Assembly (NCBI GenBank): GCA_036660635.1
Contig: JAVXAF010000003.1
Location: 1-42,077, forward strand
Source of the DNA: Clostridia bacterium
GTDB lineage: Bacteria > Bacillota > Clostridia > TANB77 > CAG-465
DNA: 42,077 nt
Direction: 5' to 3'
This document shows positions 1 through 42,077 of the stretch, piece after piece (within the stretch, counting starts at the first letter, position 1; each line of letters begins with the position of its first letter). The position numbers and the translations under genes were made by a program. The notes below the pieces were generated by a model, which worked only from the letters and a program-made list of their open reading frames with translations, was not told the DNA's origin and searched no databases.

Positions 1-27
1 TTAACTTCATATTTTAATTGTATATCT

Positions 28-606
28 ATGATATTTATCTTTTCTTTTATATTATTAAATACAATTATTGTATTTAATTTAATATCTTATGAAAACAAAA
101 AAGAAAATGTTTTGAGACTACATATTATAGCAAATAGTAACTCAATAGAAGATCAAATTATAAAATTAAAAATATCAGATAAAATAAATAATTATATTAA
201 AGATATTTCAAAAAATTTAAATTCTAGAGAAGATCTCGTTAAAACTGTTTATAACAACAAAGAAAAACTATTGCAAATTTCAAATGAAGAACTTAAACAA
301 AATACTAAAAACTATAGTTCTACTTTAAAGCTAGGAAAAATTCATTATGAAAAAAAACAAAGCATTAATTTAGATATGCCTTCTGGCACATATCAAAGTA
401 TAAATATTACTTTAGGTGAAGGAAATGGTAAAAATATTTGGTCACTAATTTTTCCTAATGAAAAAAATATTGAAAGTATAGCAGGCTATGAAACAATTTT
501 GCCTGGTATTTCTAATATATTTAATCACAATAATGCTATAAATAAAAATAATACTTATGATATAAAAATATTAGAAATTTTCAATAAATTAAAAGTAGGT
601 TTATAA
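28..606 (+). CDS. spoIIR: stage II sporulation protein R (SpoIIR)
   Basis: N-terminal hydrophobic segment followed by 'LRLHIIANSNSIEDQIIKLKISDKI' and 'ITLGEGNGKNIWSLIFP'. These match the conserved SpoIIR blocks (RLHVxANSDS..Q.LKL.VRD and G.G.NWWCVLFPP). Confidence 0.8.
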   Translation: MIFIFSFILLNTIIVFNLISYENKKENVLRLHIIANSNSIEDQIIKLKISDKINNYIKDISKNLNSREDLVKTVYNNKEKLLQISNEELKQNTKNYSSTLKLGKIHYEKKQSINLDMPSGTYQSINITLGEGNGKNIWSLIFPNEKNIESIAGYETILPGISNIFNHNNAINKNNTYDIKILEIFNKLKVGL

Positions 607-616
607 ACCTACTTTT
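591..616. terminator. bidirectional intrinsic terminator between convergent spoIIR and the DUF378 gene
   Basis: Perfect 18-nt palindrome gtaggtttataaacctac (595-612), flanked by aaaa upstream and tttt downstream. It overlaps the spoIIR stop codon. Confidence 0.5.
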
Positions 617-631
617 AATTTATTATTTATT

Positions 632-841
632 TTAATTAGCTTCTTGCTTATCAACTTTAGTAAAGAATGTAAATGCCCATATACCTGCTATTCCAACTAT
701 CGTAAATATTATTCTACTTATTATAGATGTCATTCCTCCAAACAATGTGCCAACCAAATCTATTTTAAATAGTCCCACACATCCCCAATTGATAGCACCT
801 ATTATGAGTAAAGCTAAAAATATACTATTTACAGCTTTCAT
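632..841 (-). CDS. DUF378-family small membrane protein
   Basis: 69 aa with two TM helices and the 'IGAINWGCVGLF..DLV' signature typical of DUF378 (YuzA-like) proteins. A GGAGG SD lies upstream (rc of cctcc at 848-852). Confidence 0.7.
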   Translation of the reverse strand: MKAVNSIFLALLIIGAINWGCVGLFKIDLVGTLFGGMTSIISRIIFTIVGIAGIWAFTFFTKVDKQEAN

Positions 842-928
842 AAATACCTCCTAACAAACAATAAATTGTCTATTTATATAATGTGTATTTTATATACTTT
901 TATTCAAATTTTAGTTTTAATTTATGAT

Positions 929-971
929 AAAAAAACATAGGTAGAAAAAGATATACGTCTACCTATGTTTT
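929..971. terminator. intrinsic terminator downstream of the trmH-family gene (works in both directions)
   Basis: Stem acataggtaga / tctacctatgt (935-945 and 958-968), with an A7 run on the left (a T-run on the minus strand) and tttt on the right. Confidence 0.55.
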
Positions 972-1066
972 CGTGAAAATATAAAAATCACATACTGTAT
1001 ATCATAAATGATATACTACATATATTATTGGTAATTTTAAAAAATATATACATTTTTTCATTTTTT

Positions 1067-1882
1067 TTATTTTTTAAATTGTTTGTATAGTATAATTCCA
1101 CATGCTACTGAAACATTTAAAGACTCAGCTGTATCTAAAATAGGAATTTTTACTAAATAAGTGGATAAGTCTATTATTTCATTAGATATTCCGTTAGATT
1201 CATTACCAAGTACTATTGCAAGTTTTTTGGAATAATTAATATCATCTAACATTGTAGTCCCTTGCAATGCTGTTGATATTATATCATAGTTGTTTGTTTT
1301 TAATTTATTTAAAAAGTAATGTATTTTTTCTTCATCTAAATACAATATATTAGTTCTAAGTATGGATCCCATAGTAGACCTTGTAACTTTATTTGAAAAA
1401 GCATCACACGTACCTAAATTACAAACAATATTTTTAACACCAAATGCATCTGCGCTCCTAATAATTGTACCTAAATTCCCTGCATCTTGAATCTTATCTA
1501 GTATTAATATATTAGATGACGAGTTTAATATACTCTCTTCAGATACAACAGGTATTTTTAATACAACAAGAACACCTTGAGGAGTAATTGTATCTACAAT
1601 ATCTTTAAAAATTTCTTCTTTTATTTCATATATAGTAATTTCTCCTGAATCACTTATTTTTTCTAATTTTTTAATTAAATTTTGTGAAGAGTTAAGTTTT
1701 TCAAGTATTGGTTTAGAATAAGCGATAAACTCAATGTCTATCGCTTTTTTAAAATCAATTACTTCACTTACAACCTTTATACCTTCTAAATAAAAAGCGT
1801 TATATTTTTGTCTAAATTTTTTTTCATTTAAACTTTTTATATATTTTACTTTTTCATTAGATTTACTAGTTATAATATCCAT
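1067..1882 (-). CDS. TrmH/SpoU-family RNA 2'-O-methyltransferase
   Basis: SpoU methylase blocks 'LDKIQDAGNLGTIIRSADAFG', 'AIVLGNESNGIS' and 'IPILDTAESLNVSVACGIILY'. I prefer the ATG at 1882 (MDIITSK...), which has GGAG 9 nt upstream. The track start at 1897 is a TTG. Confidence 0.8.
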   Translation of the reverse strand: MDIITSKSNEKVKYIKSLNEKKFRQKYNAFYLEGIKVVSEVIDFKKAIDIEFIAYSKPILEKLNSSQNLIKKLEKISDSGEITIYEIKEEIFKDIVDTITPQGVLVVLKIPVVSEESILNSSSNILILDKIQDAGNLGTIIRSADAFGVKNIVCNLGTCDAFSNKVTRSTMGSILRTNILYLDEEKIHYFLNKLKTNNYDIISTALQGTTMLDDINYSKKLAIVLGNESNGISNEIIDLSTYLVKIPILDTAESLNVSVACGIILYKQFKK

Positions 1883-1918
1883 ATTATATATCTCCAATTT
1901 TATATATTATTTAGTGTT

Positions 1919-3052
1919 TTAGTTATTTGAAGTTACTTGTGAAGAATTGTTGGATTTTTTATATTCTTCTTCAGTTTGAACTGGTTTTCCTGTTATTTGT
2001 TCAACTAATTTATTTAATACTTTTTTATTTACTATAACGTTTTTATTTTCGCTTTTTTTATTAATATCCTCATCTACTATTTTTCTTCTTTCATTAGAAT
2101 TGTTTACTCTACCATTTTCAATAATACTATCTAATTTAATTATATGGAAACCGGCTTCAGTTTCTACTAAAGTTGGATATATTTTTCCAATTGTAAGTCC
2201 TTTTATAGCATTTACATATTCTTCCATTACAGTATTATCCATATATAATTTAAAGACTCCACCATTTTTAGCTGTATTAGTATCCTCAGAATTATCTTTT
2301 GCAAGAGTTATAAAATCTTCTCCTGCTAAAGCTCTATTTAAAATATCTTGTGCCTTATTTCTTGCAATATTTTTTTCTTCTTCTTTTGCAGTTGATTCAA
2401 CCTTAAATAATATATGCCTAGTATTATACTCATTCATATCTGTGTCTTGACCAGATATTTTTTTAATATATGAAGCTACCTCTTCGCTAGATAGTTTTTT
2501 TTCAAGTGAAGCAATATACGCATTAATAATATAATCATTCATATACAATTGTTTCATACTATCAATACTAATTCCTTGTTTTTTTATTGATTCAATTTGT
2601 TTTTCATCTGCAAAAGTCTCATTAACTTTTGCCATATCTTCATCTGAAATAGTTACTCCAGCATTTTTAGCTTCTAATAAAAGTACTTTATCAATTGCAG
2701 CTTTTTGAGCAATTTGATCAGGTATCATATATTCTGGATAACCATAATATCCAAGCATTGGTGAAAATGCTTTATAGTATGTTGTATATTCTGACTTTAT
2801 AACTTTTCCACCATCAAATTTAACAACAGCTTCCATATTTGTTTTATAAAGAAAAAATCCAAATATCAATGCAGCAATAAATAAAACTCCACCAACAATT
2901 GTAAATATTACAACTTTATCACTAATTGGTTCTTTTAGTTGTGTTTTTTTAGCTTTTATCTCTTTTTTTATAGCTTTTAACTGCTCTTTATTTTTCATTT
3001 TTTCTTCTTTTTTTTCTTGTTTTTCTTTTAATTTTGCCTCTTTTTCTTCCAT
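1919..3052 (-). CDS. membrane-anchored parvulin-type peptidyl-prolyl isomerase (PrsA/SurA-like foldase)
   Basis: Lys/Glu-rich N-tail, one TM helix and a SurA-N-like region, followed by the rotamase block 'YNTRHILFKV...NGGVFKL...EAGFHIIKL'. The start ATG overlaps the mfd stop (TAATG). The mfd-prsA-like linkage is common in Firmicutes. Confidence 0.75.
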   Translation of the reverse strand: MEEKEAKLKEKQEKKEEKMKNKEQLKAIKKEIKAKKTQLKEPISDKVVIFTIVGGVLFIAALIFGFFLYKTNMEAVVKFDGGKVIKSEYTTYYKAFSPMLGYYGYPEYMIPDQIAQKAAIDKVLLLEAKNAGVTISDEDMAKVNETFADEKQIESIKKQGISIDSMKQLYMNDYIINAYIASLEKKLSSEEVASYIKKISGQDTDMNEYNTRHILFKVESTAKEEEKNIARNKAQDILNRALAGEDFITLAKDNSEDTNTAKNGGVFKLYMDNTVMEEYVNAIKGLTIGKIYPTLVETEAGFHIIKLDSIIENGRVNNSNERRKIVDEDINKKSENKNVIVNKKVLNKLVEQITGKPVQTEEEYKKSNNSSQVTSNN

Positions 3053-6000
3053 TATTTTTCCTCTTTTCTTATAAACATTTTATTAATATTATCTAATTCT
3101 AACTGTACACGTAATAGTATATCATTACCATTGTTTTTTGTCAATTGAATTTTAAAATTACAAGGTTCAAATTTTATAATTTTTTTTGTTGCAATTATTT
3201 TACTAATACCAAGTTGTCTACACTCATTTCTGATTTCAACAATTTTAATTAAGTTTTCTGTTTCTTTTGGTATTTCACCATACCTATCTAAAAGTTCATC
3301 TATTACATCCATTGTCTCTTCTTTTGTATTAATATCTGAAATTTTTTGGTACATTGATATTTTTTGAAGTGGATCTTTAATGTACTCATCACTAATATAC
3401 GCCGAAATATCTATATCAATTTTTACTTCTTTTTGAACATCATATTTAGCATTTGTATCTTTTCCTCCTTTTTCTTCTCTAATTGCTTTTTCTAAAAGTG
3501 CTAAATACATTTCATATCCAACTTTTGCCATATGTCCATGTTGTTCTTTACCAAGTAAATTTCCAGCTCCCCTTATTTCTAAATCACGAAGTGCTATTTT
3601 AAATCCACTTCCAAATTCAGTAAAATCTTTTATAGCTTTCAATCTTTTAGAAGAAACTTCTGAAATCTGTTTATTTTTTTCATATGTTATATATGCATAT
3701 GCTAGTCTATTTGATCTGCCAACCCTACCTCTTATTTGATATAGCTGCGCTAAGCCTAACTTATCAGCATTTTCAATAATAAGCGTATTGGCATTTTTAA
3801 TATCTATTCCTGATTCTAAAATTGTAGTACATACTATAACATCTAGTTCATGGTTCATAAATTTCAACATAATATTTTCTATCTGTTCAGGATTCATCTG
3901 GCCATGTGCATATGCTACTTTTGCATATGGTACAAGATCTCTTACTTTTTGTGTAACGCTTTCAATATTTGCAACACTATTATTTATATAAAAAACCTGA
4001 CCATCTCTTGAGAGTTCTTTTTCAATTGCCTCTTTAACAACATTTTCATCATATTCTAATACATAAGTATGCACCGGTATTCTTTCTAAAGGCGGCTCTG
4101 TTAATGTACTCATTTTCCTTATACCAATCATAGACATATGAAGAGTTCTTGGAATAGGTGTAGCAGTCATAGAAAGTACATCAATACTTTCTTTTAATTG
4201 TTTTATAGACTCTTTTGCCTTAACACCAAATCTATGCTCTTCATCTATGATTAAAAGTCCTAAATTTTCAAAAAAAACATCTTTAGACAATAATCTATGT
4301 GTACCAATAACTACATCAATTTTGCCATCCACTAATTTTTTTAATATTTCTGTTTGTTCTTTTTTTGTTTTAAATCTACTCAACATTTCTACTTTTATTC
4401 CAAAACTTTCCATTCTGCTTTTAAAAGTAGTATATTGTTGAAGTGATAATACTGTAGTTGGTACAAGATATGCTACTTGTTTTCCACTCATTATAGCCTT
4501 AAACGTCGCCCTAAGAGCCAATTCTGTTTTACCATATCCAACATCTCCGCAAAGTAGCCTATCCATTGGTTTTGCATCTTCCATATCTTGTTTTATTTCC
4601 ATTAAAGATGTCTTTTGATCATTAGTTAATTCATATTCAAAAGAATCTTCAAATTCTTTTTGCCACTGTGTATCTTTTGAAAATGCAAATCCAAAAGCTT
4701 CTTCTCTTTTTGCATATAATAACATTAGTTCTTTTGCTATTTGTTTTACATGAGTTGTAACTTTTCTTTTAGTCTGCTCCCATTGCTTTGTACCAAGACA
4801 ATTAAGTTTTGGCTTAGTATCATCATCGCATACATATTTTTTAACTAAATCCAATTGATTTATTGGAACATACAATGCACCTCTATCAGAGTATTCTAAC
4901 TTTATATAATCTTTTAGTGTGTCTTCAACACGTATAGTCTCAATTCCTTTATATATGCCTATACCATGATTTTCATGAACAATATAGTCTCCTATTTCAA
5001 GATCTTCAAAACTATTTATTGTAGATCCTATAGAAGTTTTTTTAATTTTTTTAGGCAAAGAGGATTTTACTCCGTTTACGCTTTCTGCAATTACTGCTAA
5101 ATTAAAATCATTAAAATCATATCCTGATGATAATATTGCTTTAGTTATATACACCTCACCAATACAAAAATTATCAACAGTTAATACATCGTTTATTTTT
5201 TTAACAATAATTTTATTATCTTTTAAATAATTTTTTATTTGTTCTACTCTATTATCAGTTGGAAAAACCAATAATACCGCTTTTATTTTTTTTAGTCTTA
5301 TAATATCATTTAGAAGTATATCCATTCCACTTTTAAAAAAATTAAGTTCTTTTGTTTCAAAAACATATAATTTTCTTAAAGTATGAACTGATTTATCAAA
5401 AGCTAAATTTTCTAAATATATATTTGTATAATTCTTAAGACTATTTTCTATCTCTTCAAATCTTATGTATTTATTTACAAATGGTATATGAATATATCCT
5501 CTTTCTCCAAACGTTTTTATTGTCTCAATATTTTCATAACAAACATTTTGAGACTTTTTAATACATTTTGATATTTCATCTATATATATACTGTAATTTT
5601 CAAAATAATCAAGTAATGTTTCATACTTTTTAACAAATATCTCAAAATATTTATCAACAATATTTTCTAGATTTCCAGATTCTATTTTTTCAATATCTTC
5701 TAATATACTACTTTTTAATTTATCATCACTATTTGTTTTTAAAAAATCTTTTAACTTTCTTAAACCATTTTCAATGTCAGCTTGATTTATATTATTTTCT
5801 GCAGCATGTGACATTTTAATTTGGTTTAATACATCAATGCTTCTTTGAGTAATGGGATCAAATGTTCTAATACTATCAATTTCATTACCAAAGAGTTCAA
5901 TTCTATATGGAAGCTCACTATTTATTGCAAATATATCAATTAGTGAACCACGAATAGCAAATTGACCTTTTCCCTCAACTAGATTAGATTTTTCATATCC

Positions 6001-6477
6001 AAGCTTTACAAGATCAGCACAAACCTTAGAAATATTTATTTCAAATCCCACTTTTAAATTTAAAGTCAAATCTATATAGTCTTTTCGTGGCAACATTTTA
6101 ATCATTAGTGCATCTATTGTTGTAACTACAATTTTTAATTTAGTATTTAATATTTTTTCAATTGCATACATTCTACTATTTTCTATCTCTTTACTTTGTA
6201 CATCTATATCATAATACTCTAAAGTTCTAGAAGGTAAATATATTATTTCAATATTACTATAAAACTTTAAATCTTGAACAGTTTTTTTTGCTTCAAAGTT
6301 GTTTGGGCATACAATTACAGAACTTTTCATAGAATTGATAGTAAGCCCATAAATTATATGTGCTTTACTAGCACTATTTAATCCAATTATACTAATTTTT
6401 TCTTTTTCTTTTTTTATAAGTTTCAAAAGTTCTAAATATTGTGAATTTTGACTAAACTCTCGTATTATTGGATCCAT
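3052..6477 (-). CDS. mfd: transcription-repair coupling factor Mfd
   Basis: 1141 aa. CarD/RNAP-interaction block 'IGDYIVHENHGIGIYKGI', SF2 helicase motifs 'LLCGDVGYGKTELALRA', 'LLIIDEEHRFGV' and 'QLYQIRGRVGRS', and a C-terminal TRCF domain. Confidence 0.95.
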   Translation of the reverse strand: MDPIIREFSQNSQYLELLKLIKKEKEKISIIGLNSASKAHIIYGLTINSMKSSVIVCPNNFEAKKTVQDLKFYSNIEIIYLPSRTLEYYDIDVQSKEIENSRMYAIEKILNTKLKIVVTTIDALMIKMLPRKDYIDLTLNLKVGFEINISKVCADLVKLGYEKSNLVEGKGQFAIRGSLIDIFAINSELPYRIELFGNEIDSIRTFDPITQRSIDVLNQIKMSHAAENNINQADIENGLRKLKDFLKTNSDDKLKSSILEDIEKIESGNLENIVDKYFEIFVKKYETLLDYFENYSIYIDEISKCIKKSQNVCYENIETIKTFGERGYIHIPFVNKYIRFEEIENSLKNYTNIYLENLAFDKSVHTLRKLYVFETKELNFFKSGMDILLNDIIRLKKIKAVLLVFPTDNRVEQIKNYLKDNKIIVKKINDVLTVDNFCIGEVYITKAILSSGYDFNDFNLAVIAESVNGVKSSLPKKIKKTSIGSTINSFEDLEIGDYIVHENHGIGIYKGIETIRVEDTLKDYIKLEYSDRGALYVPINQLDLVKKYVCDDDTKPKLNCLGTKQWEQTKRKVTTHVKQIAKELMLLYAKREEAFGFAFSKDTQWQKEFEDSFEYELTNDQKTSLMEIKQDMEDAKPMDRLLCGDVGYGKTELALRATFKAIMSGKQVAYLVPTTVLSLQQYTTFKSRMESFGIKVEMLSRFKTKKEQTEILKKLVDGKIDVVIGTHRLLSKDVFFENLGLLIIDEEHRFGVKAKESIKQLKESIDVLSMTATPIPRTLHMSMIGIRKMSTLTEPPLERIPVHTYVLEYDENVVKEAIEKELSRDGQVFYINNSVANIESVTQKVRDLVPYAKVAYAHGQMNPEQIENIMLKFMNHELDVIVCTTILESGIDIKNANTLIIENADKLGLAQLYQIRGRVGRSNRLAYAYITYEKNKQISEVSSKRLKAIKDFTEFGSGFKIALRDLEIRGAGNLLGKEQHGHMAKVGYEMYLALLEKAIREEKGGKDTNAKYDVQKEVKIDIDISAYISDEYIKDPLQKISMYQKISDINTKEETMDVIDELLDRYGEIPKETENLIKIVEIRNECRQLGISKIIATKKIIKFEPCNFKIQLTKNNGNDILLRVQLELDNINKMFIRKEEK

Positions 6478-6496
6478 TTTTTTCCTTCTTCCTTTT

Positions 6497-8530
6497 TTAT
6501 TTAATCATATTAATAAAATCATCTATTGATAATATATTAATTTTTAATTCTTCTGCTTTTTTTAATTTACTCCCCGCGTCTTTTCCTACAATAACATAAT
6601 TTGTTTTTTTTGATACCGATCCTACTACTTTACCAGAGTTTTTTTCTATTAACTCTACAACTTTACTTCTAGTATATTTTTCAAAAGATCCAGTAACTAC
6701 AAAGTTTATATCTTTTAGTTTAGTAGATTCATTTTCATTTTTAAATGAATTTAAGTTAACTCCTATATTTTTAAATTTTTTTATTAATTGTTTTGTTTTA
6801 TCTTTTTTAAAAAACTCAACAACAGACTCAGACATTATCAATCCAAAATCATCTAGAGAATTAAGATCTTCTATGCTTGAGTTCATTATCTCATAAATAC
6901 TATTAAAATGTTTAGCAAGTACTTTTGCTGCTTTTTTGCCAATATGTCGTATTCCTAGTCCAAAAATTAGTTTATCTAAACTGTTTGATTTTGTTTCATT
7001 TATTGCATCAATTAAATTTTGAGCAGATTTTGGAGCAAATCTATCTAATTTTACTATGTCTTCATATTTTAAATAATAAATATCTGCTATATCTTTAATT
7101 AATCCTATTTCAATTAATTTTTCTACTATAGTTTCACCAAGCCCTGATATATCCATTGCATCTCTAGAGGCAAAATGAACCACACTTCTATATACAAGAG
7201 CTGTACACTCACTATTAGTGCATCTAAGTGCGACAATACCCTCTTCTTGCTCTAATTTTTCACCACATACAGGACATAGTATAGGTCTTAAAACTTTTAT
7301 TTCAGAGCCGTTTCTTTTTTCTTTTATTATATCTACAACCTCAGGAATAACATCTCCTGCTTTTTCAATTACAGCAATATCACCAACTCTTATATCTTTT
7401 TGATCTATATAATCAAAATTATGAAGTGTTGTTCTAGAAATAAGCGAACCAGCTACTCTAATTGGATCTAAAATAGCCATAGGAGTTACTTGCCCAGTTC
7501 TTCCTACTTGAGTTATAATATCTATTATTTTAGTTTGTTTTTGCTCAGGTGGGTATTTGTATGCTACTGCCCATTTAGGTACTTTTACAGTAGAGCCCAT
7601 TTCATCACGTATTTTCAAATCATTTACTTTTACTACTGCACCATCTATTTGATATTCAAGTTCATTTCTTAAGTTCCCAATATTTTTTATTGCACTGATC
7701 ACTTCTCTTTCATTATTGCAAAGAGTTCTAAGTGAAATTGTAGTAAAACCTAATGAATCTAAAAAATCTAATCCCTCAATATGAGTTAAAAACTTTTTAT
7801 CAGATTTTTGTATATTAAATATAAATATACTTAGATTTCTTTTTTCTACAATTTTAGAATCTAATTGTCTTAGTGCTCCAGCAGCAGCATTTCTCGGATT
7901 TGCAAGAATAGGTTTACCTAATTTTATAAAATCTTCATTTATTTTACTAAACTCTTTTATTCCTAAATATGCTTCTCCTCTTATTTCAATATTTCCTTTA
8001 TAACTAATTTCTTGAGGTACTGATTTTATCATTTTTACGTTTTGTGTAATATCTTCTCCTACAAATCCATCTCCTCTTGTAGATCCCCTAATAAGTTTTC
8101 CATTTGAATATTCAAGAGAAACTGATAATCCATCTATTTTTGTTTCAACCACAAGTTTAGTATCATTTCCATATTCTAATTTTACTTTTTTGACAAATTC
8201 TTCAACATCTTCAAATGAAAAAACATCTTGAAGACTTTGCATTTGAACGTCATGATTTACCTGAGTAAATATTTTTTTTGTTCTTCCACCAACTTTTTGA
8301 GTAGGAGAATTATTATCTATGTACTCCGGATGTTCTTTTTCTATTTTTTTTAGTCTTTGAGTTAACATATCATATTCAAAATCTGTTATTTCAGGTTCGT
8401 CATCTTCATAATATCTTTTGCTATGATACTCAATTTTTTTTCTTAAAGAATCTAATTCTTCTAAAACTTTTTTATCATTATAATCTGCATCTTTATCAAC
8501 ATAAAAAAAATTTATTTGCTCATCTTTCAT
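6497..8530 (-). CDS. ligA: NAD-dependent DNA ligase LigA
   Basis: Adenylation lysine motif 'KIDGLS', Zn finger 'CPVCGEKL...LRCTNSEC', HhH repeats and a C-terminal BRCT ('FVVTGSF...'). The ATG at 8530 (MKDEQ...) has GGAGG 6 nt upstream. The longer track ORF extends to 8554. Confidence 0.95.
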   Translation of the reverse strand: MKDEQINFFYVDKDADYNDKKVLEELDSLRKKIEYHSKRYYEDDEPEITDFEYDMLTQRLKKIEKEHPEYIDNNSPTQKVGGRTKKIFTQVNHDVQMQSLQDVFSFEDVEEFVKKVKLEYGNDTKLVVETKIDGLSVSLEYSNGKLIRGSTRGDGFVGEDITQNVKMIKSVPQEISYKGNIEIRGEAYLGIKEFSKINEDFIKLGKPILANPRNAAAGALRQLDSKIVEKRNLSIFIFNIQKSDKKFLTHIEGLDFLDSLGFTTISLRTLCNNEREVISAIKNIGNLRNELEYQIDGAVVKVNDLKIRDEMGSTVKVPKWAVAYKYPPEQKQTKIIDIITQVGRTGQVTPMAILDPIRVAGSLISRTTLHNFDYIDQKDIRVGDIAVIEKAGDVIPEVVDIIKEKRNGSEIKVLRPILCPVCGEKLEQEEGIVALRCTNSECTALVYRSVVHFASRDAMDISGLGETIVEKLIEIGLIKDIADIYYLKYEDIVKLDRFAPKSAQNLIDAINETKSNSLDKLIFGLGIRHIGKKAAKVLAKHFNSIYEIMNSSIEDLNSLDDFGLIMSESVVEFFKKDKTKQLIKKFKNIGVNLNSFKNENESTKLKDINFVVTGSFEKYTRSKVVELIEKNSGKVVGSVSKKTNYVIVGKDAGSKLKKAEELKINILSIDDFINMIK

Positions 8531-8642
8531 ATATGCCTCCATATTAAATATCAATTTATTAACATTAATATTTTACTATATATTAGCTAAATTTACAACT
8601 AAATTCACTATTTTTAGTTTTATTTTAACTAGTATATAAATA

Positions 8643-8667
8643 ACAAAAAAGGAGATTACAATCTCCC
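8643..8667 (-). terminator. intrinsic terminator after pgsA
   Basis: On the minus strand the sequence reads gggagattgtaatctcc followed by tttttt. Confidence 0.5.
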
Positions 8668-8691
8668 ATTTTAATTAGTTTTTATACTTTT

Positions 8692-9303
8692 TTAATTTTC
8701 AATATCAATATCCTTTTTAAATCTTATAAAATAATCTATAAAAGACCAAACTGTTGCTGCAACTGCTGCAAATATTGAAACACTCATTGCTACATTTACC
8801 ATAAGTTCAAACACTGACATGTTTATTGCAGTTGTAAAGAAAGCTCCAACACCTGCAACGCCCATTGCTAAGTTAAGTAATGCAAGTGGAATTCCAATAA
8901 GTTGAAAAACTGTTTTAATTTTTCCACTAAGTGAAGCTGCAAGATCTGTTTCTTTTTCTGCTCCAAACATTCTAAATGCATTAACAAAGAAATCTCTAAA
9001 TATTATAAGAGCTGTTATCCAAGCTGGTATAATTCCAAAACCTGTAAGCATAACAAATCCAGCAGATACTAAAAGTTTATCTGCAAGTGGATCCATTATT
9101 TTTCCAAATTTTGTTATAGAATTGGTTTTCCTTGCTATTGCCCCATCTACAAAATCAGTAATAGCTGCAACTAAATAAATACCTAATCCAGTCCAAAGTG
9201 GCCAAATCCACTCTTTAGGTAAACAAAGTGCTATAATAAATAGCGGTATTAATGCTATTCTAAGTATTGTTAATTTGTTTGGTAAATTCATTTTTTTAAA
9301 CAT
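8692..9303 (-). CDS. pgsA: CDP-diacylglycerol--glycerol-3-phosphate 3-phosphatidyltransferase
   Basis: CDP-alcohol phosphatidyltransferase motif 'DFVDGAIARKTNSITKFGKIMDPLADK' in a multi-TM protein. SD GGGGGA lies 5 nt upstream. Confidence 0.9.
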   Translation of the reverse strand: MFKKMNLPNKLTILRIALIPLFIIALCLPKEWIWPLWTGLGIYLVAAITDFVDGAIARKTNSITKFGKIMDPLADKLLVSAGFVMLTGFGIIPAWITALIIFRDFFVNAFRMFGAEKETDLAASLSGKIKTVFQLIGIPLALLNLAMGVAGVGAFFTTAINMSVFELMVNVAMSVSIFAAVAATVWSFIDYFIRFKKDIDIEN

Positions 9304-9327
9304 AATTTTCCCCCTTAAATATATCTT

Positions 9328-9356
9328 ATTATATCAAAAATATAATTTTTAGTCAA
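9328..9356 (-). promoter_or_regulatory. sigma-A-type promoter for pgsA
   Basis: Minus strand reads TTGACT, a 17-nt spacer, then TATAAT, with an extended -10 (TGATATAAT). Confidence 0.5.
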
Positions 9357-9403
9357 TATAAGAAATTAAACTAATGTAATTTTCACCATTTTTACACATT
9401 TAA

Positions 9404-10258
9404 CTATTTTAGTGCAACAACTGTTGCTAAAAGCCCATAATCTGTATATCCTAAGCTTTTACTTTTTCTATATGAAAAAAAATCCTCAAAATTACAATTT
9501 GTACATATATTAGAGTCTGTTATATTTTTCTTTTTTATTCCAAGTTGTAATAAATCTTTTTTTATTAAATAATGTGTATCAATATAAAAAGTTTCATCTT
9601 GGTCAATTTTAATATAGTTTTCTTCATTTTCCCATACATTTGTAAATTCTTTTTTAAAGTTTTCTTCTCTACTAGAAAAACAACATTTTCCAATTGAAGG
9701 GGCAAGACATACAATTATATCCTCAGGATTTGAATTAAACTTACTTATAAAGTCATTTATAACATTAACATGTATTTTTGACACTGTACCTTTCCATCCA
9801 GCGTGTGCAAGACCAATAATATTTTTTATACAATCGTAAAAAATTATTGGTGTGCAATCAGCAGTATTTACAAATAAAGCAACATTTTTTTCTTTTGTAA
9901 TATAGGCATCATACTCTTTATTAGAAAATTTATCAAATTCATATTCAAATTTATTTTTTTCATCTATTATAAGTACATTATTTGTATGTTTCATACTCGC
10001 TCTATATATTTGGTTTTTATTTATATTAATAATTTTACAAATTATTTCGATATTTTTATATACATTTTTTATTTCATCTTTTCCTTTTAACCTAAAAGAC
10101 AAACTTTTACACTCACCTGTACTTACACCTCCATGTCTCAAAGTTACAGCATTTACAAGTTTATCACTATATCTTTCTAATGATTTAAACTTTAAATACT
10201 CCACGTCACCTTTTTTAACATGTATTACACTTTTATTGGTATAATCTTTATTTTTCAT
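9404..10258 (-). CDS. pgeF: peptidoglycan editing factor PgeF / YfiH-family (laccase-domain) protein
   Basis: 'NTADCTPIIFYD', 'GLAHAGWKGT' and 'CLAPSIGKCCF' match the His/Cys/His site blocks of the YfiH (DUF152) family. Confidence 0.8.
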   Translation of the reverse strand: MKNKDYTNKSVIHVKKGDVEYLKFKSLERYSDKLVNAVTLRHGGVSTGECKSLSFRLKGKDEIKNVYKNIEIICKIININKNQIYRASMKHTNNVLIIDEKNKFEYEFDKFSNKEYDAYITKEKNVALFVNTADCTPIIFYDCIKNIIGLAHAGWKGTVSKIHVNVINDFISKFNSNPEDIIVCLAPSIGKCCFSSREENFKKEFTNVWENEENYIKIDQDETFYIDTHYLIKKDLLQLGIKKKNITDSNICTNCNFEDFFSYRKSKSLGYTDYGLLATVVALK

Positions 10259-10269
10259 GTTTTTTTCCT

Positions 10270-13200
10270 CTATAATTCAATTTTATCATTCATTTCAAAT
10301 GAATATATATATGAATTGCTCACTTTAAAATCAGTTAACTTTTCGATAGCCTCTTTATATATATCAAGTTGTTTTTTATATTTTTTAATATAGTATGAAG
10401 TTTTATTAGTTTTATCAGTCTTAAAATCTACAAGAATAACCTTTCCATCTTTTGTAATATAATATAGATCTATAACCCCTTGAATAATACTATTTGAAAA
10501 CTTATCATCTTTTAATACAAATGCTTCCTCTTTATATATTTTTTTAGATTCTTTTAATTCCTTTCCTATGCTTGAATTTAAAAAATTAAATATTTTATCA
10601 ATATTTATATAACTTGCGTCTTGTTTAGTTATTACATTTTTTGCTACTAAATCATTTATATATTCTTTTAAAGAAAGTTTATCATAAGTTTTTAAAAAAT
10701 CTAAATGTTCTAAAATAAAATGAATTAGTGTACCTTTTCTAACTGACGTGTAACTAATTTTTTCATCATTTAATACGCTTGGGACCCTGATATTTGTATT
10801 TAAATTTATTTGTTCTTTGGTATCAAATATGTTTTTTAGCTCATCTTCATCATTTGCTTTTTTAAGTTCACTTACACTCACTCTTTGTGGTGTATATGAA
10901 TCCTCTTTGAATTTATATTCTAAATTCAAATTGTTTTCTAAGCATTGAAAAAGTTTATTACTTTTCAAATTTAGATTACAGTTTTGTAATAAGTTTTCTT
11001 TTCTTTGTTTAATACTAATGTTAGTCTTATTTTTTATCTCTTTAAGATCAATACTTTTTAAAAACTCTTCAGATTTAACATTAATAACATTTATATCAAA
11101 AATAGACTTATCATTTATATCCTCTAAATAAATTTTTAAAGCAAGTAAAATATTATCAAAATAACTACTATTTTGTAAAACAATTCTTGGTTCTATTTTG
11201 TTTTTACTATTTAAAAGTACAGTTAAATTTTCTTTTTTCTTGTAATAATCTTGCACACTTGCAAAAATTATCAATTTTTCTTTTGCCCTAGTAAGCGCAA
11301 CATACAACATCCTTAATTCTTCTGACTTAGTTTCCTCAGTTATTTTTTGTTTAATTGCTTGTTTTATAACACTAGGATATGTAACATTTAAATCTTTATT
11401 AACAACATTTATTCCAATACCAAGTTCGTGATGCATATTTACACTTGCACTTGTATCTTTTAAATTATATTTTTTAGCAGTATCTGCAACTATTACAATT
11501 GGAAATTCTAATCCCTTTGATTTATGTATTGTCATAACTCTTACAACATCTTCATTCTCACCAAGTATTTTGACAGAAGAAGTAGAACTATCTGTTTTAT
11601 CTTTTAAGCTATCTATATAGTTTATATATGAATTTAGAGTACATGATATGTTTTTTTCAAATTTTTTAGCCAAATCTATCAATAAATTCAAATTTGCTTT
11701 TCTTTGAGCTGACATATTATCAGTCAAAAATTGTGTATAAATATTAGTTTGTTTATATAGTCTTATTAAAAGTTCGCTTACACTATATATTTTTGAATAT
11801 TTAAAAAATACAGCTAAAATATCCAGAAAATTATTTATTTTTGTAAGTAGTTTTTCCTCAATATTATTTCTTTTTTCTTTAGCTAACAAATTTTCTTTAG
11901 TATCTATTATATTTTCATATAAATATTTTTTTGTATCATTAGACCTAATATATACAAGATCATCAAGTGAAAATCCTCCAACAATACTATACATTACACT
12001 AACTAAATATATGTCTTGTAACGGATTATCGAGTATTCTTAAAAAGCAAAGCACTAGTTTTATTTCTTCACCTTCAAATATATTACTATATGCATCACAA
12101 AACACAGGAATTTCTTCTGATTTTAAAGCTTTTTCAATTATATCCGATCTAGTTTTTATACTTCTTAAAAGTATGGCTATATCCTTGTATTTTAAGCTTA
12201 CAAATTCATTTGTTTTTGAATTATATATTTTAAAATTTTCTTTTAATTCTTTTATTTTTTTTGCAATTAAATATGCTTCAGTTTCAAATGCCTTAAGTTC
12301 TTTTAAATAATTTAATGTTTCATCTTCATCACATTCTTCTTCATCCTCATTTTGATCTTTTAGTAAAAATGTTTCATCTTCTTTTAAATTTACAATATTT
12401 ATTTCAGTTAAATAATTATTTGTATTTAGTTTTGGAATATCTTTAAGTCCTACTTTTAACATTTCATAATTTGAATAATCACAATCTCCAACTTCCATTG
12501 ACATTATTTTTTCAAAAATATAATTAATACTATCTAAAACTTCCGCTCTACTTCTAAAATTTTTAGATAAACTGATTTTAATGTTTTTATCATCTTTTTT
12601 TAAATCAATGTTATTAATACTTTGATAAGTTGCATACTTACTATTAAAAATTTCTGGCATAGCTTGTCTAAATCTATATATGCTTTGTTTTATATCACCC
12701 ACCATAAATCTATTTTTACCGCCAGAAATCGCTTCTAAAATAGCTTCTTGGATAAAGCTTGTGTCTTGATATTCATCAGTATATATTTCAGAAAATTTAT
12801 TTTTTAAGTTTTCTGCTATAGCTGTAGGGAGCATTTTACCTGTATTAGATTTTATAACTAAAAGTTCAAATGCCATATGTTCAATATCATTAAAGTCTAA
12901 AAGATTAGCATCTTTTTTTAATTTCATATATTCTTCATTAAATCTAATAACAATGTTATATATATAATTTACATATTGATATGCAACCCTATTATCTTCT
13001 AATATTTTTTCAGACATTGAGTAAATACTTTTTTTCAAATTCTCTATAGTATTTTTTATTATTTTAGTTCTAAATGAATTGATTTTTTCTTTTATTTCAA
13101 TATTTTGCCCTTTATATGGTGCCATTCTTGAAAAAGATATTTCATTTAATAATGAGTATAATCTATCCCAAGAATTTTCATTTTTATCTATGCAGTTATT

Positions 13201-13998
13201 TATGTAATTTACATCTTGCAAAATAACATTTATTTGCTTTGAAAATTCCTCTGTTTTTTCTATAGTATTTAATAGTTCTTCTGTTTTTTTACTTACTATT
13301 TTAAGTTCATCAATAGCATTTTCAAAAATTTGTTTTCCAAAATTTGTATTTGTTAAATCAGTATTTAATTTTATATTATATTTTTCAATATTTTCACTAA
13401 GCCATAAATATGGATATGCAAAAGATTGTATATATGAATAAATATTAAAAATATACGCTATAAAATCATCATCTTTTCCAGAAAATAATTCTAATACATT
13501 ATATAAGTCAGAAGTAATCTCCAAATTATTTTTATTTTTTTCATCTTTAACAATAGTATATTGTGAATCTAATATTTTACTAATTGCTTTATTTTTTAAA
13601 ATATCACTTTGTGATTGATCACATATTGAAAACGCTGGATCAATATCTAATATATTAAAATTAGAACGTATTAATTCTAAGCAAAAAGCATGAATAGTTG
13701 TAATATTTGCTCTGTTTAAAAGAAGTACTTGACGTCTTAAAAAAAAGTCCTTTGGGTTTTCATCTAACTTTTTATATATTGCTAGAAGCAATCTTTCCTT
13801 AAGTTCTGCTGCTGCTGCATTTGTGAAAGTAACAACTAAAATTTTGTCTATATCAATTTTTTCGTTTATAACTTTATGAATTACTCTTTCGACTAATACT
13901 GCAGTTTTTCCACTTCCTGCTGAAGCAGATACCAAAATATTTTTCCCATACACATTTATTGCATTATTTTGCTCATTTGTCCATTTTTTATCTGCCAT
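10270..13998 (-). CDS. addA: ATP-dependent helicase/nuclease subunit A (AddA/RexA)
   Basis: 1242 aa. UvrD-type motifs 'VSASAGSGKTAVLVERV', 'TDEYQDTS' and 'MTIHKSKGLEFPIV', plus a C-terminal RecB-type nuclease block 'GVIDLYYITKDGKVILVDFKTDK...YKKQLDIY'. Confidence 0.85.
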   Translation of the reverse strand: MADKKWTNEQNNAINVYGKNILVSASAGSGKTAVLVERVIHKVINEKIDIDKILVVTFTNAAAAELKERLLLAIYKKLDENPKDFFLRRQVLLLNRANITTIHAFCLELIRSNFNILDIDPAFSICDQSQSDILKNKAISKILDSQYTIVKDEKNKNNLEITSDLYNVLELFSGKDDDFIAYIFNIYSYIQSFAYPYLWLSENIEKYNIKLNTDLTNTNFGKQIFENAIDELKIVSKKTEELLNTIEKTEEFSKQINVILQDVNYINNCIDKNENSWDRLYSLLNEISFSRMAPYKGQNIEIKEKINSFRTKIIKNTIENLKKSIYSMSEKILEDNRVAYQYVNYIYNIVIRFNEEYMKLKKDANLLDFNDIEHMAFELLVIKSNTGKMLPTAIAENLKNKFSEIYTDEYQDTSFIQEAILEAISGGKNRFMVGDIKQSIYRFRQAMPEIFNSKYATYQSINNIDLKKDDKNIKISLSKNFRSRAEVLDSINYIFEKIMSMEVGDCDYSNYEMLKVGLKDIPKLNTNNYLTEINIVNLKEDETFLLKDQNEDEEECDEDETLNYLKELKAFETEAYLIAKKIKELKENFKIYNSKTNEFVSLKYKDIAILLRSIKTRSDIIEKALKSEEIPVFCDAYSNIFEGEEIKLVLCFLRILDNPLQDIYLVSVMYSIVGGFSLDDLVYIRSNDTKKYLYENIIDTKENLLAKEKRNNIEEKLLTKINNFLDILAVFFKYSKIYSVSELLIRLYKQTNIYTQFLTDNMSAQRKANLNLLIDLAKKFEKNISCTLNSYINYIDSLKDKTDSSTSSVKILGENEDVVRVMTIHKSKGLEFPIVIVADTAKKYNLKDTSASVNMHHELGIGINVVNKDLNVTYPSVIKQAIKQKITEETKSEELRMLYVALTRAKEKLIIFASVQDYYKKKENLTVLLNSKNKIEPRIVLQNSSYFDNILLALKIYLEDINDKSIFDINVINVKSEEFLKSIDLKEIKNKTNISIKQRKENLLQNCNLNLKSNKLFQCLENNLNLEYKFKEDSYTPQRVSVSELKKANDEDELKNIFDTKEQINLNTNIRVPSVLNDEKISYTSVRKGTLIHFILEHLDFLKTYDKLSLKEYINDLVAKNVITKQDASYINIDKIFNFLNSSIGKELKESKKIYKEEAFVLKDDKFSNSIIQGVIDLYYITKDGKVILVDFKTDKTNKTSYYIKKYKKQLDIYKEAIEKLTDFKVSNSYIYSFEMNDKIEL

Positions 13999-14065
13999 AT
14001 TTATATTTATACAAAAAAATTGTATATCCCCTTTCTTTTTAATATTTTCATATTTTTCATATTTT

Positions 14066-15289
14066 TTATTTCATTTTATGTGCATTATCTAAAATCATAT
14101 TTTTAAGTAAAACATTTCCAGCATTATCTATTATTGCAACCTTTACTTTGGTTACCTCTTTGGGTAATTTTATTGTGACCATGTTATTTTTATCTAAATC
14201 TGCTTTTTTAGCTTTTGTTAACATATATTCTTCATTAAAATCGATAATATTCGAAAAATATGGTACTTCTATACCATTTAAATCTAATTTTGTTAAATAT
14301 TCATATCTTACATTTTTAATTTTACTACCTATAGTCTCATTTGCTAAAAAGGTTAGTGATTTTATATTTTGATATTGAATATATGAATAATCATCACCTA
14401 AATTTGATGATATAACATTATCATAGTTTTCTAAATTAATTCTATATGATCCAACATTTTTTCCAGCATTTTCTTTTATTATATCAATATATTTATTAGT
14501 TGTTATATTATTAAAATTTGTAATAGTACTACTAGGTATAGATGTAGTTAATAATGCTTTTTTATTTATATCTTCTAAACTATTAAAAAAGATATTAACT
14601 TCTATTCCAGATGTCACAAACTCATATTTTTCCGGATAGCTGCTAATTGTTAAATATAGCTTATCATTGGGTTGTAATCTTGAAGATATATTTATATTCA
14701 TTAAATTAGTCCATCTAGCATTATTTTTAGTGATATTAATTTTGCTATTGGTATTATTATCAATTGATATATTAGAGCTATCTAATGTTTCACCTTTTTT
14801 ATCGGTAAATTTTGCTATTTTAGAAGTAATTGAAAAATACATCATCGATTTAACTTTTATTCCTTTTAAATAATAAATATTAAACGAAGGGTATGAAACT
14901 ATATATATATCATCTGCAGATTTTTGTTCACTTACTTTATTTGGATTATTAATCTCTATTTTATTTAAATCTATTTCATAAAATGAAGATGCACTATCAG
15001 CTTTTAAATTTACCTCTTTTTCAAATTCAGTAACATTTGAACTAAGCAATATTTTTTTAACATCTTCAATAGTTAATGGATTTGTTCCATTAACAAAAGG
15101 AATAACACCATTTAATATATAATAACTTTTTACTGCATCTTCTAATTTTGTAATATCACTTGAAAAATTTACAAGTTTTGTGTTATTAGAACTATCATTT
15201 ATTTCTAATAATACAGCTGATGCTAAAATTATCATTACTATTATAGTAATAATTAATACAATAAGAGAAATACCTTTTTTATATATCAT
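14066..15289 (-). CDS. pilin-like (prepilin-type N-terminus, no Glu+5) surface protein, core-only paralog
   Basis: The N-terminus 'MIYKKG|ISLIVLIITIIVMIIL' resembles a class III signal. It shares the blocks 'DDIYIVSYPSFNIYYLKGIKV..YFSITSK', 'WTN', 'ENYDNV', 'IKNVRYEYL', 'MLTKAKKA' and 'IDNAGNV' with the ORFs at 15321-18065 and 24149-26371. Confidence 0.6.
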   Translation of the reverse strand: MIYKKGISLIVLIITIIVMIILASAVLLEINDSSNNTKLVNFSSDITKLEDAVKSYYILNGVIPFVNGTNPLTIEDVKKILLSSNVTEFEKEVNLKADSASSFYEIDLNKIEINNPNKVSEQKSADDIYIVSYPSFNIYYLKGIKVKSMMYFSITSKIAKFTDKKGETLDSSNISIDNNTNSKINITKNNARWTNLMNINISSRLQPNDKLYLTISSYPEKYEFVTSGIEVNIFFNSLEDINKKALLTTSIPSSTITNFNNITTNKYIDIIKENAGKNVGSYRINLENYDNVISSNLGDDYSYIQYQNIKSLTFLANETIGSKIKNVRYEYLTKLDLNGIEVPYFSNIIDFNEEYMLTKAKKADLDKNNMVTIKLPKEVTKVKVAIIDNAGNVLLKNMILDNAHKMK

Positions 15290-15320
15290 TTATTTAATTA
15301 CCCTTCTTTCTATAATTACA

Positions 15321-18065
15321 TTATTTTATTGGGCAAAGAACTACTCTATATCCAACATTATTGTCATTTGTTGTAGGAAGTGCCACAGATGAAAAACTTC
15401 CTGCTTGAGATGGTGTGGATTGTAAAACAAAGGGTGGATTTGTGGAATTAAATACTATATATCCTCCTCTTACAAAAAAGTTAAAATTATATTCACTATT
15501 TACTCCTCCACAAAGATCTTCGTTCCAACTCAAAAGATTATTATTACTTGACTGCACCTCATATGTGGCATCTCCAATTTTTGAATTGTTTATAGTAAAT
15601 ATTGGTGAGTCTATATCTTGGGGATATAAAGTAATATATTTGTTACTTTCTCTAAATATAGTATTTCTATCTGTAGCCGAAGCCATTGCTTCTCCTATTT
15701 TACTACTCATATCATATATTCCATATGGTGAGCCTGTTGACGAAAGAGCAGTATTTTTAGTATAAACTTCACTTTCTATATTACTTCCTCCGGAATATCT
15801 TGTATTATTTATATCTGTAGTTTGTGTACCTCTTCCATACTCGCTACCATATTCACTTCTAGAAAGATACGCAACAGCTCCCCACTCACTATTTTTCATT
15901 AAATGGCTGTCATAATCACTTAAGGAATTAAACAACGAATATTTTAATGCATTATTATATGAATTTTGTAATTCTATATTAGTCCAACATTCTAATGTAG
16001 GTTTGGAAACAGCTTTTAAAGTATTAGAAATATTAACATTCCCTGGTAAATTATTTGCAGCATTTAATTCTCCACTCATTTTATATTTTGATACCCAAAA
16101 TCCATCTAGTTCACTATCCCATCCACCATTTTTAAAAGAATTTATTGAATCATCTGTAAAGGCTGGATGAATAATATAATCACTTATAGTAGGTAAAGTT
16201 TGACTAGTTGGTATAAAGTTAATTTGTATTGTGCCATATGAAGATGATGAAATCATCTTCGGTGCTTGTATTATTTTATATTCAAACCTTGGTATCCATA
16301 CCCAATACGATCCATCTGGAGTTCTTGCATTTGCCCACATTTTACTTCCTTGCACTAAAGAATAATTATACCAATCTCCACTTCCTATCCTATTTTGTGG
16401 TACCTCATCCCATTTATTCGTAGATATATTATATTCTACTGGTATCATTCCATCCATTAATACAGGCTTATTTATGCCTTTATTATTATCCCAATCATCT
16501 GAAATATTGTTGATTCCATCAGTATCAATATCAAATTCAAATATTCTTGTGAAAATTTTTTTATCAGCTACATTTGTAGGATTATCTTTTGCTACAATTT
16601 TTATATAAAGTTTATCTGTTATATTTTTAATATCTAACTTTTCAAGATTTTGGATCAAAAATGTTTTCTCACTAATTGGCACATTTTTAATATCTGAATA
16701 TATATTAGTATATATATTATTATCTAAGCTTACACTTACACTTACATCTGATAAACCACTTTTTAAGCCAAATACTAGCGAATATCTAAGAATTTCTCCC
16801 TTAAAATATTTAACATTTAAACCAATATACATATTATCAGATGTATTTCTAATCATATTTATTTTATTTCCAGATTTATCAAATATATTTATTTGTATTC
16901 CTTCTATTTCTTTTGGTATTTCTATTTCAACATATCCAGAAGAAGATATTTTTGCTTTTTTTGCTCTAGATTTCATATATATTTCATCATACTCTGTTAT
17001 ACCAGAATAAAAGCAAGCAATTTCTCCTTTTTTATTATACTTTTTCAAGTACTCGTACCTTACCTCTTTAATTCCACTACTCTCATCACTTATTTTAAAA
17101 GATATAACATTTTTCATATCTGATATTTTAATAATTGTATCTTGATTGATAACTGGTGAAACATTATCATAATTTGAATATTTTACTTCAACTCTTCCTA
17201 CTTCTTCTCCACTTTTTTCTTTAGTAATTTCAATTTTTTTATCATTTAAGCTTGCAGATTCAAAATTTAGTTTATCAGATGCTAAAATACTAGTAGAGAT
17301 ACCTTTTGTAACTAGTTCATCAAATGTGTTAAAGGAAATTTTATTAGTTGACTTTTTTGTAGTATTTAGCTTTATTTTATTTCCACCTTGTATATATAAA
17401 TATAGTTCCTCTCCATCTTCTATATATGAATCAATAGTTAGATCTAAAGAATTTGTCCACTTTTTATTTAACTTTCTAACTGTTATGCCATTTACAGTTT
17501 GCACAGTAGTGCTACTATCTGATAAAGTATTCGTTTGATTTAACTTAGTTATATCTGAAATCTTCGAAGTAAAAGAAAAATATTTATTTTTATTTACTTT
17601 TATACCTTTTAGATAGTATACATTCATTGATGGATATGCAACCACATACACATCATTATTTTCACCTGATTTTTTATATCCTTTTTTAGAATTTGTAATA
17701 TCTATTTTTGACAAATCTATAAAATAAAATGCTCCTAACATTTCATTTGTATTTTTATCCAAATTTAGTTCAAGCTCTTGAGTAAATATATTCTTATCAG
17801 ATAATGGTATTAAATCCATTAAAGCTTTTTGTGAGATAGGCATTTCACTATCCAAATATGGTATTTCATCATTTTGTATATAATATGAAGATACTTGATC
17901 TTCAATAGTAGATATTTCTTCAGCAAAACTTACAAGTGCTGCATTATTTTTTGACGTATTTACACTAATTATAATAGCTGTTGTAAGTATTATAGTTATT
18001 ACTATTGTTATAACAAGTAAAATTAAAGATATGCCTAATTTTTTATCGCCTATTTTTATATTCAT
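15321..18065 (-). CDS. pilin-like modular surface protein, core plus large C-terminal FGE-sulfatase/C-type-lectin-like head
   Basis: I prefer the start ATG at 18065 (MNIKIGDKKLG|ISLILLVITIV...), which has AAAGGTGG 6 nt upstream. The track start is 18083. Core blocks are 'NDVYVVAYPSMNVYYLKGIKV..YFSFTSK', 'SNYDNVSPVI', 'SGIKEVRYEYL', 'MKSRAKKAK' and 'FDKSGN'. C-terminal region blocks are 'WVWIPRFEYKI', 'HPAF', 'DGFWVSKYKMS', 'HLMKNSEWGAVAYLSRSEYG', 'FFVRGG' and 'VGYRVVL'. Confidence 0.6.
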   Translation of the reverse strand: MNIKIGDKKLGISLILLVITIVITIILTTAIIISVNTSKNNAALVSFAEEISTIEDQVSSYYIQNDEIPYLDSEMPISQKALMDLIPLSDKNIFTQELELNLDKNTNEMLGAFYFIDLSKIDITNSKKGYKKSGENNDVYVVAYPSMNVYYLKGIKVNKNKYFSFTSKISDITKLNQTNTLSDSSTTVQTVNGITVRKLNKKWTNSLDLTIDSYIEDGEELYLYIQGGNKIKLNTTKKSTNKISFNTFDELVTKGISTSILASDKLNFESASLNDKKIEITKEKSGEEVGRVEVKYSNYDNVSPVINQDTIIKISDMKNVISFKISDESSGIKEVRYEYLKKYNKKGEIACFYSGITEYDEIYMKSRAKKAKISSSGYVEIEIPKEIEGIQINIFDKSGNKINMIRNTSDNMYIGLNVKYFKGEILRYSLVFGLKSGLSDVSVSVSLDNNIYTNIYSDIKNVPISEKTFLIQNLEKLDIKNITDKLYIKIVAKDNPTNVADKKIFTRIFEFDIDTDGINNISDDWDNNKGINKPVLMDGMIPVEYNISTNKWDEVPQNRIGSGDWYNYSLVQGSKMWANARTPDGSYWVWIPRFEYKIIQAPKMISSSSYGTIQINFIPTSQTLPTISDYIIHPAFTDDSINSFKNGGWDSELDGFWVSKYKMSGELNAANNLPGNVNISNTLKAVSKPTLECWTNIELQNSYNNALKYSLFNSLSDYDSHLMKNSEWGAVAYLSRSEYGSEYGRGTQTTDINNTRYSGGSNIESEVYTKNTALSSTGSPYGIYDMSSKIGEAMASATDRNTIFRESNKYITLYPQDIDSPIFTINNSKIGDATYEVQSSNNNLLSWNEDLCGGVNSEYNFNFFVRGGYIVFNSTNPPFVLQSTPSQAGSFSSVALPTTNDNNVGYRVVLCPIK

Positions 18066-18088
18066 ATTATACCACCTTTTCATTATAT

Positions 18089-18124
18089 ATTTTATCCATT
18101 ATTTAAGCATTTTTCAAGTCTTTT
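18089..18124 (-). promoter_or_regulatory. promoter of the tandem pilin-like operon (shared motif AAAAGACTTGAAAAAT)
   Basis: Minus strand reads aaaagacTTGAAAaatgcttaaataatggaTAAAAT, with a 17-nt spacer. The same 16-mer around the -35 box recurs at 26424-26439. Confidence 0.5.
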
Positions 18125-18154
18125 TTGCATTTTAATTTATTTTTAGCTTTTGAA

Positions 18155-18183
18155 TTGCAAAATACACTAATTTTTGATATAAT
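18155..18183 (+). promoter_or_regulatory. sigma-A-type promoter for tsaE-tsaB-rimI
   Basis: TTGCAA, a 17-nt spacer, then TATAAT preceded by TGA (extended -10). It lies about 20 nt upstream of the tsaE ATG. Confidence 0.5.
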
Positions 18184-18204
18184 TGTAATGGTGATAACAA
18201 AATT

Positions 18205-18678
18205 ATGTACGTTAAAAATATAAAAGATATAGATATATCTACAAACTCTTTTGAATATATTTATATTTCTAAATCTGATATGCAAACAAAAGCTCTCGCT
18301 TTATATATTGCATCTATGTTAAAAAAAACCGATGTGGTTGTACTAAATGGTGAACTTGGAGCTGGAAAAACAACATTTATGCAAGGAATTGCAAAATACT
18401 TTGATATTGAAAATCAAATATCTAGTCCTACTTTTACTATTGTTAATGAATATACTACAAAAGATAAAAACAATATATACCACTTTGATGTATATAGAAT
18501 AGAAAATAGTCAAGACTTTGAAGAAACAATAGGGACAGAATATTTTGAAAATGGTATTTCAATAATCGAATGGGGAAATATTATATCTGATATATTACCT
18601 AAAAAAACTATATATATAGATATTTCAAAAAAAGAAGATACCAACTCAAGATCTTTACATATATGGAGGAAGATTTAA
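18205..18678 (+). CDS. tsaE: tRNA t6A37 biosynthesis ATPase TsaE
   Basis: 'VVVLNGELGAGKTTFMQGIAKYF', 'SPTFTIVNEY' and 'HFDVYR' are hallmark YjeE/TsaE blocks. Confidence 0.85.
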   Translation: MYVKNIKDIDISTNSFEYIYISKSDMQTKALALYIASMLKKTDVVVLNGELGAGKTTFMQGIAKYFDIENQISSPTFTIVNEYTTKDKNNIYHFDVYRIENSQDFEETIGTEYFENGISIIEWGNIISDILPKKTIYIDISKKEDTNSRSLHIWRKI

Positions 18679-19409
18679 TGAATATATTAGCAATTGATAC
18701 CACAACAAAAAAAGCAGCAATAGCTATACAAAAAAAAAATAAAATATATGAGGATAGCTTAACAAATGAAATAACCCACTCAGAAAAACTTTTACCTCTT
18801 ATTGCAAATTCTTTAGATACTACTAATCTAAATCTACATGATTTAGATTTATTAGGTTTAATAAACGGTCCTGGATCATTTACAGGTATTAGAATTGGTA
18901 TTGCTACTTTAAAAGCTTTTGCACAAGTAAATAATCTGAATATATTTTCAATATCTAGCACAATGTTAATAGCATATAAAGCATATATTCAAAGAAAAAA
19001 TAGCCAGTATTTCGTATCATTAATTGATGCAAAAAATAATCGAGTATATTTTTCCATAAATAAAATTTTAGATAAAAGTGAAAAAATAGTGATTTCTAAT
19101 ATTTATGAAACCGATAATCTATTAATTGATGATGCCATGGTAAAAATAAAAGAAATATGTAAAGATAAAAGCATTGATTTAAAAAGCCTAGTCTTTGCAG
19201 GAAATGCAATTAATAATTTTAAATTGAATTTGATTTCTCATAATTTTTTAGCTACAAATTTATTGGATATATACCCTACTCCAATTGATTTAATAAATTT
19301 ATATAATAATATATCTGATCCAAATAAATATTTGTTTAATGCATTTTCACTAGATGCAAATTACGCTAGAAAATCTCAAGCAGAAAGGATGAGAGAATAT
19401 GAAAAATAA
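18678..19409 (+). CDS. tsaB: tRNA t6A37 biosynthesis protein TsaB
   Basis: 'MNILAIDTTT' and 'GPGSFTGIRIGIATLKAFA' match the YeaZ family. The ATG at 18678 overlaps the tsaE stop (TAATG) and has GGAGGAAG upstream. The track start is 18663. Confidence 0.85.
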   Translation: MNILAIDTTTKKAAIAIQKKNKIYEDSLTNEITHSEKLLPLIANSLDTTNLNLHDLDLLGLINGPGSFTGIRIGIATLKAFAQVNNLNIFSISSTMLIAYKAYIQRKNSQYFVSLIDAKNNRVYFSINKILDKSEKIVISNIYETDNLLIDDAMVKIKEICKDKSIDLKSLVFAGNAINNFKLNLISHNFLATNLLDIYPTPIDLINLYNNISDPNKYLFNAFSLDANYARKSQAERMREYEK

Positions 19410-19863
19410 ATTAGATGATTTTTATATATATCCATTCGAACCCAGTTACGTTGACGGAGTAAAAGAAATTGAAAATGAACAAAACATTTCAATACTTTCA
19501 AAAAAATCAATATTAGAAGATTTAGATGATGAAAATTGTAAATATTTTATTGCTACTCTTGATGAAAAATTAGTTGGATATATTGGTGCCTGTTATTGCT
19601 TAGACTATATGGACTTACTTTCTATAGTGGTAAAAAAAGACTATCAAAATATGGGAATAGGATCTAAACTTTTAAATCATATTTTTGCTTTTGCAAAAGA
19701 TAATAAGATAGAAAAAATATTTATAGAAGTTAGAAAATCAAATGAAATAGCTCAAAAATTTTATCTATCTCATGGATTTAAAAATATAAATATTAGAAAA
19801 AAATACTACTCTGATAATTTTGAAGACGCTTTAATTTATGAAAAAGATATGAAAAAGATATAA
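19399..19863 (+). CDS. rimI: ribosomal-protein-alanine N-acetyltransferase RimI (GNAT)
   Basis: GNAT acetyl-CoA block 'LLSIVVKKDYQNMGIGSKLLNH' and 'IFIEVRKSNEIAQKFYLSHGF'. It sits in the canonical position after tsaE-tsaB. Confidence 0.8.
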   Translation: MKNKLDDFYIYPFEPSYVDGVKEIENEQNISILSKKSILEDLDDENCKYFIATLDEKLVGYIGACYCLDYMDLLSIVVKKDYQNMGIGSKLLNHIFAFAKDNKIEKIFIEVRKSNEIAQKFYLSHGFKNINIRKKYYSDNFEDALIYEKDMKKI

Positions 19864-19870
19864 AAAAAAG

Positions 19871-19914
19871 AAAAATCTTAATCTACAATTATTATTTTAT
19901 AGATTAAGATTTTT
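19871..19914. terminator. bidirectional intrinsic terminator (rimI / GT-C gene convergent)
   Basis: Stem aatcttaatcta (19874-19885) pairs with tagattaagatt (19900-19911). It is flanked by an A-run and a T-run. Confidence 0.6.
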
Positions 19915-19933
19915 ATATTTGTCAAACTAATTA

Positions 19934-21436
19934 TTATTTATTTTTTAAAATTTTCTTTGCTTTTGGCACTAGATTACTAGTAAAAAACTCAGCAATATTA
20001 TCTATCCCTTTAGTTGCAATTAATACCATTACCGGTATATAGTTTGCTATATATCTTGATCTTGTCTCCCAAAACAAAAAAAACAAAAAAACTCCAAAAA
20101 TAGTTATTGTTAAAATATTTGAATATTTATAATTTTCCTTTTCTTTTGATTTATTAAAACTTAAAACAGATATTATCATTAAAAGCAGCATTGAAATATG
20201 TTGTATTTGACTATAATATTTATATATATCATTTTTGCTTCCATTTTCACTAATATATTCATGCTGTATTCCTAGATTGGTTGGTTTTATTGATAACATA
20301 GTTTGAGCAAAATATGTACCCTCTCCCCAAGTATATACCAATTTACCTTTTATAAATTCATTGATATTTCCGTTTTTAATTAAATTAAATCTATATTTTA
20401 TAGTTTTATTTATCATATTTTTTTTAGCTTGATATGTTGGCATCATTTTTGTATTATTAAAATCCGAAGATTTATAACTTCCATTTCCCGTCATTCCCAT
20501 CATTATCCAATGAGTAATAGGAAATGAATTTTTTTCAAAACTATCTTTATTCCAATCTTTAAAAATCCCATAAATTAAATAATTAAATATTATAGTAAAT
20601 AAAATAAAAACAGTTATAAAAGAAATCATTAATGGTATAATCGTTTTAGTTTTATTATAAATTAAATGTACAATAAACATTGCAATCACAATAATTGCAA
20701 CAGTAGCTTTTATTTTTATTCCAATAAAAGATACAATAGCTAAAAAAACATATAATATATTTCTATCTATTTTTTTAGTTTTTTCACAAGCTATTAAATA
20801 TATATATAATATTAATATGGGAAATAACATTGAAAATGAATCAGTATATATTATTGGAACATATAAATAAATTGGAGTCATAAGTGCAATAAAAAAAAGT
20901 GAAATAATAGCATTTTTTTTACCATATAATTTTTTTGCACATAAATACATAAAAAATATTGCTATATCTATTAATATAATATTAAATCCCATACTTAAAC
21001 TATATGCTGATATCTTAAATAACTCAGCAATTATAAATATAAAAATAATAATCATTTGCATCGCTAAATTATTACTATAATTGTATAAATACTTTAAATC
21101 AAAAGCTGAGCCATGTATATATTTACCAGCATTATCAAATAAATCTTTTACATCCCAACCTGGTTCAACCCTATATAAATAAGCTGACATAATTTGCACT
21201 AATATAATTACAATAAAAACAATTGTAACAATTACTTTTGTATTTATTTTTACTTTTCCTTTTAAATAATATCCTATCAAACAAAAAATTAAAATATAAG
21301 AAAAAACTCCTAAAATAACTGGCAATGGCTCATATCTAAAAAACGTAACGTCATTAAAAAATATAGAGTTACAAACTATATATACAAAAACTATTACAAA
21401 CACTACATTAAAAAGTATAATTGATTTTTTTTTCAT
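19934..21436 (-). CDS. polytopic membrane protein, GT-C-fold glycosyltransferase-like (ArnT/PMT_2-like)
   Basis: 500 aa with roughly 12-13 predicted TM helices. It has an acidic first loop ('VEPGWDVKDLFDNA') and a larger soluble loop near residues 290-400, an architecture typical of GT39/GT83-type enzymes. The call rests on topology and motif impression only. A GGAGGA SD is present. Confidence 0.45.
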   Translation of the reverse strand: MKKKSIILFNVVFVIVFVYIVCNSIFFNDVTFFRYEPLPVILGVFSYILIFCLIGYYLKGKVKINTKVIVTIVFIVIILVQIMSAYLYRVEPGWDVKDLFDNAGKYIHGSAFDLKYLYNYSNNLAMQMIIIFIFIIAELFKISAYSLSMGFNIILIDIAIFFMYLCAKKLYGKKNAIISLFFIALMTPIYLYVPIIYTDSFSMLFPILILYIYLIACEKTKKIDRNILYVFLAIVSFIGIKIKATVAIIVIAMFIVHLIYNKTKTIIPLMISFITVFILFTIIFNYLIYGIFKDWNKDSFEKNSFPITHWIMMGMTGNGSYKSSDFNNTKMMPTYQAKKNMINKTIKYRFNLIKNGNINEFIKGKLVYTWGEGTYFAQTMLSIKPTNLGIQHEYISENGSKNDIYKYYSQIQHISMLLLMIISVLSFNKSKEKENYKYSNILTITIFGVFLFFLFWETRSRYIANYIPVMVLIATKGIDNIAEFFTSNLVPKAKKILKNK

Positions 21437-21653
21437 TGTATATCCTCCAACCTCTATATAAAAATGAAATTTATTACTTTTAATATAATACTATATACAT
21501 TATCTTTTTTCAAGATATTTTCTTGTGTTTTTTATATTTACTCTTAATACATCTTTTATCAATTTATTTTCTAAAATTTGTTGAATATTTTTTTGATATA
21601 TAATACAATATAATTAATATGATTATACAAAAGAAATTTGGAGGAAATAACAT

Positions 21654-24068
21654 ATGAAAAAAATTAATGAACTTAAATTTAGTGAGCTTAAAAATAATTT
21701 TGACTCAGACTTACTAACATTTAAATCAACCAAAGAAATTGAACCTTTTAATGGGATAATAGGACAAGAGAGAGCTTTAAACGCAATAAGCACTGCTCTT
21801 CAAATACCTCAAAAAGGATTTAATTTATATATTTGTGGAAGTATAGGAATTGGTAAAACAGCATATGCTCTTTCTGTTATAAACACACTAAGTAAAAACG
21901 AACCTGTGCCAAATGACTACTGCTATGTATATAATTTTGATAATCCTAATGAGCCTGTTGCAATTTCCTTAGAACCTGGTTGTGGAACTGAATTTAAACA
22001 AGATATGAATAGGTTTATATCTACTCTACTTACTAGACTTTCTAAAGAATTGAGTGGTGATATCTATGAAAAAGAAAAGAAAACTATTATAGATAGATAT
22101 AAACGTGCAAAAGAAGATATAATGAAAAACTTTGATAAATCAACTTATGAGCAAGGTTTTAAGGTCAAAAATACTGAAGAGGGTATATTTTTCTCACCAG
22201 TTCATAATGGTGTCATTTTAAATGAAAAAGATTTTAATATCTTAGATGAAAAGACAAAGAAATACTTTCAGGAAAAAAGTCCTAAAATTCAAGAGCAAAC
22301 TCTAGCTGTATTAAAAGAATTAGATGAACTTGATAAAAAATCTGAAGAAGTTGTAAATGAGTGGCAAGAAAATATGACAACTTTTGCTGTAACTCAATGT
22401 ATGAGTGATTTAAAAATCAAATACAAAAAAAACTTGAAAATACAAAATTTTCTATACTCTATTCAAAGCGATGTTATTAAAAATATTGAAATATTTAAAC
22501 AATATGAAGATAGTTTAATTGTAAAAAAATCTCCAAACATGCAACAAATGATGATAAATAATATGCAAAGAAAAGACAACAAGCCTTGGGAAAACTATAG
22601 AGTTAATTTGATTATTGATAATGATAGACTTTTTCACGCACCTGTTATAATAGCAAAAAATCCTAATTACTTTGATCTTTTTGGTAAATTAGAGTTTGAA
22701 ACAGGTCCCTCTGGTGTAAAAACTAATTATATGATGTTAAAATCTGGTCTTATTCATAAGGCAAATGGTGGATACTTACTGATTAATATTCGTGATCTTT
22801 TAAACAGTATGCCAACTTGGGAAGCTTTTAAAAGAGTTTTACGTAATCAAGAATTATCTATTGATAGTTCAAGAGATATTGCACAACCAGTTACAGTTGT
22901 AACTTTAAAACCAGAACCTATTCCTATACATACTCAAGTCTTACTTATTGGTTCAGAAATGCACTATCAGCAGCTTTGTAACATAGATGTTGACTTTAAA
23001 AAACTTTTTAAAGTCAAAGCAGATTTTGAAGACAGTTTTGATAGAAATGTTGAAAATACTCAAAAATATATTGAATATATTTCATATATTTGTAAAAAAT
23101 ATTCTCTTCTTCCTTTTTCAAAAGAAGGCATAAAAGAAATGATCGAATTTAGTTCTAAATGTGCTAGTAATAAACAAAAACTCACTGCAATAAAACAAGA
23201 CATTATTGATCTTGCAATTGAGTCTAATTTCATAGCAAAAAATATGCAAAAAAAAGTAATTACAGGGAAAGAAATTAAAAAAGCACTAAATACTAAAGTT
23301 ATTAGATTTTCAAAATATAATGATCATTTAAATACAATGATTTCTCAAGGTGATATTATGATATCAACTGAAGGCGAAAAAGTAGGTCAAATAAATGGTC
23401 TTACTGTTATAATGACTGGCGATATGTCATTTGGTCAACCAGTTAGAATAACTGCAAATACATTTATAGGAAAAAGCGGTATAGTTAACATTGAGCGAGA
23501 AGTTTCAATGAGTGGTACAACTCACTCTAAAGGTGTATATATTTTATCAGCATATATTGGTGAAAAATATGCTCAAAACTATCCCCTATCTCTTACTGCA
23601 AGCATTTGTTTTGAACAATTATACAATGGTGTAGATGGTGATAGTGCCTCTTCAACTGAGCTTTATGCTATACTTTCTAGTTTATCAGGTATACCTATAA
23701 AACAAACTTTAGCAGTAACTGGTTCTGTTAATCAAAAAGGTGAAGTACAACCAATTGGTGGAGTTAATGAAAAAATCGAAGGTTATTTTAAAGTTTGCAA
23801 AGCAAAAGGATTAAATAATGAAAATGGAGTATTAATTCCATTTCAAAATGTAAAAAATTTAGCTCTTAGTGATGATGTAATAGAAGCTGTAAAAAATGGA
23901 CATTTTCATATATATCCTATTTCAAATATTGATGAGGGTATGGAACTTCTTACTGGAGTTTCATCTGGAATTATAAATAAAAATGGAGAATATGAAAAAA
24001 ATTCTATCAATTATTTAGTAAATGAAAAATTAAAAGATTATGCAGAAAAAAGTATTAAATTTAATTAA
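21654..24068 (+). CDS. Lon-like (LonB/LonC-type, S16) protease with AAA-like domain and coiled-coil insertion
   Basis: Walker A 'CGSIGIGKT'. A long charged helical insertion spans about residues 130-250. The S16 catalytic block 'GVDGDSASSTELYAILSSLSGIPI...TGSVNQKGEVQPIGGVNEKIEGYF' carries the Ser-Lys dyad of LonB-type enzymes. Confidence 0.8.
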   Translation: MKKINELKFSELKNNFDSDLLTFKSTKEIEPFNGIIGQERALNAISTALQIPQKGFNLYICGSIGIGKTAYALSVINTLSKNEPVPNDYCYVYNFDNPNEPVAISLEPGCGTEFKQDMNRFISTLLTRLSKELSGDIYEKEKKTIIDRYKRAKEDIMKNFDKSTYEQGFKVKNTEEGIFFSPVHNGVILNEKDFNILDEKTKKYFQEKSPKIQEQTLAVLKELDELDKKSEEVVNEWQENMTTFAVTQCMSDLKIKYKKNLKIQNFLYSIQSDVIKNIEIFKQYEDSLIVKKSPNMQQMMINNMQRKDNKPWENYRVNLIIDNDRLFHAPVIIAKNPNYFDLFGKLEFETGPSGVKTNYMMLKSGLIHKANGGYLLINIRDLLNSMPTWEAFKRVLRNQELSIDSSRDIAQPVTVVTLKPEPIPIHTQVLLIGSEMHYQQLCNIDVDFKKLFKVKADFEDSFDRNVENTQKYIEYISYICKKYSLLPFSKEGIKEMIEFSSKCASNKQKLTAIKQDIIDLAIESNFIAKNMQKKVITGKEIKKALNTKVIRFSKYNDHLNTMISQGDIMISTEGEKVGQINGLTVIMTGDMSFGQPVRITANTFIGKSGIVNIEREVSMSGTTHSKGVYILSAYIGEKYAQNYPLSLTASICFEQLYNGVDGDSASSTELYAILSSLSGIPIKQTLAVTGSVNQKGEVQPIGGVNEKIEGYFKVCKAKGLNNENGVLIPFQNVKNLALSDDVIEAVKNGHFHIYPISNIDEGMELLTGVSSGIINKNGEYEKNSINYLVNEKLKDYAEKSIKFN

Positions 24069-24094
24069 CTCTTAATATTTAATTTTTGAATTTT

Positions 24095-24134
24095 AAAATA
24101 CGCTTAATACAATATTTAGTATTAAGCGTATTTT
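24095..24134. terminator. bidirectional intrinsic terminator (Lon-like gene / third pilin-like gene convergent)
   Basis: Stem aaaatacgcttaatac (24095-24110) pairs with gtattaagcgtatttt (24119-24134). Confidence 0.6.
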
Positions 24135-24148
24135 TATATATATTTTTT

Positions 24149-26371
24149 TTATCTATTTAGATCATAATCTAATATAACTTTCCACTCGGGAGTTACAAGC
24201 TTTATGGAATATAACTTACCTTTAAAAAATCCATCTGACGCATCTCCTGATCTTCCTATATAATTTATACTTCTTGTGTCAGTAGAAATAGGATTAATAC
24301 CATACATCATTCCTGTTCCTGCTCTATCTATTGCTATATTATCTTTGTCTATATCTCCCCTATACCAGCCTGCTGTTCCTCCCTCACCTGTGCCACCTTG
24401 CACCCACCTTAAATAAAATTTAGCTTTTTTATTTAATTCAATTGCAGATGTACTTTTAGAGTATATATCTAAGTGAGCATTGTTATATGTATTTAATCTA
24501 AATAATATTTGTCCCGTATTTGCATAATTTTGAACATATATTGTATCATTGTTTTCACCAGAACCTAAGCTTAAAATTCTAGAATTATTATTAAATGCTT
24601 GCCAAGTTGCAACAAGCTCTACTCTCATTCCAGTTTTACTATTAATTGCAGCTGGAATCGTTGGTATTATTGCATAATCATCAATTCCATCAAATTCTAG
24701 CGCATACTTTCCATCAGGATCTTGAACAACTTTTAGCCCACTCATTAAATTAGCATCTAATCCGTTACCAGAATAATCTTTTAATATTTTATTTTCAATT
24801 GAAACTTTAAATTCACTTACAAGTTTTGGATTATCAATTGGCTCTACTTTTACTTTTACATCTTGTTTATTATATAATTTTTTACCTGTTGGTACAATTA
24901 GTTTAACTTTATTTGAATCATCATGTGCTGCATCTCCTGCTATTTTTGTTACAACACGATCATTAGTAGAGTTAACACCATTTAAACTAAAGTCCACATT
25001 ATCTACTTGCCCACCTATTGGATTTTCAATTGATACAGCATAATCGATATTTTTATTTGTATGAAAATCATTATCATGATTTTTTACAGTAAGCTCAAGC
25101 TCACTTGTTCCGTTTGAATTTAAAGTTACAGCATTAGTTGATATATTAGACTGAAATATATATGGTGAGTAATGAATGTTTTTTTGTGCATATAACATCA
25201 CATTTCCCGCCTTGTCAAAAACGGCAATCATAACGTATTTTGCTTGCGAAGAGAAATTAAAGTCAACATTAAAAGATGCATCTAACTTTGCTTTTTTTCC
25301 TCTTGATTTCATAAATTCTATATTATAAGTATTAATTAATACATTTTGATCTATATTAGGATCTAATACTGGGAAAAACCTAACTTCTTTTATACCACTT
25401 AAATCATCCTTTACTGCAAACTTTGTATTAACATTTTCTAAATTAAGTGTCATATTAATTTGATTATTTGTTATAACTGGTGCTAAATAATCATAATTTG
25501 ATATATCTATTTCTACTGTCCCAACTATTTTCGAATTTTCCTTTTTTGTAAATATAATCTTTTTTTTATCCTTTGCAAGTGTATTAAATTGTGTTTTAAA
25601 ACTTAAGATTTCTTGATCTGTAATAGTTAAAGCTCCTAATAATTTCATACTTTCTAAATCATTAATTTCAAAGTCATTAAAATTACTTGGTAGATTTAGT
25701 TTCCTTTCAACTCCATCTGGTAGAGTAATATATATTTCATCTGTCACATTTAAATATGCTGATATAGATATTCCAAAAGTATTACTCCAAACCTTGACTT
25801 TCTTTTTTATAGTAACCCCAGGCAAATTTTTTATAATAACAGGAGCTACTTCTTGTAGTTCTGGTTCTTTAATATTAATAATTTTTGATAGATTTTTTGT
25901 AAGGGAAAAATAAGTAGTTCCTTTTGCTTTTACCCCTTTTAAATAATATATATTCATAGAAGGATATGAAATTACATATACATCATTTTCTACTTTTTTT
26001 GTACCTCTTTTACTCTTTTTTACACCAAGTTTTTCTAAACTTATAACATAGTACTCTCCTTCTGTACCAGTTACAACTTTATCTTGATTTAATTCCATCT
26101 CTTTTAATATTAATTCTTTATTTTTATTATTTACTAAATTAATAATTCCATCTTGTGAAATTGGATTTATATCAAAATATGGCAACTCATTATTTTCATA
26201 ATAATAACTTTTACATTTTTCTTGTAAATCTGATAATTCTTTTGCAAAAGCTGTTAGTTTAGAATTATCTAAACTTTCTTTTACTCCAATTGTTGTCACA
26301 CTAAGAAGTATTAATATAACTACAATTGTTATTACAAGAACTATTAAAGAAATTCCTTTTTTTAATTTCAT
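24149..26371 (-). CDS. pilin-like modular surface protein, core plus C-terminal LamG/concanavalin-A-like lectin domain
   Basis: N-terminus 'MKLKKG|ISLIVLVITIVVIL'. Core blocks are 'NDVYVISYPSMNIYYLKGVKA..YFSLTK', 'SNYDYLAPVI', 'SGIKEVRF', 'MKSRGKKAK' and 'FDKAGNV'. The C-terminus 'KDYSGNGLDANLMSG...YALEFDGIDDYAIIP...GFFKGKLYSIKL' is a classic LamG-like jelly-roll (Laminin_G_3) signature. SD is GAGGT. Confidence 0.65.
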   Translation of the reverse strand: MKLKKGISLIVLVITIVVILILLSVTTIGVKESLDNSKLTAFAKELSDLQEKCKSYYYENNELPYFDINPISQDGIINLVNNKNKELILKEMELNQDKVVTGTEGEYYVISLEKLGVKKSKRGTKKVENDVYVISYPSMNIYYLKGVKAKGTTYFSLTKNLSKIINIKEPELQEVAPVIIKNLPGVTIKKKVKVWSNTFGISISAYLNVTDEIYITLPDGVERKLNLPSNFNDFEINDLESMKLLGALTITDQEILSFKTQFNTLAKDKKKIIFTKKENSKIVGTVEIDISNYDYLAPVITNNQINMTLNLENVNTKFAVKDDLSGIKEVRFFPVLDPNIDQNVLINTYNIEFMKSRGKKAKLDASFNVDFNFSSQAKYVMIAVFDKAGNVMLYAQKNIHYSPYIFQSNISTNAVTLNSNGTSELELTVKNHDNDFHTNKNIDYAVSIENPIGGQVDNVDFSLNGVNSTNDRVVTKIAGDAAHDDSNKVKLIVPTGKKLYNKQDVKVKVEPIDNPKLVSEFKVSIENKILKDYSGNGLDANLMSGLKVVQDPDGKYALEFDGIDDYAIIPTIPAAINSKTGMRVELVATWQAFNNNSRILSLGSGENNDTIYVQNYANTGQILFRLNTYNNAHLDIYSKSTSAIELNKKAKFYLRWVQGGTGEGGTAGWYRGDIDKDNIAIDRAGTGMMYGINPISTDTRSINYIGRSGDASDGFFKGKLYSIKLVTPEWKVILDYDLNR

Positions 26372-26403
26372 TATTTTACCTCGCTAAAATATTTATTAAC
26401 TAC

Positions 26404-26439
26404 ATTTTATATGTTTTTTAAAAATTTTTCAAGTCTTTT
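26404..26439 (-). promoter_or_regulatory. promoter of the third pilin-like gene (shared motif AAAAGACTTGAAAAAT)
   Basis: Minus strand reads aaaagacTTGAAAaatttttaaaaaacataTAAAAT, with a 17-nt spacer. The -35 context is identical to that at 18109-18124. Confidence 0.5.
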
Positions 26440-26450
26440 AACTAATAATT

Positions 26451-26518
26451 AAAAAAGGCTTAAGAATCTCTATTCTTAGCCTTTAGTATGTACGGTATTT
26501 AAATTTTAAATACCGTAC
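26451..26518 (-). terminator. tandem double hairpin terminator after the agmatinase-like gene
   Basis: The first hairpin on the minus strand is gtacggtatttaaa/tttaaataccgtac (26490-26518). The second is aaggcttaagaat/attcttagcctt (26455-26483), followed on the minus strand by T6. Confidence 0.45.
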
Positions 26519-26525
26519 AAAATAA

Positions 26526-27488
26526 CTATTTTTTTAAATTTTGTTTTTTATATCCTACTGCTAAAAAGTTATATAGCACTTCCCAAGCCATAAATGATGT
26601 TATACCTGTTGTATCGTGACTTGGGCTAAGTTCTACTAAATCAAACCCTACTGTATTTATTTTATTTAAAGATCTAATAACTTCTAGAGCTTTAAGTCCA
26701 TTAATTCCATTATATTTTGGAGTACCTGTTCCTTCGCTATATGCTGCCTCTAATGAATCCATATCAAAAGTAACATATACAGCGTCATATTCTTTATATT
26801 TTTCATATATAAAATCTCCTACCTCACTAGAAGACTTTTTATTAAATTCATTTGCTGTTATTATTGTAATTTTATGTTCATCGGCAAAATCATTCCATAC
26901 TCTATTGCAAAGTCCTCTAAGTCCTATTGTAAGCATATCAGATCCGTTTAAATATCCTTCTTTTATTAAATTTGTAAATTGATTACTATGATTTATTCTT
27001 GAAAAAAAAGCAGTATCTGGTTCTGTATCATTATGAGCATCAAATTGAATTAAACCTACTTTTTTATAATTTCCACCTTTTTTTATTCCTATAAAAGATC
27101 CATAAGTGATAGAGTGATCCCCACCTAAGATAATTGGGAATGTATTTTTTCTAAGTTTGGAAATTGTATCAATTATAGCATTTTGTGTTTTTTCCATATC
27201 TCCATGCCAAATATTCATATCACCAACATCACATATTTTTAAATCATTTGTTTTTACATATTTTCTATTATCGTAGTCATAACACTCCATTCCATCTATT
27301 TTTTTCCACATAGAACACTCTCTAATTTTTCTTGGTGCTTCTGCTGCTCCTAATCTATATGTAAGTCCCATATCAACTGGTAGACCCACAACTGCAATAT
27401 CATATTTTTTAGCTTCATCAATTGTTACATATTCACTAGCCGTAAACGTTGCAATTCCTGAGTGTATCATGTCATCTTCATATTTCAT
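26526..27488 (-). CDS. speB: arginase-family ureohydrolase, agmatinase-like
   Basis: Mn-binding blocks 'GGDHSITYG', 'QFDAHNDT' and 'VTFDMDSL...GTGTP'. The ATG at 27488 (MKYEDD...) has GGATGG upstream and lies 1 nt after the murE stop. The track start is 27515. Substrate specificity within the family is not determinable by eye. Confidence 0.75.
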   Translation of the reverse strand: MKYEDDMIHSGIATFTASEYVTIDEAKKYDIAVVGLPVDMGLTYRLGAAEAPRKIRECSMWKKIDGMECYDYDNRKYVKTNDLKICDVGDMNIWHGDMEKTQNAIIDTISKLRKNTFPIILGGDHSITYGSFIGIKKGGNYKKVGLIQFDAHNDTEPDTAFFSRINHSNQFTNLIKEGYLNGSDMLTIGLRGLCNRVWNDFADEHKITIITANEFNKKSSSEVGDFIYEKYKEYDAVYVTFDMDSLEAAYSEGTGTPKYNGINGLKALEVIRSLNKINTVGFDLVELSPSHDTTGITSFMAWEVLYNFLAVGYKKQNLKK

Positions 27489-27489
27489 T

Positions 27490-29022
27490 TTATACCATCC
27501 TTTTGATTTTATCATATTCTTTTAAATACATTTTTACATATTCAACATCTGATGTACAAGGTAAATACTTGTCACCATATTTTTGTCTTGTTTCATTACC
27601 TTTACCTGTTATTAAAATAACAGTTTTAACATTGGTAGATGTTGCTTCTTCAATAGCTTTTTTTATTGCTTCTCCTCTATCTTCAATTAGTTCATAATTT
27701 TGCATATACTTTTTTATAAAAAGTGCTATATCATTTGAAATTTGTTCTACAGGTTCAAAACCTGGATCTTCTGCTACAAGAAATATTTTATCTGCATTCA
27801 TACCAGCAACTGTTCCTAAATGTTCTCTTCTAATATACGCTTTTTTACCAGCTGAACCAAATATTGCAACTATTTTTCTTCCAGGATATTCTAGCTTACT
27901 AGATTCAAAAAGCTTTTCAAAACTTAGTTTATTATGTGCATAATCAACAATTGCCACTATTTTTTCATCTTTTGTATGATATACTTCCATTCTTCCACTT
28001 GATCTTGCAATTTTTAAAGCAGCATAAATATATTTTTCAGGAATGCTCAATACAAATGAAACAGCTATTGCTGCTAAAGCATTTTCTACATTAAATAGAC
28101 CCGGCATAGTTAGAACAAACTCCTTACTATAGTTAGGTGTCTTTACATTAAATACTGTATTAAATCCATCTTTATGTACGTTATATGCATATATATCAGC
28201 TTGTTTATCTTTTACAGAAAAAGTTATAACTTTTTTAGAATCTTCTTTTGCCTTAAGTAAAATTCTGTCCGCAAAATCAGCATCTAAATTTACGCACGCA
28301 ACTTTTGTCTGCTTAAATATTTTAAGTTTTGATGCAAAATAATCTTCAAAATCTTCATGTTCTATTGGGCTTATATGATCTATAGAAATATTTAAAAACA
28401 CTCCTATTGCAAAATTAACTGTATCAAGTCTATTATATTTTAAAGATTGTGAAGAAGCTTCCATAACAACATTTTCAATTTTAGATTCTTTAGCATTATA
28501 AAAATGTCTTTGGAGTTCTAACGCTTCAGGAGTAGTTATATGAGATTCAAATTCCTCAACACCATCATAAGTATCAATAGAAGATATAATAGCCGTCTTA
28601 TTCTTTAAATTAGCTTTTGCATACTCATCTAAAATATATCTGATATAATAAGCTGTAGTTGACTTTCCTTTTGTACCTGTAATTCCAATCACATTTAATT
28701 TTTCGGACGGATTATTATAGTACATTTTTGCTAAATCATTGTGAGCAACTCTTATATTATTAACTAATATACATGGTATTCCAACTTCATAATCTATTTG
28801 ACTTACATATATGAACACTCCATTTTTAACTGCACTTTCCAAATATTCCTTTTTAAAATCATTTCCTTTACAAATAAATAAAGTATTGTTTTCAATATCT
28901 CTTGAATCATAAGACATATATTCAACTTCTTTTTCCAATACTTCATTGCAGTCTATAATATTTTTTAATTCATTTACATTTTTCAAACTTTTTATATATT
29001 CTGCAACTATATGTTTTTGCAT
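27490..29022 (-). CDS. murE: UDP-N-acetylmuramoyl-L-alanyl-D-glutamate--(L-lysine or meso-DAP) ligase MurE
   Basis: Mur ligase P-loop 'IGITGTKGKSTT', 'VMEASSQ' and 'VVDYAHN', with a 510-aa three-domain layout and an N-terminal 'YDSRDI..NTLFICKG'. SD is GGGGAGA. Confidence 0.9.
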   Translation of the reverse strand: MQKHIVAEYIKSLKNVNELKNIIDCNEVLEKEVEYMSYDSRDIENNTLFICKGNDFKKEYLESAVKNGVFIYVSQIDYEVGIPCILVNNIRVAHNDLAKMYYNNPSEKLNVIGITGTKGKSTTAYYIRYILDEYAKANLKNKTAIISSIDTYDGVEEFESHITTPEALELQRHFYNAKESKIENVVMEASSQSLKYNRLDTVNFAIGVFLNISIDHISPIEHEDFEDYFASKLKIFKQTKVACVNLDADFADRILLKAKEDSKKVITFSVKDKQADIYAYNVHKDGFNTVFNVKTPNYSKEFVLTMPGLFNVENALAAIAVSFVLSIPEKYIYAALKIARSSGRMEVYHTKDEKIVAIVDYAHNKLSFEKLFESSKLEYPGRKIVAIFGSAGKKAYIRREHLGTVAGMNADKIFLVAEDPGFEPVEQISNDIALFIKKYMQNYELIEDRGEAIKKAIEEATSTNVKTVILITGKGNETRQKYGDKYLPCTSDVEYVKMYLKEYDKIKRMV

Positions 29023-29125
29023 ATTATCTCCCCTTTTTACAATATATTAATTATATCCCATCTATATTTTAAAATCAAGCAAGAAAACAAAAAAAATCAA
29101 AGCAGATAGAAATTTATCTATCTGC

Positions 29126-29311
29126 TTAATACTTTTTACTTTTTTCTTTCTTTAAGTTTTCAATTATAGTATAATCTGATATCAATAAATTGTTGTCAAC
29201 TCCTGTACCAATTTCTACTTTCCTATTCCCACCGGGTATTATTTCAATTTGTCCATATGCTAATTGTCTTGCCTTTTTATATGATGATAAATTATTATGT
29301 TCCGTTTTAAT
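29126..29311 (-). other. candidate small ORF (61 codons) in its own promoter-SD-terminator unit, with no ATG/GTG/TTG start
   Basis: The open frame reads 'IKTEHNNLSSYKKARQLAYGQIEIIPGGNRKVEIGTGVDNNLLISDYTIIENLKKEKSKKY*'. It sits immediately after TAA-GGAGAG. A promoter (TTGTAT, 18-nt spacer, TGATATAAT) lies at 29348-29377 and a terminator hairpin at 29100-29127. The only start-like codon after the SD is ATT. Confidence 0.3.
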
Positions 29312-29376
29312 CTCTCCTTATAAATTATTATTTAGAAAACTTTTTTTATTATATCACTAATTTTTTTTGAAATACA

Positions 29377-29407
29377 ATAAAAAAAAGAACAAGCAGTACT
29401 TGTTCTT
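29377..29407 (-). terminator. intrinsic terminator after carD
   Basis: Minus strand reads aagaacaag-tactg-cttgttctt followed by T8. Confidence 0.6.
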
Positions 29408-29424
29408 ATATCTATATATAACTA

Positions 29425-29985
29425 CTAAAATAAATTTGTTGTAGTATCTTCTCCGTTTGTATCTTTTAATGTAGCTTCATTTTCAATTCCCATTTCATAA
29501 GAATCTTTTATAACAGCTTCAATTTGTCCGTCAAGAACATCATGTTCTATTTCTTGTGATAAAACTAACTCGCTAAGTAAAATATCTTTTGCAGTTGATA
29601 GCATTTTTTTCTCACCAATTGAAAGTCCTCTTTCCATATGTCTATGAGATAAATCTCTAACTACCTCAGCTAAATCTAATATGTTACCAGACTTAATTTT
29701 ATCTACATTTGTATTATATCTTTTACTCCAATTAGCATCATGTACATATGGTGCTTTTGGTTTTTCTAATACGTTAAAAACTTTTTCAAATACAGAACTA
29801 TCTGAAACTTCTCTCAATCCAATGTTATCAGCTCTGTCAGTTGGCACCATTAATTTCATATCACCAATAGGCATTTTTATAATGTAGTAATTTTCTATAT
29901 TACCTAGCATTTCTTTTTCTTCTATTGATTCAATTGTACCAGCCCCATGCATTGGATAAACTATTTTGTCTCCTATATTAAACAT
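29425..29985 (-). CDS. carD: CarD/CdnL-family RNA-polymerase-binding transcription regulator
   Basis: 'MFNIGDKIVYPMHGAGTIESIEEKE..G....YYIIKMP' is the CarD_CdnL_TRCF N-domain. The ATG at 29985 has AAAGGAGG 7 nt upstream. The track start is 30021. Confidence 0.9.
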   Translation of the reverse strand: MFNIGDKIVYPMHGAGTIESIEEKEMLGNIENYYIIKMPIGDMKLMVPTDRADNIGLREVSDSSVFEKVFNVLEKPKAPYVHDANWSKRYNTNVDKIKSGNILDLAEVVRDLSHRHMERGLSIGEKKMLSTAKDILLSELVLSQEIEHDVLDGQIEAVIKDSYEMGIENEATLKDTNGEDTTTNLF

Positions 29986-30084
29986 GGCTATGCCTCCTTT
30001 GCTTCTACTTTTATCGTACATTTATATTATACCATAAATCAGCTTAAAAGTAAAGCTATTTGACATAATTTGTCTAGGCTTTAA

Positions 30085-30798
30085 CTAGTTCCCAAATCTT
30101 CTGTTTCTTTTCATATACTCTTCAATTGCTTTATCTAACTCTGCCTCGTTAAAATCTGGCCAAAAAACTCCATCTGAAAAATATAATTCAGAGTAAACTA
30201 TCTGCCAAGGTAAAAAATTACTTGTTCTATACTCCTTACTTGTCCTTATAACTAAATCCGGATCAGGAACTCCAGCAGTATATAAATTATTACTAACTAA
30301 ATCAGTATCTATATTTTCTATTTTTAAATTTCCTTTTTTCACCTCAATTGCAATATTTTTTATTGCTCTTACAATTTCATCTCTTCCACCATAATTAAAA
30401 CAAATTCCAAATGTCAACTTTCTTCTATTTTTTGTTTTTTGCTCAATAATATCAAGATTTTTTTTAGTTTTCTCATCTAACCTACTTTCATCGCCGTATA
30501 CTTTTATGCAAATATCTTTATCAGAATTGTTTTTTATTTCTTCTTCTGTATATTCATACAATAATTTTAAAAGTGTATCAACTTCTGAGGCTTCTCTTTT
30601 CCAATTTTCAGTAGAAAAAGCGTAAACTGTTAAATATTCCACTCCTATTTCATAAGCATAATTAATTATTTTCCTTAAATTTTTGCCACCTTCTTTATGG
30701 CCCATACTTGCAGGCAGACCTTTTTCTTTTGCCCATCTTCTATTACCATCTAATATTATTGCAATATGTTTTGGACCATTTTCTGGTATTTTATTCAT
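30085..30798 (-). CDS. uppS: isoprenyl transferase (undecaprenyl-diphosphate synthase)
   Basis: 'HIAIILDGNRRWAKEKG', 'LTVYAFSTENWKR' and 'DLVIRTS.E.R.SNFLPWQ..YSE' are cis-prenyltransferase blocks. Confidence 0.95.
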   Translation of the reverse strand: MNKIPENGPKHIAIILDGNRRWAKEKGLPASMGHKEGGKNLRKIINYAYEIGVEYLTVYAFSTENWKREASEVDTLLKLLYEYTEEEIKNNSDKDICIKVYGDESRLDEKTKKNLDIIEQKTKNRRKLTFGICFNYGGRDEIVRAIKNIAIEVKKGNLKIENIDTDLVSNNLYTAGVPDPDLVIRTSKEYRTSNFLPWQIVYSELYFSDGVFWPDFNEAELDKAIEEYMKRNRRFGN

Positions 30799-30826
30799 TT
30801 TTTCCCCCTATTTTAAAATATATTTA

Positions 30827-31708
30827 CTAACTATTTCTATCTTTTATATATAATGCTAAATCCTTTAAAAATTCTGCTTTTTTATCATATATATTTATTA
30901 TATCAATTGCCTCAGAAATAATATCATCTAACTTATTTTTAGCTTCTTGTAAACCATACATTGTGACAAATGTACTTTTTTTAAGTTCATTATCATTTCC
31001 AACAGGCTTTCCTGTTATTTTCTCATCACCTATTTCAGATAATATATCATCTTTTATTTGAAAAGCTAACCCAATCCTTTGAGCAAACTGACTAAGAATC
31101 TCTATTTGAGATTCATCTGCTCCTGCAAGAATAGCACCTATTTTTGCAGATGCAATAATTAGAGCTCCTGTTTTGTTTTTATGCATATACTCAAGTAAAG
31201 AATTTTCAATTATTTTATTTTCACATTCAATATCTACAAATTCTCCTGAAATCATTTTATTTGTAGCAGTAGTTAACTCCTCAAATGCTCTAATATATCT
31301 TTTAATATCTTTTGTGTTTTTTGTCCCCTTACTCAATACTACATATGCACTATTTAATAGTTTATCCCCAGCTAAAATTGCTGTCGATTCTCCAAAAACT
31401 TTATGATTAGTAGGAATTGAATGTCTAAAATCATCATTATCAATTGCAGGTAAATCGTCATGTATAAGAGAAAAATTATGTATCATTTCCATTGCAATAA
31501 TAAACGGTATACACTCTTCAAACTCATCACTAAAAAGTTTAAAACTAGATAAAATAAGTATAGGTCTAATTCTTTTTCCACCTGCTAACAGACTATATTT
31601 ACATGCCTCATCAAGCCTTTTTTCTGGCACATCTTCAACAGCACTAAATTTTTCTAAATTTTCATTAACATATTTTTGATAATTGTTAAGTTGTTCTTTA
31701 AAGCTCAT
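30827..31708 (-). CDS. ispA: polyprenyl (farnesyl/geranylgeranyl) diphosphate synthase
   Basis: First Asp-rich motif 'LIHDDLPAIDNDDFRH' and second 'FQIKDDILS', with 'GGKRIRP' N-terminal. The ATG at 31708 (MSFKEQ...) avoids overlap with the upstream HTH gene. The track start is 31732. Confidence 0.85.
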   Translation of the reverse strand: MSFKEQLNNYQKYVNENLEKFSAVEDVPEKRLDEACKYSLLAGGKRIRPILILSSFKLFSDEFEECIPFIIAMEMIHNFSLIHDDLPAIDNDDFRHSIPTNHKVFGESTAILAGDKLLNSAYVVLSKGTKNTKDIKRYIRAFEELTTATNKMISGEFVDIECENKIIENSLLEYMHKNKTGALIIASAKIGAILAGADESQIEILSQFAQRIGLAFQIKDDILSEIGDEKITGKPVGNDNELKKSTFVTMYGLQEAKNKLDDIISEAIDIINIYDKKAEFLKDLALYIKDRNS

Positions 31709-31712
31709 TATT

Positions 31713-31934
31713 TTACAACACTTCCTTATCATCAGTTTTATATTCTAAAATATCACCTGGCTGGCAGGCTAATACACTACAAATTTTATTCAAAGTAGAA
31801 AATCGTATAGCTTTTGCTTTATTATTTTTTAATATTGATAGATTTGCAAGAGTAATACCTACTTTTTCAGAAAGTTCAGTCATATTTATTTTTCTTTTTG
31901 CCATCATAACATCTAAATTTACAATTATAGCCAT
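31713..31934 (-). CDS. small XRE/Cro-type HTH transcriptional regulator (YozG-like)
   Basis: 73 aa. 'KRKINMTELSEKVGITLANLSILKNNKAKAIRFSTLNKIC..L.CQPGDILEY' is typical of the YozG-like family that pairs with DUF2975 genes. SD is GGGGGA. Confidence 0.8.
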   Translation of the reverse strand: MAIIVNLDVMMAKRKINMTELSEKVGITLANLSILKNNKAKAIRFSTLNKICSVLACQPGDILEYKTDDKEVL

Positions 31935-31943
31935 ATATTCCCC

Positions 31944-32402
31944 CTATATCATCAAATCATTTTCTTCTTTATATTTTATAGCTTTATATACAAACTCAGA
32001 TAGTACAATTGTCATAAATCCAAATATAGTAAAAGTCATAAATATAATTATCATAAACACAGACTTTATCATTGGGAAAAATATTAAATAAAGTAGTGAT
32101 ATAGCCAAACTACACCACCCTATAACAGATAAAGTTTTAGCATTTTTTTTACTAAATGGCTCACTTATATTTATACTATTAAATAAAGTTATTGTCTTAA
32201 ATAATATAATTAAAGCTAGCGTACCTGAAGTATATAGTAAAGAAAGTGTTTTTACAAAATAATTTAATTCAAACATATTTTTAAACTCTAAAAACCATTT
32301 TAAACAAAAAGGCAAAGTCGCAAATACTAAAACGCCTCCTAAAAGTATTATATATAAAATTACTAGTATCATTTTTGATATTTTTTTATTTTCTAAAATC
32401 AT
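31944..32402 (-). CDS. DUF2975-like four-TM membrane protein
   Basis: 152 aa with 4 TM helices, placed immediately upstream of a YozG-like HTH gene, which is the standard DUF2975 arrangement. SD is AAGGAG. Confidence 0.55.
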   Translation of the reverse strand: MILENKKISKMILVILYIILLGGVLVFATLPFCLKWFLEFKNMFELNYFVKTLSLLYTSGTLALIILFKTITLFNSINISEPFSKKNAKTLSVIGWCSLAISLLYLIFFPMIKSVFMIIIFMTFTIFGFMTIVLSEFVYKAIKYKEENDLMI

Positions 32403-32427
32403 ATTTTTACTCCTTAAATACTTTTAA

Positions 32428-32456
32428 AATATATCATGTAACTTATCGAATGTCAA
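32428..32456 (-). promoter_or_regulatory. sigma-A-type promoter for the DUF2975-HTH(-ispA-uppS) unit
   Basis: Minus strand reads TTGACA, a 17-nt spacer, then TATATT, with an extended -10 TGA. Confidence 0.5.
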
Positions 32457-32525
32457 TATATATTTATTAACATTCATAATATTTTATACTAATAAAAATA
32501 ATTTCTTTATTTCTATCAAGTCACG

Positions 32526-32558
32526 AAAAAAAAGCTTTATAATATTTAAAGCTTTTTT
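32526..32558 (-). terminator. intrinsic terminator after hslO
   Basis: Hairpin aaagcttta/taaagcttt with a T-run on the minus strand (complement of the A-run at 32526-32533). Confidence 0.55.
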
Positions 32559-32578
32559 AAAAAGATTTTTTATCCAAT

Positions 32579-33445
32579 TTAATTAAATAATTTTTCTATT
32601 TCTTCTTTGCTATAATTGTATACTTTATTACAAAAATGGCAAGTTATTTCCATTTCTCCAAAATTTTCTACATGCTTTATTGCTTCATCTTTTCCAATTA
32701 TGCTAATCACTCTTTCAATTTTATGATTTGAGCAATCACATTTTAATTTTGGAGTTTTTTGCTCGATTTGTTTTGGATTATTATCTCCTGTTATAGTTTT
32801 TACAACATCATCAATATTTTGTAAATCCAGCATTAAACCTGTTACACTAGATATATCAGCATTTATTTTTTCTAATTTATCTAATGTTTCTTCATCAGTA
32901 TTAGGGAGTGGACTTATTATATATCCACAGGCTTTTTCAACCTCATTTTCTTTATTTATTAAAACCCCTAAAGAAACTACTGATGGTGTTTGCTCTGAAG
33001 TATAAAAATAAAAAGCAAAATCTTCAGCAATTTCAGATGTAAATAAATTACAATTTCCAACAAAAGGTTCTTTTAATCCTATATCTTTTACTATATTTAA
33101 AGTTCCTTTACCAACTGCCTTTGCAACATCTAGCTTGCCATTTTTGTTAAGTGGAAGTTCGATTCCAGGATTTGTTACATATCCTTTTATCTCTAAAGCA
33201 CCATTTGCACAAACTACAATGCTGCCTAATTTTCCATCACCTTTAATAGTTGTTGTAATTCTTTGATTTTCACTTTTAAACATTGATGCCATCATCTCTG
33301 TAGCCATCATTGATCTGCCTAAAGCAGCAGTTGCTACATTTGATAAAGCATGTAAATTTCTTATTGTTTTTATCATATTAGTCGCATCTATTATATATAC
33401 TAGCACTTGGTCATTATTTGTTAAATATTTTCTTAATATATCCAT
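32579..33445 (-). CDS. hslO: redox-regulated chaperone Hsp33
   Basis: 288 aa of Hsp33 fold, with the C-terminal zinc centre 'CDCS...' and 'CHFCNKVY'. Confidence 0.9.
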   Translation of the reverse strand: MDILRKYLTNNDQVLVYIIDATNMIKTIRNLHALSNVATAALGRSMMATEMMASMFKSENQRITTTIKGDGKLGSIVVCANGALEIKGYVTNPGIELPLNKNGKLDVAKAVGKGTLNIVKDIGLKEPFVGNCNLFTSEIAEDFAFYFYTSEQTPSVVSLGVLINKENEVEKACGYIISPLPNTDEETLDKLEKINADISSVTGLMLDLQNIDDVVKTITGDNNPKQIEQKTPKLKCDCSNHKIERVISIIGKDEAIKHVENFGEMEITCHFCNKVYNYSKEEIEKLFN

Positions 33446-33460
33446 TTTTGTATTCCTTTT

Positions 33461-34537
33461 TTATATATTATATCCTTTTAAGATATATTGTTCTTGCATT
33501 CTTCTTAATGATTGATTTATTATTTTTGCTCTTACTTCGCCTATTCCTTCAACCTCGTCAAGTTCATCTATAGTTGCAGAGCATACCCCCTGTAATGAGC
33601 CAAAAGTTTCTACTGTTTTTTCTATTACATATGTTGGCATCTTTGGTACTTTACTAAGAAGTCTATAACCTTTAGGAGAAACATTTAAGTCTAAAACGTT
33701 ATTATCAATATCATATCCTAAATTTTTGATAATTTTTTCAGTAATAACTAATTCTTTTCTATCAAGCTTTCTTATTTCTTTTAATATAGTCTCTGGTGTT
33801 TTAGTTGATCTTTTTTTCACAACCATATAATCTTGTATTATTAGTTTTTCTTCTGACTCAACGTTTGCAATTAATTCTTCAAGCTGAATATTTACCAATC
33901 TTCCTTCATTTCCAAGTTCTAGAATATTTCTTTTTACTTCTGCTTCCATTCTCATTATAATTTCACTTCTATAAATTGAATTTGCAACTGTTTCTAGTGA
34001 AACAATATCATCAAATTCATGTTCACTTAATATATTAAGCAAATTATCAAATACTGCTTTATATTTTTCAAGTGCTTCAAGTGTTTGATTAGCTCTCATA
34101 ATTACTGCTGAGGTTTCACTAATTACATATCTAAAATCTCCTTTAAATATTGTAATTATACCTCTTCTTTGAGAAATTGAAATAACAAGTTCATTAGTTT
34201 GTTTAGCAACTCTTTCTGCGGTTCTGTGTCTTGTTCCTGTTTCAAAAGTTTTAATTTTATGATCTGGAACAAGCTGTGCATTAGCCATTAATACTTTTTT
34301 CATATCTTTACTAATAACAATTGCTCCATCCATTTTTGCAAGCTCATATATATTAGCTGGTGTAAGATCCTGATTTATTAAAAATCCTCCATCAACTACT
34401 TCTTTCATAAATTCTTCACTTTGTGCAACAACTATTAGAGCACCAGTTTTTGCTTTTAAAATATTATCTAAACCTTCTCTAAAAACAGTTCCAGGAGCAA
34501 CCATTTTTAATATTTCAAGTATTTCTTCTTGTTTCAT
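33461..34537 (-). CDS. disA: DNA integrity scanning protein DisA (diadenylate cyclase)
   Basis: DAC-domain motifs 'DGAIVIS' and 'GTRHRTAERVAKQT', and a C-terminal HhH 'IEGIGEVRAKIINQSL'. The ATG at 34537 (MKQEEILEIL) has GGTGA upstream. The track start at 34549 is a TTG. Confidence 0.9.
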   Translation of the reverse strand: MKQEEILEILKMVAPGTVFREGLDNILKAKTGALIVVAQSEEFMKEVVDGGFLINQDLTPANIYELAKMDGAIVISKDMKKVLMANAQLVPDHKIKTFETGTRHRTAERVAKQTNELVISISQRRGIITIFKGDFRYVISETSAVIMRANQTLEALEKYKAVFDNLLNILSEHEFDDIVSLETVANSIYRSEIIMRMEAEVKRNILELGNEGRLVNIQLEELIANVESEEKLIIQDYMVVKKRSTKTPETILKEIRKLDRKELVITEKIIKNLGYDIDNNVLDLNVSPKGYRLLSKVPKMPTYVIEKTVETFGSLQGVCSATIDELDEVEGIGEVRAKIINQSLRRMQEQYILKGYNI

Positions 34538-34551
34538 CTTTTCACCCAACC

Positions 34552-35935
34552 TTATTTTATTATATTACTTAATGCTTCATCTATTGATTTTATACCAATA
34601 AGTTTAACATTTTTATCATTAATATTTTCTTTTACACTATCTATTTGTTTTTTTGACCCAAATATAGTTGTATACCCCATTTTAGTAACTTCTCTTACTC
34701 TTTTTTCAAAATTGTTAACACTTCTTATCTCGCCCGTTAAACCAACCTCACCAATAAAAACAGTTTTATTATCAATCTTTTTATTTTTATAGCTTGAGAC
34801 TATAGCCATAGCAACCGCTAAATCAACAGCTGGCTCATCTACTTTTATTCCGCCTATTACATTTATATATACATCTTGAGCTCCTAAACTTAAATTACAT
34901 CTTTTTTCAAGAACAGCTAAAATCATATTTAACCTATTTAAATCTATTCCATTTGCAACTCTTCTTGGCATATTATAGTACGAATGAGAAGTTAGAGCCT
35001 GTACTTCTAAAAGTATTGTAGAAGTACCTTCAACGGTTGCAACTATTGCAGTCCCTGGCAAATTATTTATACTATCTGATAAAAATACCTCTGACATATT
35101 AGTTACTTCTACCATACCTACATCTTGCATATCAAAAATTCCAATTTCGTTTGTTGAGCCAAACCTATTTTTTACACTTCTAATTATTCTATGAGAAAAA
35201 AATCTCTCGCCTTCCAAATATAATACGGTATCTACCATATGTTCTAATATTCTTGGCCCTGCTATTACTCCATCTTTGGTTACATGTCCTATCACAATTA
35301 CTGTGAGTCCTTTTCTTTTAGCAAGATACATAAGTCTTGCAGTCACTTCTTTTACTTGTGATATACTCCCTGGTACAGATGATATATCATCATCATACAT
35401 AGTTTGAATTGAATCAATTATGCAAAATTTAGGTCTACATTCCTCAATTTTCTCTTCAATTTGTAAAATATTAGTCTCAGATAGAAACAAAATATCTTCT
35501 GAAAACACTTTTAACCTATCTGCCCTTATCTTAATTTGAACTTCTGATTCTTCGCCAGACACGTACAAAACTTTACCATTTTTACTCAAATTAGAACATA
35601 TTTGCATTATAAGAGTAGACTTACCAATTCCTGGTTCTCCGTCCAACTAAAGTAAGGGAACCCTCAATTATTCCTGATCCAAATACTCTATTAAGTTCTT
35701 CATAACCTGTATCAATTCTAACTGTTTTTTCAACCTTTATTTCATTTAATTTTTTTAATTGTGATTGATTATCGAAAGTAGAAAAAAAAGATTTGCCCCC
35801 AGATTTAGTTGTAACTTTTTTATTTATTTTTTCTTCTACAAAACTATTCCAACTATTACAACCAGGACATTTTCCAAGCCATTTTGAGCTTTCATAGCCA
35901 CATTCTTTACAAAAAAATATTGTATTTGAAGTCAC
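34552..35935 (-). pseudogene. radA: DNA repair protein RadA/Sms, split by a 1-nt insertion in the Walker A codons
   Basis: The N-fragment carries the Zn ribbon 'FFCKECGYESSKWLGKCPGCNSW' and 'GSGIIEGSLTLVG', then goes out of frame. The C-fragment resumes '(G)EPGIGKSTL', 'VKNRFGSTNEIGIF' and a Lon-like C-domain. The minus strand reads GTT GGA C GGA GAA CCA GGA ATT GGT AAG, and the extra C is the plus-strand g at 35641. The probable start is the GTG at 35935, with GGGGGA 7 nt upstream. Confidence 0.85.
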
Positions 35936-35967
35936 TTTTTTATCCCCCAATTTCTATTATTTATTAT

Positions 35968-36317
35968 TGGTGGAGGTGGCGAGAATTGAACTCGCGTCCG
36001 AAAATCTATTCATACGAAATTCTCCGAGTGCAGTAAATGTTTAATTTAATACTACATTACTTTAACATTTACAAAAATATAAAGTAGTATGATTGAAATT
36101 ACCCACTAGTCTACAATCATAAACTAGATTCGTTTGCTAGATAAAATTATGCCTTTTAATACCCTCTAGCTAAATACCAAAAGACAGGCTACCAACTAGG
36201 CAGCGTATGCTAATTTATTGTCAGCGTTTATTTATTTTTCTCGCTTTTATAGTGGCCAACGAGAATCCACTACTCGCTATTCATACTTCAAAAAATCCGT
36301 CGATACCTTACACCCCC
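35968..36317 (-). ncRNA. ssrA: transfer-messenger RNA (tmRNA, SsrA)
   Basis: The 5' end GGGGGUG pairs with the 3' end CACCUCC-ACCA, including a G3:U wobble. The T-arm reads GGACGCGAGUUCAAUUCUCGCC. The internal tag frame GCT GAC AAT AAA TTA GCA TAC GCT GCC TAG encodes ADNKLAYAA*. The resume codon is inferred. Confidence 0.9.
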
Positions 36318-36327
36318 GTATATTGTT

Positions 36328-36356
36328 ATTATAACACATAAATACAGTATTTTAAA
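36328..36356 (-). promoter_or_regulatory. promoter for ssrA
   Basis: Minus strand reads TTTAAA, a 17-nt spacer, then TATAAT with an extended -10 (TGTTATAAT). The -10 box ends about 10 nt upstream of the mature 5' end. Confidence 0.45.
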
Positions 36357-36397
36357 GCATATTTTTCTAATTTACATAAATTAATATATAATATAAT

Positions 36398-36424
36398 AAA
36401 CCAAATCTAAATTAGATTTGGTTT
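36398..36424 (-). terminator. hairpin terminator after the orphan ORF
   Basis: 27-nt perfect palindrome aaaccaaatctaa-a-ttagatttggttt, followed on the minus strand by T-rich sequence. Confidence 0.45.
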
Positions 36425-36434
36425 ATTATAAATT

Positions 36435-37085
36435 TTATTTAAAATCATTTAATGTTTTTCCAAAAGCTTCTTTGATTTCATCAAACATTGCTTTTGTTTC
36501 GTTTACCAGTAAATTACTAATATATCCCATTTCGATAGACTTAGTAAGCCAGTTAAACTCATCTAAATTGTCATAAATAACTTCGTTAAATTTTTTTTCA
36601 TTATATAAGTCTCTTTTTCTTTGCTTTATATATAGATTAACACCACATATCGAATTAGTAACCTGCATAGTCTCATTATCTCCCAAAGAAATCAAAGTAG
36701 CTTTTCTATATGAAGCTGCTTCAAAATACCTATAGAGAGTATCTGTTTTTTTATCCACATTATATAATGGATAACTAAGAGTTGATAAATCTTTTATCCT
36801 CCTAAAATATAACTCATTAAATTTATCATTTAACTCCTTATATAATGGATCATTTAAAAATCCATAGGCTGTATACTCAAATATCCGACCTTTATTTGCT
36901 AGATCTGCTTCTTCAAACAGAAGCTGATTTAGTTCAAATACATTAACGTCTGATAAAGGATTTTCATCCATGTAATGTAACACAGAGTCCATTTTTCTTA
37001 TCAGTTCATAAATTGTTCTTTCAAAGACAATCTTTGCGCTTTCAACTTTGTTATCTGATACCAATTTTTTTATTTCATCAAACAT
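36435..37085 (-). CDS. hypothetical protein (no family recognised)
   Basis: 216-aa ORF, soluble and predicted mostly helical. SD AAGGAGAAG lies 5 nt upstream, and the gene has its own consensus promoter and terminator. 'MFDEIK' occurs at both the N-terminus and near the C-terminus. Confidence 0.6.
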   Translation of the reverse strand: MFDEIKKLVSDNKVESAKIVFERTIYELIRKMDSVLHYMDENPLSDVNVFELNQLLFEEADLANKGRIFEYTAYGFLNDPLYKELNDKFNELYFRRIKDLSTLSYPLYNVDKKTDTLYRYFEAASYRKATLISLGDNETMQVTNSICGVNLYIKQRKRDLYNEKKFNEVIYDNLDEFNWLTKSIEMGYISNLLVNETKAMFDEIKEAFGKTLNDFK

Positions 37086-37144
37086 AATACTTCTCCTTAT
37101 TAATTTTTAATTTTAAAAATATATTTGTGTACATAACTATTTGT

Positions 37145-37173
37145 ATTATAACATTTTTTAATTATTATGTCAA
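37145..37173 (-). promoter_or_regulatory. near-consensus sigma-A promoter of the orphan ORF
   Basis: Minus strand reads TTGACA, a 17-nt spacer, then TATAAT preceded by TGT (extended -10). Confidence 0.55.
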
Positions 37174-37220
37174 GTTTTTTGCTGCTATATATTATGCAAT
37201 ATGATATATGGTTAAAAGTA

Positions 37221-37257
37221 AAAAATAAAAAAGATCCCATATAAAATATGAGATCTT
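37221..37257 (-). terminator. intrinsic terminator after rplL
   Basis: Hairpin aagatc(c)catat/atatg(a)gatctt at 37231-37257, followed on the minus strand by a long T-run with one interruption. Confidence 0.6.
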
Positions 37258-37279
37258 AAAATGTAATTTATAATTACAT

Positions 37280-37648
37280 TTATTCCATTATAGCTACAGC
37301 TCCAGCTGTTTTTAATGCTTCAACTAATTTTTCAGCATCTTCTTTTGGCATATTTTCTTTAACTGTATTAGGAGCAGCATCAACTACATCTTTTGCTTCT
37401 TTTAATCCTAATCCTGTAGCTTCTCTAACAGCTTTTATAACTGCTATTTTAGTAGCACCAGCATCTTTTAAAATTACATTAAATTCAGTCTTTTCTTCAA
37501 CTGCAGCACCTGCTGCAGCAGGACCAGCTGCAACAACTGCTGCTGCTGCACTTACTCCAAATTTTTCTTCAATAGCTTTTACTAAATCAGCTAATTCAAT
37601 TACTGTTAATTTTTCGATTTCTTCAATCATCTTTTCTATTTTTTCCAT
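37280..37648 (-). CDS. rplL: 50S ribosomal protein L7/L12
   Basis: '[23 protein letters not shown]' hinge and '[24 protein letters not shown]'. SD is AGGAGG. Confidence 0.95.
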
Positions 37649-37693
37649 TTCTAAATTCCTCCTTAAATTTTTTTAATAATTACTTAATTTTAA

Positions 37694-38197
37694 TTAAGCA
37701 TTTTCTTCTTGTTTTTCTCTTGTTTGATCAAGAACTACTGCAAGATTACGTATATTTCCAAGTAATGCAGATGCAAGCATAGCATATAAAGTTTCCTTTG
37801 AAGGTAAACTTGCTAACTTTTTAATTTCATTAGCATCAATTACTTTTTTATCCATAGCTCCTATTTTTATTTTGTAAAAATCATTCTTTTTCATAAAATC
37901 ATAAATAGTTTTCGCTGGTGTTACATAATCTTCATATCCAATTACTACAGCAGTTGGTCCTTCTAGTCCATCTGCTAGTCCCTCTATTCCTGCTTCTTTT
38001 GCAGCATGAGAGATTACAGAATTTTTTACTACTGCATATTCATCACCATTTTGTCTTAATGCACAACGAAGCTTAGTATCATCTTCTACGGCAATTCCCC
38101 TATATTCAGTTAATATTACCATTTTAGACTTTTTTAACTTCTCACTTAACATTTTAACTTGTTCTTTTTTCTCATTTAAAATTTTCTCACTTGGCAC
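37694..38197 (-). CDS. rplJ: 50S ribosomal protein L10
   Basis: 167 aa with the L10 fold pattern 'VILTEYRGIAVEDDTKLR..LR' and 'VVKNS'. Position is upstream of rplL. The start is a GTG with GGAGGTG 7 nt upstream. Confidence 0.95.
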   Translation of the reverse strand: MPSEKILNEKKEQVKMLSEKLKKSKMVILTEYRGIAVEDDTKLRCALRQNGDEYAVVKNSVISHAAKEAGIEGLADGLEGPTAVVIGYEDYVTPAKTIYDFMKKNDFYKIKIGAMDKKVIDANEIKKLASLPSKETLYAMLASALLGNIRNLAVVLDQTREKQEENA

Positions 38198-38323
38198 TTT
38201 TTTACACCTCCTCTAAACAAAAAAGTTTTTGTGTGACACTACCAAAGTTTTAAAGTGTCAAACAAAAACATAAATTTTTATTTGCTTTTAAAACCTAGGT
38301 AGGATTTATGGATTTTATTCCAC
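38198..38323 (-). promoter_or_regulatory. probable rplJ (L10) leader RNA
   Basis: A 126-nt rplA-rplJ spacer with stable stems on the minus strand (cagtaggtgg.../...cctacctag and tgacact...agtgtca). This is the position of the L10(L12)4 autoregulatory leader in Firmicutes. The covariance model was not evaluated. Confidence 0.45.
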
Positions 38324-39004
38324 CTACTGTCTTGGGCTTATTTTAATACCAGGTCCCATTGTTGTTGATACAGCAATAGACTTTAAGTATGTTCCTTTAG
38401 CAACTGCTGGTCTAGCTTTAACTACAGCATCAAGCAATGCATCGTAGTTTTGCTTTAACTTATCAGTTCCAAAAGATACCTTTCCTATTGGACAATGTAT
38501 TATATTACTTTTATCAAGTCTATATTCTATTTTACCAGCTTTTATCTCAGATATAGCTTTAGTTACATCCATAGTAACAGTACCAGATTTTGGATTTGGC
38601 ATTAATCCTTTTGGTCCAAGTAATTTAGCTATTTTACCTAAAGATGCCATCATGTCAGGTGTTGCAACAATTACATCATAATCAAACCAATTTTCAGTTT
38701 GAACTTTTTTGATCATATCATCATCACCAACAAAGTCAGCACCAGCAGCTTTTGCTGCTTCAGCTTTATCTCCTTTAGCCAAAACTAATACTTTTTTAGA
38801 TTTACCTGTTCCGTTTGGAAGTACTATAACACCTCTAACTTGTTGATCAGCTTGTTTTGAATCAACACCTAATTTTATATGCATCTCTAAAGTTTCATCA
38901 AATTTTGCTTTAGGCATACTAAGTGCTAAATCAATAGCTTCTCTAGATTCGTAAAGTTTACCTTTTTCAAGTAACTTTGCGGCTTCTTTCATTCTTTTGC
39001 TCAT
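38324..39004 (-). CDS. rplA: 50S ribosomal protein L1
   Basis: '[14 protein letters not shown]....DQQVRG', 'LPNGTGK' and '[12 protein letters not shown]' are L1 blocks. Confidence 0.95.
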
Positions 39005-39049
39005 TTTTTTCCCCCCTTTGGTTATAACGAACTAAACGTTCTCCCATAA

Positions 39050-39478
39050 TTAACCTATAACTTCGATCCCCATTGATCTAGCTGTACCTTTTATAATAGA
39101 TACTGCTGAATCCATTGATGATGCGTTAAGGTCATTCATTTTAATTTTTGCGATTTCTTTAACTTGCTCAAGTGTTACTTTTCCAACTTTTTCTTTATGT
39201 GGTTTACCAGAAGCTTTATCAATTTTTGCAGCTTGTTTAAGTAATACTGAAGCAGGAGGAGTTTTTAAAATATATTCAAAACTCTTATCTGAATAAACTG
39301 TCAATACAACTGGAAATACCATTCCAGCATCTTTTGCTGTTTTTTCATTAAAATCTTTACAAAATTGCATTATATTTATTCCAGTTGGTCCAAGTGCAGG
39401 TCCTACTGGTGGTGCTGGATTAGCTTTGCCAGCTTGAATTTGCAATTTAACTACATGTGTTATTTTTTTCTCAGCCAT
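39050..39478 (-). CDS. rplK: 50S ribosomal protein L11
   Basis: '[34 protein letters not shown]'. The ATG at 39478 (MAEKK...) follows GGGGGTGAG. The track start at 39487 is a GTG. Confidence 0.95.
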
Positions 39479-39533
39479 CATTCTCACCCCCTTAAATTAG
39501 GATATATGTAATATATTTATATATATTAGCTCA

Positions 39534-40085
39534 CTATATTTTTTGTATTTGATTAAATTCAAGATCCACTGTAGTTTCTCTACCAAACATTGAAACTTTA
39601 ACTTTAACTCTTTTATTATCTTTAAATATTTCCTCAATAATAGCCGGATAATTATAGAAAGGTTCTGTTGTTATTCTTACACTATCCCCAACCTCAAAAT
39701 CCAAATTCATAACGTCTTCTATTCCTAAAGTTTGCATCTCTTTATCTGTAAGAGGTAAAGGTTTATCTCCTACTCCTACAAAATTGAAAATTCCTTTGAT
39801 ATTTTTTACTACATACCAAGTTTCATCTGTCATAATCATTTTAACTAAAACATAACCTGGAAATACCTTTTTAATAGAAGTTTTTTGTTTTCCATCTTTA
39901 ATTTCAATTTCTTCTTCCATTGGTATTATTACTTCATTTATTTTTTCTTGTAAGCCTCTATTTTCTACTATTTTTTCTAGAGTTGCTTTTACCTTATTTT
40001 CATATCCAGAATAAGTATATACAACATACCAGTGTGATAACTCAGCATCATTTGCTTCATTTTCCACATTAATCAACTCCTTCAT
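39534..40085 (-). CDS. nusG: transcription termination/antitermination factor NusG
   Basis: NGN domain 'WYVVYTYSGYENKV...VFPGYVLVKM' and a C-terminal KOW 'GDSVRITTEPF....AIIEEI'. It sits in the canonical secE-nusG-rplK position. Confidence 0.95.
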   Translation of the reverse strand: MKELINVENEANDAELSHWYVVYTYSGYENKVKATLEKIVENRGLQEKINEVIIPMEEEIEIKDGKQKTSIKKVFPGYVLVKMIMTDETWYVVKNIKGIFNFVGVGDKPLPLTDKEMQTLGIEDVMNLDFEVGDSVRITTEPFYNYPAIIEEIFKDNKRVKVKVSMFGRETTVDLEFNQIQKI

Positions 40086-40104
40086 TTATGCTTTAGTACG
40101 ATTA

Positions 40105-40302
40105 CTATACTATTTTATTTCTTATTAATTCCCATATCTTAGTGTCACATAATTCTAAGATCATATCAAATCCTAAAATTATTACAGCTAAAGCAAGTAT
40201 TAATAACAAAACTAAAACAGTATTATTAATTAACTGCTTCTTTGTAGGCCATACTACTTTTCTTAATTCCGCTTTAACACCTTTTAAAAAACCTTTTGCC
40301 AT
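40105..40302 (-). CDS. secE: preprotein translocase subunit SecE
   Basis: 'KGVKAELRKVVWPTKKQL' followed by a single TM helix. I prefer the ATG at 40302. The GTG at 40314 overlaps the SD. Confidence 0.85.
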   Translation of the reverse strand: MAKGFLKGVKAELRKVVWPTKKQLINNTVLVLLLILALAVIILGFDMILELCDTKIWELIRNKIV

Positions 40303-40321
40303 AACTTTAGTCACTCCTTAA

Positions 40322-40471
40322 CTATTTTGTTTCTTTATGTACTGTATGTTTACCACAAAACTTGCAAAATTTACTTGCTTCTAATCTATCAGGATTATTT
40401 CTTTTATTTTTTTCAGTTTCATAATTTCTTTGTTTACATTCTGTACACGCCATTGTTAAATTTTCTCTCAT
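40322..40471 (-). CDS. rpmG: 50S ribosomal protein L33 (Cys4 zinc-ribbon form)
   Basis: This gene is absent from the ORF track because it is under 60 aa. The minus-strand ATG at 40471 gives '[49 protein letters not shown]'. SD GGAGGTG lies upstream, and the gene sits in the canonical rpmG-secE-nusG position. Confidence 0.9.
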
Positions 40472-40514
40472 CGAATACACCTCCACTTAAGTTATCAATC
40501 ACATATGCTTATTA

Positions 40515-40543
40515 ATTTTAACATAAACTATATGTAAAGTCAA
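40515..40543 (-). promoter_or_regulatory. sigma-A-type promoter for rpmG-secE-nusG
   Basis: Minus strand reads TTGACT, a 17-nt spacer, then TAAAAT. Confidence 0.45.
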
Positions 40544-40584
40544 CATTTTTACGATGTTTTTAGAAAAAAGTTTTACTACATTTT

Positions 40585-41451
40585 CTAATATTCTATCATT
40601 TTCTCTCTTATATTATAAAAAAGATGCTGTTGCACAATTCCGGCATACTCTTTAAAATTATTTTGGGCATATTTAATAATATCAATTTTTTTCAAAGTTG
40701 TACCTAGGTTTTTAAAATACAAAACTTGCATAACTCTTTCTACCCAAACATCTATTGGAAATACTTCTTTTCTGCCAAGAGCAAAAAGGAGTATGCAGTC
40801 TGCAACTTTAGGGCCAACACCTTTTACTTCTAAAAGTTTTTCTTTAGCTTTACATGTATCTAATTTTACAAAGTCATTTAATACTAGTTTGCCGTTCAAA
40901 ATTTCTTTTACTACATTATATATATACGTATCTCTAAATCCAACTCCACATTTTCTATACTCATCAATCGTTACATTTTTTAAATCTTCTGGACTTGGAA
41001 ACAAATAATATTTTTCATCTTCAAATATAATTTCTTTTCCATATAGCATAGCTATTTTATCAACGGATTTTGCAATTCTAGGAATATTATTATTTGCAGA
41101 AATAATATATGAAATCAAAATCTCAAAAAAAGATTGATTTAAAATTCTCGTTCCAGATGTATTTTTGACTGCTTTTTTTATATTGTTATCATATTTCATA
41201 ATAGTTTTTTCTATTATTTCATAATCAGTTTTAAGGTCAAAATATTTTATAACACTTTCTGCTAAGTCTTTCATTTTATTACTTCTTATGATTAAATTAT
41301 CATCTTTTTGCTTTATTTTTATTACTCTATCAAATATAACACCAACGTAAGTATCTTCCTCATTTTCTAATTTTTTCCACCTAAAACACTGCCCACATTC
41401 TAATGTATATTTTAAATTAAAAAATTTAACTTTTAATATAATTTCATTCAT
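40585..41451 (-). CDS. ogg: 8-oxoguanine DNA glycosylase/AP lyase (Ogg, HhH-GPD family)
   Basis: N-terminal OGG_N-like 'LKYTLECGQCFRWKK', the HhH-GPD block 'LLEVKGVGPKVADCILLFALG' and the catalytic Asp context 'FPIDVWVERV'. The ATG at 41451 lies 1 nt after the mscL stop and has GAGGA upstream. The track start at 41466 is a TTG. Confidence 0.8.
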   Translation of the reverse strand: MNEIILKVKFFNLKYTLECGQCFRWKKLENEEDTYVGVIFDRVIKIKQKDDNLIIRSNKMKDLAESVIKYFDLKTDYEIIEKTIMKYDNNIKKAVKNTSGTRILNQSFFEILISYIISANNNIPRIAKSVDKIAMLYGKEIIFEDEKYYLFPSPEDLKNVTIDEYRKCGVGFRDTYIYNVVKEILNGKLVLNDFVKLDTCKAKEKLLEVKGVGPKVADCILLFALGRKEVFPIDVWVERVMQVLYFKNLGTTLKKIDIIKYAQNNFKEYAGIVQQHLFYNIREKMIEY

Positions 41452-41452
41452 T

Positions 41453-42028
41453 TTATTTTTCCTCAACTGATTTTTTTGCTGATATCTTTGAAGGATTTTG
41501 TTGTAATGTGCTAGTGCAATATGCGCATTTAGTAGCCTCGATTGGGATTTGGCTAAGACAATATATACATTTTTTTGTTGTTGCTACTTTTTCTTCTTGT
41601 TCTACTTTTATTGTTTTTCTTTTTAATCTATTAATATATTTTACAACTAAAAACATTGTAAAGGAAATAATAATAAAATTAAATAATGAATTAAGTAACA
41701 AACCATAATTCCATGTAGCTACTCCAGCTTCTTTTGCAATTTCTAAAGTATCATAATGCTTACCTGATAGTGCTATAAATAAAGTTGATAAATCAACATT
41801 ATTTGTAAGCATACTTATAAAAGGAGTTATTGTTGTATTTACTAAAGAATTTACTATATTCGTAAATGCACTTCCTAACACCACACCTATTGCCATATCT
41901 ACTATATTTCCTCTTGTTGCAAAAGACTTGTAATCATCTAAAGTTTTTCTTACTTTTTTTCTAGCTTCATCTGTACTACTTTTTATTTCTTTTTCAATTT
42001 TTTCTCTAGAATTTTTATTGCTTTTCAT
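41453..42028 (-). CDS. mscL: large-conductance mechanosensitive channel MscL with N-terminal basic extension and C-terminal Cys4 zinc-ribbon tail
   Basis: 'FATRGNIVDMAIGVVLGSAFTNIVNSLVNTTITPFI' is the MscL TM1 signature, and TM2 is 'LLNSLFNFIIISFTMFLVVKYINRL'. The tail carries 'CIYCLSQIPIEATKCAYC'. The ATG at 42028 has GGTGA upstream. The track start is 42040. Confidence 0.85.
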   Translation of the reverse strand: MKSNKNSREKIEKEIKSSTDEARKKVRKTLDDYKSFATRGNIVDMAIGVVLGSAFTNIVNSLVNTTITPFISMLTNNVDLSTLFIALSGKHYDTLEIAKEAGVATWNYGLLLNSLFNFIIISFTMFLVVKYINRLKRKTIKVEQEEKVATTKKCIYCLSQIPIEATKCAYCTSTLQQNPSKISAKKSVEEK

Positions 42029-42077
42029 TTTTATCACCATTGTTATTTTACAATATTTTTAATATTAAATCAATCTA

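Follow-up and report, generated by a model that had tools for sequence, protein, structure and literature searches.

What kind of protein is encoded by two adjacent genes, ORF A and ORF B, that lie between tsaE and addA in the very AT-rich genome of an uncultured gut Clostridia, and are their N-termini those of type IV pilins? We addressed this question in a 42-kb stretch of DNA (42,077 nucleotides; hereafter, the window) and in related loci. ORF A, ORF B, and a third paralog in the window probably reside at the cell surface and share a divergent type IV pilin module as their base.

A paralogous gene family at the tsaE-addA site

ORF A (14066–15289, minus strand; 407 aa) and ORF B (15321–18065, minus strand; 914 aa) were both present where originally predicted, on the basis of the ORF list, their mutual alignment, the ribosome-binding site (RBS) of ORF B, and an AlphaFold2 (AF2) model of ORF A. 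ORF A appears to be a headless member consisting of a pilin-like module and two Ig-like domains, and ORF B to combine such a module with an Ig-like stalk and a formylglycine-generating-enzyme (FGE)/C-type-lectin-fold head. The ORF lister extended ORF B to 18083, whereas the ATG at 18065, with an RBS (AAAGGTGG) 7 nt upstream, gives the 914-aa protein; this protein is identical to public protein P0001, whose record calls the same start. The 31-nt spacer between the two genes (15290–15320, minus strand) contains an RBS (GAAAGAAGGG) and, as had been stated, no hairpin, and no terminator-like hairpin was found between ORF B and ORF A. A promoter had been placed at 18089–18124, and a TTGAAA-17-TAAAAT site is indeed present upstream of ORF B (18089–18117, minus strand), in a divergent region that this gene shares with tsaE. 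Given that such sites are no commoner in this AT-rich DNA than in shuffled sequence (43 found, 40 expected), this promoter is plausible at most.

Both flanking genes were confirmed. The conserved insertion site is bounded upstream by tsaE (18205–18678, plus strand; PF02367) and downstream by addA (10270–13998, minus strand; UvrD/PDDEXK domains), and the order lonC-rimI-tsaB-tsaE-[1–4 copies]-addA-yfiH is maintained in approximately 20 species. The description of the pair as a two-gene operon nevertheless proved too narrow: addA lies on the same strand, 67 nt beyond ORF A, with no terminator found between them, and a third family member is encoded about 8 kb from the pair.

ORF A and ORF B share 37% identity across 412 aa (E 1e-55), and their alignment, which indicates that they are paralogs, contains all of the shared-core blocks described earlier (DVYVVAYPSMNVYYLKGIKV, WTN, NYDNV, IKEVRYEYL, AKKA, and DKSGN). 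The third paralog, paralog C (24149–26371, minus strand; 740 aa), which had been overlooked, has the same N-terminus (MKLKKG followed by ISLIVLVITIVV) and core but carries a LamG/ConA-like C-terminal head. It matched residues 4–440 of ORF B (phmmer E 1.2e-67) and shares 31% identity with ORF A across 417 aa.

At 50% identity, the wider family includes at least 167 clusters that match the complete module (E ≤ 1e-30). Every one of them comes from uncultured Clostridia, in agreement with the lineage-specific family that had been proposed. Names of the related genomes include Clostridium sp. CAG:465, a type of name that we take to denote the GTDB order TANB77. Overall identity is approximately 30–40%, and the module (~165 aa) is the best-conserved part. 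The largest members reach 2,315 aa, and stand-alone, module-only proteins of 139–192 aa also occur, among them versions of 159–174 aa in relatives: of 135 additional cluster representatives, 15 are shorter than 200 aa, and module-only genes are present in 3 of 26 loci (L015, L021, and L024), with none in the window.

Pilin-like N-termini without Glu5

ORF A and ORF B both begin with a basic leader that runs into an invariant Gly and then ~22 hydrophobic residues. In ORF A, residues 1–160 (14810–15289, minus strand) include a class III-like signal, MIYKKG↓ISLIV (the arrow follows Gly-1), a predicted α1 helix (5–60), short helices (74–95), and strands (102–151). In ORF B, motif statistics and profile matches to type IV pilins assign a class III-like signal and α1 helix to residues 1–66 (17868–18065, minus strand), with the leader MNIKIGDKKLG placing Gly11 at –1 and Leu at +5; the conserved pilin-like module extends over residues 1–170 (17556–18065, minus strand; alignment A1, 167 clusters over the whole module). 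Among 78 distinct family N-termini, Gly-1 was present in all 78 and Leu at +6 in 77; +1 was I, V, M, or L, +2 was S or T, +3 was L or M, and +9 and +10 were also strongly conserved. The originally noted motif K-x-G↓I-S-L-I-(V/L)-L-(I/V)-I-T-I is thus real and far beyond chance. Glu at +5 was found in none of the 78 N-termini and in none of 128 further cluster representatives, so that the lack of Glu reported for the two ORFs extends family-wide, across >200 sequences.

A profile of 33 N-terminal modules (alignment A1; mean identity, 40%) was searched against 177,635 PDB sequences. The 13 best matches were all type IV pilins, and the first nonpilin, HIV Vpu, ranked 15th with an E value of 0.4. 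Matches included Geopilin 9egp (1.9e-7), 7tgg (1e-4), Streptococcus sanguinis PilE1 8pfb (1.7e-4), and PulG 5wda (0.012), and the alignments with Geopilin, PilE1, and PulG spanned the leader, Gly-1, and α1 up to a conserved Tyr/Pro (‘YY.QND..P’). Similarity to type IV pilins therefore goes beyond a hydrophobic stretch, and at the sequence level the leader and α1 are homologous to those of pilins. Matches to T2SSG, N_methyl, and GspG models were weak (ORF A residues 5–64 with TIGR01710 GspG, E 0.02), and curated pilin models (IPR012902/PF07963, TIGR02532-type) remained below threshold.

The globular part of the module matched no solved pilin in the PDB profile search. In the AF2 model of ORF A (mfb0eea612b66; pLDDT 84.6, mostly 73–93 in residues 1–160), a 56-residue helix is followed by a small β-sheet of four to five strands and then by two sandwiches. 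The check for a pilin fold thus had a divided outcome: the topology is pilin-like, but a Foldseek search with the full-length ORF A model gave Ig-like matches only and no pilin, so that a pilin fold for the globular part is supported by topology and not by a structural match.

These features also bear on whether the family consists of ordinary type II (signal-anchored) membrane proteins, in which the N-terminus is a relic anchor that undergoes neither cleavage nor filament assembly and the stalk does no more than keep the head outside the wall. This account, which we consider a tenable but less probable one, is favored by the family-wide loss of Glu5, the presence of several paralogs per genome, member sizes of up to 2,315 aa, and the separation of family genes from pilus machinery in the window and related loci. 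Across Clostridia, the same Glu5-less N-terminus (G-ITLIALVITIIVLLILAG) also accompanies the head in 75 of the 120 best FGE-head homologs, which are invariably encoded among housekeeping genes. Conservation of Gly-1 and of +1, +2, +3, +6, +9, and +10, with K-x-G↓I-(S/T)-L strongly kept despite low overall identity, however, exceeds what a plain anchor needs. In addition, the whole 165-aa module rather than the helix alone is best conserved and exists as stand-alone proteins, pointing to a conserved partner or a role in assembly.

Stand-alone members raise a further possibility, a new Glu5-independent filament in which they are the major subunits and large members are minor or tip subunits. Archaeal type IV pili do not require Glu5, and no family member possesses it. 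Such a filament is nevertheless unlikely, given the restriction of module-only genes to 3 of 26 loci and their absence from the window, as well as the lack of linked dedicated machinery.

Stalks and exchangeable heads

The C-terminal blocks of the core had been suspected to be Ig-like. Residues 174–400 of ORF A (14090–14770, minus strand) were modeled as two Ig/FnIII-like β-sandwich domains (pLDDT >90), and Foldseek returned tandem FnIII/Ig matches including the SiiE adhesin and integrin β4 FnIII pairs. Homology to this model predicts two such domains in ORF B residues ~184–406 (16848–17516, minus strand). The β-rich spacer that follows (~407–523; 16497–16847, minus strand) is probably a third sandwich domain, to judge from sequence, with its C-terminal end (residues 494–520, ~30 residues) disordered in the head model (model residues 1–27).

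Residues ~524–914 of ORF B (15324–16496, minus strand) yielded an AF2 model (pLDDT 84, pTM 0.88) with an FGE/C-type-lectin fold. Foldseek matches included TaqVP (5vf4, E 2.8e-6), PvdO (8e-4), OvoA, and EgtB, and phage tail collar fibre proteins were also matched (1e-8 to 1e-5). The resemblance to PvdO, OvoA, and EgtB would be expected if ORF B were a membrane-tethered member of the FGE/EgtB/PvdO enzyme superfamily with sulfatase-maturing or sulfoxide-synthase-like oxidase activity, and a few of 3172 sequence homologs of the head are named FGE family or match PF03781. ORF B itself has no Pfam match, however, and no Cys column is conserved among 70 aligned heads, which indicates that the FGE catalytic Cys pair is absent. 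Given also that the best structural matches are nonenzymatic binding proteins and that paralogs carry lectin-type LamG domains in place of this head, an enzymatic role is very unlikely. We propose that the ORF B head is a nonenzymatic FGE/C-type-lectin fold, and the heads may bind glycans or proteins as ligands.

The proximity of this head to TaqVP and phage tail collar fibre proteins might instead point to receptor-binding (tail fibre) proteins that stem from a prophage or phage, or to variable proteins diversified by a diversity-generating retroelement (DGR). No relative was found on 2.9 million viral contigs, which together with the synteny in ~20 species places the family on chromosomes rather than in viruses. 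Neither a reverse transcriptase nor a template/variable repeat was detected in the window or related loci, and a membrane helix at the N-terminus cannot be reconciled with a virion fibre. This origin is already largely refuted by the contig, synteny, and reverse transcriptase/repeat evidence, and we give it hardly any credence.

The suggestion that heads are exchangeable was borne out: within one genome, the head is absent (ORF A), FGE/C-type lectin (ORF B), or LamG (paralog C), and homologs elsewhere carry PF13385, PF12810, or PF00553. In one relative (locus L018/L011), heads are swapped by shufflon-like DNA inversion. A constant 5' gene body and a 32-nt site are accompanied there by inverted, promoterless 3' cassettes, and matching alternative proteins are present in metagenomes. 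The locus has no recombinase gene within a distance of 12 kb, and the window contains no inversion cassettes or inverted sites.

Proposed surface display and comparison with known systems

In the arrangement that we favor, the hydrophobic α1-N following the short basic leader and invariant Gly would insert in the membrane, and the remainder of the 56-residue helix together with the small β-sheet would form the pilin-like module. Two Ig-like domains, probably three in ORF B, would serve as a stalk pushing the optional C-terminal head through the wall. The ORF B head would provide a ligand-binding scaffold like those of DGR variable proteins and phage tail fibres, with head repertoires diversified by paralogy at the fixed tsaE-addA hotspot and, in at least one relative, by inversion. 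Cleavage after Gly may be performed by a prepilin peptidase encoded elsewhere. Given the missing Glu5, family proteins might enter a type IV filament only as the first, tip-most subunit, like GspK or S. sanguinis PilA; alternatively, they may form an unpolymerised membrane-anchored stalk. We slightly favor tip display over pure membrane anchoring. To our knowledge, Glu5-less proteins in known systems contribute only one subunit per filament, and the presence of three or more per genome fits a nonpolymerising anchor at least as well.

As the original prediction had stated, genes for a prepilin peptidase, a secretion ATPase, or a platform protein are absent from the window. None was seen in gene maps and annotations of 33 inspected related loci (~0.5 Mb in total), for which the motif regex was blind to TadA-type GGTGSGKTT Walker A boxes. 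A Tad-like pilus cluster is present in 95% of TANB77 species, probably the same uncultured gut lineage, and is candidate machinery for the family. It, too, encodes ‘pilin-like’ proteins, each with a single transmembrane helix at the N-terminus and one of considerable size (621 aa), and as published lists no prepilin peptidase; compared here by description only, it represents another locus (CpaB-TadZ-CpaE-TadA-TadBC and genes 932–938) (PMC11680825).

The family was previously unannotated, and its Glu5-less modular pilins are real and new. Precedents exist both for Glu5-less tip pilins (PilA, GspK) and for modular pilins (PilB, PilC) (PMC8179133, PMC9934059). Like the family, GspK/PilK-type minor pseudopilins and S. 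sanguinis PilA lack Glu5 but retain Gly-1 and a hydrophobic α1-N, and they are thought to be the first, tip-most subunits. They are, however, single-copy members of minor-pilin operons (HIJK or pilABC), whereas family loci contain one to four paralogs, all Glu5-less, and no partner minor pilins were found.

Locus L018/L011 follows the logic of the IncI PilV/Rci shufflon (R64, TP114), in which inversion between repeated sites exchanges the C-terminal specificity part of a pilin-type protein (PMC9045228), but it is chromosomal, belongs to Gram-positive-type gut Clostridia, has an unrelated site sequence, and lacks an adjacent recombinase. The ORF B head shares its fold, and presumably ligand binding at a cell or virion surface, with the DGR variable proteins TaqVP, Mtd, and TvpA (PMC5758913), with paralogy and cassette exchange here in place of mutagenic retrohoming. 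Substrates of the Sulfolobus bindosome (PMC3047682) are likewise nonpilin functional proteins displayed at the surface by means of a pilin-type signal, but this system is archaeal and requires the dedicated Bas assembly system, and its substrates are solute-binding proteins rather than adhesin-like stalks.

A close parallel is provided by S. sanguinis PilB and PilC, which also consist of an N-terminal pilin module followed by grafted modules (PMC8179133, PMC9934059). Both carry a canonical, Glu5-containing class III signal, are recognized by IPR012902, and have their genes within the pil machinery locus, whereas the family lacks Glu5, is missed by curated models, and lies far from any machinery. 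The conserved family module is also much larger, and its globular part has no sequence similarity to theirs. The architecture of PilC (pilin, Ig-like, and ConA-like lectin modules) is nevertheless nearly that of paralog C (pilin-like module, two Ig-like domains, and LamG/ConA-like head), and members with PF13385 are similarly close, with an adhesin role via the pilin module being proposed for the family as for PilB and PilC.

Family genes between tsaE and addA

The window, with a G+C content of approximately 25%, carries two minus-strand ORFs between addA (10270–13998) and tsaE (18205–18678), in agreement with the original prediction. ORF A occupies 14066–15289 and encodes 407 amino acids. ORF B is placed at 15321–18083 by a mechanical ORF listing; the ATG at 18065, with AAAGGTGG correctly spaced upstream, gives a gene at 15321–18065 whose product is the 914 amino acids of the public gene call P0001. 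The core that the two products were predicted to share was recovered as an alignment over 412 amino acids with 37% identity (E = 1e-55), which contains every sequence block quoted for it. Housekeeping genes (spoIIR, mfd, ligA, addA, tsaE/tsaB/rimI, a LonC-like protease gene, murE, disA, radA, ribosomal protein genes, and nusG) make up the remaining content. A 216-amino acid ORF without a Pfam match was also observed at 36435–37085 on the minus strand, upstream of rplL/rplJ.

The 31-nt gap between ORF B and ORF A contains a ribosome binding site and, as had been noted, no terminator-like hairpin. The 67-nt gap between ORF A and addA on the same strand (13999–14065) likewise has no terminator, so that transcription may extend past the two genes. 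Given that the order of family genes, addA, and yfiH on one strand is also kept in approximately 20 species, the family genes and addA may share a transcript. A 10/12 sigma-70-like site is present at 18117–18089, where a promoter had been proposed, but shuffled sequence is equally rich in such sites (43 found versus 40 expected), so that the site is only a plausible promoter.

We identified a third family member, paralog C (24149–26371, minus strand; 740 amino acids), located 6 kb past the tsaE side of the pair and just beyond the LonC-like protease gene. Its product begins with MKLKKG followed by ISLIVLVITIVV, has this type of N-terminus and the core in common with ORF A and ORF B (E = 1.2e-67 against ORF B by phmmer), and ends in a LamG/ConA-like domain. 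BLASTP with composition-based statistics returned no alignment between paralog C (24152–26371) and ORF B (15324–18065), whereas omission of the adjustment gave an E value of 3e-79; in light of the phmmer result, this failure is an artefact of the method with proteins that are very AT-rich and of low complexity.

A locus scan with one genome per species yielded 25 loci, all in metagenome-assembled genomes (MAGs) of uncultured Clostridia/Bacillota, including Clostridium sp. CAG:465, CAG:921, and CAG:1219. This distribution bears out the proposal of a lineage-specific family. We take CAG-465 to lie within the GTDB order TANB77, and the lineage of the family is probably TANB77. Clustering of the ORFs in these loci revealed a fixed neighborhood, with lonC, rimI, tsaB, and tsaE on one strand followed by one to four family genes and then by addA and yfiH. 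The family proteins range from 159 amino acids (module only) through approximately 400 (headless) and approximately 800 (FGE-like head) to more than 2,000. Module-only proteins of 159–174 amino acids (L015, 15410–15934; L021, 15075–15560; L024, 5846–6325) are each encoded last before addA. The existence of such stand-alone proteins shows the pilin-like module to be an autonomous unit, and the stand-alone proteins could be filament subunits. When 1.84 billion cluster representatives were searched exhaustively with a profile, 167 clusters matched the whole module at E ≤ 1e-30 and 1,151 did so at E ≤ 1e-10.

The N-terminal module

Homologs of ORF B (n = 54) were all unnamed or annotated as hypothetical and came from MAGs of uncultured Clostridia or Bacilli. 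Over the first approximately 190 residues, 33 of these proteins aligned with a mean identity of 40%, and Gly11, Leu17, Tyr61, Pro69, and Tyr150 (ORF B numbering) were invariant. The leader Gly at position –1, before the putative cleavage site, was thus present in 33 of 33 sequences. A set of 78 distinct N-termini, for which Gly before a hydrophobic stretch was the search criterion, showed K/R/N/S/Q at –2 and K at –3, with the consensus (K)(K/S/N/R/Q)G followed by (I/V)(S/T)(L/M)(I/V/L)(V/I/A)L(I/V)(I/V)(T/S)I and a hydrophobic run of 22–24 residues after Gly. Ala replaced Gly in only 1 of 135 further cluster representatives. Residue +5 was V/I/A/S/M/T and was Glu in none of the 78 N-termini or of 128 further representatives. 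The class III-like signal without Glu5 that had been described for both ORFs, with its short basic leader, Gly, and hydrophobic stretch, is therefore a property of their relatives as well.

A profile of this alignment was compared with all PDB chain sequences, and the 13 best matches were all type IV pilins or pseudopilins, among them Geobacter-type Geopilin (E = 1.9e-7 and 1e-4), Streptococcus sanguinis PilE1 (1.7e-4), PulG (0.012), and pilins of Neisseria and Pseudomonas. The highest-ranking protein that is not a pilin was HIV Vpu, at rank 15 with an E value of 0.4. The alignments span the leader, Gly at –1, and the entire alpha1 as far as a YY.QND..P motif, the counterpart of Y.LDN..YP in GspG-type pseudopilins. 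A phmmer search of PDB sequences with ORF B gave no match, and Pfam and NCBIfam scans of ORF A and ORF B gave none above threshold. Curated pilin models were found only below threshold, with TIGR01710 (GspG) at E = 0.02 and PF08334 (T2SSG) and PF07963 (N_methyl) each in 3 of 33 members. Judged from these alignments, the family N-terminus is pilin-like beyond mere hydrophobicity.

To describe the architecture of the headless protein, we obtained an AlphaFold2 model of ORF A from a 38-sequence alignment (mean pLDDT of 84.6). The model contains a continuous helix at residues 5–60, two short helices within 74–95, and strands at 102–106, 129–133, 138–140, 144–146, and 149–151, so that the first approximately 160 residues are predicted to have the topology of a type IV pilin. 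A low-confidence linker (163–174) leads to two beta-sandwiches at 174–290 and 297–400 (pLDDT of >90), in keeping with the Ig-like domain previously suggested for the shared core. A Foldseek search had been proposed as a check of the pilin fold. With the whole ORF A model it returned Ig-like matches alone, including tandem FnIII/Ig pairs such as those of the adhesins SiiE and Bap; the search was dominated by the sandwiches, and a pilin fold of the globular part is therefore suggested by the helix-then-strands topology of the model and not by a structural match.

Head domains and their exchange

The C-terminal 421 residues of ORF B were modeled from 70 sequences (pLDDT of 84.1, pTM of 0.88). Foldseek matched this head to TaqVP, a variable protein of a diversity-generating retroelement (DGR; E = 2.8e-6), and to PvdO (8e-4), with weaker matches to OvoA/EgtB. 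In a viral structure library, it matched collar fibre proteins of phage tails and a phage protein that is SUMF-like, with E values between 2e-8 and 3e-4. The head is thus predicted to adopt the fold of formylglycine-generating enzyme (FGE) and C-type lectins (CLec), and its motifs YGIYDMS...VRGGY...VGYRVVL line up with the consensus GNxxEW...RGG...GFR found in homologs. A few of its 3172 sequence homologs are FGE-family by name or match PF03781. No alignment column contained Cys in at least 30% of the 70 heads. An enzymatic role of the FGE type was therefore rejected as unlikely, and binding is the best reading. Compared with the FGE-sulfatase family (PF03781), the ORF B head has the fold but neither the catalytic cysteine pair nor a Pfam match.

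Neither of two further origins was retained. A phage origin was rejected because no relatives of the family were found on viral contigs, and diversification by a DGR was rejected because there was no template/variable repeat in the window and no reverse transcriptase or repeat pair in the window or loci. Unlike the genes of DGR variable proteins, that of ORF B has no 3' variable repeat, template repeat, or nearby reverse transcriptase.

The suggestion that heads are exchangeable gained support from the presence of headless (ORF A), FGE/CLec-headed (ORF B), and lectin-headed (paralog C) versions in one genome. Other head domains among homologs match PF13385, PF12810, and PF00553. In the MAG "uncultured Clostridia bacterium BRZ_BV bin83" (L018, 1–6500; L011, 3040–3149), three promoterless 3' cassettes lie between and around two family genes. 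Two of the cassettes are on the opposite strand, and all three begin in the middle of the FGE-like head. A 32-nt core site, TGCGCAAAAT.G..TTAATGCGAACTTCAGTG, precedes each cassette and also occurs inside both expressed genes, giving five copies of which two are inverted; the assembly break falls exactly at this site. Metagenome proteins with the same N-terminal body end in cassette c2 (P0014 and P0016, 98% identity), cassette c1 (P0015 and P0017, 86%), cassette c3 (P0028, P0032, and P0034, 74–85%), or the currently expressed head (P0020 to P0023, P0026, and P0027, 94–100%). The arrangement is shufflon-like, of the kind described for PilV, the adhesin of IncI plasmid pili (PMC9045228). No recombinase was found within the 12 kb examined, in which the downstream genes are addA and yfiH, and the window itself contains no 32-nt sites of this type. 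The conserved tsaE–addA hotspot and the shufflon of this relative indicate that the heads are under strong diversifying selection.

N-termini without Glu5 extend beyond the family. Among the top 120 homologs of the head of ORF B, 75 start with G-(I/V)-T-L-(I/V)-(A/S)-L and have no Glu5. In this wider class (P0059–P0173, homologs of ORF B residues ~500–914; loci L029–L033), an FGE-like head is combined with the N-terminus K-G-ITLIALVITIIVLLILAGVSIA.LTGENGIL, and for some members the NCBI name is "type II secretion system GspH family protein." The genes all lie amid housekeeping genes, often as tandem paralogs, and no pilus machinery was found around them in the loci examined. A literature search for the peptide GITLIALV returned nothing. 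A second N-terminus without Glu5, KKG followed by ISLIVLVITIIVIIILAGAVIL.LSKNNPI.SAKKAKF, was observed beside family genes in some relatives (L013, 2913–5810 and 12866–15838; L025, 3780–5747 and 13309–18291; L023, 13766–14302), in proteins of 178 (L023), 655, and up to 965–1660 amino acids whose post-helix region is unlike the family module.

Possible modes of display and relation to known systems

Genes for a prepilin peptidase, a secretion ATPase, or a platform protein were found neither in the window, as the original prediction stated, nor in 33 related loci. A motif search of all related loci for A24 peptidases (GxGDxK) and the T2SSE Walker A motif was negative, and given that this regular expression would miss the TadA-type GGTGSGKTT, we also read the conserved neighbors directly. 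Neighbors c13–c17 (L010 and L028) encode a deacetylase, an ABC transporter, an AlaX-like protein, and a HIT protein; neighbors c10 and c27–c29 encode a nucleoside phosphorylase, a YhcG-like nuclease, and RsmD. If the lineage is TANB77, 95% of its species possess a Tad-like cluster that includes "pilin-like" genes (PMC11680825), which is a different locus and for which no peptidase is listed.

The role of Glu5 in characterised systems is to neutralise the N-terminus of an adjacent subunit, and only the subunit at the very tip can do without it, as is the case for GspK and S. sanguinis PilA (PMC9934059). Given that every member of the family lacks Glu5, its proteins would be either alternative tip subunits or unpolymerised anchors. 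They might enter first, at the tip of a filament for whose body the genes lie elsewhere; alternatively, the pilin-derived modules might never be polymerised and might serve as membrane anchors and stalk bases. The many paralogs, the large size of the proteins, and the total absence of linked machinery genes speak for a plain anchor, whereas the invariance of Gly at –1, conservation of the full 165-amino acid module, and the existence of module-only proteins favor processing and assembly. We regard the two possibilities as roughly even, with tip display slightly favored. In either case, the family probably consists of modular binding proteins that derive from pilins, are displayed at the surface, and have heads that can be exchanged. 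A broader and distinctly speculative reading, which we consider rather unlikely, is that the Gly-(I/V)-(S/T)-L N-terminus without Glu5 marks a distinct and hitherto undescribed clostridial sorting and display route, in which pilin-derived modules incapable of canonical Glu5-dependent polymerisation would be processed and either held at the membrane or capped onto a short stub, so as to present large interchangeable binding heads. Such a route would be used by the family and by thousands of "G-ITLIALVITIIVLLILAG" proteins with FGE-like heads, as a bacterial counterpart of the archaeal bindosome, and in some species a chromosomal shufflon would vary the heads.

The mounting of adhesins on type IV filaments by modular pilins has been recognised only recently, and given that surveys have relied on a Glu5-containing signature, families without Glu5 are invisible to such surveys. 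Modular pilins and tip pilins without Glu5 are each known; as far as we have found, there is no earlier description of a large family in which both features are united. The present family escapes pilin signatures, occupies a hotspot that is conserved on the chromosomes of uncultured gut bacteria, and carries FGE/CLec or LamG heads. The family is specific to a lineage of uncultured, reduced-genome gut Clostridia, probably TANB77, a clade whose pilin-like proteins have reportedly been linked to the response to cancer immunotherapy. Its members, all annotated as hypothetical at present, are likely among the main surface-exposed, host- or glycan-facing proteins of the lineage, and the family-wide loss of Glu5 offers a direct test of the need for this residue in pilin-type display in monoderms.

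The family shares with type IV pilins a charged leader ending in Gly and a hydrophobic alpha1-N on a long predicted helix, but differs in lacking Glu at +5, an above-threshold PF07963 or TIGR match, and linked ATPase or platform genes. The L011/L018 arrangement shares with shufflon-type adhesin genes the sites in both orientations, the promoterless 3' cassettes, and the alternative products, although no Rci-like recombinase is adjacent. Modular pilins as defined in PMC8179133 carry an IPR012902-type motif with Glu5 that is absent from the family; like the modular pilins of the PilB/PilC type, however, the family combines a pilin module with non-pilus modules, namely two Ig-like domains and FGE/CLec or LamG heads.

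Follow-up and report, generated by a model that had tools for sequence, protein, structure and literature searches.

A gene that stands between housekeeping genes in a 42,077-nucleotide stretch of Clostridia DNA (the window) encodes a protein, here called A, whose architecture raises the question of how and for what purpose it is displayed. It begins with a prepilin-like leader, continues into a stalk and ends in a domain that the initial annotation described as a LamG/concanavalin-like lectin head. We therefore ask what each of these parts is, whether the design recurs in relatives of A, and whether A is the tip of a filament, an anchored surface protein, or neither. The features on which the argument rests are collected in Table 1.

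Table 1 Features of gene A, its flanks and its paralogs, in window coordinates.
Feature	Position	Strand	Basis
Hairpin with 16-bp stem, candidate bidirectional terminator separating A from the convergent lon-like gene	24095..24134	.	pattern scan
Coding sequence for A (740 aa and a stop codon)	24149..26371	-	ORF list; syntenic orthologs P0002, P0003
Predicted LamG/ConA-like jelly-roll head, aa 521-740	24152..24811	-	profile, hhalign, AF2 model, Foldseek
A-specific spacer, aa 416-520	24812..25126	-	alignable in A, P0002 and P0003 only
Stalk common to A, B and C, aa 173-415	25127..25855	-	paralog alignment
Weakly Ig-like C-terminal half of the stalk, aa 293-402	25166..25495	-	sub-threshold profile matches
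Pilin-like N-terminal module, aa 1-172	25856..26371	-	29-sequence profile A5 against PDB
Hydrophobic stretch, aa 7-27 (21 residues), corresponding to pilin alpha1-N	26291..26353	-	direct sequence reading
Leader MKLKKG, putative prepilin-peptidase cleavage site after Gly6	26354..26371	-	Gly in 145 of 145 family leaders
Shine-Dalgarno GAGG	26379..26382	-	7-nt spacer to ATG of A; direct sequence reading
Sigma-70-like promoter match TTGAAA-17-TAAAAT	26404..26432	-	10 of 12 positions; well placed before A
Two hairpins with a U-run after the second, putative terminator between the upstream speB-like gene and the A promoter	26451..26519	-	
Paralog B (920 aa), alike in leader, pilin-like module and stalk, with a distant FGE-sulfatase-like head	15321..18083	-	
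Headless paralog C of 407 aa, made up of leader, pilin-like module and stalk	14066..15289	-	

The gene and its flanks

The gene order murE-speB-A-lon is conserved in an ortholog locus as well, and the two syntenic orthologs P0002 and P0003, both of 735 aa, align with A at 48–49% identity and 100% coverage. The DNA here has a GC content of 27%, and that of A equals that of its flanks.

The initial annotation gave A a promoter of its own and a bidirectional terminator. The promoter holds as a well-placed sequence match, but such matches occur 28 times against 21.2 ± 4.3 expected, which is barely if at all above the AT-rich background. The terminator hairpin downstream of A is a real structure (−20 kcal/mol, z −8.4), of which the bidirectional role is a candidate function. 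On the upstream side, the paired hairpins (−30.4 kcal/mol, z −6.7, with none of 200 shuffles equally stable) are likely a terminator that shields A from the murE-speB unit. Because of the promoter-like match and the flanking hairpins, all of them sequence patterns, it is plausible that A is monocistronic, and the gene would then be transcribed alone.

A pilin-like N-terminus that lacks Glu5

The leader of A reads MKLKKG followed by ISLIVLVITIVV and is also found in the paralogs B and C. In the 145 family leaders, which are between 3 and 29 aa long, the glycine is mostly preceded by K, Q, S, R or N, and it is followed by I, V, M or L at +1, S or T at +2 and L or M at +3. A short basic leader that ends in glycine and runs into 21 hydrophobic residues has the form of a class III signal. 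Position +5, however, is a valine in A and never a glutamate in the 145 members, pilin-sized ones included (V in 95, I in 23, A in 11, M in 7, S in 4 and T in 3). The leader of A is thus a degenerate class III, prepilin-like signal without Glu5, the residue normally needed for pilin assembly.

The likeness to pilins extends to the module that follows. Searched against PDB, the 29-sequence profile A5 finds PilE1 of S. sanguinis (8pfb_G, E 2e-5, positions 8–112), geopilin (9egp_A, E 2.4e-5) and GspG (E 0.012), and its best matches are nearly all type IV pilins or pseudopilins. In the match to 9egp_A the leader glycine aligns with Gly(-1) of geopilin. Part of the score comes from the hydrophobic helix, as matches to transmembrane segments only, such as that of Vpu, reach 12–15 bits compared with 27.7 for PilE1; the homology nevertheless continues beyond the hydrophobic stretch into the amphipathic alpha1-C. 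Standard pilin models see little of this: neither Pfam N_methyl (PF07963) nor TIGR02532 matches A, and PF07963 gives weak matches in just 4 of the 29 family N-termini (best E 0.017). NCBIfam returns weak GspG and ComGC matches, and three relatives are named PilE by JGI. The module also occurs alone, in proteins of 139–178 aa encoded next to long family members. From these profile comparisons, we classify the N-terminal module of A as pilin-like.

A common stalk with different heads

The initial annotation had proposed that A shares its leader and core blocks with the tandem pair B and C, and the alignments bear this out, with 31–37% identity over about 390–415 N-terminal residues. A and B align over 371 aa (A residues 29–390) at 35% identity (E 1e-61), A and C over 417 aa at 31% (E 4e-33), and B and C over 412 aa at 37% (E 2e-56); the three-way alignment has 76 invariant columns. 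The similarity is not confined to the hydrophobic N-terminus, since the A–C and B–C matches survive deletion of the first 45 residues. Within the beta-rich stalk, residues 293–402 match DUF7743 (E 2.7e-5), Big_3_2, Big_6 and the Ig-like domain of Bap (7dm0), all below curated thresholds. By contrast with the earlier description of an Ig-like spacer, the A-specific stretch between stalk and head, aa 416–520, has no significant match in Pfam or PDB.

The head had been credited with a textbook LamG_3 signature. The motifs quoted for it are present, but textbook it is not: Pfam PF13385 (LamG_3) matches neither the whole of A at E ≤ 1 nor its isolated 219-aa C-terminus at E ≤ 10. The assignment itself stands on other evidence. 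A profile of the head collects 778 relatives, the best of which carry PF13385 across the same stretch, and in P0072, P0073, P0081 and P0098 this model scores between 1.7e-6 and 5.3e-16 over the matched region. Against PDB, a 34-sequence head profile finds a single solved structure by sequence, the LamG_3 structure 4qvs_A (E 7.6e-8), with a collinear alignment of some 180 residues; the aligned segment of 4qvs is itself recognised as Pfam LamG_3 at 1.8e-24. The comparison of the A head with the LamG_3 domain of P0041 by hhalign gives a probability of 97.2% (E 3e-11).

Structure prediction points the same way. The AF2 model built on the 34-sequence alignment reaches a pLDDT of 90.6 and a pTM of 0.88, compared with a pLDDT of 36 from a 3-sequence alignment, and consists of 15 strands with no long helix. 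Foldseek finds 88 matches to this model in PDB at E ≤ 1e-3, led by laminin G, the LG domain of agrin and the Hc-N domain of neurotoxin (BoNT). Based on the profiles and the model, we assign the C-terminal domain of A to the LamG/ConA-like jelly rolls. The A-type head carries in addition a Gly-rich insertion of its own with a conserved RGD, aa 659–673, in which the RGD occupies residues 671–673.

A jelly roll of this superfamily could also be catalytic, which would make A a surface-tethered glycoside hydrolase or lyase. The superfamily includes glucanases and lyases, the alginate lyase 3gne ranks 48th among the fold matches, one viral match is named a hydrolase, and some relatives have enzyme-like heads such as the FGE-sulfatase-like one. 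We nevertheless consider this reading improbable: the best sequence and fold matches named above are to non-catalytic LamG-type domains, reading of the head sequence reveals no GH16-type ExDxxE motif, and the conserved columns of the 34-sequence alignment (FDGxDDY, NYxG and FxGxxY) are core motifs of LamG_3-type heads. By analogy with LamG/ConA-like modules elsewhere, the head of A would instead bind a glycan or protein ligand.

The fold also turns up among viruses. Phage structural proteins often contain LamG/ConA-like domains, and a search of a viral fold library with the head model gives 257 matches at E ≤ 1e-3, the best of them named ConA-like or LamG jellyroll; A might thus be a receptor-binding protein of phage or otherwise mobile origin instead of one of the cell's core adhesins. 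No relative of the family, however, turned up in 2.9 million viral contigs, for which reason we reject a phage origin, and the conserved housekeeping synteny and the GC content of A argue in the same direction. We hold the phage reading to be the least credible of those considered here.

Relatives of A show the idea of the same stalk with different heads, put forward from three genes in the window, on a larger scale. Clustering the last 230 aa of 112 non-identical relatives that continue beyond the stalk yields 13 groups of C-termini (whole post-stalk regions lump 101 of the 112, through a further domain common to many), and the heads are FGE-like, CBM_2, LamG in two lineages, ice-binding-like, beta-helix, or absent. 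Pfam recognises CBM_2, ice-binding-like and canonical LamG_3 domains in the heads of relatives. CBM_2 is a recognised carbohydrate-binding module. The head names originally given in the window hold for the headless C and the LamG-bearing A, but the FGE-like head of B is supported through a weak transitive link: it shares 34% identity (E 4e-40) with the P0071 head, in turn a weak, sub-threshold match to FGE-sulfatase (PF03781). The head of B has neither a PDB match by sequence nor a direct Pfam match, so that an FGE-sulfatase-like nature is weakly indicated for it; precomputed PF03781 assignments exist for eight other family members. The A-type head subfamily for its part occurs on P0123, a canonical TIGR02532 prepilin, and on many proteins with KGITLIAL-type leaders. 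Since B, C and many relatives keep anchor and stalk and exchange the head, the family gives the impression of binding proteins that have diverged in what they bind, and an adhesin or glycan-binding function is what we infer for it.

In the contig scan a single protein retrieved 0 loci and a family alignment 22; the sequences in alignment A5 varied too much for it to serve in such scans. The named relatives include Clostridium sp. CAG:465 and CAG:921, which may belong to the order TANB77.

Filament tip or anchored protein

The closest architectural precedent is PilC of S. sanguinis, which combines a pilin, an Ig-like module and a glycan-binding ConA-like lectin (PMC9934059). The comparison with PilC, already drawn in the initial annotation, is apt in that the order of parts in A is the same, with an N-terminal pilin moiety, an intervening beta module and a C-terminal ConA-like jelly roll, and in that PilC (7oa7) is among the fold matches of the head (rank 47, E 2.9e-4, TM 0.44). 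Like PilC, A appears too bulky for any place in a filament except the tip. The similarity is one of fold only: the two proteins have no detectable sequence homology, with 8% identity in the fold alignment, and PilC is not among the PDB matches of A obtained with sequence profiles. PilC further differs in that its class III signal is canonical, with Glu5, and in being encoded in a pil operon together with its machinery, whereas Glu5 is missing from A, which possesses a conserved stalk of about 250 aa and is encoded alone between housekeeping genes.

PF13385 is among the modules most commonly grafted on pilins (Raynaud et al. 2021, PMC8179133). Like the modular pilins of that census, A fuses a pilin-type N-terminus to a LamG_3-type module, that is, to a recognisable C-terminal domain that is not specific to pilus biology. 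The census collected its proteins through InterPro IPR012902 plus a second signature (PMC8179133); A, which belongs to a family with a stalk of its own, is matched by neither N_methyl nor PF13385 and for this reason is invisible to it. The solved LamG_3 domain of 4qvs offers a contrasting context, as it sits on an S-layer domain-containing protein without a pilin-like N-terminus and lacks the Gly-rich insertion with RGD found in A-type heads.

Subunits without Glu5, namely GspK-type proteins and S. sanguinis PilA, cap filaments (PMC9934059). A resembles them in lacking Glu5 after a prepilin-like leader and differs from them in that the residue is missing from every member of its family, the pilin-sized ones too, and in that motif scans show no Glu5-bearing partner pilins nearby. 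A tip position nevertheless fits A because of the family-wide absence of Glu5 and the bulky head, as has been argued for GspK and for S. sanguinis PilA and PilC.

We searched for the machinery that would assemble such a filament. Regex scans of the window, which may miss divergent genes, find no prepilin peptidase (GxGD), no GspE/PilB/TadA-type ATPase and no Glu5 pilin. The same scans of 59 related loci (835 kb, with more than 80 family genes) find no pilus machinery either, the genes for which may lie elsewhere in the genomes; the family genes sit scattered among housekeeping genes. Filament assembly of A is therefore put forward here as a proposal.

These results invite a rival view, according to which A sits on the surface by a membrane anchor and takes no part in any filament. 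The helix would be an uncleaved signal anchor, or one cleaved but retained, the stalk would lift the LamG head past the cell wall, and the likeness to pilins would be an evolutionary remnant. The lack of assembly machinery near the family genes in the motif scans, the family-wide loss of Glu5, the failure of standard pilin models to recognise the N-terminus and a long multi-domain stalk suited to spanning a wall all agree with this. A plain anchor, however, has no need of an invariant glycine and a conserved K-G-I-S/T-L before the helix, which resemble a processing site; pilin-sized stand-alone members would have nothing to display; and the pilin homology that reaches into alpha1-C is likewise unexpected. 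We regard the anchored form as possible but rather doubtful.

On balance, we lean, without great confidence, towards A being a modular type IV pilin-like surface protein that is displayed head outward, with a binding head at its end. The N-terminal helix, judging from its sequence, would insert into the membrane, and a prepilin-type peptidase whose gene would lie elsewhere in the genome may cut the leader after Gly6. A would then be presented with its head outward in one of two ways: its helix may keep it anchored, or it may occupy the top of a short pilus or pseudopilus, to which the pilin-sized family members possibly contribute. The head could in this way bind a gut ligand, be it glycan or protein, as LamG/ConA-like modules do elsewhere, including in PilC.

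A possible source of the missing machine comes from TANB77, an uncultured gut order. It has been reported to encode several pilin-like proteins with one transmembrane segment, including one of 621 aa whose first quarter is minor-pilin-like, in a Tad-like cluster with CpaB, TadZ, CpaE, TadA and TadBC, and these pilin-like proteins were reported to stimulate TLR4 and, in mice, to improve the response to anti-PD-1 (Kim et al. 2024, PMC11680825). The A family shares with them the setting of uncultured gut Clostridia with small genomes and the single N-terminal transmembrane helix; the genes differ in that those of TANB77 sit in the Tad-like cluster, unlike A. We regard a link between the two as a lead.

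Taken further, and here we speculate, the KKG-I-S/T-L leader may mark an undescribed, wholly Glu5-less branch of type IV-filament-like proteins in uncultured, reduced-genome gut Clostridia. Members of 139–178 aa would build a filament or short stalk that dispenses with the canonical Glu5 salt bridge; long members of the A, B and C types would cap it with swappable heads, and a distant machine, possibly the TANB77 Tad-like cluster, would assemble it. We think such a branch unlikely, although if it exists the family might overlap the TANB77 pilin-like proteins tied to TLR4 and anti-PD-1.

Bacteria are known to use modular pilins for mounting binding domains on filament ends, and the same design appears here in abundant, uncultured bacteria of the gut Clostridia type. 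The A family can be seen as a variant of the known modular-pilin adhesins with a Glu5-less pilin-like N-terminus. What is unusual in it is the absence of Glu5 throughout, the scatter of the genes over housekeeping loci in which the scans show no assembly machine, the occurrence of pilin-sized members beside long ones, and the diversity of heads. Because standard pilin and LamG models both miss the family, censuses undercount such proteins. For organisms known only from metagenomes, the family thus provides concrete candidates for host- or glycan-binding proteins. Should the lineage prove to be TANB77, one would naturally look to A, B and C in connection with the association reported for that order between pilin-like proteins and the response to immunotherapy.

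Genomic setting and paralogy of the three genes

The gene under study lies in AT-rich DNA (window GC ~26%) amid housekeeping genes: mfd, ligA, addA, tsaE-tsaB-rimI, a lon-like and a speB-like gene, murE, uppS, radA and ribosomal protein genes. We call its product A; its two paralogs, B and C, are encoded by a tandem pair 6 kb away on the same strand.

Coordinates of features in the window and at related loci (L numbers) in other genomes or metagenomes
Feature	Locus	Position	Strand	Details
A	window	24149..26371	-	single ORF, 740 aa, ATG start
Shine-Dalgarno of A	window			GAGG, 7 nt upstream of ATG
Promoter-like site of A	window	26432..26404		TTGAAA-17-TAAAAT
RGD tripeptide of A	window	24353..24361	-	aa 671-673
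B	window	15321..18083	-	920 aa
C	window	14066..15289	-	407 aa
PMT_2 protein	window	19934..21436	-	500 aa, multi-pass membrane protein
radA split	window	~35641	-	between ORFs 35621..35950 and 34552..35646
tmRNA gene	window	35968..36317	-	Rfam 141 bits; ARAGORN tag peptide ADNKLAYAA
216-aa ORF	window	36435..37085	-	between tmRNA gene and rplL
Ribosomal protein L10 leader	window	38210..38354	-	RF00557, 55.3 bits; ahead of rplJ-rplL
Pilin-sized member	L059	8411..8869
Pilin-sized member	L060	9497..9988
Pilin-sized member	L061	10001..10486
Pilin-sized member	L062	10001..10450
Second same-leader group	L066	2931..5828 and 12896..15856
Second same-leader group	L014	3046..3387
Second same-leader group	L027	7695	+

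The core that the initial annotation saw in A and the tandem pair is confirmed. A and B align over 371 aa at 35% identity (residues 29-390 of A, E 1e-61), A and C over 417 aa at 31% (E 4e-33), and B and C over 412 aa at 37% (E 2e-56). Without the first 45 residues, both A and B still match C, and the three-way alignment holds 76 invariant columns reaching approximately residue 390 of A. By alignment, the common region far exceeds the hydrophobic leader, so the similarity is not confined to the N-terminus. Within the common stalk (residues 173-415 of A), the last 110 residues give sub-threshold Ig-like matches (DUF7743 2.7e-5, Big_3_2, Big_6, Bap repeat 7dm0). Residues 416-520 are present only in A and its two full-length orthologs, P0002 and P0003, and match nothing significantly in Pfam and PDB searches; the Ig-like spacer of the first annotation stays putative.

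The gene had also been credited with its own promoter and a bidirectional terminator. Strong hairpins do flank it: two follow the speB-like gene upstream, with a U-run behind the second (z -6.7), and the gap separating A from the convergent lon-like gene contains a 16-bp stem (z -8.4). The promoter-like site is the top-scoring one on its strand, but such matches occur near chance level in this AT-rich DNA (28 found vs 21.2 +/- 4.3 expected). At the level of patterns, a separate transcription unit is plausible.

Elsewhere in the window, radA is split, apparently by one surplus C, whose removal turns ...SLTLVG(R)RTRNW* into ...SLTLVGGEPGIGKSTL; either the assembly is wrong here or the frameshift is real. 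The tmRNA gene lies just upstream of the N-terminal radA fragment.

The LamG-like head of A

The C-terminal domain (head, aa 521-740) had been described as carrying a textbook LamG_3 signature. The curated model does not recognise it, since Pfam LamG_3 matches neither full-length A nor, at E<=10, its 219-aa C-terminus taken alone. The domain assignment itself stands on other evidence. In a set of 1.84 billion representative proteins, a profile built from the heads of A and of its two orthologs retrieves 778 relatives at E<=1e-3, and PF13385 falls on exactly the matching stretch in the top-ranking P0072 (1.5e-12), P0073 (5.3e-16), P0081 (1.7e-6) and P0098 (3.7e-9). A 34-sequence head alignment matches one solved structure, 4qvs_A (E 7.6e-8, collinear over ~180 residues), whose matched segment is Pfam LamG_3 at 1.8e-24; compared by hhalign with the Pfam-validated LamG_3 domain of P0041, a family member, this alignment scores a probability of 97.2% (E 3.2e-11). 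The AlphaFold2 model reached a pLDDT of only 36 with a 3-sequence alignment, and is all-beta with a pLDDT of 90.6 and a pTM of 0.88 with the 34 sequences. Searched with Foldseek, it has 88 PDB matches at E<=1e-3, including laminin alpha2 LG5, agrin LG domains, NTNH, PAPP-A, NEL and the lectin-like Hc-N of botulinum and tetanus toxins, with the S. sanguinis minor pilin PilC (7oa7) at rank 47; the best matches in a viral structure library bear ConA-like or LamG jelly roll names. By four independent lines (relatives, solved structure, hhalign and predicted fold), the head is shown to be a LamG/ConA-like domain; that it serves as an enzyme appears improbable.

A, P0002 and P0003 all carry the RGD tripeptide. 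It sits inside a Gly-rich insertion (GGTGEGGTAGWYRGD) that is missing from the subfamily's other LamG heads and at which model confidence is lowest (block mean pLDDT 64). Its conservation may mean little, because just three orthologs of ~55% identity are compared.

Head swapping across the family

Each of the 71 homologs of A stems from a metagenome or MAG under the label Clostridia or Bacilli bacterium, and only P0002 and P0003 (48-49% identity) match it full length, head included; P0002 shares the murE-speB context of A. Scans of species-representative genomes and metagenome contigs added 56 further loci, including Clostridium sp. CAG:465, CAG:921 and many human, rabbit and chicken gut assemblies. 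The viral contigs scanned hold no family relative, and we regard a phage origin of A as very improbable. The tsaE-addA interval, which holds B and C in the window, carries two to four family genes in relatives.

Clustering the last 230 residues of the 112 non-identical members with a post-stalk region gives 13 C-terminal groups. The largest (72 members) has an FGE-sulfatase-like end, with PF03781 seen directly in several; others share a terminal motif similar to that of B (13), a canonical LamG_3 end of the P0041 type (6), an end after a second beta domain (5), the A-type LamG head (3) or an ice-binding-like domain (2; PF11999 at 2.7e-50). Several giant members of 862-2395 aa have ends resembling beta-helix repeats, and one relative with the family N-terminus bears a CBM_2 head. 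The heads of A and B differ: that of B matches the head of its relative P0071 (34% identity, E 4e-40), itself a weak FGE-sulfatase match (5.9e-4, below cutoff), and C is headless. Given this diversity, the proposed 'same stalk, different head' logic is well supported, and LamG-type heads have been acquired at least twice.

The A-type head subfamily recurs on other pilin-like N-termini, among them one canonical TIGR02532 prepilin (P0123, 3.9e-6) and many proteins whose KGITLIAL-type leaders, like those of the family of A, lack Glu5. Among P0072-P0077 and P0079-P0087, these heads also form tandem pairs in proteins of 500-800 aa, many of which have KGITLIAL-type leaders without Glu5, and giant proteins of 3,000-7,000 aa contain up to 13 matched stretches.

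The pilin-like N-terminus and surface display

Nearly all PDB entries matched by a 29-sequence profile of residues 1-172 are type IV pilins or pseudopilins. PilE1 of S. sanguinis gives E 2e-5 over positions 8-112 and geopilin E 2.4e-5, with the leader Gly (last residue of MKLKKG) aligning with the prepilin Gly(-1); GspG (0.012) and, more weakly, TcpA, Neisseria PilE, PilA and MshA also match. Pure transmembrane matches (Vpu, DPP6) score just 12-15 bits vs 27.7 for PilE1, so the amphipathic alpha1-C (A..DL..I..A...YY..N...P pattern) contributes part of the pilin signal. GspG and ComGC models of NCBIfam match weakly here, and three relatives of A are named PilE by JGI. Among 145 non-identical leaders the Gly is invariant, followed by I/V/M/L at +1, S/T at +2, L/M at +3 and V/I/A/M/S/T, never Glu, at +5; owing to this degenerate pattern, Pfam N_methyl and TIGR02532 do not match A. 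The N-terminus is thus best described as pilin-like but degenerate.

A could instead stay outside any filament, as a surface protein anchored by its helix, a possible but less likely reading with which the missing Glu5 agrees. So does the lack of nearby machinery: across the window plus 58 other loci (835 kb), regex scans for a GspE/PilB/TadA-type Walker box, a GxGD peptidase motif and a canonical Glu5 pilin were all negative, and precomputed Pfam annotation shows only housekeeping neighbours. The invariant Gly motif speaks against a mere anchor, as do stand-alone members: ORFs of 149-164 aa with leader and whole module lie directly beside long members (at L061, tsaE / 904 aa / 740 aa / 161 aa / addA). 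Those at L059-L062 measure 149-163 aa, and the window contains none. A profile built from four of these short ORFs collects 71 clusters, mostly of 139-178 aa, some on contigs up to 771 kb. This independent occurrence argues that residues 1 to ~165 form an autonomous pilin-sized module.

A second protein group (113-987 aa) has the family leader KKGISLIVLIITI and a different next region (ILAGA..NNPI.SAK). Its members are interspersed with family members at the same loci, suggesting that a single targeting or processing system serves many substrates. Between rimI and lon, and so between the two paralog loci, lies a gene with a PMT_2 match (E 1.2e-6, above cutoff), i.e. a GT-C type protein mannosyltransferase/ArnT-like glycosyltransferase, which could glycosylate A-family surface proteins; in syntenic relatives this spot holds same-leader ORFs in L014 (113 aa) and L066 (966 aa) and is empty in L061.

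S. sanguinis PilC, in which a pilin moiety is joined to an Ig-like module and a glycan-binding ConA-like lectin, has been placed by modelling at the tip of the pilus, together with PilB and the Glu5-less PilA, and the argument that a GspK-type subunit without Glu5 caps the filament has been restated (PMC9934059). Modular pilins are a known kind, as an InterPro census found >1,200 and counted PF13385 as one of their common modules (PMC8179133); neither of the two signatures recognises the family of A, so a census of this type passes it over. For TANB77, an uncultured gut order, a 2024 study described a Tad-like cluster that is conserved and includes several 'pilin-like' proteins with a single TM segment (PMC11680825), and a tie to the family is a lead only.

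The initial observation on A is upheld with these caveats: the architecture of pilin-like N-terminus, stalk and swapped LamG head holds, and the adhesin function stays predicted. We lean towards A being a surface-displayed modular pilin-like protein. Its leader would probably be cut after Gly6, and A would present its LamG head, most plausibly atop a short filament or pseudopilus, where the head may bind a glycan or protein ligand.
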